Below, in pieces: positions 1-64,000 of a stretch of DNA of 64,000 nucleotides. Both the position numbers and the translations under genes were made by a program. Every line of letters begins with the position of its first letter. Position 1 is the stretch's first letter. The notes beneath the pieces are model-generated. The model did no database searches. It was given only the letters and a program-made list of their open reading frames with translations, and had not been told where the DNA came from. Source of the stretch: Leucoraja erinacea (lineage: Eukaryota); assembly GCF_028641065.1 (NCBI RefSeq), contig NC_073405.1, forward strand, positions 15,066,001 to 15,130,000, given 5' to 3'.

Positions 1-409
1 CGGATTTGGATGCCAATAGCTCTCTTTTGGATGGATTTGGATGCCAGTAGCCCTCTTTTCATCAACATTCCTTAGTGCCATTCCACTTACTGCACATGTA
101 CTAGTCCTACCTGGCTTGCACTCATTTTGCACTCGTTGGGTATTAGGATCCATGTCCGGTAAAATAGATATTAACAATGCCTTCTCTTAATAGAAAGAAA
201 AAAAAATCATCTCCTTGCAAAGAGAGCAAAGAAAAAGTGCCTGACATCATTTCAAATATAGGGGATTTGCTAGACTGTATCATAGACTGTATCAGTTCAA
301 AGGCTTCCACAAAATTCATAATATTCACGAGGAGTTTCACTATTGTACAAGCTGTAATCAAATAAAAAAAGTTGGATGAACGTCAAATTGAGGTTTTCAG
401 AGTTTACTT

Positions 410-607
410 ATATACTGTACACGCAAAAAGATGGAGTAACTCAGTGGGACAGGCAGCATCTCTGGAGAAAAGGAATGGGTGGCGTTTTGGGTCGAGACCC
501 TTCTTCAGACGGACCATCTCTGACACCTCCCTCCCCTTTCTTAATCTCACAGCCTCCATCACAAGGAATAGACTATTGACTAATGATCTGCAGTTCCTTC
601 TTATACA
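410..607. mobile_element. Rearranged Penelope-like fragment (inverted terminal repeat piece plus RT piece)
   Basis: Minus-strand terminal-repeat segment fused to the plus-strand RT peptide ISDTSLPFLNLTASIT, similar to the larger Penelope copy near 62400-62500. Confidence 0.7.
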
Positions 608-620
608 TTTTGTTTACTTA

Positions 621-878
621 CAGTGCCGTCCATGTTTGGGACAAAGACCCATCATTTAGCTCTCTTATACCTGCATTAAGGAGGCATTTAAACACACATG
701 AGCAATTACAAATACCTGTGAAACTGTGTGTCCCAAACATTATGGTGCCCTGAAATGGGGGGACAATGTGCACTTTAATCACATGTGATTGTTTTTCTTT
801 TACAAATCTCAAATTGTGGAGTTAAGAGGCAAATAAATAAATCATGGGTCTTTGTCGCAAACATTATGGAGGGCACTG
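621..878. mobile_element. Internally deleted Tc1-like element
   Basis: TA|CAGTGCC...GGGCACTG|TA. Sequence matches both ends of the 1.6-kb element at 22180-23795. Confidence 0.9.
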
Positions 879-920
879 TATATGCTGTTTAAATATGAAG
901 TAGTAGTGATAGGATCTTAC

Positions 921-1177
921 TTTTGTGCTCCAGAATGTGATTGACCAAACGGTTTTTGTGCTTTGTGTAGTACAGGCACAAAGGACAATGCAATTTTCCA
1001 GATTTCTTCTCAACTGAAGCCAAGGCAAATTCTTTCTTTAAGCAAACATCACTCTCATTTTCATTCCCCATTTCTCCAAGACTTCCTTCAAAAATATTAA
1101 CGTCCACCTTCCTTGTAGAGTTTTTTTTATCATCCGCAGCGAGTTTGCATACTTCTGTGTTCCGAGAAAGTGTATTT
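921..1177 (-). CDS. ZNF462-like gene, coding exon 6 (257 nt, phase 2 to 1); gene continues left of the window
   Basis: Bounded by TTCCAG| and |GTAAGA. KLHCPLCLYYTKHKNRLVNHILEHK matches ZNF462 DLRCPLCLYHTKYKRNMIDHIVLHR. Confidence 0.9.
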
Positions 1178-2629
1178 CTGGAAATTATCAAATAAAAATA
1201 CTTCTGCATTGCTTATCTCAGAAAATTCTAAGTAACTACAATTGAATTTATCTTAATAATATTATTTTTACTTTGTAGGTTTGTATTTTGAAAACCAGCC
1301 TAGTATTTGCCAGAGAAAAAAAGCTAAATAAACAATGAAGATACAATTAGCAAACAAGAGACCAGGTTGATTAAAATCAGGAGAAAGGATAAGCACTTAC
1401 ATAGAAAAAGTTTACTAGACCAAACCAGATTATATATTCTCTTGAAAAGTTGAGGCAAATAAGAACAAACATCATCAGAAGACCAGGTATCAGCATGACC
1501 TAATCCATATTTCCATAGCAGCTCGTGTTGAATAGGAAATCTTGTCATTAATAGGCAGCCACGACTAGTAGCAAGCCACGTTCAACAACATAAAAGTTCA
1601 AAGATTTTCTCAAGGATGAACAAAAAACTCAACCAGAATAACTAAGTGCATCCTAATCACTTGTTTATCTTTCAGTGCACTTTGATTTTGTGTGCTGTAT
1701 TCTACACAATCTTGCTATCTGAAGACACCAACCCAATGAGCAGCAATATGCATATTAAGGAACATATTAAAGAAAAAGGCACAGGAATAGAATGATACCA
1801 GGTGAGCTCTCAGAAGAACACAATCACCCTCACCCCAAATATCAGGGTGGACTTTGACTGCATTAGCAATAAGGGACTACCTGATTAAAAAGACACTTCT
1901 ACTAAAATTATTGTCCCCAATTCAGATTGCGACTCTACATATTCCCCCATTACTTAGCTGAATGAATCCAAATGAGACAATGTTCCTTGTATTGCACTGC
2001 ATATAGCTCTTCAAACTGTGACTTCTTCACAAGATACACTTTCAATGAATCTGCTCAACTCAGGAAGTATAAACATCAGGAGGACCAGTGACCCCCCTTT
2101 TAACTATATCTCTAAAACACCAATGTTAGATCCCCACAATTTTGTGTCGTCTGCAATCCCCAGATTACCATTATTATTCAATTAGATTTCACAGATAATC
2201 AAGATGAATAAATTAACACATATATTCATGAATGGTGGCTAGAACCTTAAACAGAATTACCTTACTATTTCGTGGTAAAATCCAATAAAATTCAAATTAA
2301 GTTTCTCCTCAAAGGATACAAATAAGCACAAAGTCTATTGCCAATGCAACAAAGGAAATCTTCAATGCACTTTAACACATTTGAACTCTCAGCAGCCAAA
2401 CGATTATTTTACCTTGTGAAGTGAGAATAATTATTTGCAAAACCAACTCAATAAACCTAGGAGAACATACAACTGCATTTCTATTTGCAATCAATTTTGG
2501 ATGAGGATTAAGAAATCGGCCTAGTTCACAATTTCTATCTAACATACATTTTTAATATCAGACTTTTTCAGCATACATGCTTGCAAAAATATCTTGATAA
2601 GATTGAAAACTCTTAACTCTGGTTCTATA

Positions 2630-3180
2630 GAAATGTTATTGAATATAGAAAATACTGAACAAGAACAGGTCCTTCAACCCACATCTATATGAACATGATG
2701 CTACAGCCATCTCTTATTTACATGCACATAATGCATATCCATCCATTTCCTGCATATCCAAAAGTCTCAAATGCCACTATCGTATCTGCCGTAACTACCA
2801 ACCCCAGCAGCACATTTGAGGCACTCACTACCCTCTAAAAAGAAACTTGCCCACATATCTCCTTTAAACTTTGCCCCTCTCGCCTTAAAGATATATCCTC
2901 TAGTATTTGATTTTTCCATCCTGGGAAAAAGGTTCTGAATGTCTACCTTATCTAAGCCTCTCATCATTTTATATATTTCTATCAGGTCTCCTTGCAACTT
3001 CTGTTGTCCAGAGAAAACAATCCAAGTCTGTACAAACTGTCCCTCTAGCTAATACCCCCTAATCCAGGCATCATTCTGGTAAACCTTCTCTGCACCCTTT
3101 CCAAACCCTGCACATCCTTCCAATTATGGGGGAACCAAAACTGCACACAATATTCCAAATGCAGCCTAACCAAAGTCCTG
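2630..3180 (-). mobile_element. CR1-type LINE 3' fragment
   Basis: GDLIEIYKMMRGLDKVD...LFP...TRG is the typical CR1 ORF2 C-terminus, followed by a CR1-type 3' tail. Confidence 0.85.
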
Positions 3181-3406
3181 GGCTTCTTTTGAAACTTAAT
3201 GCATGACCATTCTATTACCTATATCAATTTGCAATCTCAAAGTTCATTAAGACAAATACATAAATTTACATAATTTATTTCTAGTTCTCTTCCGATCACT
3301 TTTCCTCATCCAATATTACCAATGTACAAAAGACACCAAAGTTTGAGATATTTTCCTTTATGCAGGGAAGATAAAACATCTTAAATCCATCATCTTTGAA
3401 ACTTAC

Positions 3407-3632
3407 TTTTCCCCACTGAAGAAACAACATCTTTTACATTCAAAATATAGATTCTCAGGATGCATTGTACGATAATGATTCCTCACATTCTGGAACCGGC
3501 ACGTGTTAAAATCACAAAATTCACATGCATAGCGCTTCATCTCCGCAGTCTTTGGCATGACTTCTGTTGCTGAGTCACTGCTAATGATACAGGCTTGGCA
3601 ATCACTCCGTGGAGTCTCCAAAAATATATTTT
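3407..3632 (-). CDS. ZNF462-like gene, coding exon 5 (226 nt, phase 1 to 2)
   Basis: Bounded by TTTCAG| and |GTAAGT. YACEFCDFNTCRFQNVRNHYRTMHPENLYFECKRCCFFSGEK matches ZNF462 LHCEFCEFSSGYIQSIRRHYRDKHGGKKLFKCKDCSFYTGFK. Confidence 0.9.
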
Positions 3633-4558
3633 CTGAAATGACAAAGAACGACTGTAAAACTATTGAAATAAACTTACATGAATAGGAATTCTGGAATCCA
3701 GTGAACGAAGATCAAATAATATTGCACCTTTCACAGCCATAAAACATCAAAAGTTGTTGTTTTTCCATTATGAACAGCCTTCAATGTGGTCACTGCTATA
3801 AATGGCAAGCAATTTGTACTTTATTTGTTCCACCATTGAAAGGGTTTACAAGGGGCACATCCTTAAGTAAATGGCATCTATCATCAAGGATCACCATCAT
3901 TTGCTGTTACCATTGGCATGAGGTACAGAAGTCTGAAGTCTCACACCCCGGGTTCAGAAACAGCTACTTTCCTACAACCATCAAGTTTGTGAACCAACCT
4001 GCACAACCCTAATTCTATCTCAAAAAGATTAGCAATACAAATAACTATATAAATTGTTCTGATGTTATTTCTGGAGTAAATTTTGACAAAGATGCAAGAA
4101 AAAAAATCCTCGCTTCCAGATCTTTTATATCAATTTAACCAAACAGATGGGTTATATGGATTTCCTTATTTCCTGATAGTCACTACCAAGGACATTATTA
4201 CAATTCTTCAATAGACACAGTATCAAGCCATCCCAAGATTGCACGCACAAGACTAGTGTAAATGTGATGGTACTCTCACAGGCAGTCTCTCCACACTGAG
4301 CCAAGCATGGCTCATTGCTGGACATGCACTAGGTTCCTATCACAGCAACACGGTCAGCATTCTCTGTACATAATGCTACAATTACCCCTCTCAGCACTAA
4401 CTTCATTTGTATTCTTGTTCCTGGTAACACATCCTAGGCATGAAATGAGGTGTCATTGTATTCTTTTGCCTTTCCAATAATAAAGCAAACATGACAATGA
4501 GTCTCTCTCTTATAGAGATATAACATTGATCCTCAATAAAAAGCCAGAAAATTCTTAC

Positions 4559-4723
4559 CATTTAATGGCTGGGACACATATCCTCCAGTTTCTTGAGAGT
4601 CCAATGTCATAGAACGCAGTTTTGGCATAAGAAATCTCCCATGCACTTTTAGTGAATGGGACCTTAGGTGTTCAATCAGTGGGGTAGAATAAGAACACCT
4701 TGGGCATCTGTAGTTTCTGCCTT
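4559..4723 (-). CDS. ZNF462-like gene, coding exon 4 (165 nt, phase 1 to 1)
   Basis: Bounded by TTACAG| and |GTAAGA. GRNYRCPRCSYSTPLIEHLRSHSLKVHGRFLMPKLR matches ZNF462 GEHAYKCSWCSFSTMTISQLKEHSLKVHGKALTLPRPR. Confidence 0.9.
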
Positions 4724-5027
4724 CTGTAACATTTTAATAGAATGAATCCACTTAATTATCAGCTTATTCGCAATTCTACTTCTAACCAAACATCATCTAT
4801 TTCTACTGAACCAAACATTGCAAGTGCTCTTCACTGCAGGATTTAGAAAGAAATCACGAGAAATGAAATTTCCCCATCCATAATGCATTTTTGGAAATAA
4901 TTCAGTAAAATATGCAAGTAATACCAAAAATAATAACTTTAGGAATCGCTTCCTTCCAAGGTAGAACTGATTATTAGTCATGGAGTAAGTCAAAATCTAA
5001 AGAAAACAAAATAGGATCTCATACTAC

Positions 5028-5077
5028 CTGAGCTAGCAGTCAGGATGTCATTTATCACATTGTACTTGTTTTTTTTA
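5028..5077 (-). CDS. ZNF462-like gene, small coding exon 3 (50 nt, phase 2 to 1)
   Basis: Strong polypyrimidine acceptor (TTTTTTTTCTGCTTTTCTTTAG) and CAG|GTAGT donor. It is the only candidate I found that bridges the phase-2 end of exon 2 to the phase-1 start of exon 4. Encodes KKNKYNVINDILTASS. Confidence 0.65.
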
Positions 5078-5481
5078 CTAAAGAAAAGCAGAAAAAAAAC
5101 GAATTAGCTTTTTACTACACCTCAAGGCCCACAAAATTATATTATCGCTAAAAATATTACTTTAAACCCAAAATTTCATTCTCACAGCAGTTTTCAATCA
5201 TTGCCTGCAATAGACAAACTTAGCATAACATCTTCAGTGCACTGATTGTAGGCCTAGCATCAAACATCTGGATGCTGGTGATAAACAGTGATAATTTAAT
5301 ACATTATTGTTATTTCATTCAGCATTTCTTTCAGGATAACTGAACCCGAAAAGTTTACTTGATCATTTCAGAAGTTGGTTAATCATCAATCACGTTGCTA
5401 TGGCTCTGGATATAGAGGTTAGTTTGTGTGAGGGAGGCAGTTTACTTGCTTGAAGGACATCAGTGAAGCCACCTGGGGTAT

Positions 5482-6379
5482 AGGGGGGTTGCACGTAAGG
5501 TCACTGGGTCATAGGGCTTGATGCACAGAGCCGCTCAATCCATCTGGAGGACATCCGTAACCTCCGGTATATGTTATTAATGCAAGAAACGCGTACTTTC
5601 CTACCTGTTAAAAATGGCCAAAATGTTGAATTTCTGCGCTGAAAAAAATTGTGGAAGTCGGGGTAAGTGTGAGAGACATGTCCCCAACTTTAGAATTCCA
5701 AAAGTGAAGCGAAATGAAAGTAAAGAGAAGCAAGTGTGGAAGGGACAACAGCAGCTAAAGTGCTTGGTAAACATTGGCTGTGCAGATATCGGAAATGAAA
5801 ATATTGGGAATTATCGCGTTTGCTCACTGCATTTCATCAAGTAAGGCATTATTTGTGTTTTTTCTTGATTCCTTTGGTATCTAAAAAGTCTCAGAAGTGA
5901 TGAATCTGGCTGTGAACTTTTCTTCAGATGCGTTTTCATTTTGTATGTAAAAACCACTTGAGAACCATGGGCGATTTAAAAAATTTATAGCCAGATTTAT
6001 CACTTCTGAAACTTTTTAGATGCTAAAGGAATCAAGAAAAAACACAAATAATGCCTTTGTTGATGAAATGCAGTGAGCAAACGGCCAATGTTCGCCAAGC
6101 ACTCTGGCTGTTGTTGTCCCTTCATTTCTCGCTTCTATCTACCGTCATTTCTCCTCACTCTTGTAATTCTGAAGTAGGCTAAATGTCTCTCGCGCTTATC
6201 CCAATTTCCATAATTATTTACGGCGCAAAAATTGACAATTTCAGCGGGTTTTAACGGGCCCGCTACGCTGGAAACAATGGTAAGTGCCTACCTGCAGTTC
6301 ATCGCGTGTACTCCACTTGGAGTAGCGTAGCAACAGTACGGGTCATGGGTCGTGACCTGACTGCCGTGAAACCTCCCCT
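5482..6379. mobile_element. Palindromic non-autonomous DNA transposon with THAP-domain remnants
   Basis: Terminal inverted repeats AGGGGGGTTGCACG / CGTGAAACCTCCCCT and a long internal inverted repeat (about 5600-5920 vs 5980-6255). ORF 5614-5844 has the THAP pattern C-x4-C...FRIPK...RVCSLHF. Confidence 0.75.
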
Positions 6380-8049
6380 TTGCAACAATCTGGCAATCTC
6401 ATGATGCAGCTTTCCCATTATTTGTCCTAGCTACTTTAGTCTCTTTAGGCTCAGGACAGAAATCCAGCAGTATTGTTTTAAGGCATTTAAATGTGATCAT
6501 TTGCCTTAGTTGTATAATTTTTTTCATCTAACTAAAGATGCTCAGTAATGTTATAAATAGAAGTTATGTTTTTTTTTCATTTTGTAATTTGAAGAGATCG
6601 CAAATAAGATATTTATCATTTTTATTGCCTTATTTTTCATAAGCTAGGGTGGGATAAACATTTATTTGTATCACTCTGAAAAGTTGTCATAGACTGCACA
6701 ACTTCCCAATTCTAGTATAGAAAATCTGCATTCCATAATTAGATATGGTCCTGGCTAGTTGTTCCAACACAACTACAATACAGGCATCCATCGGACAAGT
6801 TGCTCAAGTCTGTTTACAAAATGCAGGACAGATCCAACGAGGTCAATCAGTGATGGAAATTATCATTCTCAGTGCTATCAGGTGGCTTTCATTGCCCAAT
6901 AATGGGTTTCCAATGTTCAGTGTTGGTTTCACCAGGACCTCAGTCAAAAAATAGAGAAATCCAAGAGTTTCATCCTGAAACATCACCTATCCATGTTCTT
7001 CAGAGATGCTGCCTGATCTGCTGTGTTACTCCAGCATTTTGTGCCTTTTTTAAAGTCACAAATTATCATGGGGAAACTTTGAGGTTGGAGACATACTTCA
7101 TACAAAAAGAAAGTTGTTGTTGTTGGAGGTTATTCATCCCAGCCTTAAGATGCAACTACAGGAGATGCTCATGGATATAGCCAAAGACCAGCTGTAGTTA
7201 TTTCATCAATAGTCCTCGTTCCATCAGAAGTGGATGTTCACTGATGATTGCACAATACTCAATTTAATTTATAACTTGTCAACAATTCAAGCAGTACACA
7301 CTTGTATCCAATAAGACCCAGGCAACAGTCAGGCATGAGTCGTAGGTGCCAATAATATTTGTGCCACAAAGGTATAAGGCACAAAATGGTTCCGATTTCA
7401 GAAACATTGGTGAGTGGAAAATTAGATTGTTTAGATTTTTCCAAGAACTGGGAAAGATTCAATGAGCCTAATGGCCTTCCATATAATAAGGGAATATTTT
7501 CCAGCACATGGCATGTCAGGAATGTGATGGGATACCTGGATTAGTGCGCTTTAACAACTTTCAGGAAGCTTGACACCATCAGGACAATACAATTATTTGA
7601 CTGGCACCCCTCCATTTATCCCATTCTCTTCCTCATGCACTAGTGGTCATAGTGTGTACCATCAACAAAATTTGCTGCATTTACTTCCCTACAACACTTA
7701 AGGCACCAATGAATTCTGCCCATTTTATCAGAATATATCCTCCTGAAGTGCTTTAGCCCTTCTCAGTTTCTGAATAGCTAAGTTACATTTCATCTGCACA
7801 TTTTGAACTCACTATGGACTCACAATGGCACAGGCAGTAAAATGTGCCCAAGTTCGATCCCGACTTCCATTGCTGACAATGGAGTTTGGACATTTGGTGT
7901 TGGTTTATTATAGTCACTGTTCCAAGATAGAGGACACATCTTTGTTTGCGTCTTATTGTCATGATAGCTGACATCAATTAAATCAGATCATATAATACAA
8001 GTACGATCAATCCGCATGTAAATATAACCGTAGTGCAAAGAGAAATATA

Positions 8050-8685
8050 CCAGTCAAGAGTGTTTTATTGTCATATGTCCCAAAACTGAATAATGAAACT
8101 CTTACTTGCAGCAACACAGTAGGTAAGTAATCATAGTACTCAGTAGATACCACAACAGACAACAAAAAGTTCAATAAATTAAAATATATATAATGCAAAA
8201 ACAAAACAAAGCCTAAGCCCCTATTGCAATCAAGGAAGTTAATAGTTCGGAGTTTAGTTGGAGTTCGTAGAGTTCAATAGCCGAATGGTTTTTGAGAGGC
8301 TGTTCCTGAAACTGGATGTTCTAGATTACAGGCTCCTATACCTTCTTCCAGATGGCAGGAGTGGAAAGAGAGTGGGGCCAGGATGGTGTGGGTCCTTTAT
8401 AATGTAGGCTGCCTTTTTGAGGCAGCACATCCTATAGATCCCTTCGAGGTCAGTTGCCGTAATGGACTGGGCAGTATTTACCACATTTTATAATCTCCTT
8501 TGCTCCTGGACAATCGTTGTTGAACCTGGCCGTGATGCAATCAGTCAATATGCTCTCCACTGTACACCCGTAGACGTTCAAGAGGGTATCTATCAGCATT
8601 CCGAATCTCCTCAATCAACTAAGGAAGTAGAGGTGTTGATGGGCTTTCTTTATTGCATGATTGCATCAATGTGCTGGGTCCAGGG
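8050..8685 (-). mobile_element. Degenerate Rex1/Babar-like LINE 3' fragment
   Basis: Reverse-complement similarity to the 3' part of the Rex1-like copy at 10120-11440. Confidence 0.6.
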
Positions 8686-8864
8686 CCCAGAAATATGCAT
8701 TTTGTGTCCTTTTGAGTATAAACCATCATTTGCAGCTCCTTGTTTCATCTACATACAATGATAATTCCGTACTAGGTTTTAGCAGACAATCAGCAATAAT
8801 GGACATCATCCCCCCCCCCCCCCCCCCCATTGCCCGTTGTAGCGAGAGTTTACTGTATGTAAAA

Positions 8865-9215
8865 GTATAAGGGGCATAGATATGGTAGACAGTCAGAATC
8901 TATTCCTAGCGGATAAATGTCAAAAAATTCAAGGCTTATCTTTATGGTAAGAGGGGCAAAGTTTAAAGAAGATTTGCGGGGCAAGTAATTTCTTTTAAAC
9001 AGAGGGTAGTGGGTGCCTGGAACGTGCACATAAGGGTGGTGGAAGATATGATAGTAACTGTTAAAAGACTATTAAATAGGCATATGGATATGCAAGGAAT
9101 GGAGGGATAAGGATCATGCGTTGACAGGTGAGATTAGTATATTTTGTTATAAAGTTCGGCACAGAAATTATTGGCAAAGGGCTTGTTCCTGGGCTGTACT
9201 GTTTTATGTTCTACG
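8865..9215 (+). mobile_element. CR1-type LINE 3' fragment
   Basis: Similar to the other CR1 3' ends in the window (GGGGCAAAGTTTAAAG...GGTGCCTGGAAC...CTGTACTGTT). Confidence 0.75.
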
Positions 9216-9285
9216 TGCAAAAAAATCCATTGTGTCAAATATAATGTTCCATACAATTTTTGGGCGATAATTTTTTTAAATATCT

Positions 9286-11567
9286 AATAATAATAATAAT
9301 AATAATAGATTTTATTTGTGGGCGCCTTTCAAAAGTCTCAAGGACACCTTACAGAAATTAACAAGAGTAAAAAAACATATAATCGGAATAAAATAAATAA
9401 TAAAGACATCACCAATACACAAATTAAAGACAGAATTCGATCCAAAGACAAAAAAATCAAAAACACAATGTGAAGAGAGAGCAGCGGCAGCCAAACCGCG
9501 CCAGCGTACACTCTCCCTTCCGACAGCCATCTTGGACACAAACTTAAATATTCACTTGCATACAAAAAAACATCCCCCCACAATGGTTACCACTGTGGGG
9601 GAAGGCACAATGTCCAGTCCCCATCTCCAGTTCTCCCAAAGTCAGGCCTATTGAGGCCTCCGCTATTGCCTCTACGGAGGCCCGATGTTCCTGGCCGTTC
9701 TCACCAGGTGCTGTTGCCCCGGCGTCGGGAGAGTCCACTCAGCGGAGCGACCGCTTCCTAACCGGAGACCGCGGCGTCCGAAGCCGACAAGGCCGCGTCG
9801 GTTTGGAGCTCCAAGGCTCCCGATGAAGTCGGCGCCGCCCGCTCCGCTCCACAGCCCCGCAGTGATGAACTCGGCAGTCACAGCTCACCGGAGCTCCAGC
9901 GCGTCGATCCAGCACGGCGACCCAGGCAACGCATCGCCCGCTCCGCTCCGCGATAGCGCTCCAGCGCTGTGCCGCCACCGAAGCCGAGGTGCTGGGCGGT
10001 CCCCGCCAGGAAACGGCGCTCCACGCCCACTGGTAGGCCACGAGGACGGGTCGACGGGGCAGCCCGGAGAAAAAGCTGCCTCACCGACCAGGTAGGGACC
10101 TAGAAATTTAGTTACCCCCTTCCTCAAAATGCTTTGAGAGGCTGGTGAAGAATCACATCTGCGACTTCCTCCCTCGGAACATGGACCCGTTGCAGTTTGC
10201 ATACCGTCCGAACAGGTCCACGGACGATGCGGTCTCCCAGGTCTTGCACACCGCTCTCTCCCATCTGGACAGCCAGAAGGGGGGCTACGTGAGGATGCTG
10301 TTCATAGACTACAGTTCAGCCTTCAACACGATAGTCCCCACCAGACTGGCCGAGAAGCTACTGGAATTGGGGCTCAACACCTCCCTGTGTGCCTGGGTCC
10401 TGGACTTTCTCACCGCCAGGCCCCAGGTAGTCAAGATGGGAGGGAATACATCGAAGTCCCTCACCCTGAGCACAGGATCGCCCCAGGGTTGCGTCCTCAG
10501 CCCCCTATTGTACTCCCTGTACACACATGACTGTGTGGCTAGGTTCAGCTCCAATTCAATAATTAAGTTTGCTGATGACACTGTTGTGGTGGGCCTGATC
10601 TCAGACAATGATGAGAGGGCCTACCGGGAGGAGGTGGCTGATCTAGCACTCTGGTGCCAGGAGAACAGCCTCCTCTTGAACATCAAAAGAACGAAGGAGC
10701 TGATCATGGACTTTAGGAGGGCACATCATCCGAGGACGTACACTCCATTGAGTATAAATGGGGATCCTGTGGATAGGGTGAACTGTTTTAAATATCTGGG
10801 AGTCCACATCTCCGAGGATATGACATGGTCATCGCACGCCTCAGCACTGGTGAGTAAGGCAAGGCAGCGCCTTTACCACCTCAGGCAATTGAGGAAATTC
10901 AGAGTGTCTCCGAGGATCCTCCAGTGCTTCTACGCAGCGGCGGTGGAAAGCATCTTGTCCGGGAACATTACCATCTGGTTCGGGAATTGCTCTGCCAAGG
11001 ACAAGAAGGCTCTGCAGAGAGTAGTGCGTTCGGCCGAACGCACTATGGGAACTTCACTCACCCCCCTGCAGGAACTATACAACAGGAGGTGCAACTCCAG
11101 AGCAAACAAAATCATGAGAGACCTCTTCCACCCCTGCAACGGACTGTTCCAGCCACTACGGTCAGGCAAACGCCTCCGTTGCCATGCAGTGAGAACGGAG
11201 AGGTTGAGAAGGAGTTTCTTCCCAGAGGCAATTCGGACTGTAAACGCCTTTCTCACCAGTGACTAACTGTACAGAACGTTTTTCCTTCTATTATTTATTA
11301 TGTAAAATAATATGTGTGTTATGATTGTGTTTATAATTTGTTTGGTTGTTTTGTTGTTCCGCGAGCATTGCCACTTTCATTTCACTGCACATCTCGTATG
11401 TGTATGTGACAAATAAACTTGACTTGACTTGACTTGACTTCCCCCCACATTAAAAGGTCTAACTCTCCAATAAGCAAAGCACTGGACTCACTAAAACTAC
11501 AAAACAAATGAGTGAGTTAAACGGACGGCTGCTGATTAGCAGCCGTTCCCCAAGATGGCTCCTCCCC
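9286..11567 (-). mobile_element. GC-rich non-autonomous retroposon with LINE-like 3' end and (TTA)n tail, split by a Rex1 insertion
   Basis: Minus-strand 3' end ...GTGTCCTTGAGACTTTTGAAAGGCGCCCACAAATAAAATCTATTATTATT. GC-rich body at about 9480-10120 resumes after the Rex1 tail at about 11440-11567. Confidence 0.6.
10124..11440 (+). mobile_element. Rex1/Babar-clade non-LTR retrotransposon, 5'-truncated, with uninterrupted RT ORF
   Basis: 373-aa ORF (10145-11266) with [39 protein letters not shown] and KFADD. Ends in AATAAA followed by a (CTTGA)n tail. Confidence 0.92.
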
Positions 11568-11949
11568 ATAATGTAGCCAACTTTGGTTTAATCACATGGT
11601 CTAAATATTTTACGCACCCGAGAAAACTGAAAAATAAAACTACATATAGGTACGATTACATTAGCAGAGCACTTGACTTGGTAATATATAACTAATTTTA
11701 GTCCTGTGGAGTGGTTGGAGACTAAACACTATTATTTTGAGAGATATCAAATGTAAGTATAAAAAACATAGAGATTCTCAACTTTTAAAGACACAGAAGT
11801 TGGAGTAGAAACCCACATGCAAAACTATCTTAAAGAGTATTCTTTTCAGTTCTAGATAAATCACAAGTTTGGCTGCAACATCAGAAAGTGGAAATGCATG
11901 AATAGCATCGTCAGCTGCACAGTCGTCATAAATATAAGCAAAACTATTT

Positions 11950-13815
11950 TTTAAAATAGCCACAGAAAAATGTAAATATTTAGGAATTGAAATCACAAGA
12001 AACTATCACATTATGTTTAATGCCAATTATAGCCCCTTACTTAAGAAACTAAATAATCTAATCAAATTTTGGAAAACGCTCCCGATGTCTTTAATAGGTC
12101 GAATAAATGCTATAAAAATGATCTTTATACCACAAATCCTATATTTATTTCAATCAATTCCAATATATCTTCCAAAAAAGTTTTTCAAAAAACTAGACTC
12201 AGACATTACAAATTTTATATGGGATTAGAAATCCCACAGAATACAAAGAGCACACCTTAGTAAACCAAAAGAGATGGGTGGTCTAGCGCTCCCTAACTTT
12301 ATGTACTATAATTGGGCAGTAAATATTAAAAATATGATTCACCTGCTGGACACCTATGCCCAGCAGGTGGACTGGATTGTAATGGAGAGAGGACTGCTCT
12401 CCGTGTAATACAGGAGCGAATCTCCTCTCACCAATGAATCTGAATAACAAAAATTATAATAAAAATCCAACTTGGAAACAAATAAAACAGAATCTAAAAT
12501 TAAGAAATCTATCTCTTTTAATGCCAATAGTCAATAACCCGTTGTTTAAACCTTCAATTATAGATAAATCATTTACACAATGGGAAAGAATGGGAATCAA
12601 AACGCTCGGAGACTTGTATGAATTAGGAAAATTATTATCATTTCAACAATTACAACTGAAATATAATTTGAAAAATAATCAATATTTTAAATATCTTCAA
12701 ATCCGTGACTATCTGAAAAAATACACAAAAGACTATCATAACATGCCCCCAGACTTACTGGATGAAGCCATGAAGACAAAGGCTGAATCAGCAAATCTAA
12801 TATTATACTTATACAACATTATTTTAAATATAGAAATGCCTATAACCGATGGTATTAGAAGAGACTGGGAACAAGAACTAGCTATAAAAATTTCAAAAGA
12901 GAGCTGGGATAAACACTTACTATATGTGCATAAATGCTCGATCAACGTACGACATACTCTAATTCAATATAAAACATTACATAGACTATATTATTCAAAA
13001 ACTAACATAAATAAACTTTTCCCCAATGTCTCACCCATTTGTGATAAATGTCAGTCACAAGAAGCAACCATAGCGTACTCTTTTGTTTTTTGTATAAAAA
13101 TCCAAAAATTCTGGAACGAGATATTTGAAATCTTCACAAAATTATTTAAAATAAAACTTGTACCAAAAGCAGAATGGATCATTTTTGGAATATCGGAAGG
13201 TAACCCCGAATTAAACGCGTTTCAAAAGAACTTACTTAATTACGGGTTAATAATGGGAAAAAGGCTTATACACAAATTTTGGAAAAATGCTCCAATACCA
13301 ACAATAAAAATGTGGATTTCAAACATGTTCGAAACACTACACTTGGAAGAGATGAGACTCCTCCTAGCAGGCAAAGCAGACCACTTCCAAAAGACGTGGT
13401 CTGCATTTATGGAACTATTACAAGCATAAGGTGCAAAAGTAATTTAAAATATAAATGGTACCGGGATCTGGTAATGGGGGGCATAAAATAAATTAAAAAA
13501 AAACACGGTTGGTATATCCTTTTTTGCGGAGTTTTGTGTTACAATAGAGCGATTGTTTTTCCTTTTTTTTTCTTTTCTTTCTAGGGTCTTATTTCCTTTC
13601 TTTACTTCCTTCTCTAACTTCTTCCCTAAGGGGCTTTCTTTTCCCAACACGTTCCTGCACCTTCACGATTCTTGCTCACTTTCCTTACTTCTTTTATTTC
13701 TACCTTTTTTAAAGCTCGAAAAACGAAGTGGTACAACAAATGTAATAAGATATATGTGATGTGTATTACTGTAATTTACTGTACTTAAAATTAAAAAATA
13801 AATAAATAAATAGAA
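11950..13815 (+). mobile_element. L1-clade LINE, 5'-truncated ORF2 with frameshifts
   Basis: KYLGI, SLIGRINAIKM, LYLFQSIP, GGLALPNF motifs and a degenerate C-terminal knuckle (CDKC...C). T-rich 3' UTR and A-rich tail. Confidence 0.9.
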
Positions 13816-13855
13816 AAATATAAGCAAAACAATATGAAAAATATATTAGCATTAC

Positions 13856-14055
13856 CTGCTCTTGTTAGCAGAGCGGTGACAATTTTTGGACAAATAGTGA
13901 GTCTTTTCATGGTTGCGCAGTCCTGCCAATGCTTTAAAAAGTCGTGTACAATACTTGCAACGGTACCCTTCCATTGCAATATTCTGATTAACTGCAAACT
14001 TTGAATATTTTTTCTTCACACTATGATAGCAGCTTGATATTTTGTTTTCTGGGAC
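13856..14055 (-). CDS. ZNF462-like gene, coding exon 2 (200 nt, phase 0 to 2)
   Basis: Bounded by TTTCAG| and |GTAAT. Translates VPENKISS...EGYRCKYCTRLFKALAGLRNHEKTHYL, compare ZNF462 GLRSHERSH. Open in the frame required by the upstream exon. Confidence 0.85.
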
Positions 14056-14405
14056 CTGAAATTATTGAAGAGAAATAATGTATAATGAACCAATGGAAAT
14101 GTAGGGATGATTTACTTGTACTTCTAATTTCATTAATATCTGCCGTTTAATATTCCCCTAACATAATTTTTTGCTCTACTTTGTGACTTTTTACATTTTA
14201 TATTTAAAGAATGAATTACTCATTTTGAACTATAACTGGGTTCTAAAATTTGTATTTCTTCCAGAAAACAATTTGCTACCATTTCAAATATTAGGTGACT
14301 GGTGCACTGTCATAAAATCTAAAAATAAGCCATATATACTGGCATAATATTAGCTTTTGTTGCTAATAAAGATGTTTTACACTATCTGAACAAGTAAATC
14401 TGCCA

Positions 14406-14611
14406 TAAGGTAGACAGTTAATGCTGGAGTAACTCAGCGTGAAAGGCAGCATCTCTGGAGAGAACGAATGGGTGGCGTTTCGGGTCGGGTCGGGTCACGA
14501 CCCGAATCGTTACCTATTCCTTCTCTTCAGAAATGCTGCCTGTTCACCTGAGTTACTCCAGTATTTTATGTCTACCTTCGATTTAAACCAGCATCTGCAG
14601 CTCTTTCTTAC
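14406..14611. mobile_element. Fold-back Penelope-derived mini-element with 16-bp TSD
   Basis: Two inverted terminal-repeat segments flanked by ACAAGTAAATCTGCCA at 14390-14405 and 14612-14627. Confidence 0.85.
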
Positions 14612-14820
14612 ACAAGTAAATCTGCCACATAATTGCCTGAAAATATCAAAGGCAAACTGTCAAATATGAATTAAAAATACAGAAGATATGTACATTATCA
14701 AATGGAGACACCTGCTATGCAGAAGTAACTAAGTTTTATGAAAGAAAACAATTTAAATTCTATGCCATTTTCTTTCTGCGTGTCATACTAAAAATGATTT
14801 TTGGAGCCAGTAAACCCTAC

Positions 14821-17637
14821 CAGATTTCCTCGAAGGCACTGATCCTCAGCTTCTAGTATACATTTTTTGTCTGCCTCTTTATATTTCACTTTGTTCAAAG
14901 GATCGACAGTTCCACAGAAAAGATCTCTGCTGTCAACATTTTGCTCTTCTGGCATCACGACATTACAACCCAAGTGCTCACTCTCACGTCTGCTCAATGT
15001 GTGCTTTCCGAGATGAAATCTTGTCATATTCATTGAGTTTGCAGTCACAGGGAATGAATTGTCCAATTTTCTTTTTGGGATGCAGTTTTCATTTCCCAAT
15101 TTATCTCTGATTGGTATTGCTTTCACAAAGCAGTCACTTCCTTTGCAGCTGATCAATTCCAGTTTCTCAGCATTACTACATTTTAAAGGGATATCTGCAT
15201 CTATCTTACTCTCTGTATATATTCTCCTGTCCATCACAGCATTAACATTTTCACTTCCATTCTCTCTTAAAGTTTTTATTTCATCAAATGGATGAAAATT
15301 AGTTATATTTAAGTTGGTCTTTTTGCACTCGATTGTGCACTTATTTTGAGAATAAAATTTGAAGTGTCGTATTTTATAATGGAACAAAAGTTTTTTTTGA
15401 GTGATAGCTTTAAAAGAGCATAATATACATATTTGTTTTTCCATACTAGCTTTCAGCTCTTCATTACTGGTTATCAGAGAGCCAAGCTCATCGTGACCTT
15501 TTCCATAATATCTATGTGGAGGCTCAATATTATGAAACACGAGATAATGATTAACGAGTCCTTCCCGAATTATATGAGTGAACATGCACAAAGCACATTT
15601 GAAAATAATTTCAGAGTCTTCAAGTTGAGCATAAGTAATACTGCGCTTGATGCAATGGTGTCTACAAATAACTCGCCTTGAAGAGCAGGCAAAATTACAG
15701 ACCTGGCACTCAAATACCAATTGTGGCTCACTGTTGGAGGTTGAAAGGGATGATAATTGTCCTCTGCCCTGCAGGTAGTTGACATTTTGACTCTTTGGTT
15801 CTTTCTTGGACAGGTGACTACTTTGGTAATGCTCAAATAAAGAAAACCAGTCCCCACTGTATGAACAGTGCTTGCAGAAACATATCTTAGAAGATGCATC
15901 CAAGCAAGGGAGAGTTGGATCAGAAGATTCTGAGTCAACCAAAAATACATCATGCAGAGACAAGCAAAAATTCCTCTTTGTCAGCATGTTTAACTTATGG
16001 CTATAATTATGAATCTTTTTACAGGACATTTCCTCTTCAGAATGTTGTTCCTGAGAGTGTAAAAAGACATAGCTGATGTTAGCACTTGAAAAAGGGCAAA
16101 TGTTGCACTTATACATGCGTGTGTAAACATTTCCTAGTTTTCTTTTATTACTTGATGTAGAATACATCTTGCTCTCATCTACTGATTTTGTTAACTGTTC
16201 ACCCAAATTATAAATTTTGCAAGCATTTAAATTTGCCCTTTTAACATTATCATCTGTATCAGATAACACAACTTCAATTTCAGCTACTGTGTCAATGAAA
16301 CAATTGTCACCATACATGGGAAACTCCACCGCTTTTTCAATCTTCTGTTGGTTTAAGAAGCTATAGGCCTCCAGCATCCACTTAGCCTGTTGTTCCTCTG
16401 TTGTTCTACAATATGGAATAGTTTGTTTACGCCTCGCACTTCGATCATTTAGCAGGGATACTACAGGCATGCGTTTGATTGGCAGTATCCTGCGTTTTTT
16501 CAGATTTTTCACTATGTCTTCCAAAGCCAGACATTTACTAGAAGCTGGATTAACACAGTACAAGTCATTTTCATTGGTCTTCTTCTTAGGAGTCATTATG
16601 GTTGAAAAGTATAAAGGTGTACCAATAAAATCTCGAGCCATTTCTGGAACTGCATTAATATCTGAATAACCGAAACAAGGTACTGAAAATTGCATCTGAT
16701 CATTAATCTGAAGCAACAAAGATGTCTCACAATTTCGGTCAATGTCCTCCTTACTTAAATAACTACTTGATTCATTATTATCCAACTTACTACTGTAAAC
16801 AAATGGTTCTGCGATGGAGGATGCCAAATTTTTATTTTCATTTTTTATGCTCATATCTGGTGTATTTACAGTGAAATCATTTCCTACCGATGATAATATG
16901 TAGCTGTTCGATGATAATTTTTTTGACATGCATCGCTTATTACAAAGCTTTAGTGCTCTTAAACCTTTGGAAAAACGAACACTGCTTTTAAGTTTTCGCT
17001 TTCCACTGGGGTTAAAATGGACATTTCTAACATGACGCAGGATGCAATTATGGAACAAAGTGTGAAATCGACAAAGAATACAATGAAATAAACATAGTCG
17101 TTTTATATAGAGCAAAGTTTGTTTTTCATATTTTAACATTTTGTTTGGGTTTCTTTGTCCAAATGTAAGTTGGGTTATAGATTCCTCTGGCATGTTCTTT
17201 GAAGACTTGTAACCATCACATTTTCCAGTGATACTTGAAATATTTTTTCTGACACTGTGTTGATACTCAGATCTAACTGTCTTTATTTTCTTCACAATTG
17301 CCTTTATTTTCAGAGACTCGTTGTTGGATGAATTAATTTGAGAATTCAAGCAACTGTTTCTTGTTCCAAAGCACTGCAGCCCTTTTGAAGAGGCTGAGAT
17401 TTCTTTACTTAATTTAAAGTGGCTGTGCTGCTCCTTTGTATGATCTTCAAAGCACTGCTTGTTAAATGCATAATATCCACACCACATGCACAATATTTTA
17501 TCACTTTCTATTATTGGTTTTCTATTTAATTCTAGTTTTATCCCAGCTTCAGATGACTTATCTAGATTAATCTGTTTAGATGAACTATCCTGTGCTTTGT
17601 CAGATGTAACAAGAAAGTAATCTTCAGACAACTCCAT
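14821..17637 (-). CDS. ZNF462-like C2H2 zinc-finger protein, large first coding exon (939 codons)
   Basis: Part of a 949-aa ORF with several C2H2 fingers. VFECQVCNFACSSRRVICRH...FKCALCMFTHIIREGLVNHY...EELKASMEKQICILCSFKA aligns by eye with ZNF462 VFRCQLCKYFCSTRKGIARHY...FKCALCAYTNPIRKGLAAHY...EELRRAVEKKKCSLCSFQS. Phase-0 donor CTG|GTAGGG at 14821/14820. The start ATG at 17637 is assumed; a possible acceptor lies at 17652. Confidence 0.9.
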
Positions 17638-18349
17638 TCCCTTAGTTATTTCTGAAATATTTTCATAAGGTTATGTATGACCAAAATATTTTATTCTCAA
17701 TTCATCAGCATTGGCAGCCCACAAGTGTGAATAACATTAATGGTATCCTTTACAAATGATCCAGTTCTGATTACTTGTTGGAAAACCAGTGTTTCCTTTC
17801 ACTATCATGGTGCAATATTATACACATTTATTTCCTGCTTGCAAGCACATTTCACGTTAGCATGTAATTTACAATCAAAAGTAGAAGTCTGTTCAATTGA
17901 ATATTCTTGTTTTGTCATTTTGTTTTTAAACAGTGCCACAAAAGATATTCATATTTTCTTTGAAAGCTAAGTATCCATTCTTATCGTGACATTGCTGACC
18001 ATTGACGCAGTCAGTTGATTGTTATTTTGATTGCTGTGAATAAATTCTTCAACATCTCCGCTGAAGGTATCTTTGTTCCAAAATATAAAGTTTTCTCCTA
18101 TAAACAGTAAGAGATAAAAAATTACAATAAATCACAAAGTCACACAGCACCTGCAGTGCATCCGTTTTAATTATTCTTTCCTGATTGCAGTAAAGATGGG
18201 GGGGAAAGATAGATAGGATAATGGGAATTTCTCTGATAGGGCAAGGCCAAGGTGGCCATAGGGATAATTTGTTGACATCATCTGACTCATTAATGGAGGT
18301 AATTGGTACATATAAAAAGGTAAAATGCAGGGCCATAGGATATGTCCAG

Positions 18350-19340
18350 TAGATCAACCAATGCTACTGGAGAAAAAAAAACTAAGCTAATATCACAGAT
18401 GGAAGTGGTCAGTTCTGAATCGGACAGAAAGTTTAGATATCAGAGTTGTAGATTTCAATAATGTGATTGGAAGAGTACAATGTGCCCAGATTGTAAACAA
18501 AATGCTGTTCATCAACCTTAGGCTGGATTTGATAACAGCCCAAGACGCAACAAACAGCTCGGTTGGAGTAGAAGTGAGATGGAGATTTAAAGTGGCAGGC
18601 AACAGGAAGCACTAGATCACCTCTCCAGACGTAATGCAAGTGCGCTACAAAATGGTCACCAAATATGCATTTTGCTTCTCGTACTGCAGACCACATTGCG
18701 AACACCAAATGCAGTACATCAGAAGTACAGTGCTTCATCTGGAAGGTTTTGATCCCTTCCCTAGGAAAGGAAAATATGAGAGGATGAGTGTTATATCTCC
18801 TGAGATTGCATGGGGAAAGTGTGTGAGAAGGAAAGTAAATGGTGGAGATGGAAGAATAAACCAGAGAAAGGGAACTGCCCCTTTGTAATGCTGAAAGTGG
18901 ACAGGAATGGGACATGTGGCGATTGATGGAATCTCATTGAAGTTGGCAGACATTATAAAGGATAATCCTTTGAATTTGGGGACCAATAGTATAGAAAATT
19001 AGATGCAAGGTAACTCAATCCTCTGTCCAGGAACTAAGTTTCAGGGAGGCATCTCAAAGGCAGCTGTGAGGAAAGTCCCCTCATTGAAGCAGAAATAACG
19101 AAACATGGAGAATGGAATAATCTCCACATTGGAGATGGGATGAGAGGAAGCATTGTCAAGATAGTTGTCGGAGTCCACGGACTAAGTAAAGAATGTTTGT
19201 CACTATCCTATTCCGTGATAAAGATAGTGCAAGAAAGGACTCATGGAAATTAGGCAACATGGAAAATGGCAGCAAAAATAATGAAGGCTAAGTTCTGTAC
19301 GAGTACAGAAAGCAATACCAATGCAGTTGATGTATCAGAA
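18350..19340 (-). mobile_element. Old Penelope-like element fragment
   Basis: Degenerate GIY-YIG C-terminal motifs (GDHFVAHL...LPVACHF..PSH; KVDEQHFVYNLGTL). Confidence 0.75.
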
Positions 19341-19626
19341 AGAGTTTAGGTAAGGGGCCCCAAGTAGCAATGAAACAAAGACTGGAGACATAAGCGATAG
19401 CAATGTAGAATTCACCTATCCATCATCCTGCTCTTATCTGGTTTTATTTAGCACCGTCCATCCACCTTCCCCCACAGCTCCATTTGCTCTTTTTTTATTT
19501 TCTTTATCCGTTTACACATATCACCCTCCAAACTATCTCTAAATTTCCCTCTCCTCCACCTGTCCATCTGACCATCATCCACCACCTCACCTGGTTCCTC
19601 ACCTTCCAGCCCGTTTTACTCCTCTC

Positions 19627-19860
19627 CATAGAAACATAGAAATTAGGTGCAGGAGTAGGCCATTCGGCCCTTCGAGCCTGCACCACCATTCAATATGATC
19701 ATGGCTGCTCATCCAACTCAGTATCCCGCACCTGCCTTCTCTCCATACCCTCTGATCCCCTTGGCCACATCTAACTCCCTCTTAAATATAGCCAATGAAC
19801 TGGCCTCAACTACCCTCTGTGGCAGAGAGTTCCAGAGATTCACCACTCTCTGTGTGAAAG
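19627..19860 (-). mobile_element. CR1-type LINE 3' end
   Basis: CATAGAAACATAGAAA tail and AGGCCATTCGGCCC 3' motif in reverse orientation. Confidence 0.8.
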
Positions 19861-20066
19861 TCCATCACTTCTTTAAACGGACTATCTTCCCTCTACATCC
19901 CCAATCCCGATGTAAGGTTTTGACCAAAAAATGTTGATCCACCTTTTGCCTCCACAGGTGTTGCATTCCTTATCCACTATTCGGACATGATAGTAAGTAC
20001 AAAATTCCACTTTACTTTGCCATCCAATCGCTTCAATGCAACGACTGGATCTATTTTTACAGTGTA

Positions 20067-20276
20067 TGCCCGTCTCACTTAGGACACCTGAACGGAAACC
20101 TCTGGAGACTTTGCGCCCCACCCAAGGTTTCTATGCGGTTCCCGGAGGTTTTTGTCAGTCTCCCTACCTGCAACCTCCGGCAACCACCTGCAACCTCCGG
20201 GAACCGCACGGAAACATTGGGTGGGGCGCAAAGTCTCCAGAGGTTTCTGTTCAGGTTTCCTAAGTGGGACAGGGTA
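20067..20276. mobile_element. Palindromic MITE (Harbinger-like ends)
   Basis: Inverted arms of about 80 bp: (G)CCCGTCTCACTTAGG...GGAGACTTTGCGCCCCACCCAA vs TTGGGTGGGGCGCAAAGTCTCC...CCTAAGTGGGACAGGG. Confidence 0.8.
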
Positions 20277-20599
20277 ACTAGCCGCTAGCTAAAGCTATTC
20301 TTAGCGTACTTCAGCGGTGAAGTGCCTTGAATCAATGTCGAGGATTCCAGAACAATTCCTCCACTTGACAAACTCTTTTAATTTTCCGAGTCGCCCACCG
20401 CCACCTTTATATCAATATGTTAGTTGAAATGTTTTCATATAACAGAACGGCTAAGCAATGTTGGAGTGCCAGGTTCTTCAATAGGCGAAGATATCTTAAA
20501 TCAGTTAAGATTTTGCGAGTGTGACTCATTTAGAAAAAAAAACAGGATTGGGCCCAAAGGGGAAACCAACCTGCGCCCTTTCCAAAAAAAAGCGGTAAC

Positions 20600-20900
20600 T
20601 CTTAGAATGCTGTCAACTGGCTCCCACCTTCTGGAAGATTCATCCCAACCGACGAGTCAGGCGGTTATGGCGACGGCTCAGCTTGCTGAAAACCACCATC
20701 CATTGACTCATATTTTTACCTCACAGCCACCACTCGACGGCGCGGTCGCTCGCACACCCGCCTCCAGCACGCTCAGGCCTTGCCCTCAACGTCCGTTTGC
20801 TCGAGCCCATGAATCGCACAACCCCGAGCTAAAGAGACTGTCATGCGCAGGTCCAATAACTGCTCGGGGAGCTGAGACCAAACTTATAGCAAGGATCTTT
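20600..20900 (-). promoter_or_regulatory. Candidate CpG-rich promoter and non-coding first exon of the ZNF462-like gene
   Basis: Local CpG-rich patch that I do not recognise as a repeat, about 3 kb upstream of the ATG. Minus-strand donor-like GTGAG|GTAAAA at 20720/20719 and a CCAAT at about 20853. Confidence 0.5.
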
Positions 20901-21054
20901 GACTGAGACCAGATCTTTGGCTGAGACCCCGTCAATTAATGTTGTGGGCGAGGCTCCACCAAGACGGAAAGCGGGATAAGCTAAGATGGTGGGGAACATG
21001 GCTGATGGGAGAAAGAGAGGTAAGACCGTATGATATAAACGAGGCATGAATATT

Positions 21055-21335
21055 AATTTTTCTAACCAAGTAACCCTTGCTCTCCGTCCCAACCCACACT
21101 AGTTCTCCGACTAGTTTCACTGCCTTCCTGAGTATTTTTATTGTGTGTGCCTCGTTGTCAGCTTCCCCATAGCCAACAATGAACCATTCTACATTTCCTT
21201 GAGCATTGTATGCTTTGATCTGTCCTTTTCACACCTTAAATTCACTTTGTACCCTTTCATATCTCTAGTCTCCCTCTTCCCCGACTCTGAAGAATGGTCT
21301 CGATCCGAAACGTCACCTATTTCTTTTCTCCAGCC
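21055..21335 (+). mobile_element. Penelope-like terminal repeat fragment with hammerhead-like core
   Basis: CTGAAGA-ATGGTCTCGATCC-GAAA-CGTC at 21287-21314, embedded in the same repeat family as 49250-49540. Confidence 0.75.
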
Positions 21336-21714
21336 ATCTGGTTGCCATCTGGATCTCAATGTCTGAAAGGATGGTCAAGATTTAAAAAAAAAATCTTTTG
21401 TACAGTATTTGGATGTGGTCTTGAAGAACTCTAAAATTCAAGATTGCATTTCAAGTGATGGATGGTGAGATTATTTGAGGTAGTTCCTTCTCAATTAAGG
21501 GATGTTGGGGGTGAGGGGAATTGATTGTCCTACATCATGTTTTTTTCTGATGGACTACAGTAAAATGTTCTTTAGTTATATTAAAAAATAGAAAAAATGG
21601 TTTTGGATTTGGGCCATTCACCGCCTTGCACTTTTCAATTGATGGGTACTATACAAAACTCAACATGATTTTGCAAAGATTCAATCTGTGCCTGACCCAT
21701 CTTTCAGCAGTGAA

Positions 21715-22110
21715 TAGTAGTAGGCCCCTCTCGGTCATGACTGATGGTCATGCATGGTGGTGATGCATCCTAGTTGTGCAGGTGATGTGTAGTCGGATAC
21801 AAGACAGGCTGTTCCCCATGCAGCACATCCCCCCTCTCCATGTCGCTGATCGATCCAAAGGAACAGCAGGGCCGTTACAGTTTGGCACCAGCGCCGTCGC
21901 AGGAGCTGTCAGAGCGAGGTTGTAGACAACAACGAACTGCCTTAGGGGCTCCGACTCCAGACTCCATGAGTGGATATGGCCACAAGGCAGTGGAGGTTTT
22001 AAATTGGAGCTTTCCCTCTCCTAGATGGACTGCCTTCCTAGGCTGACGAGCCCCATCTGCCCGAGACTCGTGGGGGCGGGAGTGTCTACCTTCCCGTGCA
22101 GGTATATAGC
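21715..22110 (-). mobile_element. RTE-related non-autonomous retroposon (tentative)
   Basis: Minus strand resembles RTE-clade 5' UTRs (GGGCAGATGGGGCTCGTCAGCC...GGAGAGGGAAA..AAACCTCC) and ends in a short (CTA)n tail. Recognised by eye only. Confidence 0.5.
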
Positions 22111-22179
22111 TCAGCAGTGAACAACAGAACAAAATACATAGTGTGGTCTGCCTCACTGATTTAGATCAAAGGCTGCATG

Positions 22180-23795
22180 CAATGCCCTCCACAATGTTTG
22201 GGACAAAGACCCAGAATTTATTTATTTGCCTCTGTACTCCACAATTTGAGATTTGTAATAGAAAACATCACATGTGGTTAAAGTGCACATTGACAGATGT
22301 TAATAAAGGCCATTTTTATACATTTTGGTTTCACTGTGTAGAAATTACAGCTGTGTTTATACATAGTGCCCCTGTTTCAGGGCACTATAATGTTTGGGAC
22401 ACAGCAATGTAATGTACATGAAAGTAGTAATGTTTAGTATTTTGTTGCATATCCTTTGCATGCAATGACTGCTTGAAGTCTGCGATTCGTGGACATCACC
22501 AGTTGCTGGGTGGCTTCTCTGGTGATGCTCCGCCATGCCTGTATTGCTTATACTTGTTTTGGGGGCTACTCCCATTCAGATTTCTCTTCAGCATATAAAA
22601 GGCATGCTCAATTGGGTTCAGATCAGGTGATTGACTTGGCCACTCAAGAATTGACCATTTTTTAGCTTTGAAAAACTCCTTTGTTGCTTTAGCAGTATGT
22701 TTGGGACCATTGTCTTGGTGTAGAATGAACCACCGGCCAATGAGTTTTGAGGCATTTGTTTGGACTTGAGCAGATAGGATGCTTCTATACACTTCAGAAT
22801 TTATTATGTTACTACCTTCAGCAGTTGTATCATCAATGAAGATAAGTGAGCCATACCTTCAGCAGCCATATATGCCCAGACCATAACACCCCCACCACCG
22901 TTTCACAGATGTGGTGGTATGCTTTTGATCTTGGGCAGTTCCTTCTCTCCTCTGTACTTTGCTCTTGCCATCACTCTGATATAAGTTCATCTTTGTCTCA
23001 TCTGTTCACAAGACCCTTTTCCAGAACTGTGGTTGCTCTTTTAAGTACTTTGTGGCAAACTGTAACCTGGCCATTATATTTTTGCAGCTAACCATTGTTT
23101 TGCATCTTGCAGTGAAGCCTCCGTATTTCTGTTTATGAAGTTTTCGGCGGACAAATCCGCACCCGACTCCTGAAGAGTTTCTGATCTGTCGGACAGGTGT
23201 TTGGGGATTTTTCTTTACTATAGAGATAATTCTTTGGTCATCAGCTGAGGAGGTCTTCATTGGCCTAACAGTCCCTTTGTGATTAGTAAGCTCACCAGTG
23301 CTCTCTTTCTTCTTAATGATGTTCCATACAGTTGATTTTGGTAAGCCTAAGGTTTGGCTGATGTATCTTAACAGTTTTATTGTTTCTCAGACTCACAATG
23401 GCTTCTTTGAATTTCATTGGCACAACTTTGATCCGCACATTGATAACAGCAATAAAAGTTTCCAAAGGTGATGGAAAGACAGGAGGAAAGACTAGGTGCT
23501 GCGAGCTCTCTTATACCTGCATTAAGGAGGCATTTAAATACACCTGACCAATTACAAACGCCTGTGAAGCCATGTGTCCCAAATATTATGGTGCCCTGAA
23601 ATGGGACTATGTACAAACACAGCTGTAATTTCTACATGGTGAAACCAAAATATATAAAAATACCCTTTAATAAAATCTGACAATGTGCACTTTAACCACG
23701 TGTGATTTCTTTTCTATTACAAATCTCAAATTGTGGAGTACAGAGGCAAATAAATAAATGATGGGTCTTTGTCGCAAACATTATGGAGGGCACTG
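22180..23795 (-). mobile_element. Near full-length decayed Tc1-like transposon with IR/DR-type long TIRs
   Basis: TIRs of about 220 bp with internal direct repeats. Transposase remnants HQDNGPKH...LEWPSQSPDLNPIEH (DD34E) and DDQRIISIVKKNP, with frameshifts. Confidence 0.93.
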
Positions 23796-23827
23796 TATAT
23801 ACTGTTTAAATAGTGATAGGATTTTAC

Positions 23828-24015
23828 TTTTGTGCTCCAGAAAGTGATAGACCAAACTGTTTCTGTACTTTGTGTAGTACAGGCACAAAGAACAATACAA
23901 TTTTCCTGATTTCTTCTCAACTGAAGCCAAGGCAAATTCTTCCTTTAAGCGAACATCACTTATTTTCATTCCCCATTTCTCCAAGACTTCCTTCAAAAAT
24001 ATTAATGTCAACCTT
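23828..24015 (-). pseudogene. Partial duplicate (pseudo-exon) of ZNF462-like exon 6
   Basis: Close copy of 921..1110 (EFALASVEKKSGKLYCSLCLYYTKYRNSLVYHFLEHK). Carries a 2-nt deletion frameshift, lacks the exon 5' end and acceptor, and retains the donor GT. Confidence 0.9.
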
Positions 24016-24917
24016 ATACCACAGGCAAAACATGTTTTCAATCATCTATCAAAAATCAAAGTCCAGGAGTTATTCAATGGGTCTTGCAGCATTTCTGGAA
24101 AACATGGATAGGCGATGTTTCGGGTTAGGGCCCTTCTTCAGACTTAAAATAGTGTGTGTATTTTCCCATATACTGAGCCTGGTTGGTCAGAACATCACTA
24201 TAGTAAGAGCTTTGTTCTATGTCCCAACCAAGCATTTATTGCACTAATTTTCAGATGTATTGTCTTTACCAAAGATTCACAGTATCTCCAGGAAGTCCTG
24301 TGGGTTACATATGGCTTTCCACCGTGACTCTTCGTATCATGTCTTGGATTCCCTACTTGCCCTTCACCTTGCATTCCACTCTGCTTCAAATATTGCTACA
24401 TGACACATTCTCTCTCTTCCCCCCCCACCTCCCTCCCTCACCGTTACTTCAGACTCTCCCAGGACAAAAAAATGGAGGATGTTGTGAAATGTTACAAGAA
24501 GTATAATTTCCATCTTTATATCCATGTATTTCAAATGTTGTTAGATCGTAAATATGGTACTTTTAGTTTTTGCACATTCATGGAAAATTACTGATAATTT
24601 AAACTTTGTTTAGCACAAAAACATTTGTTGCCATACAATGTCCTCCCATCTTCATTGCCTTGTATTACACACTTTAGCCCTTGAAACAGTCTCCACGTGT
24701 CTGCTTCTCAAATTCCTATTTTTCAAATGCTCTAAAAGCACTAATTGATTAGGAAATCTGGAGGTAATATGTTCATACAGTGGCTGCAAAAAAACAAAGA
24801 CAAAGTACCTGTAAACATTTTTGACTCCACTAACCTCAGGCAGCCCACGTCTCCGTCTTCTCGTCATTCTCAGTATGTGAACAAGTCAACATTCAGCTAT
24901 GTAGTTTATATTTAATC

Positions 24918-24942
24918 TTTATTATATTAAGTATTTTTTATT
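24918..24942 (-). terminator. Candidate polyadenylation signals of TMEM38A
   Basis: Two minus-strand AATAAA hexamers (24918-24923 and 24937-24942) about 1 kb past the stop codon. The AT-rich context makes this weak. Confidence 0.3.
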
Positions 24943-25980
24943 TGGAAGATCACAAGTATAATACAGTTCCTTACATTGTATTTTTGGCAACAACAAAATT
25001 CTTTCTACCTTTACCTGAAAATAATGAGTGTGTGTGTACCGTATGAGGACATTTTATTATAGCGTCAGAATGGATTTCTCTTAATGTTGGTACAATAACC
25101 TAATTTTGGAGTGTAAATTTGAAATTTCCTATGTGGCATTTCACATATCTGTGGTGTAGTTTTATCCTAGATCTCAGTAGACTAATGCTTAAAACATGCA
25201 CAAATCATTATTCAGTATTACCATTAGAAATGTTGAATTGTTTACTTCTAGCTGCTTGTTGCAGTCCCATTTTCTGTACCAACATCAATAGAATCGTTGA
25301 ACTGTTTCTCCCAGCTGCCTGTTACAGTTCCACTGTCTGTACCATTCAATTTCAATTGCTGTCTTTAACTCTTGTGAGTCTTGACAGGAACAATGCATCT
25401 ACTCTAATTATTAGAGGCTATACCGCTTCAGCACTTACTGGAATTAATCATTCTAATCATTTGTTTTTGCCTCTTCAGTCCAAAAGCTATTAGCCAACAA
25501 TACTGAAAAATAATCCATTTTGACATTGGCATTCAGTGATGAAACGAAACTCTCTCAGACCTGGCACAAATGTTAGTTGGATGCAAATAAGGCATTTATC
25601 TTTACAAAGTTCCGAGAATACAGCCCAGCAATTTTGGCGGACAATTCAGGATGCATCTTTCCATTTACTTCCCATTCTATATCCACATAGCCTTAAAGAG
25701 ACAATGACAAATTGCTATCTCCATTCTAGGTGGGATATGAGACTGGGAATCACATTCTTTTTCAGTACCAGGATAGACATTCCTGGGAAGGACAGGCTAA
25801 TTCACATTCATTCACATTTTTCTTTCCATTTAATGAGACAGACAAGCTCAAACGCAAACCCTAGTAGACTGTATGAGTACAATTATGTTGATTTTCCTCA
25901 TAATAACAGTTTCCGGATCACACTAAATCCCAGAAATTGCACTTTCAGCACTTTGATAACTGTCTTGGGAGTCATAGCAG

Positions 25981-26211
25981 TTATTCAGTCTTTTTGCACT
26001 TCTTCTTCCTTGTCCCTTCATTGAGTTCCTCCTTTGTCTTGGCGGTGTAGGGAGACAGATTGCAAGGGGAGCAGCTATGTGTATTGTCACGAGAATAGAC
26101 ACGGTCATGATCATCAGAGGTAACACAAGTATTCCTAAAGACGATGGGGCAGATAAAAGCTTCAATGGGAGCAAAAGGTGACCAATGGGAGTGTGTTGCT
26201 GTCATGAATAC
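25981..26211 (-). CDS. TMEM38A: TRIC-A last coding exon (231 nt including TAA)
   Basis: Encodes VFMTATHSHWSPFAPIEAFICPIVF...AKTKEELNEGTRKKKCKKTE*, ending in a KKxx-type ER motif. The six exons sum to 903 nt (300 aa plus stop). Confidence 0.95.
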   Translation of the reverse strand, partial: VFMTATHSHWSPFAPIEAFICPIVFRNTCVTSDDHDRVYSRDNTHSCSPCNLSPYTAKTKEELNEGTRKKKCKKTE

Positions 26212-26759
26212 CTGCAATGGGAGAATAATAAAACAGCAGCAGCAAATGAATTACATTTATTTTTAACATTGTCTATTTTGATCACCTTAATTCTTCTATC
26301 AATGCAAGTTAATTATTTAGTCAAAAAGACTCTATTTTATCAGCATTACAATCACAGAAACAAATGTAAACTGGGATTTGCACAAGGAGGAGGTAAGCGA
26401 GGATACAGATGCTCCATTAACTATCTAAAAAAATGTGACTCGCTGTATTGTAAACACACACACATTTTTACCATCGAAGCTAAGGAAAGTGATTGTGCCT
26501 CATTTATTCTGATTCATTTGAATTCTTGTGCATGAAACTGGTTGAAAAATCAACGTCATAGAATCACAGATATTTATGGCATAGAAGCAGACCACTTTCA
26601 TGCTGGGTTAAAAAAGATCTAATTAAAATTGCCATTTCGCAAACTACAGGGCTATAAACTACAGTACACCAGGAGCTCATCCATGTACATTGCAAATCCA
26701 AGTTGCAGCTTTATGAACCATTTTGGAGTTATATGTACACTTCCACTTACCCCATTACA

Positions 26760-27215
26760 GGAATGGTGTGAATACTTTGGAAAGTTCAGAAAAGGTTTAT
26801 CAGATGGTTGCCTATCTATTCAAGGTATTAGCTAAAAGGAGAAGTTGGACAAACTTGGATAGTTTTCTCTAGAGCATTGGAGACTAACGGGAGACGTCAA
26901 AATAGAACCTTATAAATTTGAGAGGCATGCATAGGGGTAGACAGTCAGAAGCTTTATCCCGGGATGGAAATGCCAAATACTAGAGGGCATAACTTTAAGA
27001 TCAGAGGGTAAAATTTAAAGGCAATGTGCTGGGCAGGTTTTTTTTACAGAGAAAGTGGAGGGTGCCTGGAATGCGCTGCCACTGGTGGTGGTGGAAGCAG
27101 GTACGGTAGGCACACAAATATCCAGGGAATGGGGAGAGGTAGAGGAGATTTGTTTAATTTGGTAACATGTTTGACAGAGACATTGTGGGATGAAGGGCTT
27201 GTTCCTATGTTATAT
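26760..27215 (+). mobile_element. CR1-type LINE 3' fragment
   Basis: Degenerate CR1 ORF2 end and 3' UTR similar to 2630-3180 and 8865-9215. Confidence 0.75.
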
Positions 27216-27739
27216 TTTATATTTGATATTTTCCATGGAATTAAAGTTTCTGACTCCGCCACTCTTCCAAGCAAAAAGGTTTAATTGTTCTATGAATTAA
27301 TTTAAATCTATGTCTCCTCATGGTCAAAGACATCATTGCTGATGCAAATAGGGCATGATGTAAATAGGTCTGCCCTTTCACCATATTCAGGCTGCTCTTA
27401 AATTTTATACAACCTCAGCCTCTAAAGCACAACCTAGCCAATCCCTCCTTATACCTAAAAAGTCCAGCTGTTGTGACATTAGTGATAATTTCATATTGAT
27501 AGTGCTATCATATCCTTCCCAGTGATTAGACCTGTGGCATAAACAGAATAGTTCTAACACCTATTATTTTCAACTCTTAGGCCAAAAAGGTAAAGATGCA
27601 ATGAACTTTAACCGTACTATTCTTCCCATTATGTTACCTTCAGCTACCTAGTGTTGTAGATCCAGGAACTTGCTCTTTACCATTCAAGTCTTTGTTGACC
27701 ATCAAACACCCATTTAAACATCCTATGCCACAAAAGCTA

Positions 27740-29735
27740 TCTTGGACATATTTAATAAATTCCATCCGTTCAAGTCCTTTACACTATGGGAAACCGTCAA
27801 TGTTAGGGAAGCTAAAATCTCCCATTAATGCTGCCCTTAATTTTTACAGCTATCTGCAATCTCTGTATACATTGGTTCCTCTAATTCCTAGTTGACAATT
27901 GTGGGGCCTATAATACAGTCCCATCAAGATGTTTTTTTCCTCTTCTGAGTTCCATCCGTGTAGCCTCACTGGACGATCGCCCAAGAATATCCTCTATAAG
28001 CAATGTAGTTATGTCCTCCTGATCAAAAAGGCAATCCCCCCTCCTCTCTTACCTGCATCTTTATACCTGTAACATCTATACCCTGGAACATTGAGCCACC
28101 TGTCCTGTCCTTCCCTCAGCCATTTTTCTGTAATATCTCAGCCCCCGAGCCAATCCACACTCTGAGCTCATTCACCTTACCCATTATTAAGCCTATACAA
28201 TTAAATAAATGCAGTTTTAACCACTGGTCTTTTCTCTCTGCCTAACCTGCCTCCAAATCTTGCTCTATTTGACTATAGTATTTGCTCCCAACTTTCGCAT
28301 CTGGGACTCTCTGCACCTACCATTCTAGTTTAGAATTTCCAAAATCGCACAGAAAACCTTCCAGGATATGGGTCCCCCTTCAGTTTCGGTGAAACTGGTT
28401 TCCTACAAATGATTGCTTATTCCTTTGACATGTTTGCCTTTCTCAAGTGCATAGTTCACCCTTCTCCAGAATAAATACCATTTCCCACTTTTCTGCGATC
28501 TTCATCAGTCCTTAGATAATTTCTTGCAGTCTAAAGCTTTCTTTGCCAATGAGACAAATTTTATTTGCCGAAATATTCAGTAATGACACCTGCTTTTAAA
28601 TGTATAAATACAAAGAACCAATCACAGGATCCGACAAACAGCTTTCTTGTCAACAAAACTCTCTCACAACCAGTGCTTCCTGTCACTATAAATTTGATCT
28701 TGCAGCCTTTCTTAAATTAAAATAAACATTAGCCACCCACCAGCCTTTCTGTACCTCAACCCTGGCTAACGATGCAAAAATCTCCATCTAGGCCTCAGAT
28801 TCCCTGGATTCCTATAATGTCCTGAGATGCACTTGATCAGCCGCTGAGGATTTATCCACCTTGACGATCACCAGCACCTCCTTCTTTGTATTGTGGATAG
28901 ATATTAAAATATCACTGAATTTGTTACATTCTGTGAAATTCTCCATGGTAAATGCAGTTGTGAAATATTCACAACATCTCGTTCATCTTCAGTGTCTCCA
29001 CACATGACAACCACATTGATTGCTAAGGAGCTCTAGTCTCTCCCTGGTTTCCCTTTTGCTCTTAATATATTTGCAGGATCTCCTAAGATTCTCATTTACC
29101 ATTTCTACCAGTCATCTCGTAACCTCTTTTTGCCCTGCTGATTTTTCCTCTTACCCTTATACTCTTCAAGGGATTTGCTTGATCTTAGCTGCCTATACTT
29201 GGCACATTCCTCCTTTTTCCTGACCAGTCTCAAAATCACTTTTCAGCTATAGTTTCATTTGCATCAGCAGTGATGTTCTTAACTAAGGGGAGACATAGAT
29301 TTAAATTAATTGATAGAAGGATTATTTAAGGGATTTTGTTCTGCCAGCCTTGCCCTTACTCTAATACAACACACTAGTCCTGAATTCTCCTTGTTTTATT
29401 TTTAAAAATGTCTCACCATTTGCCCTCAACAAATTCTTGCAATCATTGTTGCAAGTTCCTGTATAATATAATCAGAATTAGCCTCACTTCAGTTTAGGAC
29501 TTTAACTTGTGAACCAGTCCTGTCTTTTATCATAACCATTTTAAAACATAGAATTATAATCACTGATCTCAAATTCTTCCCCCACTGCCACTTCAGTCAC
29601 TTACCCAACCTCATTTCCCAATAGAAAGTCCAGCATTATCCCCTCTCTAACAGGGCCATCCACAGATTGCTTGAAGAAACGTTCCTAGATACACTTGATA
29701 AATTCCACTGCATCCAAGCCCTTAGCATTATGGCG
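27740..29735 (-). mobile_element. Old fragmented CR1-type LINE (endonuclease/linker region)
   Basis: Minus-strand remnants resembling CR1 ORF2 endonuclease motifs (GLYYRP, GDFSFPNI, SDYNSM). No intact frame. Confidence 0.5.
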
Positions 29736-29987
29736 GACCAAAAGGGATTACATAGGAAGCAGAATATGTAACTATGTTTCTTGAGGCAAAGAAGTCAAAG
29801 AGAGGAAGAAACGTTGAATAACAATCAAGGTTGCTTCCACATCTTTGTTGAAGATCCGTAAGTTGAAATGCTACTGGGCATTCGCTCAGAGGTAAAAGTG
29901 ATTACCAACAACTGTTCAAGACCAAGCCTAGAATATCACAATCCTGAAACATAGCTTTATGTTTTGCAATTGAAAAAAGTAATTTAC

Positions 29988-30105
29988 CTTAGTAACAATC
30001 ATGAATATAGTAAACAGGAAGACAACGTTGTTTTTGGATATGGGCAGCCAACGGGCTTGCTGTAGGGTGAAGATAACAGCTCCAAGAAGACTAGCTTTTG
30101 TCGGG
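29988..30105 (-). CDS. TMEM38A: TRIC-A exon 5 (118 nt)
   Basis: Encodes PTKASLLGAVIFTLQQARWLPISKNNVVFLFTIFMIVTK. Canonical splice sites, phase 2 to 0. Confidence 0.95.
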
Positions 30106-30537
30106 CTGTTCAAGGACAAAATAAAATTGTGGTTAGTTTTGTTGTCAATCGTACATCCCCCATTGTAATTTTCCTGATTCCATATGTGATGATATCGGCT
30201 TATCAGATATGTTCTCCACAACTTTTCCATTCTCTTAAGAATGACATCTGATTTCTGCTTAGTGGCTGCTCCCATAACCACAGCTGAGGTTTAGAGAACA
30301 GGATTAAACCTGCACTATGATGATCAAAGATTTAATCATGAACGTGTCGGAAACATTAAGCATGTCGGGAGTAGCAGGGCCAATTCTATCTTGAGTGGGA
30401 CCAGAAACAGGTAATTACAAATTGGCAGCTAGTTTTCCTTTCCAAAACTGGGCAGGTCGTAACATGGGCGATCAGCTGGCGATTGACCATTTACTTTGGA
30501 TAAATTTCATCCTCTGGACATTGTCATTGACACTTAC

Positions 30538-30625
30538 AAGGACATGTTGAGAAACTCATTTGTTTCAGGTTTCCAGACACCACGAATCAGCTGCTCAAAG
30601 TTGGAGATCAGGGCAACTCCAGCAC
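30538..30625 (-). CDS. TMEM38A: TRIC-A exon 4 (88 nt)
   Basis: Encodes [30 protein letters not shown]. Bounded by CCCCACAG| and |GTAAGT. Confidence 0.95.
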
Positions 30626-30942
30626 CTGTGGGGAACAAAATAATAATGACCACCATTAGTTAATCATCCAGATAATTCTGTTTTAATTTTGTATTGACTG
30701 TATAATTGGATTTTTAATTTTTATGAATTGTGATTTCTTCAAGTCTCATTTTTTTTTCATACAAAGATCAGTCCCAATGCACCCATCCAGAGAGTAAAAT
30801 ATAGCTTGAGAAGAACACAACTGGAAGGCAGTCACAAACTCTTGTGAAATTTACAATTATATAGGTGAAGCTATAATTAATATTCAATGCTGCCATGCCT
30901 AGCTTAACATCCTAAAAAATAGAGAGATAACAAGTTACTTAC

Positions 30943-31127
30943 CTTTAGCCCATCCAACCAAAGCCATAATGATCCATCCATGGTGATAGGCATGGTGAGC
31001 ATGAATAACGCCCACACTAATTTTGCGTACTCGCACCACCTCCTTCATAGCAGTGAGGGCCAACTTCACAGGCATGAAGGTCACACATTTGTAGAAAAGG
31101 TTCAATGGGCAGTAAAAGATGAGATAC
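30943..31127 (-). CDS. TMEM38A: TRIC-A exon 3 (185 nt)
   Basis: Encodes [61 protein letters not shown], including the conserved KEVxRxxK motif. Canonical AG/GT boundaries. Confidence 0.95.
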
Positions 31128-31359
31128 CTAAGTTAAAAGCATTGGTTCAGTTTGTGATAAATATTCCTGATTTCAATATTCAAAACTTAAACACACTGAA
31201 TAAGTACATGTAACACCAACATAATCAAATGTGTGTTGTTAAATGTGATTTAATTTCCCACACGGCCCCATGAACAGAGGTCATGTTCATGCCTTTGACC
31301 GAGGGATCCCAAACAGATGAATCTTTAAATAGATGACAAAAATCAAATGTGAGGACATT

Positions 31360-32045
31360 TTAATTCAAAGGGACTTGGAAGTGCTGGTGTAGGATTCCCA
31401 AAAGGTTAATTTACATGTTGAGTCAGTAGTAAGGAAGACAAATGCAATATTAGCATACATTTCGAGAGGACTAGGATATACAAGCAGGAATATAATACTG
31501 AGGCTTTCTAAAGCACTGGTCAGACCACATTTGGAGTATTGGGAGCAGTTTTGGACCCCATATCTTGTAGGAGGAGGTCCAGAGGAGGTTTACAAGACTG
31601 ATCCCAGAGCTGATTGGGTTAATTAATGAAGAGCGTTTGACGTCTCTGGGCCTGTACCCGCTGGAGTTTAAAAGGATGAGGAAGGACCTCATTGAAACTT
31701 ACAGAATAGCGAAAGGTCTGGATAGAGTAGATGTGGCGAGGATGTTTTGCACTGGTGGGAGAGCCTAGGACCATTGGGAACTGCCTCAGAATAAAAGGAG
31801 ATGAAGAAGAATTTCTTTAGTCAGAGAGTGGTGAATCTGTGGAATTCATTGTTACAAACAGCTGTGGAGGCCGAGTCATTGGGTATTTTTAAAGTAGAGA
31901 TTGACAGCTTCTTGATTAGGAAGGGTGTCAAAAGGTTAAGGAGAGAAGGCAGGAGATTGGGGTTGAGGGAAAGATAGAACAGCCATGATGGAATGGAGTA
32001 GTAGACTCAATGGGCTGAATGGCCTAATTCTGCTCCTCTGACTTT
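31360..32045 (+). mobile_element. CR1-type LINE 3' fragment
   Basis: LVRPHLEY..QFW.P coding remnant and 3' end GGGCTGAATGGCCTAATTCTGCTCCT. Confidence 0.88.
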
Positions 32046-32289
32046 TCATTCAGATTGGAATTCATATCTGAATAAAAGGCTGCATTGGATGAGAACTTTC
32101 ACTCTATTGTCCTATCTGGGACATATGACAATAAACCATTCTTGACTCTTGAATTAGTCCAAAATAAATATGGTGTGTAGGGAAAGAGGAATCCAAAAAG
32201 TAATCAAAATGTTTTTGGTTTTTTTCCTTGGCCTTCAGCCATATATAACAAGGTTGTGGGTGGAAATATATTTCAGAGGTTATCAGAAA

Positions 32290-32580
32290 ATCCAAACTGA
32301 TGCTCTGGTGTAATGCTGCAGGAGTGCTAACTTTGTCAATAATGCAATGATGAGATTTAAACAGCCTCATTAACTCACTCAAGTGCCTGACAAAGATCTT
32401 ATGGCATTATTTCAAAAATGAAGGGCATTCTTGCTACTGCCCAGCCTATCCTGTATTCAACAATGACAATAAGCCATCATTGTTTTGTTGTGACCATGCT
32501 GGTCACAAATATGTATTTCATTAGATGTAAAATGCTTCAAAACATTCTGGAGTTGTAAAGAAATGACATAAATACAACAT
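32290..32580 (+). mobile_element. Degenerate Deu-domain SINE (SacSINE1-like)
   Basis: Similar to the copy at 47960-48300 (GAGTGCT...AAAGATCTTATGGCATTATTT). Confidence 0.5.
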
Positions 32581-32629
32581 TTTTTTCCAAATATGGACAA
32601 CAAGTGCACAATATATCAGCCTTTTCATT

Positions 32630-32945
32630 GAATCATACAGCACAGAAACAAGCTTTTGATTTATCAAATCCATGCCAAACATAAAGTGCCCTTTGCATGA
32701 ATCACATTTTATTTTCCCCTCAATTCCCCCCAGACTCGACCACTCACCCCCAGACTCGACCACTCACCTGCATGCTCCAAGTATTGTACAGTGGACATTT
32801 GTCTGCCTGCATAGACATCTTTGTGGGAAAAATTCAGACCACCTGAGGAAATCCATATAATCACAGGGAGAACGTGCAAGCTCCACACAGACAGCACAAG
32901 CGTTCTGGATTGAACCCTACTCGCTGGAGATGTGCCACAGCTGAA
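32630..32945 (-). mobile_element. tRNA-derived V-SINE (HE1-like)
   Basis: Reverse V-domain motif CACAGGGAGAACGTGCAAGCTCCACACAGACAGCAC followed by the B-box-like GATTGAACCC. A second, older copy lies at about 34370-34560. Confidence 0.7.
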
Positions 32946-34881
32946 ATTATCTTGAATGGCTTTTTCACATTTCTCTGATTATTCGTGGCGTTTGAAGTTT
33001 ATCTTCTTTCAATGGTACTTTTAATTTTCCATGAAATTAGGTGAGTTACCATGTGCAAAAATTGGCACACAAGAATTTCATTTTGTATTATAATCCACTT
33101 TTGTACAAATTTACATAGTTTGGAAATTAAATATTGTGCAAGATGCAAGTAATACAATGAAAACTTTATTTGAATGAATTATACGGTTCATCTTTACAAA
33201 TTTTCTGTACAGTTTTCCTCCTTAGAACAGAAAACGTTAAAGGGAGACACAAAAAGGTAACTAACCAGGAGATACATTTAAGATAATAGAAATAAGAACC
33301 AAAGAAATATAGGGATTATGGAGAGATTTTTGTTTCGAACATCTGGAATGTATTCACTGAAAGAATGGTTGGAGAGATTCAGTTGCAACTTTCACAATAA
33401 AATTAGAAAGGTTGTGGAATTATAGGGAAAGAGTAGGTAGCTCTTACAACTGTGATTGGATAGTAACTGGGTACAGGGAACATTGACCAAGATATTCTCT
33501 GTTGAAAAATTTGATGGATAAAAAGTATCTGAAGTACAATAGTTGCAGTGGGAAGGAGTCAATTGTTGGTCACTTTCATGATTGGGTATGTATTTTATGG
33601 TACCATCTGGTGTTAATGAGCACGCAGAAATCAACAAGATCTGGACTACAATCTGTAGTTAGATAGGGCTCTTAAAGATAGCGGAGTCAGGGGATATGGG
33701 CAGAAGGCAGGAACGGGGTACTGATTGGGGATGATCAGCCAAAGGCCAAATCACCTACTCCTGCACCTATTGTCTATTGTCTACAATCTCTAGCCTTAAC
33801 CAATTTAACAATTGAGTATTTAGTTTCAGCACCTTCAGTTTTTGCGGAAATATTAGCCATACATATGGTATGTCCTTGTCCTTGCCCTGTCCTATATCAC
33901 ACAAGAGTGCGACCAGGGAGAAAGGGTCATAACAGTAGTACTCTCTTGTGAACTAATATACAATCTGTATACTTTGTAAATGGACTTCTTCAATCGCTGT
34001 TAAGGCAGGACAAAGACGTACTTGGTGATTTAAAGCTTCATAGTTAACTTGCTTTATTAGATGACGAGTGAATATAAAAATTAAGAATTTAAATCATATT
34101 TATTTAATTATTTTGGTGCAGCTTGTGATAGAAGACCAAAGAGCAATCAAAATTTCCCGACATTACATGCAATCATAGATATTCTGAGCAAAGCAAGAAT
34201 TCATGCAACACGCTAAGCCAATGTAAGCTCTGAGTTTCTTCTCACCTTAGTTCATTGTACTCAATTAACATTTTATTCCTTCCTTCTTCATCTTTCATAT
34301 TATGCGGCCCATTATGTCTATCATTTCATTCCAATTCCCTTGCCTATTCTCTCTCTCACTCTCCTAATTTGACATACTATGTATACTGAGAGTAATTTAC
34401 AATAACCAATTAACCATCACACCCTTGGGATGTGGGAGTAAATGGCACCAGCGAGCACCCAAGTGGTCACAGAGATAAACTGCCTACTCCACACAGACAG
34501 TAATGCAAGTAACATTTAGCTCAGCGAGCTGAACCCGAGGCAGCAGGTCTCTTTGCCGTCCTTAATTCCCATTTTATTTTCCTTCTTTCCCTTTTCATCT
34601 TGTTTGATTCCAGTTATGTATTAATCTGACAGTCTTTGGCTGAGTATGCCATCAGATATGTAGCCTAGAATCATCTCTTTCTTTGCCTAAATGTTTGTTT
34701 TATCTTTTGCTGTTCAACTGCCGAGTAACCACAATCACTAACTTTCCAACAGAACGGGTGAGTTGTTGATGATTTACCAATACAAGCTAACAGGTTTTTA
34801 TTACAGTAGATACTTTAATCATAAACATATGTAAATATACTATGCTTTAAAATGGCAATGCCTAGGTAACTATCTCCAGTC

Positions 34882-35859
34882 AATAAGCGAGTTCGGTATT
34901 CTGAAAAACGCGAAGAATCATGGGATTTGTCATTCACCATAAAGAAAAAGCGAACAAAACGCTGGTTGTATAAACTTTATATATTCTTATCTTTATTCAT
35001 GATTTACGTGTGAAAATATATTGAATCAGAGGAACAGGTGTGCCAGGTAGCGGGAGAGCAGGGTGTACCAGCGAGATAGAGGGGGCAGATGCGAGTGGGA
35101 GACAGGTGGGGGGGGGAAGGAGACTGGACCGGCGGAGAGACATTCTCGGCAGCTGCACGCACACATCCGCGCCTCATCGCAGCCAGGATCGAACCTGGGT
35201 TCCCGGCGGCGCAAGCGCTGCCGAACCGCCACTGGACCGTCCCACAGGCCCACAGCCAGCGTGGAGAAGAAGCACCAACCCCAGCTCAACTCTGCCTGCC
35301 CCGCCGGGGCAACTGACAGCCCCGGACCGACAGGACAGCGGCCCGGAGCAGTGGCGGCACACAGTCCGATGACCGGCGCTCGGCCCACGCCGGCACCGAT
35401 TGGGCCAACCGTCAGCCATTGCACAAGGAGAGAGGCGCAGCCGATGGCCCCAGGTCCCCCCCGGGAGCTGGAGTCAATGTCTTTTCTCTCCGCGCCGGCT
35501 GCAAGCCCGGCCCGATACCTCCAGCCGCCTCCGGACAAGGACGGGACACCCGGGAGGGGACAGGGACGGCCCATCTGCAACTCAGCAGCGCCGGAGACCT
35601 GGGCCCGACCAAGGACCCCGACCTCGCTCACTCACCGTAGCATAAAGCAATAAAATCGACAAAATAATCTTAGCTTTTAACAAAGGAACATTAAATACAA
35701 CTAATTCATAGTTTGAAAGCAATATTTTCTTACCTAGAAGAATCAAAGCTGGAAAAAACGGATGAAATGTGTCCACAGCTCCACTGCTTATACAGCAATG
35801 TTTATGCAGGGTGACCTTTGACCTGGGAATACGCAGTCGGAATACCGAACTCGCTTATT
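34882..35859. mobile_element. Non-autonomous DNA transposon with perfect 20-bp inverted ends and GC-rich core
   Basis: AATAAGCGAGTTCGGTATTC (34882-34901) and GAATACCGAACTCGCTTATT (35840-35859). Confidence 0.85.
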
Positions 35860-36046
35860 ATGCAAAACTTGTAATATGGTATCATCAGCATATTGTGTAG
35901 GTCAATGAGTTGTTTCTATAAGATTGCACTACTAACCATGGATACATTTCTTGACCCCATTTTTTTCTCAAATCCTTTCAGTAGAGTATTAGGACAAGGA
36001 TCCTGAAATATGATTGGAATTAATAAAATATGCACAAAATATAATA

Positions 36047-38974
36047 CAGGGTTCGAAATTAGCGGTTGCCCGGGTGCCAATGACCACCCAAAGTGTCGCC
36101 GGGCAACCTAAATGCCGAGTCATTTTGCCCGGCTTGGCACTGCAGATACTGGTTTATACCGAAAATAGATACAAAAAACTGGAGTAACTCAGCGTGTCAG
36201 GCAGCATCTCTGGAGAAAAGGAACGTGATGTTTCGTGTCGGCGGTGGTAACAAGCTGTAGTCCAGGGCAAAGATACTAGGTGCGGCGTGACGGACAGTTG
36301 GAGCGAATGGCGTGCCCTGCACAGCGGCAGCGGCTCCACCTCCTCCTCCTCCCGCACCCCGCCCGCACTAATAGCGGTCGCTGCTTGCCACTCCACTATA
36401 TTCGCTTTTAAGGCAAACCCTCCCGCACGCCGAAGCTAGGAGGGAGGAAGGAAGGGGGAGGCCTCCCGCTGTCTGAAGCAACTGCACCGCTCGGCCCCGC
36501 ACCTTCCTGTTGGCTGGCGAAGGAGGGGAGGCGGTGGCGAAGAGATCCCAACTGCCTCCCCCTTTGGCGGCAGCACTTGGCGGTGGACAGGGACGGCTAA
36601 GGCAGCGGGGCGATGATGCTGACCCTGTCCAATGAGCGCTGATCTTCCTTCCTCCCCATCTCCCCTCTCTCTCTCTCTCGTACGACCCCTCCCCCCCTTA
36701 TCCTGAGACCCCTCCTCTCCAACCCACACTGATCCCCATTCCCGTCTCTTCAGTCCTCACTGACATCCCCTGTGCTCCCCAACTACCCCCCCCCCCCCCC
36801 AATCTATTAATCCTGCGCTGATCACCCTATCCACCTCGCATTGATTCTCCTGCCACTCCCCATCCATCCTACACTGCTGACCCCCTTCCCCATTCATCCT
36901 GCACTTCTCCTCTATCCATCCGGTAATGAACCCCTCATTCATCCCGTACTGACCCACCCTCCATTTACCCTGCACCGAACCCCTCATCCATCCTGTAGTG
37001 ATTTCCCCATTCATCTTTTACTGATCCACCTTTTATCCTGTACTGCTCCCCTCATTCATCCCATACTGACCCCCCTCCCCATCCATCCTGCAGTGATCTC
37101 CCCATTCATCTTTCACTGATACCCCCCCCTCCATTCATCCTGTACTGATCCCCTCATTCATTCCGTACTGATCCCCCCCATTCATCCTGCACTGATCTCC
37201 CCCCATTCATCCTGCACTGATCCCCCATTCATACTGCACTGATCCCCCATTCATACTGTAGCGATCCCCCACATTCATCCTGTAGTGAACCACCCATTCA
37301 TCCTGCACAGACCCTCCGATCCACACTGTACTGACCCTCCCCCCCCCCCCCCCATTCATCCTGTACTGATCCTCCCATTCAACAAAGAATGGGGGGGATC
37401 AGTCTGAAGAAAGGTCTCGACTCGAAACGTTGACTATTTCCTTCCTATAGATGCTGCCTCACCCGCTGAGTTTCTCCAACATTTTTGTCTACCCCCATCC
37501 ATCCTGTACTGATCAACCCATCCATCCTGCACAGACCCCCCCCCACATCCATCCTGTACTGATCCCCCCATCCATCCTGCACAGACCCTCCCACCCCCCG
37601 TCCATCCCGTACTGATCCCTCCATTCAACCCCTCTGACAACCCCGCGCTCTCCCCTCACAATTTTACCTACTCCAACACGCACTAATTCCCCAGCCTTAA
37701 TCCATTCATTCCACACCGATTGCCTTCTCAACACCCCCCCCCCCCCCCCCATCTATACATCCCGCACTGATTCCCCCCCCCCCCCCCCCCCGACCCTACT
37801 CCGCTGGAAATGTCTTCAGAGCGAACATTGACTATGTTTGATAACGGAATACAATCAAATGTGTTTTAATTCTCAATGTTATTATTTAATTTAATCCATA
37901 ACTCGTGAAACATTAAAACCTCAGTGTTCGATTGTCACTGCTACCGTTGACACGTTATTACAGAATTCATTTTAACGGCAAATCAATGCTCTTAATATGG
38001 AGTATCAGTACTGTAGTTATTTAATGAGCAACGTTCACAACTATACGTTGGATTTATCCAGGTTTTACTTCTACCGTCGGTTATATACAACACAAATTTT
38101 GTCAGGAGATTTTTCAATTGAAATTTTAACGTTAATTCTGAAGTGGGAATGATGGAAACAGCATTTATCAATTTTTTAAAAAATTTGGTGCGTACAAACT
38201 GGGTATCGTCATTGCTGTTCACAGCACATACATCTAATCTGAATGTCTGGTAATGTGGCGTTTTGACACCTTTAAACATATTACCAAAAGAACATTTGCT
38301 GCAGTTATGTCATTTGGCCATCTCTTGTCAGTTAATGTAATGTTTAACCTGTCAGATGGGTATAGTCGGTTTTAACAGCTATTATCATAAAATGCCTTTG
38401 GACATTTCCTTACAACCTGTATATTTTGTTGTGGATAAATTATGTGGGAAGCGAGAGTGTTTCTGTACCAATAGCAATAACGACCCATGCTATGGCCATG
38501 TCATGATAATTTTCGGTCCTTCACAGAAAACATGCTTGCATCAATCTGTAGTGCGCATGGTTAAGCATATATGTTACCATGGTCCAGGATTTATTGACAC
38601 AGGTTGATCATACGCTGAATAATCCAACCACATTTTTGTTTGGAAGTGGAAAGAAATAATAGAAATTGCATTAATTGCAATGCGTAAAAAGAGTTGAGAT
38701 ACTGTATTATAATTTTGCTGCATGTCATTGTGGTGTATATCATGTCTTGATTGGTGAATATGTTTAGTTTGCGACTTTATTTCAAGCAGAAATAATATGT
38801 GAATGCTTCATTGAGCATAATTCCGACTGGTAACTACGCACTTCGTCCCAGCACATTATTGGACGCATCATGCAAGCCGTCTTAAATAACCACCTAAACT
38901 GTCATTTGGCAAACTAATAAGCTGCCTAGGTTGCCCGGCTGGCAACAGGGAAAAAAAGTTAAGTGAGAGTCCTG
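36047..38974. mobile_element. hAT-like non-autonomous element with transposase remnants
   Basis: CAGG...CCTG imperfect TIRs, subterminal GGTTGCCCGG motifs at both ends, TAATA on both flanks. Minus-strand peptide KLINAVSIIPTS...VLYITDG resembles a hAT C-terminal dimerisation region. Confidence 0.7.
36760..37790. repeat. C-rich minisatellite, unit of about 20-25 bp (CCATTCATCCTGTACTGATCCC..C)
   Basis: Many degenerate tandem units, interrupted by a Penelope terminal fragment at about 37385-37492. Confidence 0.9.
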
Positions 38975-39769
38975 TAATACATGGGATAGGACAATCAATT
39001 AGCCTTCTATGCCACAATACAAACACTCCTCTACTACCTAAACTGTAGACATTTGAAAGGAGACTTGAATATCGACATCATGATAAGGCTAGATCTGCAA
39101 AAGACAAATGTCATGTGACCAGGACAAATTCAGGAGGCCCGCATAATGCCTTCTTGCACCAAATGCTCATCCCAACTGGAAACAGATCCTGTTTACTCTT
39201 GAAGAAATCCAATGAATCATTATTTCCTTCTATGTGCTAGCAGTTTGTTTTAAAGGGCCACTATTTTCTGGAAAAATGGAAACCTCGTAACATCTACTTT
39301 ATCTGCCCTTGTACATGTTCTAAAACCCTGGTCTTCACTGATCTACCCAATTGAAACAATTGTACTGCACAAAAAGTGCTATCAGAATTTCACCAATTTT
39401 GATCAAATTATTTGTAAATCTCTGATTGCTTAACATACGGACACAGGTGTTTGTGGGGATAACTACTACATTAAGCTTGGAATTAACCTGATGGCAGCTT
39501 TCAATACCTTTTTCATCACATAGAGGTTTCATCCACTAGGGCACAATTTTCTAACGGTCTAACAATCCTTGTAATAAGTTGAGATGGCTTAATTTATTTT
39601 ACAACAAATTGTTCTGTGAATTACAACTAATTGTCCTGTGAATGTATACTAGCATATCCATAGTGACGTCTGAGCACCAATTAGGCGTATATGAACAACC
39701 CCATCAATGGTAATATCTTCTATTTTAATCAAGTGAATACTCTAAATAATAAAATCAGTGACCACTCAC

Positions 39770-39926
39770 CAAACAGCTGATGCCAGTAAGACGTGAGAAG
39801 TGTTGTTAAAATAATGGAGAGGCGATTCTCCAAGCAGGACATCGGCCATTATGTAACTGGCAAAGCAATAAAGCATTGCACATAACCATGAGGCAATTGG
39901 ATTACGACGGGATACATCCACTGCTC
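39770..39926 (-). CDS. TMEM38A: TRIC-A exon 2 (157 nt)
   Basis: Bounded by TTTTACAG| and |GTGAGT. Encodes [52 protein letters not shown]. Confidence 0.95.
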
Positions 39927-42489
39927 CTGTAAAAAAAAAACGCACCAATCAGCCACATGTACCTTTATTTAACCTTGCATGGTCCTCAGATCCTCTTTTA
40001 CTATATCCAACATTGCATACATTTGCAAAAGCTGTCAGTCTATACCTTATTAATCTTTTTCTTGATTTACTAGGCATGAAGAAAGAATGACATCAAGTAA
40101 GAATGGCATCTTTCAAGATCTCTGGACATCCTGAAATGGTTTCCACTGGATGAAGTGTATTTAGAGGATAGCGATTGGTGTAATTTTGGAAGCAGTGCTG
40201 CAAAATTGGACACAGCAAGCTGTTGCACACAGCAATGTAACGGCCTGGCAATCTTTTGAGCGATGTTGGAGTCAGTAATAAAAATGGAAGATGATACCAG
40301 GGAAATCATCTTCCAAAAATACTGCCATGGGTTATTTTTACAGCACTTGAGAGCTTTTGTGTTCATATCTTTTGGGTAGGACCAGAATAGTCAACCTTTT
40401 GACTTGCAGGCAAAAGTTCAACTATAGTCATTCATTTAAATAAAAGATGAGATAGTAACTTAAGGAAAACACTACAAATGTGTAGCTTTATTCACTACTC
40501 TGTAGACCAGTGCAGCTTCTCTGGAGCTCTATAACATCGGCAACAGTTTTTTTTGTGTATTTCCCATCGCCCCATATCAATCACATGGATCCACAGTTAG
40601 TTTTGTAATTACAAATTGGCCACTCAACTCTTTGGTCCACATCTGCCCTAATCTGTCCATTCAAAATAGTGTCCCTTCATATACCCTGATTGATTGGATT
40701 ATATCAAATCCTACAGTGCAGTAGAGGTCTTTCAACTGATTATGCCTCTGCCAGTTCTTTAAAAGGGCTGTGTAATTCCAACCCCATCTACCCCCATAAA
40801 ATCTGCATGTCTTTTTCAAATGCATGTCCAATTGACTTTTAAATGTTTCAATGGAATATGACACCTTTAACATAGGTGCAAAGAAATGTTCCATTAGTTC
40901 TGCCAATTGTTTTTAATGTCTGGCCAGTGGTTATAGATTGACTAGCCAGAGTAAACAGTTTTGACCTGCCTATAATAGATCTTGACTAAAATTGTCTATT
41001 CAAATAAGGACATACTGGTTTCTCCAATTTCTTCACATTACTGCATTAACCTGGGTAAACACCCTGCATACCCTGTAAGAACCTTAACAATTTTCATAAA
41101 GTTTGGTGTCATAAATAATGCACAATGTATCATCAGCTACGAATGGACCAATGTTTGCGAAGGTTCAGCACAATATTCTTGCTTCTATATTTAATTTTCC
41201 TATCTGAAAAACTGAAGCTACGCTGTGCATTCTCAACTGCCCCCAGCATGTTCAAATGTTTGTGCAAGTACTCTCCCAGGTCCAATCAAAGCCAAATTGA
41301 TTATTCAGCTTCACTGAAATGTTTCATCTCGTGTCACATTTACCTACATTAAGTTGAGTCTGGATAGTGGGATATCAACATCAGCATTTTATCAATATAT
41401 TCCTGGGTTCTGCTGCGGCTTTGGACCAGCATCTTCAATATTGCTAAGTTTTGTATTTTCTACAAAATTTTAAACTTACTCCCTCAACTGAAGTTTGTGT
41501 TGTTGTCTAAAACAAGACAGGAATGAATTTCTGTTCATTTGAATAATGAAGTAATTAAAGTTTGAATTTGTGACAATGTCCATAATGGTGGCATGATTGT
41601 GCAATCCACTGTCATTCAAGCCCATGTGATTGCATAGCTCTAAGTGAGTTGAGAAAGTACAAAATGTGTATAAAACTCCACAGCCTGCATTTTAACAAAG
41701 AATGTCCTTTTCAAAATTAGAAACAAAAATTACCGTCATATGTTCCTTAAATAGATCATTTGTTGTGTAAACAGCTGTTAGATGTGTATTTGCCTGCAGT
41801 AAGCCTAGACATATACACACCCTGAATTCAAATTATTGGCTGGCAGTCATCAATAGAAACTCAACAATTACTGCTAACATGTGATTGCTGCTTCCTGTTG
41901 CTTTTAATGGATTATGTGGTGAAAGCTTAATTGTATCACTCTATCTACTCTGAGCTCCTTCTCCTCCTTCTACACCAAGGCATGCCCATGGATTCCCATA
42001 CTCAAATCATCTAAAATGATTCACAGGATTGCTTCCTCACATCTACCTCAGCCCTCTCAAATCCTTACATTCATGACATTCATTCAGCACGCCACACCCA
42101 CCAGCATCACAGTTTCTCATTATGCTGATATGATTGAGGTAAAACCCCTATGTACATTTATCGCTCCAAACACAACTTTATAAACACACCTTTGTCTGAG
42201 AATTTGTTTCTGCTTGTGTCCTCTCCCTACTTTTGTTATTATTATTTAAAAACACTCTTGATGGTAATTTGGTTTCTGGGTGTGCGTTGCTTAAAGTCAT
42301 CAATTATGTTGTTTGTGACCGCAACTAACACAGTAACTCACTTCATCGTCTTTGGAATCTCCAGACTCGTCCCTACTCCCTGCCACAGGAATTCACGTTG
42401 CCTACATCCCAACCCATGCTGATGCTAAGTTTGCACTCAATGCACTACACGCTTCACCAATAGCCTTGAAATGAATTACCCTGAGGTCT

Positions 42490-43035
42490 TGTTCATAAAT
42501 GCCAGGGTTTTCAATTGGGCCAACCTCAAGAGCATGCTACCAAAATATTACCAGCACTGTTCAACCAGAGGCCCAAACACCTTTGAATACTTCTAGATAA
42601 CAATTAAAGTGGCCTACTGTTCCATCCCCGACCACACTTTGGCAAATCTGACCACCTGTCTACGATTTTACTCCCTGCTAAAAAGCAAAAACGGATGCCA
42701 GAGGATCTGGTGCAGAACGTGCATTGTTGGTCTGAGGAAACAGATGCGATACTTTGCAACTGCTTTGAGTCAGAGAACTGGTCTGTATACAAGGAAGCTG
42801 TGGCTAACCTAAATGAGCATATCACTGCTATCACAGACTTCAAGTGTGGAGAGGAATGTGTACCAAAGAAGCTGATACGCACGTTCCCCAACCTGAAACT
42901 ATAAATTAACTGCGAGTTACATTTCTCAGCTGAAGTCCAAGTCTCCAGCATTCATATCAAGCATTCCCCAGCAGTACAAGAAATCTATTTATGATCTTCA
43001 CAAAACCATTGAAGATGCCAAGACTGGACCAAGCT
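42490..43035 (+). mobile_element. Degenerate Rex1-like LINE internal fragment
   Basis: Remnant peptides RPHFGKSDHL, HCWSEE...CFESENW and ECVPKK.IRTFPN. Confidence 0.7.
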
Positions 43036-45559
43036 TGAGTCCCGAGGCAAGCAACAAAGCGGTCTTCTGCAGCCTCTCCTGTGGAAGTGAAGGGGGGTGA
43101 TATTACGGTTTAGAAAATGAATTTCAGTGCCTGTAGTTTAGGATGTTGGTCTAGTAGAGGAAATTGGGGATGCATAAGAAACCAAAAATGAAATAGTGCA
43201 TGGATGCTGTGTGTTGCAGCAAAACGAAAATCTAGTGGGCCTTAAAACATTTTCAAACAGATTCTGCTGAGTAAGATCCCGGTGATCAGGATTTGGTGCA
43301 AGCTGGGTCTTGGTGCTTTTTGGATGAGCTGAAATTTATGGAGAATGAAAGTTATGAGGCTAGGTGAGAGCATTGGAATAGTTATGCCTGAAGATAACAG
43401 CAGCAGGGTGGCTGAGGCCAAGGTAGAGACAGACAATATCTATGATAGAAATAGGTAGTGGCTGCTGATAGAAATATATGAATGTTCTAGCAATGTAAAC
43501 AAAGAGGCATACATTACCAAGTTTATTGAACACACAAGTGGTCAAATATTTTTATTAGTACCTTATGCATTCAAGTTACTTGGAAGCTTGGGTACAATGA
43601 GTCAATCAACTTCATTCTGAGGCGTAAGTTTCTATGATTCTATGAAATGGGGTAAAATTCAATTCTTGAGCACTCCTATCCCCAAACTCCATTACTCGAG
43701 CATGGACATGTTCATTTACATCAGCTCCTGATTAAACAATACAATGATTGTAAAATGCTCTTGTTTTCAAATTTACCCATTGGCTCATCGTACATTATCT
43801 CTGTAATCTTCTTTAGTTCTACAATTTAGTTACACATGAAATCTGCAGTTCTCCAATTCTGGCCTCTTGAGCAACTTTGACTGATCATTGTTGACAGATA
43901 TCTTCAGCTGTAAATTGGGCAGGTTCTGGAATTTCCCCTTTAAACCTTGACTTTCCTCTTTTAAAATTAATCTTAAACCTGCCTCTGGCCAACTTTTGAA
44001 CGTTGCTCTATGTGGGTTAGTGCCAACTTTTGTTTATTACTCCTGCAAAGCCCCTTAAAATGTTCCACTGAATTCCTCTGAATATGTAAAATATGGGCCG
44101 GAAATTAGAAACCTACAATGCTATTCCATGAAGCTTGGAGTGAAAAATCTAGATATTATGGGAGGTTCACAAAGTATTTGTGTGTCCCACACAACACTTA
44201 TTTTTAACTGCAAGATTGACTGAAAGGTTTTATTGGGTTTCCCTTTCTATGTTTCAGTGCACACTACTGATCTATTACAGTTATATGGACTGCTGACATT
44301 TAGCTTGTTGGTATAATTTAAGCCAACTCTTAAAGGGACTGAATAAATGTCAAAGAGACATAAAGCATGGAAAAGGACCTTCAGCCCATGAAGTCTGCAC
44401 CAGTCATCAATTACTCATTTACACTAATCATATAATCATGTATTTTAATTCTCCTCGCATTCTCTTAAAGCTGTGCCACTGTGCCATCCCTAAAACAGCT
44501 TGATAAAATGAAAGGTAAAATGTTGAGAGGACAATTCAAGGCATCTGGTTAGGCTAATGAAGAACCAGTAGATATGCCTGCAGGAAATATGATATTTGAG
44601 CATGAGGGTCATAGATATCCTTCAGAGCTACAACCAGGTGCTCTTGGCAAGGTGTCAGGGAGTCTCAACTTTAGGGAAGCCTGCAATTCCGCTGAGTTGA
44701 AGAAAAACAAGATGAAATCTCTGTGCTTTATTCCAGCAATGAACAACAACAGCAGCTTGGAATGGTCCTGATGGTCGGAATCTGTGAGTGACTATAATCA
44801 ACATAACCTCCATGGGTCAAGCAGTGCAGGTACATGTATGAGAGTGTTTGAGGCCATAGGTCACTGATCCAAGTGAAAAAAATACAGTCCCAGTCCTGGC
44901 TCCTTAAATAGCAATTCGAGGAAAAACCATGAAAGTAAAATTTGATTATTCTATAAATATGTAAGAACTAATTTCTCATTTTTAAGATGAGTAAGGTTGA
45001 AAATGACATATGAAGCAAATAAGGTAGCTTTTACAGGTTGCCATTTTTGTCCAAAAGTCACTACTGAAATCCCATTTAATCGATGAATATTATTATTTGA
45101 TTTCAATTTTTTTTAAACTTGGGTTAGGTATTACTTTTTGAGCATTACATTAAACTATTAATTATAGATCAATCATTTTGGTTCTCTACCTACTCAAAGC
45201 CAAGAAGTTAATCTCAAGCAGTTGCTGTCAATTTGATCCTGTGCAGAATGATGAGCCTGCAGTTTGCGTGTAAAAGATACTGAGATTCTGAAAATATCTT
45301 CAGATCAGTTCCACCGACTCATACACACAGCACCACTCCCCACAATATCACTTGCTAACTCTTTCACCCAACTCATCAATGTGTAAAACTATAAGTAGCA
45401 CATAACTAAGATAGACACAAAATGCTGGAGTAACTCAGCGGGTCAGGCAGCATCTCTGGAGAAAATGAAAGGTTCTGATTCAGGTTGGGACCCATCTTTA
45501 GTTCCTTCTTTATTAGCAGCACAAACCTATTTTCGATCAAAGGACTAAAAGTTACATAC

Positions 45560-46230
45560 ACCACAGCAGAAGTAAAGATGTTGATCACAAACACAATATG
45601 GCCAAGAAAGCACACCAAATCCTCTACTTCCTCAAAATTTGGCAAGTCCTCATTGACTCATCAATTTATACTGATGCATAGAAAGCATTCTATTGGAATG
45701 TATCACAGCTTGGTTTAATTACTCACACTGGTCAACTGCCCAAGACCACACAAAACAATGCTTTACTGTGGATACGGCCCGGTCCATCATGCAAACCAGC
45801 CTTCTCCTCGTTTACTTCATTTACACTTCACATTGCCTTGGGAAACCTTATCAAAATACCACTCACACCCCGGTCATTCTCTCTTCTCCCCTCTCCCATC
45901 GGGCAGAAGATACAAAAACTTGAAAGCACATCATCAGATTCAAGAACAGCTTCTACCCGTGGTGTGATCCGACTCTTGAACGGATCTCATATGCTAAAGA
46001 TTTATTCCCGATCCTCCAATATACTATGTTACGACCTCTGCACATTTTTACCTGCACTTTCTCTCTAGCTGTAATACTGTATTCTACACTTGATTTACTT
46101 TGTCTTTTGCACTTGCTGTACTTATATATGGAATGATTGCACTTGTGCATTAAATGAACTGCCTGGATAGCATGCAAAAGTTTTTCACTGCATTTTTGGT
46201 ACACATGACAATAATAAACCAATACCAATT
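45560..46230 (+). mobile_element. Degenerate Rex1-like LINE 3' fragment
   Basis: HPGHSLFSPLPSGRRY remnant and 3' end TTTCACTGCA...ACATGACAATAATAAAC. A Penelope fragment precedes it at about 45410-45500. Confidence 0.75.
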
Positions 46231-47959
46231 GCATATGAAAACCAGAGTAGAATATAGCAGCAGATACCTTTCATGATCAAATCAGATTTTTGTGACAACA
46301 CACAACCTTTGGTACCCTCTCCCATGCAAGTATATCCTTCCTATGGTAAGAAGGCATACAATATTGCATATACACTTTTATTAGCTCTGTAACTAACCAG
46401 AGGAGCAAGACATATTTCCTCACATACTCAATTCTCTTCCAATAAAAGCAAATATTCTGTTTGCCTTCCTGAATGCTTGCTGAATGCCTAAAAACTAGCT
46501 CTCAGTGATTCATGTACAAGGACAGCCAGGTCCTTCAGAGCAACAAGACCTTTTAATCTCTCACTTAAAAAGAAAACTGCTTTTTTTTAAATATTTTTAT
46601 ACCAAAGAGGATGATATCTTATTTTGACCTATTGTCTTCTATCTGTTATCAACTTGCCAAGACTGCTGTAATGTAATGTAAGTTCCCAAAGTTGCAACCG
46701 TTATTGATAGAAAAGGATAAAGATCACTGACATATGGGAATCCCACCAGCTGTGGGTTCCCCTTCAATCACACACCATTCTGAATTGGAAATATATTGTC
46801 TGCCTTTCTTTGTAACTGTTTCCAGTTCCCGGAAGTCCCTGCCCATCAGCACTTCCATAAAAGGCCACGGCAGTTAAAGAAGGCAGCACACCACTAATTT
46901 CTCAAGGCGATTCAGAATGGGCAATAAATGTTGGCCTTGCCATCAATGCCCACATCACAAAGAAATCAACAAATTATATAAATATCTCCCAAAAAGCAAC
47001 AGTAATGTGGTTGACACTAGACTGAGTTGGCCATATTGTTTGTTAGACTCTGGAGTCACATATAGGCCAGATCAGCATATTTCTCTGCCTAAGTACATTT
47101 ATGAATGAAATAAGCTTTTATGACAGACCTGTTGTTTCTTGATCACCAAAACTGATGCCATGGTGTGATCAGAACTCGTTCCTAGATATTAACCAAGTCC
47201 TTCGATACCACTGGTCATGCAATGTAATCATTATTCTACCATAGTGAGGTTAGGGATGGGTAAAAATTCTATCCTTGGCGGCAATGCCCATCCTGTGAAT
47301 GAGAAAAAAAAGAAAACAAGGAACCAGAATGGGTTGTATGTTATCCCATAGACGTGGATACCCAATCATTCTATCTCATTAATAAAAATTCTACAAAAAT
47401 ATTTCCTGACTACAGAGTTCTGTAAATATCTTCCCCTCAGGACAATATTTCACATCCCTTCCTGCCTTGCAATCACAAGTGCATTTATTGAAAATGTGAC
47501 CTTCTTTGATTCTACTTTTCCCTGTAGCCATTCATGCTGTTTTCCACCATATATTTTCCAGTTTCCTTTCCAAATAACTTAGAACATCAATATTGACCAG
47601 TTTCCAGCTCTGTACATATGTAGAGTACTTGAAAAATACATACGAGGAAGGCCAATCAAACCATCTAAGTGGAAAGACCCATGATTATTGCTGGCTGTGG
47701 ATTTTAGGTGGCCTCTCAGGAACTTTTTACCATCAGCTCTAAACATTGTAACAATTACAGCATTTTCAAAGCAATTTTTTACATAGAAATTGGTTCTCAA
47801 AGCACCCTCAAATAAGTAATTTTGATGAATTAAATCATGTAATTAAAAGCAAAACTAGGAAATGCCAATGAACATGTAAAGGATTCACTATGTAAAATTT
47901 GGATTTAAGAGTGCTTTAAGTTGTTCTCGAATTTGATGGTCAATCTTATCCCTGTGTTG

Positions 47960-48300
47960 GCACATTTAACTCTGAATATGTAGGACATGAATTCATGTGC
48001 CATCTCAGAAATGTAAGCACATACCCTGACTGATCTGCACTCCAGTTCAGTACTGAGGGAATGCTGCACTGTTATAGGTGCCATCTTTCAAGTCGCATTG
48101 CAACACCAAGGCTGCTTCTTCCCTCTTAGATGGATGAGGAGGTCTGGCCCTATTTAAAGAATGATTGTCCTGGTCAATATTTATTCCCCAATCATGATCA
48201 CTGAAATAGAAGAGAGTCATTTAGCTCATTGCTATTTGTGCTACCTTCCTATACTTACTGTAGTTTGGATTTTGACTTCCTGATGGTTTGAAAGGTTCAT
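47960..48300 (+). mobile_element. Deu-domain SINE (SacSINE1/AmnSINE1 superfamily)
   Basis: CAGTACTGAGGGAATGCTGCACTGT...GGTGCCATCTTTC...GTCCTGGTCAATATTTATTCCC matches the recalled Deu-domain consensus. A reverse copy lies at about 40100-40360. Confidence 0.65.
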
Positions 48301-48472
48301 TATCAACGCAACATCATTTATTTTTAAAAGCACAATGCACTGTTAAAAGCTGATGGGTAACTATATTATCGCGGTGTTCCAAAGTAGCTATAAATTTCAT
48401 TTGCCTATTCAAGTGTTATAGCTTGATCATTTTGGTAACAAAATGTAACAATCGATCAGATTGTTACTCTGT

Positions 48473-49120
48473 GTTTAAGAAGGAACTGCAGATGCTGGAG
48501 AATCGAAGGTACACAAAAAAGCTGGAGAAACTCAGCGGGTGCAGCAGCATCTATGGAACGAAGGAAATAGGCAACGTTTCGTGCCAAAACCCTTCTTCAG
48601 ACTGATCGGGGGCGGGGGTGGGGGGGGACAAGAAAGGAAAAAGGAGGAGGAGCCCGAAGGCTGGGGGATGGGAGGAGACAGCAGGGGGACTGAGGAAGGG
48701 GAGGAGACAGCAAGGACTAACAAAATTGGGAGAATTCGATGTTCATGCCCCCAGGATGCAGACTCCCCAAACGGAATATGAGGTGCTGTTCCTCCAATTT
48801 CCGGTGCTGCTCGCTGTGGCCATGGAGGAGACCCAGGACAGAGAGGTCAGAGACGGAGTGGGAGGGGGAGTTGAAGTGCTGAGCCACCGGGAGGTCAGCT
48901 TGGTTATTGCGGACCGAGCGGAGATGTTCGGCGAAACGATCGCCCAACCTCCGCTTGGTCTCACCGATATAGATCTACTGACATCTAGAGCAGCGGACGC
49001 AATAGATGAGGTTGGAAGAGATGCAGGTAAACCTCTGTCGCACCTGGAACGACTGCTTGGGTCCTTGAACGGAGTCGAGGGGGGAGGTAAAGGGACAAGT
49101 GTTGCATCTCTTGCGCTTGC
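48473..49120 (-). mobile_element. Young 5'-truncated Penelope-like element with 14-bp TSD
   Basis: GIY-YIG C-terminus GDRFAEHLRSVR...LPVAQHFNSPSHS...RKLEEQHLIFRLGSLHPGGMNIEF. GATTGTTACTCTGT at 48459-48472 and 49121-49134. Confidence 0.92.
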
Positions 49121-49254
49121 GATTGTTACTCTGTCCTACCATTTTCAGCTGCCATTGAACTCCCCACGAAATTCAGGTGTCTCTGCGACTTCTCCAGTAA
49201 CAATCATATAACATTGAAGAAGGCTACTCAGCCTATTATGTCTATCCCAGCCAA

Positions 49255-49540
49255 ATGACACCCCAGCGGTATGAACATTGACTTCTACAATTTCAGGTAG
49301 TCCTTGCTTTCTCCCTCCTCCCCCTTCCCTTCCCAGCTCTCCCACGGCCCACTGTCTCTGCCTCTTCCTTTCTTCTTCCCACCCGCCAAACCCCCGCCCC
49401 CACATCAGTCTGAAGAAGGGTCTCAACCCGAAACGTCACCTATTCCTTCACTCCATAGATGCTGCCTCACCCGCTGAGTTTCTCCAGCATTTTTGTCTAC
49501 CTTTGATTATTCCAGCATCTACAGTTCTTTCTTAAACAAA
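49255..49540 (+). mobile_element. Penelope-like 3' fragment with hammerhead-like core
   Basis: Inverted relative to 48473-49120. CTGAAGA-A-GGGTCTCAACCC-GAAA-CGTC at 49410-49437. Confidence 0.85.
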
Positions 49541-50151
49541 TGTTATTTTTATATTGGCCTGTATGTTATGATTCAAGTGCTCATCTAATGTGATAAGGGT
49601 TTATGCCACCACCACTCTTAAGGGCAGTGAATTCCACACTTTTACTATTCTGGTGAAAACATTTTTTCACATCTCCTCCTATGTGTTCAAGCCTACGTCT
49701 CCAGGTTATCGACCTTCCTCTGAAAATTCTGTACATCTGTATCTTATAATCTCAATTCTCCAAAGAAAACACCCACAGCCTGATACAATCCACCCTAGTA
49801 ACTAGAATTCTTCTAGTAATATCTTTGTTAAATAAAAAAACTGAAAATGCAAGAAACACTCAGCAGATTAGGCGCATTTGTGGAAAAGGGAATGGTTAAT
49901 GTTTTAGATCAAAGAGCCATCATCAGAATTGAGAAAGATAAAAAACAGGTTTCCCAGTCTGATGATGGGTCTTAGACTGAAACATTTCCAACATATTCAA
50001 TATTTATTTCAGATTTTCTGCATCTGCATTTAGTTTGGTTTTCAATATCTTTGTTAAACTGCTCTGCACCTTCTCTAATTTATAACCTTTTACTTCAAGT
50101 GTGGTGACATCGTCCTCTGGAGTCTTATTGTTCTAATGTAACCTCTCTGTT

Positions 50152-50370
50152 ATTTGTTTAAGAAAGAACTGCAGATGCTGGAAAAATCGAAGGTAGACAA
50201 AAATATTGGAGAAACTCAGTGGGTGAGGCAGCATCTATGGAGCGAAGGAATAGGTGACGTTTCGGGTCGAGCCCCTTTTTCAGACGGGTCTCGACCCGAA
50301 ACATCACCTATTCCTTCGCTCCATAGATGCTGCCTCACTCGTTGAGTTTCTCCAGCATTTTTGTCTACCT
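50152..50370. mobile_element. Fold-back Penelope-derived mini-element
   Basis: Inverted arms of about 85 bp meeting at the hammerhead-like stem (about 50255-50310). Confidence 0.8.
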
Positions 50371-53300
50371 TCCCCGTTCTTTGTATTTACCAATAGCCTC
50401 CTGATCTATCTATCCCTCTACCTTCGGATTCTGTGGATAATGTAGTCCATGATAGCCTCTTTTGCTTGCAGTTTGTAACGTTGCACCACTTATTATGTAT
50501 TACTTTGCCTTTTCCCCTTTCCAAATGCATTATCTTATATTTCACTGCTTTGAATTCCATTTCCTACTTCTGTGCCCACCAAACCAGTTCACTGTCATTT
50601 TCCAGCAACTTAGATTTTTTTCACCAACAAGTGAATCTTAGAGGGAATACTTGCCCTTCTGATCAATTAAACTTGCTTCATCTGATGTAAAGCATGTGCA
50701 TAATGAAAAAGGGTATTCATACATGGTTAGGTTTTGAAATAATTGAAGCATCAAAATCGGATAAGGAAATTGTGCAAAAGAAGCCTTTTGCAGGCGTTTC
50801 TAGTGCTTGTACTTATTTCTGGTAGAAATGCTACCCGTCGATGAAATTAAACCATTCCTACACCATCAGGTTCTGGAACCAACCAACCTCAATGTATCTC
50901 AGCAAAGGAACACTATGGACCACCTCTTGCACTACCATTGATAGTTTCCTCATTGTGTTTTGCTCTAATGTTTTGTTTTTTGCCCAGTCTTTTTCTTTTT
51001 ACTGTGTCTTATAAAATGTAATTGTAACTTATTTATAATGTATGTTTATAAGCATTATTTGAGTCGATGCGCCTGTAATGCTACTGCAAGCAAGATTTTC
51101 ATTGTACCTGACCATACTTGTGCTTATGATGATAAACACTTCTTGACTTCTTTGGATGTTGGGTGGGCTAATATGGGTTGATTGTACATAATGAATGGTA
51201 GGATGTATGGGAGTATTGTGCACAGAGGGATCTTGATGTACAAATCTACAAATACCTGAAGATGGTACCACATAGAGTCAAGATGGTGAAGAAGGCATAT
51301 GGGATACTTGTCTTCTGTAGCAGAAGCATTGAATATAAGAGAAAGGAGGTGGTTATGGTACAACCTTAGAAAATATTGGTTAGGTGGAGTACTGTGCACG
51401 GTTCTGGTCGCTACTCTTTAGGAAGGACAGAATTCTGGATGATTGTCAAATCCCATCATGGCAGCTAAGAAATTTAAATTCAATAATGAACCTAAAATTA
51501 TAAAAGAAACCTAGTAATGATAACCATTAAAGTATGGGATTGTTGTAAGAACTATGGTATTCTAATTTCCAAAAGGGATGGAAATCTGTCATCATTACTC
51601 ATTGTGGCTTGTATGTGACTCTAGACTCACCAATTTGTTGGCTCTTAACTGCCTCCTTAATTTGAAAGCAATTAAGCATTGACAATGTATGATGGACACA
51701 GGGGCAATCATATCCCATGCATAAATTAACAAAATATATACTTTGGGCATTGTTGAAGAAGACAGTGGTGCAGTCAGGAAAACGGGAAAGCAGATTCTGC
51801 CAATTAGAGAGCAGCCGTGGCAACTATTATCACAGTCACCCATTCAGTTACAGGTACACCACAACCAAAATGCTTCAAGGCTAGAATCTGAAATTTAAAA
51901 AATACTGGAAATCTTCAGCAGATTGGGTAGCATCTACGATGACGTCAACAATTCAGGGTGACGACCTTCCATCAGAGCTGGGAAAAGTAACAAAAGACTA
52001 AATTTAAAGTAGTGAAAGTAAGGGGGGGGGGGGGGGGTGGAGAAAACAAAACAATACATTTGTCCTAGTGTGGAGACCATGGGAGATTGAATGACATAAA
52101 TAATAGTAATGCCAGAAGAAAATAGACTATAAAGCGAATAAGAAATGGTGTGTGCCAAGGAGATTAATTAACTCTGAAATGACCAGAGAAGAGAACAAAA
52201 CCGAATGCTGGAAATGTAATATACAAGACTGGATTCCATATTTGTAAATGTGTTGTGTTGGAAGAGAAGGTGTTGTTCTTTGAGGTTAGGTTTGGGTTTG
52301 TTGAAATCTTGTTCGAGGCCAAAGTTAGGTGGGTGTTGGATGAAGAGTTGAAGTGACAAGACAAATGGAACCTCTGGGACCATCCTTTGCTGACCAAACG
52401 GAGGTGTTCTGGAGAGAGGTCCCTGGACATTGGAAGGGGTGGAAATATAAGGCAGGTGTGGCAACTTCTGCAATTAGATGGGAAGGTGACTATGGGAAAT
52501 CAAGTGGCTCTCGGTGGAGTTGTAAGACTGAACCAGAGTGTTTTGGAGGATATAGCCCACTTAGAACATAGAAGGGAGAGGAAAGGAGATGACAATGACC
52601 TAGCATCGCATTAATGTTACGTTTACAAATCAATAAAAGACTAGTTAGTGAAAAAAAAGTAGTTTTTTTGAGTTTAAAGAACTGCTGAGTTTCAGTTTGA
52701 GAGATGGCCGTGTATTACTATATTTGCACTGGACCCGAATTCAGACTTTATCCCGCTGAGCTGACGCTGTTGAGGAAGAAACAGGAAATATCCTGATCTT
52801 GAAAGATCGTACGCCAGTACTGGCAATTACTTATTTTTCTTTCAAATTTCAATATCCAGCTGTATATCTACCCGCGTCTATTTATTTCTTCTGGATTCCT
52901 AATTGGAAACCATGTGATGAAAGTATATGAGAATAACCGTGTGCCCTCGCTGGATCTACCCTAAGGAATGTGCATCGCAGCTAGACAGCTGCAGTTATTC
53001 TTAGACACAGCTATTTATTCTCTCTTCTCTGGCACATGAGGAACCTCCTGCAGATTCTCACCGTCCCTCACACCCGCCACCACCATAAACACAACCTCCA
53101 AATGTGCCAAAATACTCCTTCCGTTGATGGCAAAGTAAGGAGAGTGAAGTAAAAAGATCAAGTGAATACTTTGATAAAGGTCGGGTTTAAAGGGCGCAGA
53201 CTGCGGTAGGACACGCTGCAACAACAGAGGCCAGCTGGTTCTGGGGTTACCACCCGATGTCCTTCTGATCATTAGTGATTTCATTCGGTAAATACACGGT

Positions 53301-53529
53301 TGCAGAACCAAACGTTAAAGCGAATCGCTTTCAGATCTCGACCCGGCCCATGATTAAAGTAAGATACACGCCCGATCCATCGCCGAGCAGGATGAAACAC
53401 AGCAAATTCTAGAAATACGTCCGGTCTCTTGGGCTGGGAATAATGCAAGTACGAAAGAGGATTGTCCTCGTCCCTCAAATATAACCACGGCCCCCTGCCC
53501 CAATACCGCCGAGACTGAAATGCACAGAC

Positions 53530-53653
53530 CTGGTTCGTATTTCAAGTAGAGAATTGACACGATGTAATAAGCCAGGTCAAACAGCGGGAACATGGTGAGT
53601 TTAGAAAAATAAACAGCGATGTCGCTCAGATTCAGCACCGCCAGGACATCCAT
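53530..53653 (-). CDS. TMEM38A: Trimeric intracellular cation channel A, coding exon 1 (124 nt)
   Basis: MDVLAVLNLSDIAVYFSKLTMFPLFDLAYYIVSILYLKYEPG. The SILYLKYEPG motif is diagnostic of TMEM38A rather than TMEM38B. Donor CAG|GTCTGT. Confidence 0.95.
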
Positions 53654-53789
53654 TCTGAGGCTTTTGCTGCTTCTGGTTCCGGTAAATGCTTTGGCCAGGT
53701 GGCTCTAAACCTTTCCTCCGGTTCCACGTCTCTCTCTGTCTCTCCTCCACTCTCTCTCCTTCTCTGCCTCTCTTTCTGTCTATGTCTAT

Positions 53790-54100
53790 CTGTCTGCCTT
53801 TCCTCAGCTGTGGTTGACAGTGTAAATGCCCCTAACTCGGCCCCTGACTATCACAAATAAACCCTTGACGTCACCCACACAACACACAATTGCACGGCTA
53901 ACGTGTGATCAAAGCCAATCAGGGACCTATCTCTGCAGCCTACACAAAAATAAACAGCCCTAAACACAGCCCTAAAAAGGCAGGCGGGGAAACAACCCAG
54001 CGAGAGGAAAGGCTTGTCACACCCCTATCATTGGATCCTTGGAGGACCCGAGGAGTCAAGTGTCATCAGGCGAGGGCGGTGACGTCGGGATCCGGAATTA
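53790..54100 (-). promoter_or_regulatory. TMEM38A proximal promoter
   Basis: Perfect CRE TGACGTCA at 53866-53873, CCAAT box at about 53915, E-box CAGCTG at about 53805, GC-box-like motifs, and a CT-rich tract just upstream of the ATG. Confidence 0.6.
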
Positions 54101-54339
54101 AACAGAAAACAGCAGCCTGAGCGGCAAACTCCCTGGCTGCACCTTTTGAAGGTGAATCACAGAGGGAGGACAGAATGGACGAGCATTCTTCCTACGATTC
54201 ATCAACAGCACCACTTTAAACGACCTCCGCCTTCCACAAACGGATACGTTTATATCTACGGAATGTTCCCCATATTTTCTGCGTTTCCTACCCTTAAAAC
54301 AAGCATAGCTTTAATACAAACTTTTAATGTTTAAAAGGC

Positions 54340-56060
54340 TTCTTCTCCGGACTTAGTCCCTCAATGTCCAATGGCAGATGGACTATTGACTGCAACCATT
54401 ACCCACAAAACATTTGCATTAGCTGCACTGGGCCCCGGTGCGTCCCTCAGCACATACCCTTGTAGCGTGGAATGTGCCAGTTGGCAATATTCTCTTTTGG
54501 ACGTGATGATTATCAAGTTCTGTGCAGACCAATGAGCGTCCTTCATCAAGTTGATGATCTCCCAGTAGTACTTGATGTTTGTATTGGTATGTGTCCATGG
54601 GAACAGCCCATAAATCAGAGAGTTCATTGTTATATAGCTGCTTGGAATGAGCCTTGACAGTCCTCTTAGCAAAACCAGTCAACAGTCTGCGGGTAACCAT
54701 ATCTTCCCCATCACAGCCACTCCAAAGGCAGCACGTTTCAAACATACAGGATGGATCTGTGTAGGAAAGAACTGTAGATGCTGGTTTAAACCAAAAATAG
54801 GCACAAAAAACTGGAGTAACTCCACAGGACAGGTTGCATCTATGGAGAGAAGGAATGGGTGAGATTTCAGGTTGAGACCTTTCTTCTGACTGGTGCACGA
54901 GTCTGCCTGTCCCGCTGAGTTACTCCAGCTCTTTGTGTCTATACAGGAAGGATCAGGAAGGGCCACTCTCAGCACCAGCCAAGTAATGTCTTGGTGCTTG
55001 TTGAAACAAGGAACTGCCGCTGCTGCTTTACTAAAAAAGACACAAAGTGCTGGAGCAACTCAGAGGGTCAGGCAGCGTCTCTGGAGAACATGGCTAGGTG
55101 ACGTTTTGGGTCGTGACCTCTCGGGTCGAGTCAGACTGAAGAAGGGTCCCGACCTGAAACATCGCCTAGCCATGTTCTGCAATAATGCTGCCTGACCTGT
55201 TAAGTTGTTCCAGGGTACACTAAAATGCTGGAGAAACTCAGCGGGTGCAGCAGCATCTATGGAGCGAAGGAGATAGGCAACGTTTCGGGCCAAAATCCTT
55301 CTTCAGACAAGTTGTTCCAGCATTTTGTGTCTTTTCGTGATGCTTGTTCTGGCACTGAAGTATTCTGCAGATGATTTGGGCCGTCTGTTCAGGGAACCAC
55401 TCCACAGTATCTATCTTGTTCCACCGTGTCCGTTGGAAGTTGTATGCAGACTACTATCTAATGACTTATAATCCACGGTGTTTTTTTTCTGATAGAACCT
55501 TTCCATGAAGGATAGGTAGTGCAGAAATGGCCATCCGCCTTCTACATTGCACGGCAAAGGGGTTATCCTCAGCAACGAGTAGAATCTCAGCACATAGTGA
55601 CACTGGATGTTTGCAATACTCTGGTGCCATGCACCGCCTATTGTAGTCACATACAGAAATGGCCAAAGGATGAAGATGAGAAGGGTCTCGACCCAAAACA
55701 TCATCCATTCCTTCTCTCCAGAGATGCTGCCTGTCCCGCTGAGTCACTTCAGCTTTTTGTGTCTATCTTAGGGTGAAGATGTTGACTACGTTGTTGCCCT
55801 TGTTGTCCAGGGACCTGTGCATTGCAACCCCTTAGACTCATTCCATCTTGGATCCGCAGATTAACTGAAATATGGCTCAGGTAACTCCAAGGAAGAAGAA
55901 CGTGGAATGGGCCGCACGTGCTGGTGTTCTGCATGTCCCATTGGTGGGGGTGTAAAGAATGATGACCTGGATGAGATCCTGAGATTGAGAAATCCTGCGA
56001 GTGAGGGGGTGGCATTCTGGCCCGACGTTTATGAGGGGGGGTAAATGTTGGCAATGAGGT
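54340..56060 (-). mobile_element. Tx1/L1-clade LINE ORF2 3' fragment interrupted by several Penelope mini-elements
   Basis: LIYGLFP.THT...WEIIN.MKDA.WSA.NL...YVLRDA resembles fish/shark Tx1-type ORF2. Inserts at 54758-54940 (TSD ATACAGGA[T/A]GGATC), about 55010-55335 with nested 55214-55308 (TSD AAGTTGTTCCAG), and about 55675-55770. Confidence 0.7.
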
Positions 56061-56254
56061 TACAATAGTGGGACAATTGAGCCAATGGGCTCAGGTCCAG
56101 GGGTTAGGAGTCCAAGTGGGCTCTGAACCCGTGGCAGATGGATGGGAGACGACACCCGTGCGGGGCTCGCATATGACGGGCCGGGTGTGGGTGGGGGTGG
56201 ATTCAGGGTTGAGGTCGATTCCTGCACTGGGAACGGCGGGGTAATGGTGGACTG

Positions 56255-56500
56255 GGGTTACATAGATTACAAGACCTACACCAAACCCAAACCAATTAGG
56301 AGCAGACGAGGGCATTCGATCCAATTTGTGATCCCAGCTACAAAAATAGATGTATACAGCAATTTGTTCTTTCCCCGCACAATTAAAGCATGGAATAATC
56401 TCCACCCAACTATAGTTACCCAACCAGATGCAATTAAATGTAAAGTAGCTCTTTCTTCCCAATTTAAAATAGCTCTTTCTGGCTTAAGCCCTCCCTTCAC
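56255..56500 (+). mobile_element. LINE ORF2 C-terminal fragment (CR1/L2-group-like)
   Basis: RSRRGHS.QF.IP....DVY.N.FFPRTIKAWN.L is a typical non-LTR ORF2 terminus. Confidence 0.7.
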
Positions 56501-56501
56501 C

Positions 56502-57363
56502 TAGGTATGTTACAAAACGTACCTGAATCGTGGCTGAGCATCTGCCCCTCCCCTTGTGTGTGATTTTGGAGCTGTTTGGAGGGGGCGGGTTTAAAACCCG
56601 ATTTTTACTAGGCTGTTCCAATCGCAGATGTTCAGCCTAGTAAATCATTAACGGAGAATCGCTGCAAGACCCGGTCCCAAAAGCTATTATTAGTTTTATA
56701 GGCCTCGAAGAGTAGATATAATAAATTTAAAAGCTCTCGTTCAGTTCGCAAGCTCTGGCAGCCCCAGGGTTTTATAAAGCAAACAATTAAAGGTATGTAC
56801 CTTATTTTTACATTAAATGGGGCATGTATATTACCCTATAATTATAATTTTCTATAGCGAGTAGCTCATTTTGGGCTTTTTATATCCCCCAGTATTTTTC
56901 TCGGCATTTGAGGGCACTAATCCAGCGCGCTGTCAACATTCTAAACCTGCGCGTTCCACATGAACCCACTAGAAAACCGATTTAAATGGGCATTTATTTA
57001 CAGCAATTGAACACTAAATTCCTTCCATTTGGCCTATAAATTAATGTAAATTAGATATAAAAATCATGTTATATTGTGAATTATTTGTGAATAATCTTTG
57101 GACACTTAGGCTATTTAAAAATGTTAATCTTTCCTTAAGAAATGTGCTTTTGATTATCTAAGATCACAGCTTTTTTGTAATGCCCATTGAAAATCAATAG
57201 GGAACAAGATGCTAATTTCCGAGTATGAAAATGGTCATAACTTTTTTAATACTTGAGATATGAAAGTGAATTTGGTGTCAAATTAAACTTATTGTTATGC
57301 TTTATCTGATGGGATAAATTGCAGACTTGATTTTTTAAATCTCAAAATTTTGTAACATTGCTA
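56502..57363. mobile_element. Non-autonomous DNA transposon, unclassified
   Basis: Inverted ends TAGGTATGTTACAAAA / TTTTGTAACATTGCTA around an AT-rich non-coding body. Confidence 0.7.
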
Positions 57364-57599
57364 CAAAAGTTCACCACCTCCAGTTTAAATTCCATTTGGA
57401 ATATTTTGGAGGACCAAGAAGTTGGGGGGGAACCGACAGCGAGCTCAGGACGTATGAATGGTGGGGAACGGGTGGGCACGTAAATCGGGGTTTGAGGCAG
57501 CAACAAAGACCCTCCGCTATATGATCTTTGGGCAGCAGCAAAGATTATAGTATCTAGTATCTTTGAGGCAGCAGCGGCCTCGACTCCTCTGTTTGGTTG

Positions 57600-57741
57600 A
57601 CCGGAGAACGCGGTGGTGGCGCACAACCAAACCTGCTGGACCTGTGGCCTGACGTCATCCTTCTGCGACTGTGTGGCCGCGTTGTGATTGGACGGCGGCG
57701 ATGACGCCGCTGGGCTGCGCCGAGCGGTGAGGTGGACGGAG
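57600..57741 (+). promoter_or_regulatory. SMIM7 CpG-island promoter
   Basis: Perfect CRE TGACGTCA at 57650-57657, inverted CCAAT (GATTGG) at about 57686, and CpG-dense sequence continuing into intron 1. Confidence 0.65.
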
Positions 57742-57767
57742 ATGATCGGAGACTTTCTGCTGTTCGG
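57742..57767 (+). CDS. SMIM7: Small integral membrane protein 7, coding exon 1 (26 nt)
   Basis: ATG ATC GGA GAC TTT CTG CTG TTC GG|GTAAAG gives MIGDFLLFG (human MIGDILLFG). Head-to-head with TMEM38A as in human. Confidence 0.92.
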
Positions 57768-60388
57768 GTAAAGGCCGTCGATTGGGGAGCGGGTCCCCGG
57801 CGGGAGGGGGCAGCGCCGGCCCCCAGGGGGGACTCGCCTGACGTTGGGCTGTGAGGGACCCGGCCTGACGCTGGGTTGCGCCTGGAGGCGGGGGTTGGCG
57901 GTGATGGAGCGGGCGGCGGTTGTTGTGGGTGCGAGGGAGGGAGGGGCAGGGATTCAGGTCGGGTTGTTGGTGGTCACTGAACTCCTGTGGCGGGTACCAG
58001 GGGTACCCGGGAATAATTTAAACAAATGTAGGCAGTCCTTCTGTTACCCACGTAATCGTCCCATTTGAGCATTTTTTTAAATTACTGACACTTTTCAGAT
58101 ACGCCCGTGAATTTTGTGCTGACTGCACTTATCTGCCGCGCCTCGGGCAGAGAATTTCAGATGTTTATACTGTGACTCCTGGTTGCAGAACTCTGGCCTG
58201 GGAAATATCAATCCCACAAGACACGGTCTAGCTGAAGAGTCTTAATCCAAAAAGTCAACTGTCTATTTCCTCCACGGCTGCTGCCTTGCCCTCTGAGTTC
58301 GTCCAGCAGTTTGTTTTTAACACTTGCATTTATCTTCGCAGATCTGAAATAGTTTAGACATTTTAAAGGAATCACCTCATTCATTTGAACTGTACAGAGT
58401 ATTACCCCAGTCTCTTTTCACACACCAATCCAACCATAGCAAGAATCAAACTGGCGTTACTCGCTCTCACAATGTGTTCTTCATTTAGTTGGGAATATTC
58501 GTAATATTATGTATCCAGGGCCTTACATAGTTGGTGCAGGACATCTCTATTCTTACACTCAAATCTTTTGCAGTAAGAATTAAATTACATTTTGCCTTCC
58601 TAAATTCTTGCTGCTACAAGTACATTATTTCTACACACTTGCTGCTACATTATTAACCTAGTGATATCAAAGAATGAGTAAAGTGGAGGGGAGAAATAGT
58701 GAGAGTCCAGGTAGGGCACAGGGGAGTGAAGGGAATGGGGAAAAGAGGAGGTGGGGGGGGGGGGGGGGGGAAGGTTTGTGGGGAAGAAAGGGATTGGGAC
58801 AGGAGGTTGATGAGAGGTTACCTAAAATTGGAGAATTCAGTGTTCATACCATTGGGTTATAATCTGCCCAACCCAAATATGTATTGAGGTCAGAATGGGA
58901 AGGGAAGTTAAAATGGTTAGCAACCGGGAGATCCAGTGGGCCTTTACAGACCAAGTGCAAGTGATCAGCAAAACAGTTGCTTGGTGTTGCTGATGTACAG
59001 GAGTCCACATTGGGAACACCAGATGCAGTAGATAAGGTTAGAGGAGGTGGTCCTTGTTTGTCTTTTTACCAGCGGCATATCTAGAGGAAAACACTCGCCT
59101 CCAGTCAAAGCTCCTGAGACGTTGTAACAATCATTAAATGTTTCTGACATTCAAACATTTAAAATATATTGAATGCTGCAAATTAAAAGAAAATAATTAA
59201 AACATAGCTATATGCTTCCTAAAGTTAACAAAATGTGAAGTTAGTATAATAAAGTAATTTAGTCTACTTGCTAAATTAATCAATAGGGCTAAATCCTCTT
59301 TAAACGATGAGACCTCTATTTATTTGCCTGGTTTGGTTGTCATTGTATTGGAGAGGTGGATTATTTTATGTAATGATGGAGAATTGTGCCATGATTGGTC
59401 TCTGCTGTTGGACTCCATGTGGATTCCACTGATGAAGCAGAAAGAAGGGCGTCCGTCCACATACATGTATCAGAGGTGCTGCAGGTCTGCGTGGCTCTTA
59501 ATGACCCAGGAGCCACTGAATACCGGTCAATCAAAGTAGAGCCATTGGTCACAGCCAGATTGACATGGCCCTGGATCAGCCATTGAATGCATGGGTTCCA
59601 GAAGTCTAAATAAGACTGATTGTTTGATGTATGCAGCCTTTGCCATGAACAATGCAGTTATTTGTACTTGAGTCAGGAGCAGTTTTGCACAGAGAATGTA
59701 GTCTTGATTTACACTGGTGCAGAATGGAAGTAGGTCGTGTGGAGCATGGCTGTACCATGAAGCTGAGGCTAATTGTTAAAGGCTCCATTATACAGAGGAG
59801 TCAAAGAGGTTTAATTTGTGAAATCAATTGCTCAACAGAAATTCCACCAAAACATTGATTACGTGATGTGTACAATTGGCTGCTGTACTTCCTATGATTG
59901 AATATGAACTAACCTTCAACATACTTCATTGGTTGCAAAGAATGTCAGGTGTTCCAAAGTGTAACACTGTATAAGTACAAGTTAATAGAATTTAGATTTT
60001 CATAAAAAAATATTTTCTTGAAAATTATGTTCTATTCTTTGAAATAAAAACGAAGTGTGTAATGTTTAACTTGAAAGAGTGCATTTGAAACAAACCTTTA
60101 ATTTGAGTTGGAGTTAAACCTTCATGTTATCATTGTTGTTGTATGGTACTCTGTGCAGAAAGGCGACCAATATGGCCACATTTCTACATATTTCAGGATT
60201 ACCTTTTTAAAAATGTAATTGAAATAGGAAGCATCCATCAGAAGGGAGTCTCTTCTCCAGATATGCAAAGGTTTTAGTCAGAAGAAATTAACTAAACACA
60301 TGTACTTGGGTAAAAACAAATAAATGTGGCCCAACTAAAAAACCACAGTGGGTGAAGGGAAAGAGCAGGGATGGAAAATTATAGAATA

Positions 60389-60745
60389 CTAGATGACCCG
60401 TTGGATCCCAGTTGTGACACCAGAGATCCCCGTTGTGACGCCAGTCAAAATGCCGATCTCAAAATGGCTGGTGGCCCGGCCCCTCCCCCAACTGCGAAGG
60501 CACAACTAATGGGCCTGGCAAGTGGGAGCGCAGTGCCGCTCAAGGTATAAAGTATATGAAAGTTTATAAAAGGAAATACTTTGTAAAAATTTTACTTTGT
60601 AAAATTGAACAAAACTTACCAGGCGAATGATGAGTAAGGCGCCCCTAAAATTGTGGCGCTATCATGTACCGTTTTGGCTGTATTTCAGGAACATACATAC
60701 ATACATACAAGATGAAACTTTATGATATATATATATATGGAGAGA
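60389..60745 (-). mobile_element. Non-autonomous Helitron
   Basis: Minus strand begins A|TC followed by (TA)n and (TATG)n, and ends with a short hairpin (GATCC-AAC-GGGTC) then CTAG|T. No TSD. Confidence 0.7.
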
Positions 60746-60788
60746 TAAATTATGCTTTTGTGTTTTCACCTAATTCAATCTCTTGCAG

Positions 60789-60830
60789 CACCTTGCTGAT
60801 GAATGCAGGAGCTGTGCTGAACTTCAAACT
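60789..60830 (+). CDS. SMIM7: SMIM7 coding exon 2 (42 nt); the rest of the gene is probably right of the window
   Basis: TTGCAG|C ACC TTG CTG ATG AAT GCA GGA GCT GTG CTG AAC TTC AAA CT|GTGAGT gives TLLMNAGAVLNFKL, matching human SMIM7. Confidence 0.93.
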
Positions 60831-61314
60831 GTGAGTATGTCCCTGGGGAGGGATGAATCCAGGCTTTTGTGGCTGTAATTCATGTCGTCATTCCACTTAA
60901 AGTTCTTTGATAGTTTCTCAATCTGTCTGTTTGAACAATTTATAAAAATGCTCTATTGATTTTGTTGGTGAGGGGGGTGGGGTGATGGGGAGAATGGGAA
61001 TGTGGGGTATTGTGAGAAGTGCTTTAAAGAGACACAATAAAATACCTTCCAGTTGAATTTGGTACTGCAAGTCCACGTGATGTAAAAATGTGTGCTTGAA
61101 GTATCATCCCATATCACTCATGAGCACTTCAGAGCAACAGTCCAGGCATTGAGTATATCGATAGGACCGTAGAGTATAAGAGTCAGGAAATCAAATTGAG
61201 ACTATAAAGTTTAGGTGAAGCTGCATTTGGAGAAATATGACCCAAACAGTTGTCTCATTACAGGAAGGATGGCTTTGGAGAGGCTGTCTGGATTAGAGGG
61301 TATCACGAAAAAAA

Positions 61315-62535
61315 GAGGGTAGACACAAAATGCTGAAGTAACTCAGCAAGACAGGCAGCATCTCTGGAGAGAAGGAATGGATGACGCTTCGGGTCAAGAC
61401 CCTTCTTCAGACTGATGTCAGGGGAGTGGGCAGGACAAAGATAGAATGTAGTCAGAGACTGTAAGACTGGTGGGAGAACTGGAAATGGGAAGGGGATGGA
61501 GAGAGAGGGAAAGCAAGCGCTCTTTGCAGTTAGAGAACTCAATGTTCATACCGCTGGGGTGTAAGCTACTCAAGCAAAATATGAGGTGCTGTTCCTCCAA
61601 TTTGCTCTGGGCCTCACTCTGACAATGGAGGAGGCCCAGACAGAAAGGTCAGATTGGGAATGGGAGGGGGAGTTAAACTGATGAGCAACTGGGAGATCAG
61701 GTAGGTTAAGGCGGACTGAGCGGAGGTGTTCAGCGAAACGATCGCCAAGCCTGTGCTTGGTCTCGCCGATGTTCAGAAGTTGACACCTGGAGCAGTGGAT
61801 ACAGTAGATGAGGTTGGAGGAGGTGCAAGTGAACCACTGCCTCACCTGAAAAGACTGTCGGTGTCCTTGGATAAAGTTGAGGTGGGAGGTAAAGTGTTGC
61901 ATCTCCTGCGGTTGCAGGGGAATGAACCTGGGGAGGGGGTGTTTTGAGTGGGAGGGGACCAGTTGACCAGGGAGTTGTGGAGGGAATGGTCTCTGCAGAA
62001 AGCAGAAAGGGATGGAGATGGGAAGATGTGGCCAATAGTGGGATCCCATTGTAGGTGGCAAAAGTGTTGGAGGATTATATGCTGTATGCGACGGCTGATG
62101 GGATGGAAGGGGAGGACAAGGGGGGATTCTGGCATTGTTGCAATGGGTGGAAGGGGAGCTGCAGGATATTGAGGAGAACCTAGTGAGAATCTAATTTATA
62201 ATGGATGATTATTATAAGGGAACCCTTTTTTCTAAAGAATGAGGACATCTCTGAATATTTAGTATGGGGAAAACCTCATCCTGGGTGTAGATGCGGTCTT
62301 GACGGAGGAAATGGGAGTAGGGGATAGTCTTTACAGGAAGCAGTGTGGGAAGAAGTGTAGTCTAGATGGCTATGGGAGTCAGTAGGTTTGTAGTAGATGA
62401 CGGTAAATAGTCTGTCTCCTGTGATGAAGACGGTGAGACCACGAAACGGTAGGGAGATGTCGGAGATGGTCCAAGTGAATATGAGTGGAGGATGGAAATT
62501 AGTCGTGAAGTTGAAGAAGTCATTGAGTTTTGCAG
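61315..62535 (-). mobile_element. Penelope-like element (RT end, GIY-YIG endonuclease and terminal repeat), decayed
   Basis: NFHP.L.FTWTISD.SLPF...YYKPTDSH and FTCTSSNLIYCIHCSRC..L.IGETKHRLGDRFAEH. Older similar fragments lie at about 52200-52550 and 58800-59050. Confidence 0.9.
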
Positions 62536-63391
62536 AACTAGGAAATGTGCAGGTCAAGTGCCAGATGAGTTCAATCTTCCTTGAACCTTTAATCCTCGTA
62601 ACCTCGCATGCCTGCGACACCTGCCACTTGTACTCGAGGAGAACAGGTGGTCTCCACCAGCAAACAGCAGGAGCGATGCAAAAATAACTTGTGCTTCACG
62701 CCAGAAGCAGTCACCCCATCCCACTTCATTCTTACAGCCCCTGCCTGCTTAAAGCCATGTGCAGCTGACACTGTCAAAGGTACACAATGAATTCCCCTTT
62801 AAATAGCAACGGCTCTTCATAGAACGCTGTGAAAAGTAGTTTGTGAAGTGTCCAGCTGTTAATGGGCAGCAAAGTTCACAATGTGTGCCTTGTTGCAGAA
62901 GGGGTGAGTTAGTTTTAATTTAAAGTATTATCCATATCTAGTTTAGAGTCACATCCTTGTAGCTTTAAACTAGAATGGTTACAATTGAGATGGTAAACAA
63001 GTCGCTTTCGGAGAGGCCCACATTGTAATTGCAACTGAGAAGTTCATTACTATGTAAGTTTACCAACTATTCAGTTGACATCGTCAATTTGTTTAAAACT
63101 CGAAATATAAGGCTCTTTCAGCGGAGAGGTCCTTGGAGTTTGGGCTATGCAGTGTAATAGGGCTTCAGTATGTGGGGAAAACAGCAGGAGCATCTCAACA
63201 CCAGCATTGGTTTAAAAGGGCATTGTCAATGCAAGTTGAGTAGCTGATAGGCAAACAGCAAGTTCGTTTTTTTGTTGCTAAATGCCTACGTTAAAAGCTA
63301 TCAGAAAAGGTGGAAGTGACTTGGACAGATTGCTAGAAGTTGGGGAAAAGAAGCCAGCTGTTTGCTGTGTATCTAACAAGTGGTTAAGGTA

Positions 63392-63564
63392 TAGGAAAGA
63401 ACTTCAAATGCTGGTTTAAATCGAAGGTAGACACAAAATGTTGGAGTAACTCAGCGGAACAGGCAACATCTCTGGAGGGAAGGAATGGGTGACATTTCGA
63501 GTCAAGACCCACTCCAGAGATGCTGCCTGTCCTGCTGAGTAACTCCAGCATTTTGTGTCTACCT
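63392..63564. mobile_element. Fold-back Penelope-derived mini-element with 14-bp TSD
   Basis: Inverted arms flanked by AAGTGGTTAAGGTA at 63378-63391 and 63565-63578. Confidence 0.85.
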
Positions 63565-63917
63565 AAGTGGTTAAGGTAAATGTCTTGAAGATAGTGAATT
63601 TGTTTGGAACTTTCTTCCTCACCAGATGGTGGAATCAGAACCTTTGAACATTTTTGGATCTGAAGTTGATTCACAATATCTAAATGAGACCGTGGCAACA
63701 TTACCTTGAGATTGTTGTCGGATCAGTTGTGATCTTATTGAGTGATGGAGCAGGCTTGAGGGACCAAGTGACCTACTGCTGTTCATAACTCGTGTTTGTA
63801 TGAAATAAGAGAAACTGAACATAATTTCAGAATAGTGTTGCACAGGGACTGACGCCTCCACTTGTTTGATGCTGTGCCTATTACGTTTCATTTAGGTTTT
63901 AGAGTTCCACAAATATA

Positions 63918-64000
63918 CAGTGCCCTCCATAATGTTTGGGAGAAATATCAATTATTTATTTATTTCCCTCTGTACTCCACAAGTTGAGATTTGTAATAGA
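63918..64000. mobile_element. Terminal inverted repeat of a third Tc1 copy, truncated by the window edge
   Basis: TA|CAGTGCCCTCCATAATGTTTGGGA..., the same TIR family as 22180-23795. Confidence 0.88.

What the first reader, a model, noticed from the sequence alone, without database searches (positions are those of the whole stretch)
22180..24015. Tc1 transposon appears to have carried a piece of host zinc-finger exon to a new site 23 kb away
Seen: the right end of the 1.6-kb Tc1 (ending 23795) is followed by about 220 bp homologous to 879-1110, i.e. intron stub, splice donor and about 190 nt of exon 6. At the genic site the same Tc1 end abuts the same flank, but that element is internally deleted (621-878). 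Both copies share a variant in the right TIR (TTTGTCGCAAAC, versus TTTGTCCCAAAC expected from the left TIR). Their left flanks are unrelated, so homology starts exactly at the left TIR tip, and a TA lies at the distal junction (24015-24016). Inference: transposition that bypassed the right end captured host exon DNA and hopped locally, and the donor was restored by incomplete gap repair. This would be a snapshot of exon capture by a cut-and-paste element.
Basis: partly seen in the sequence, partly recalled or inferred. Interest (0 to 1): 0.7.

Follow-up and report, generated by a model that had tools for sequence, protein, structure and literature searches.

The report
Tc1 copy carrying dead exon fragment
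An old DNA transposon in a cartilaginous-fish zinc-finger gene has a second copy 23 kb away that brings along 220 bases of the gene's exon and intron; the transposon likely carried them when it jumped, but DNA repair could make the same pattern, and the extra piece appears to be decaying without function.

Summary
A full-length DD34E Tc1 (22180-23795) is followed by 220 bp that are 93.6% identical to 879-1110: the intron stub, donor and last 190 nt of coding exon 6 of a ZNF462-like gene. That flank occurs twice in the genome. Contigs of a related organism hold both copies, so it is not an assembly error. The copy looks as old as the family's burst (about 5% divergence) and shows no sign of constraint (10 replacement, 2 silent changes; no acceptor). 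The shared TIR variant is not private: 43 ends carry it against 4174 without. The junction TA arises by chance 13-24% of the time. 47 of 60 family copies are interrupted, so the donor's deletions need no special repair story. A weak TIR-like site sits at the distal junction (roughly 1-3% chance). No empty site was found in relatives. Best reading: a transposase-initiated end-bypass or one-ended event (0.5). Rivals: repair-driven template switch at a second Tc1 (0.3), ordinary duplication (0.17). It is a plausible natural case of a known mechanism with no sign of function.

The parts
621..878 (-). Element A: internally deleted Tc1 (37 bp of one TIR, a 102-bp internal piece with inner direct repeat, 117 bp of the other TIR), TA on both sides, in the intron after coding exon 6
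   Evidence: each deletion junction occurs once in the genome
879..920 (-). Intron stub with GT donor at 920-919 (source of the copy)
921..1177 (-). Coding exon 6 (counted from the large exon) of a ZNF462-like gene, ending in a C2H2 finger; 921-1110 is the copied part
14821..17637 (-). Large first mapped coding exon of the host gene; the distal copy lies about 4.5 kb upstream of it
22178..22179 (+). Left target dinucleotide of element B, reads TG (inferred decayed TA; 9 of 102 sampled ends show the same TG reading outward, 5 show CA, which is the outward reading here)
22180..23795 (-). Element B: full-length decayed Tc1, about 224-bp TIRs with inner and outer direct repeats, DD34E transposase fragments on the minus strand
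23774..23774 (+). Variant base in the outer direct repeat, shared with position 857; carried by about 1% of family ends
23796..24015 (-). Duplicated flank: intron stub, donor (copy exon end at 23828) and 3' part of exon 6; pseudo-exon
23987..24016 (-). Weak TIR-like stretch at the distal end (candidate cryptic end; 12 of 21 core positions in the best register)
24015..24018 (+). Distal junction with two adjacent TA dinucleotides (24015-16 and 24017-18)
   Evidence: bridged by a contig of organism G (record 19)

Best explanation
A Tc1 transposon and 220 bp of the adjacent ZNF462-like exon and intron exist as a second, decaying copy 23 kb away, likely made in one transposase-initiated event during the family's burst. 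Shown: two copies, a boundary exactly at the left TIR tip, one shared insertion site at the right end, a full-length element at the new site, and no sign of constraint on the copy. Inferred: the transposase joined the left end to a nearby TA, but the right end was not cut at its TIR. Either a weak TIR-like site about 230 bp into the flank served as the second end (end bypass), or only one end was transferred and repair synthesis ran through the element into the flank before end-joining. The source exon stayed intact, most simply because the product landed on a replicated sister chromatid. The donor's internal deletions may be unrelated later events.
For: Boundary at the TIR tip with unrelated left flanks. 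Age: A-only 12, B-only 9 and shared 2 derived bases in 256 element columns, one of the shared being a family polymorphism (8 of 32 rows). B is 5.3% from the family majority at non-CpG sites against a family mean of 5.1%, so the split falls near the insertion time, when transposase was likely present. No remnant of a second right TIR at the distal junction. TA at the junction. TIR-core likeness at the junction: 12 of 21, reached by 0.2% of background sites; best-of-four-register upper bounds 2.8% and 1.1%. In the register that uses TA 24015-16, the next donor base is T, the base reported as critical for mariner strand cleavage (PMC4344528, passages). End bypass is a described mechanism for P elements (PMC8277862, passages).
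Against: The two cryptic-end clues use different registers. The best core match (end at 1111/24016) needs TA 24017-18, which is a poor target half-site (68% of background TA half-sites score as well) and has no flanking T at the donor. The better TA (24015-16; 33% of background as good) gives only 9-10 of 21. Three of the other sites in 909-3000 score higher (13-14) and two tie. Neither candidate end has the terminal CAG of the TIR. The motif test was devised after seeing the junction. TA at a random junction has a 13-24% chance. Nothing inside the element ties B's left part to A: the family is star-like. Sleeping Beauty did not show single-ended events in an assay where piggyBac did (PMC3952818, passages). 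An old local Tc1-plus-flank duplication with a breakpoint inside the element exists elsewhere in this genome. No empty site was seen.
Confidence: 0.5

Rival explanations
1. Repair-made hybrid. Site B first held its own normal Tc1 (independent, or an ordinary local hop from A). After excision there, gap repair started on the sister copy, switched to A through Tc1 homology, ran 220 bp past A's right end and was end-joined to B's right flank.
For: Gives the same anatomy, age and TA. Gap filling with a strong bias to nearby templates is reported as the main origin of single-copy Pack-TIRs in animals (PMC8277862, sections 8 and 12). An estimated 8,400 elements give an 18% chance of a neighbour within 25 kb, and a third copy starts at 63916. 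The junction T can be read as 1-bp microhomology.
Against: Needs two events. It does not predict any TIR likeness at the junction. In the cited cases the filler lies between the TIRs, not outside them.
Confidence: 0.3
2. Transposase-independent local duplication: a replication template switch between two existing Tc1 copies, or a tandem duplication between them followed by deletion of most of the duplicate.
For: Such duplications occur here. G000:C1:140174300-140190300 holds a Tc1 part plus about 2.5 kb of shared flank (92% over 2072 aligned columns), with one breakpoint inside the element and no TA at the distal junction. L048/L049 is a 99% duplication across both sides.
Against: It does not predict an age at the burst, a junction free of element remnants, a TA, or TIR likeness at the junction.
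Confidence: 0.17
3. Retrocopy of an unspliced read-through RNA.
For: Exon piece, intron stub and transposase all lie on the gene's strand.
Against: No poly(A) tail, and the copy ends exactly at the TIR tip.
Confidence: 0.02
4. Assembly artefact.
For: None.
Against: The copies differ by 6.4% plus indels. Organism G has separate contigs for each site, one bridging the distal junction (record 19; records 23, 24).
Confidence: 0.01

Closest known systems
End-bypass transduction by Drosophila P elements (Tsubota and Huong 1991; seen only as cited in PMC8277862; the paper itself was not held)
   Same: Element plus one-sided flanking DNA at a new site, with the element still linked to the parental copy.
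   Different: Described there upon artificial transposase activation, in another superfamily. Here it is a natural vertebrate Tc1, the flank is at the element's 5' end, and use of a substitute end is only weakly indicated.
Pack-TIRs (PMC8277862; abstract, sections 8 and 12, passages)
   Same: Single-copy, nearby, same-chromosome duplication of a gene fragment tied to a TIR element.
   Different: Pack-TIR filler lies between element sequences on both sides, and parental copies with adjacent elements were excluded. The authors state that end-bypass cases may be missed.
Single-ended or aberrant transposition of piggyBac and Sleeping Beauty (PMC3952818, passages)
   Same: One end joined to a proper target while the other stays attached to donor DNA; cryptic ends are named as one possible route.
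   Different: Plasmid assays; seen for piggyBac, not for Sleeping Beauty; the authors say the routes give hard-to-distinguish products.
Maize Ac/Ds composite insertions (PMC4270019, abstract only) and co-movement of DNA next to a Ds (PMC1978519, abstract only)
   Same: Transposition with aborted replication or an atypical end duplicates or moves flanking DNA.
   Different: hAT elements in plants; composite insertions need two nearby elements and have termini on both sides of the duplicated segment.
Tc1 elements with long IR/DR ends (Sleeping Beauty type; the grouping is recalled)
   Same: DD34E spacing, Pfam DDE_3 and HTH_Tnp_Tc3_2 matches, about 224-bp TIRs with two direct repeats, TA targets.
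   Different: No Repbase or Dfam name could be assigned with these tools.

Membership tests
Tc1 (DD34E) transposon | DDE transposase with 34 residues between second D and E, and a paired-like HTH | tested here: met
   DDE_3 E=6e-10, HTH_Tnp_Tc3_2 E=2.9e-12; spacing counted by hand in the ORF fragment 22496-22858
Tc1 (DD34E) transposon | Terminal inverted repeats and TA target duplication | tested here: met
   TIRs 91% identical over about 224 bp; 81 of 102 sampled ends have TA; A has TA on both sides; B reads TG on the left
End-bypass transduction | Element and contiguous donor flank at a new site, other boundary at the true element tip | tested here: met
End-bypass transduction | Target duplication brackets element plus flank, shown against an empty site | tested here: inconclusive
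   TG left, TA right, chance 13-24%; no empty site among the 3 related organisms laid
End-bypass transduction | Substitute TIR-like end in the flank | tested here: inconclusive
   12 of 21 in one register, 9-10 of 21 in the register with the better TA; not the best site in the flank
End-bypass transduction | Whole new copy descends from the donor element | tested here: inconclusive
   no linked subfamily markers among 54 oriented copies
Pack-TIR | Captured DNA lies between element sequences on both sides | tested here: not met
   no Tc1 sequence right of 24015
Ordinary segmental duplication | Homology extends past the element on both sides | tested here: not met
   left flanks unrelated
Functional shuffled exon | Splice acceptor, open frame and purifying selection | tested here: not met
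   native acceptor absent; nearest candidate acceptor (24094) meets a stop after 7 codons in the frame of the native exon; 10 replacement and 2 silent changes
Functional shuffled exon | Inclusion in transcripts | tested here: inconclusive
   the one raw RNA run laid had almost no depth on the part of the host exon covered

The most novel reading that the evidence does not exclude
A natural vertebrate Tc1 whose outer transposase-binding repeat had mutated used a cryptic TIR-like site inside a host exon as its second end, and moved element plus exon piece to a TA 23 kb away: cut-and-paste end bypass of a kind described for activated P elements and left out of the animal Pack-TIR survey.
Probability: 0.3. 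Interest if true: 0.6.

Novelty: new member of a known kind. Interest (0 to 1): 0.35.

Why it matters
If end bypass is right, this is a natural example of a Tc1 element moving host coding DNA that lies outside its ends. The main animal survey says its pipeline may miss that class (PMC8277862). It would justify a genome-wide search for one-sided flank duplicates and would bear on the fidelity of Sleeping Beauty-type elements. As a single old locus with a decaying copy, it has no apparent effect on the host gene.

Tried and rejected
Private TIR variant: rejected (43 against 4174 ends). It sits on one TIR in 17 and on the other in 9 of the oriented carriers, and on both in 0 of 7 carriers with both ends covered. 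Neighbouring positions vary as often (128 and 61 ends for two transversions each). A as a member of a short non-autonomous subfamily: rejected, each junction matches only A, apart from one 1-mismatch hit not examined. Subfamily test for a hybrid B: no linked markers. Flanks of B as halves of an older repeat: each found once, uninformative. Empty site: organisms E, F and G are about 3% diverged in unique flanks; none showed a joint across B among the rows listed, and the tables were cut by repeats. State of A's deletions in relatives: no listed contig bridges either junction. Gene conversion between the copies: E, F and G each show a single contig over 153-226 bp of the shared flank, but assembly collapse explains this as well, so no claim is made. 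Expression: no RNA holder listed; run X22 had near-zero depth on the host exon; X20 gave no cover of the exon. More cases: of 102 end flanks compared, 7 pairs matched near the tip; three are same-site duplicates (A/B, L048/L049, L081/L082, the last not examined further) and four are offset matches that look like shared neighbouring repeats. Of 3 nearby same-strand pairs sharing another rare variant, picked by eye from the 100 listed of 128 hits (none among the 61), 1 shares a flank and it lacks this anatomy. Host gene 5' end: not located, so whether B is intronic or upstream is open. A 'longer' homolog search found nothing. Earlier scan notes: none. Literature: 8 searches listed no report of this locus or of natural Tc1 end bypass in a vertebrate; the library lacks most subscription papers, and no supplements were read.

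Full report
Observation. A self-comparison of the window shows 762-1110 matching 23679-24015 and 658-759 matching 23504-23605. The flank pair 879-1110 / 23796-24015 has 206 matches in 220 ungapped columns and 12 gap columns. On the left, homology begins at the TIR tip (621 / 22180) and the outer flanks are unrelated. The flank was found at 2 places among 2 candidates in the 2.19-Gb genome.

The element. B (22180-23795) is a decayed full-length Tc1: TIRs of about 224 bp with inner and outer direct repeats, and minus-strand transposase fragments matching DDE_3 and HTH_Tnp_Tc3_2. The captured flank is therefore at the element's 5' end. The family is large and old: 4174 exact 26-mer ends, about 8,400 elements by estimate, and a mean 5.2% divergence from the majority in 61 loci. 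A (621-878) keeps TA on both sides and has two internal deletions, one with 1 bp and one with a few bp of microhomology. Each junction is unique in the genome.

The host gene. It is a ZNF462-like gene found in cartilaginous fishes (13 homologs). The nearest named protein is from a skate at 89% identity, so the window is likely from a skate (inference). Exon 921-1177 has AG and GT ends, keeps the frame when joined to the upstream exons in a test model, and is matched by 5 of 6 proteins mapped. A 17-residue gap in that mapping implies one more small exon, which makes this the sixth coding exon counted from the large one. The copy lacks the acceptor and first 67 nt. It differs by 10 replacement and 2 silent changes and one frameshifting gap; the skate homolog P0002 has the A-type residue at 8 of the 10 (read), so these arose in the copy. 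B lies about 4.5 kb upstream of the first mapped coding exon; the gene's 5' end was not found.

Reality and age. In organism G one contig spans 23898-24138 across the distal junction (record 19), and separate contigs follow A and B from 991 (records 23 and 24). In organism F a contig joins the element end to a flank with 11 gap letters, as B has (record 14). The 2-bp deletion in B is absent from E, F and G. The duplication is thus real and older than a split of about 3%. In 256 shared element columns, A alone has 12 derived bases, B alone 9, and both share 2, one being a family polymorphism. The copies therefore parted early; the 95% upper bound on one shared change is 5.6, up to about a third of the age.

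The TIR variant is rare, not private: 43 ends against 4174, on either TIR and never on both among 7 carriers with both ends covered. One shared rare allele in 256 columns has a 24% chance between unrelated copies, so the variant adds little to what the shared flank already shows. It does fall on a base conserved in both direct repeats, which fits a crippled end but does not show one. TA at or next to a random junction has a 13-24% chance. Only 13 of 60 sampled copies run unbroken for 1400 bp from the tip, so A's state is ordinary.

Cryptic end. Read inward from 1111/24016, the flank matches 12 of 21 positions shared by the inner and outer direct repeats; 0.2% of background sites do as well. 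Allowing four registers, the printed bounds are 2.8% (strict, 11 or more; observed 12) and 1.1% (relaxed, 12 or more; observed 13). Against this: the test was devised after seeing the junction; three sites further out in 909-3000 score higher; that register needs the poorer TA (24017-18) and has no T next to the cut at the donor. The register with the better TA (24015-16) has that T but scores 9-10 of 21. The clue is suggestive only.

Mechanism. A tip-exact left boundary shows that a transposase placed B's left end (inference from Tc1 biology). The burst-age split, the absence of a second right TIR, the TA and the weak TIR likeness favour one aberrant transposition (0.5, split about 0.3 cryptic end and 0.2 one-ended transfer with repair synthesis). 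Excision of a separate Tc1 at B with template-switching gap repair gives the same product (0.3); nearby-template gap filling is reported as common in animals (PMC8277862). Ordinary duplication remains (0.17): a comparator on contig C1 has a Tc1 part plus about 2.5 kb of shared flank, a breakpoint inside the element and no junction TA. These odds are my judgement, not a computed result.

Comparison and novelty. It works like P-element end bypass, known to me here only through its citation in PMC8277862. It is not a Pack-TIR, because the host DNA lies outside the TIRs. That survey excluded parental copies next to elements and says it may miss end-bypass cases. PMC3952818 (passages) notes that single-ended, cryptic-end and bimolecular routes give hard-to-distinguish products, and that Sleeping Beauty did not show single-ended events in their assay. 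Eight literature searches listed no report of this locus. Papers seen: PMC8277862 (abstract, sections 8 and 12, passages), PMC3952818 (passages), PMC4344528 (abstract, passages), PMC1978519 and PMC4270019 (abstracts). No supplements were read; Supplementary Fig. 1a of PMC8277862 defines the end-bypass model and was not seen.

Verdict. A real, old, single local duplication tied to a Tc1 end, likely transposase-linked, mechanism not settled, copy apparently non-functional. New member of a known kind; interest 0.35.

Noticed in passing
G000:C1:140174300-140190300 (L112, L113): Old local duplication, 7 kb apart, of a Tc1 part plus about 2.5 kb of flank (92% identity); one breakpoint lies inside the element; both copies share another rare TIR variant. 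Used as comparator.
   Followed up: partly
L048 and L049 (G000:C1:11304054-11307079 and 11351909-11354934): 99% identical over the whole 3-kb loci, 48 kb apart: recent segmental duplication or assembly duplicate.
   Followed up: partly
window 17712-18015, minus strand: Remnant matching the N-terminal part of the shark proteins upstream of the first in-frame Met (17637), cut off by a stop; the first 90 or so shark residues were not found in the window. The gene may have lost its N-terminus in this lineage.
   Followed up: partly
window 21714-22110: A high-copy insertion bracketed by an 11-bp direct repeat (near 21703 and 22111), 70 bp left of element B; looks like a retroelement fragment (family not identified).
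   Followed up: no
window 24080-24144: A short interspersed repeat supplies a candidate splice acceptor at 24094 that resembles the native exon 6 acceptor; the native-exon frame hits a stop after 7 codons.
   Followed up: partly
window 63916 onward (L066:918-1989): Third member of the same Tc1 family, internally deleted, without the TIR variant and with an unrelated flank.
   Followed up: partly
window 19625-20273: Repeat-rich stretch including a 205-bp palindrome (20069-20273); contigs of organisms E, F and G skip it with 150-195 other letters between.
   Followed up: no
window 5604-6258: A 655-bp self-inverted stretch, about 70% complementary.
   Followed up: no
window 859-1100 in runs X12, X15, X17: One contig covers both copies over 153-226 bp in each related organism; gene conversion or assembly collapse.
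   Followed up: partly
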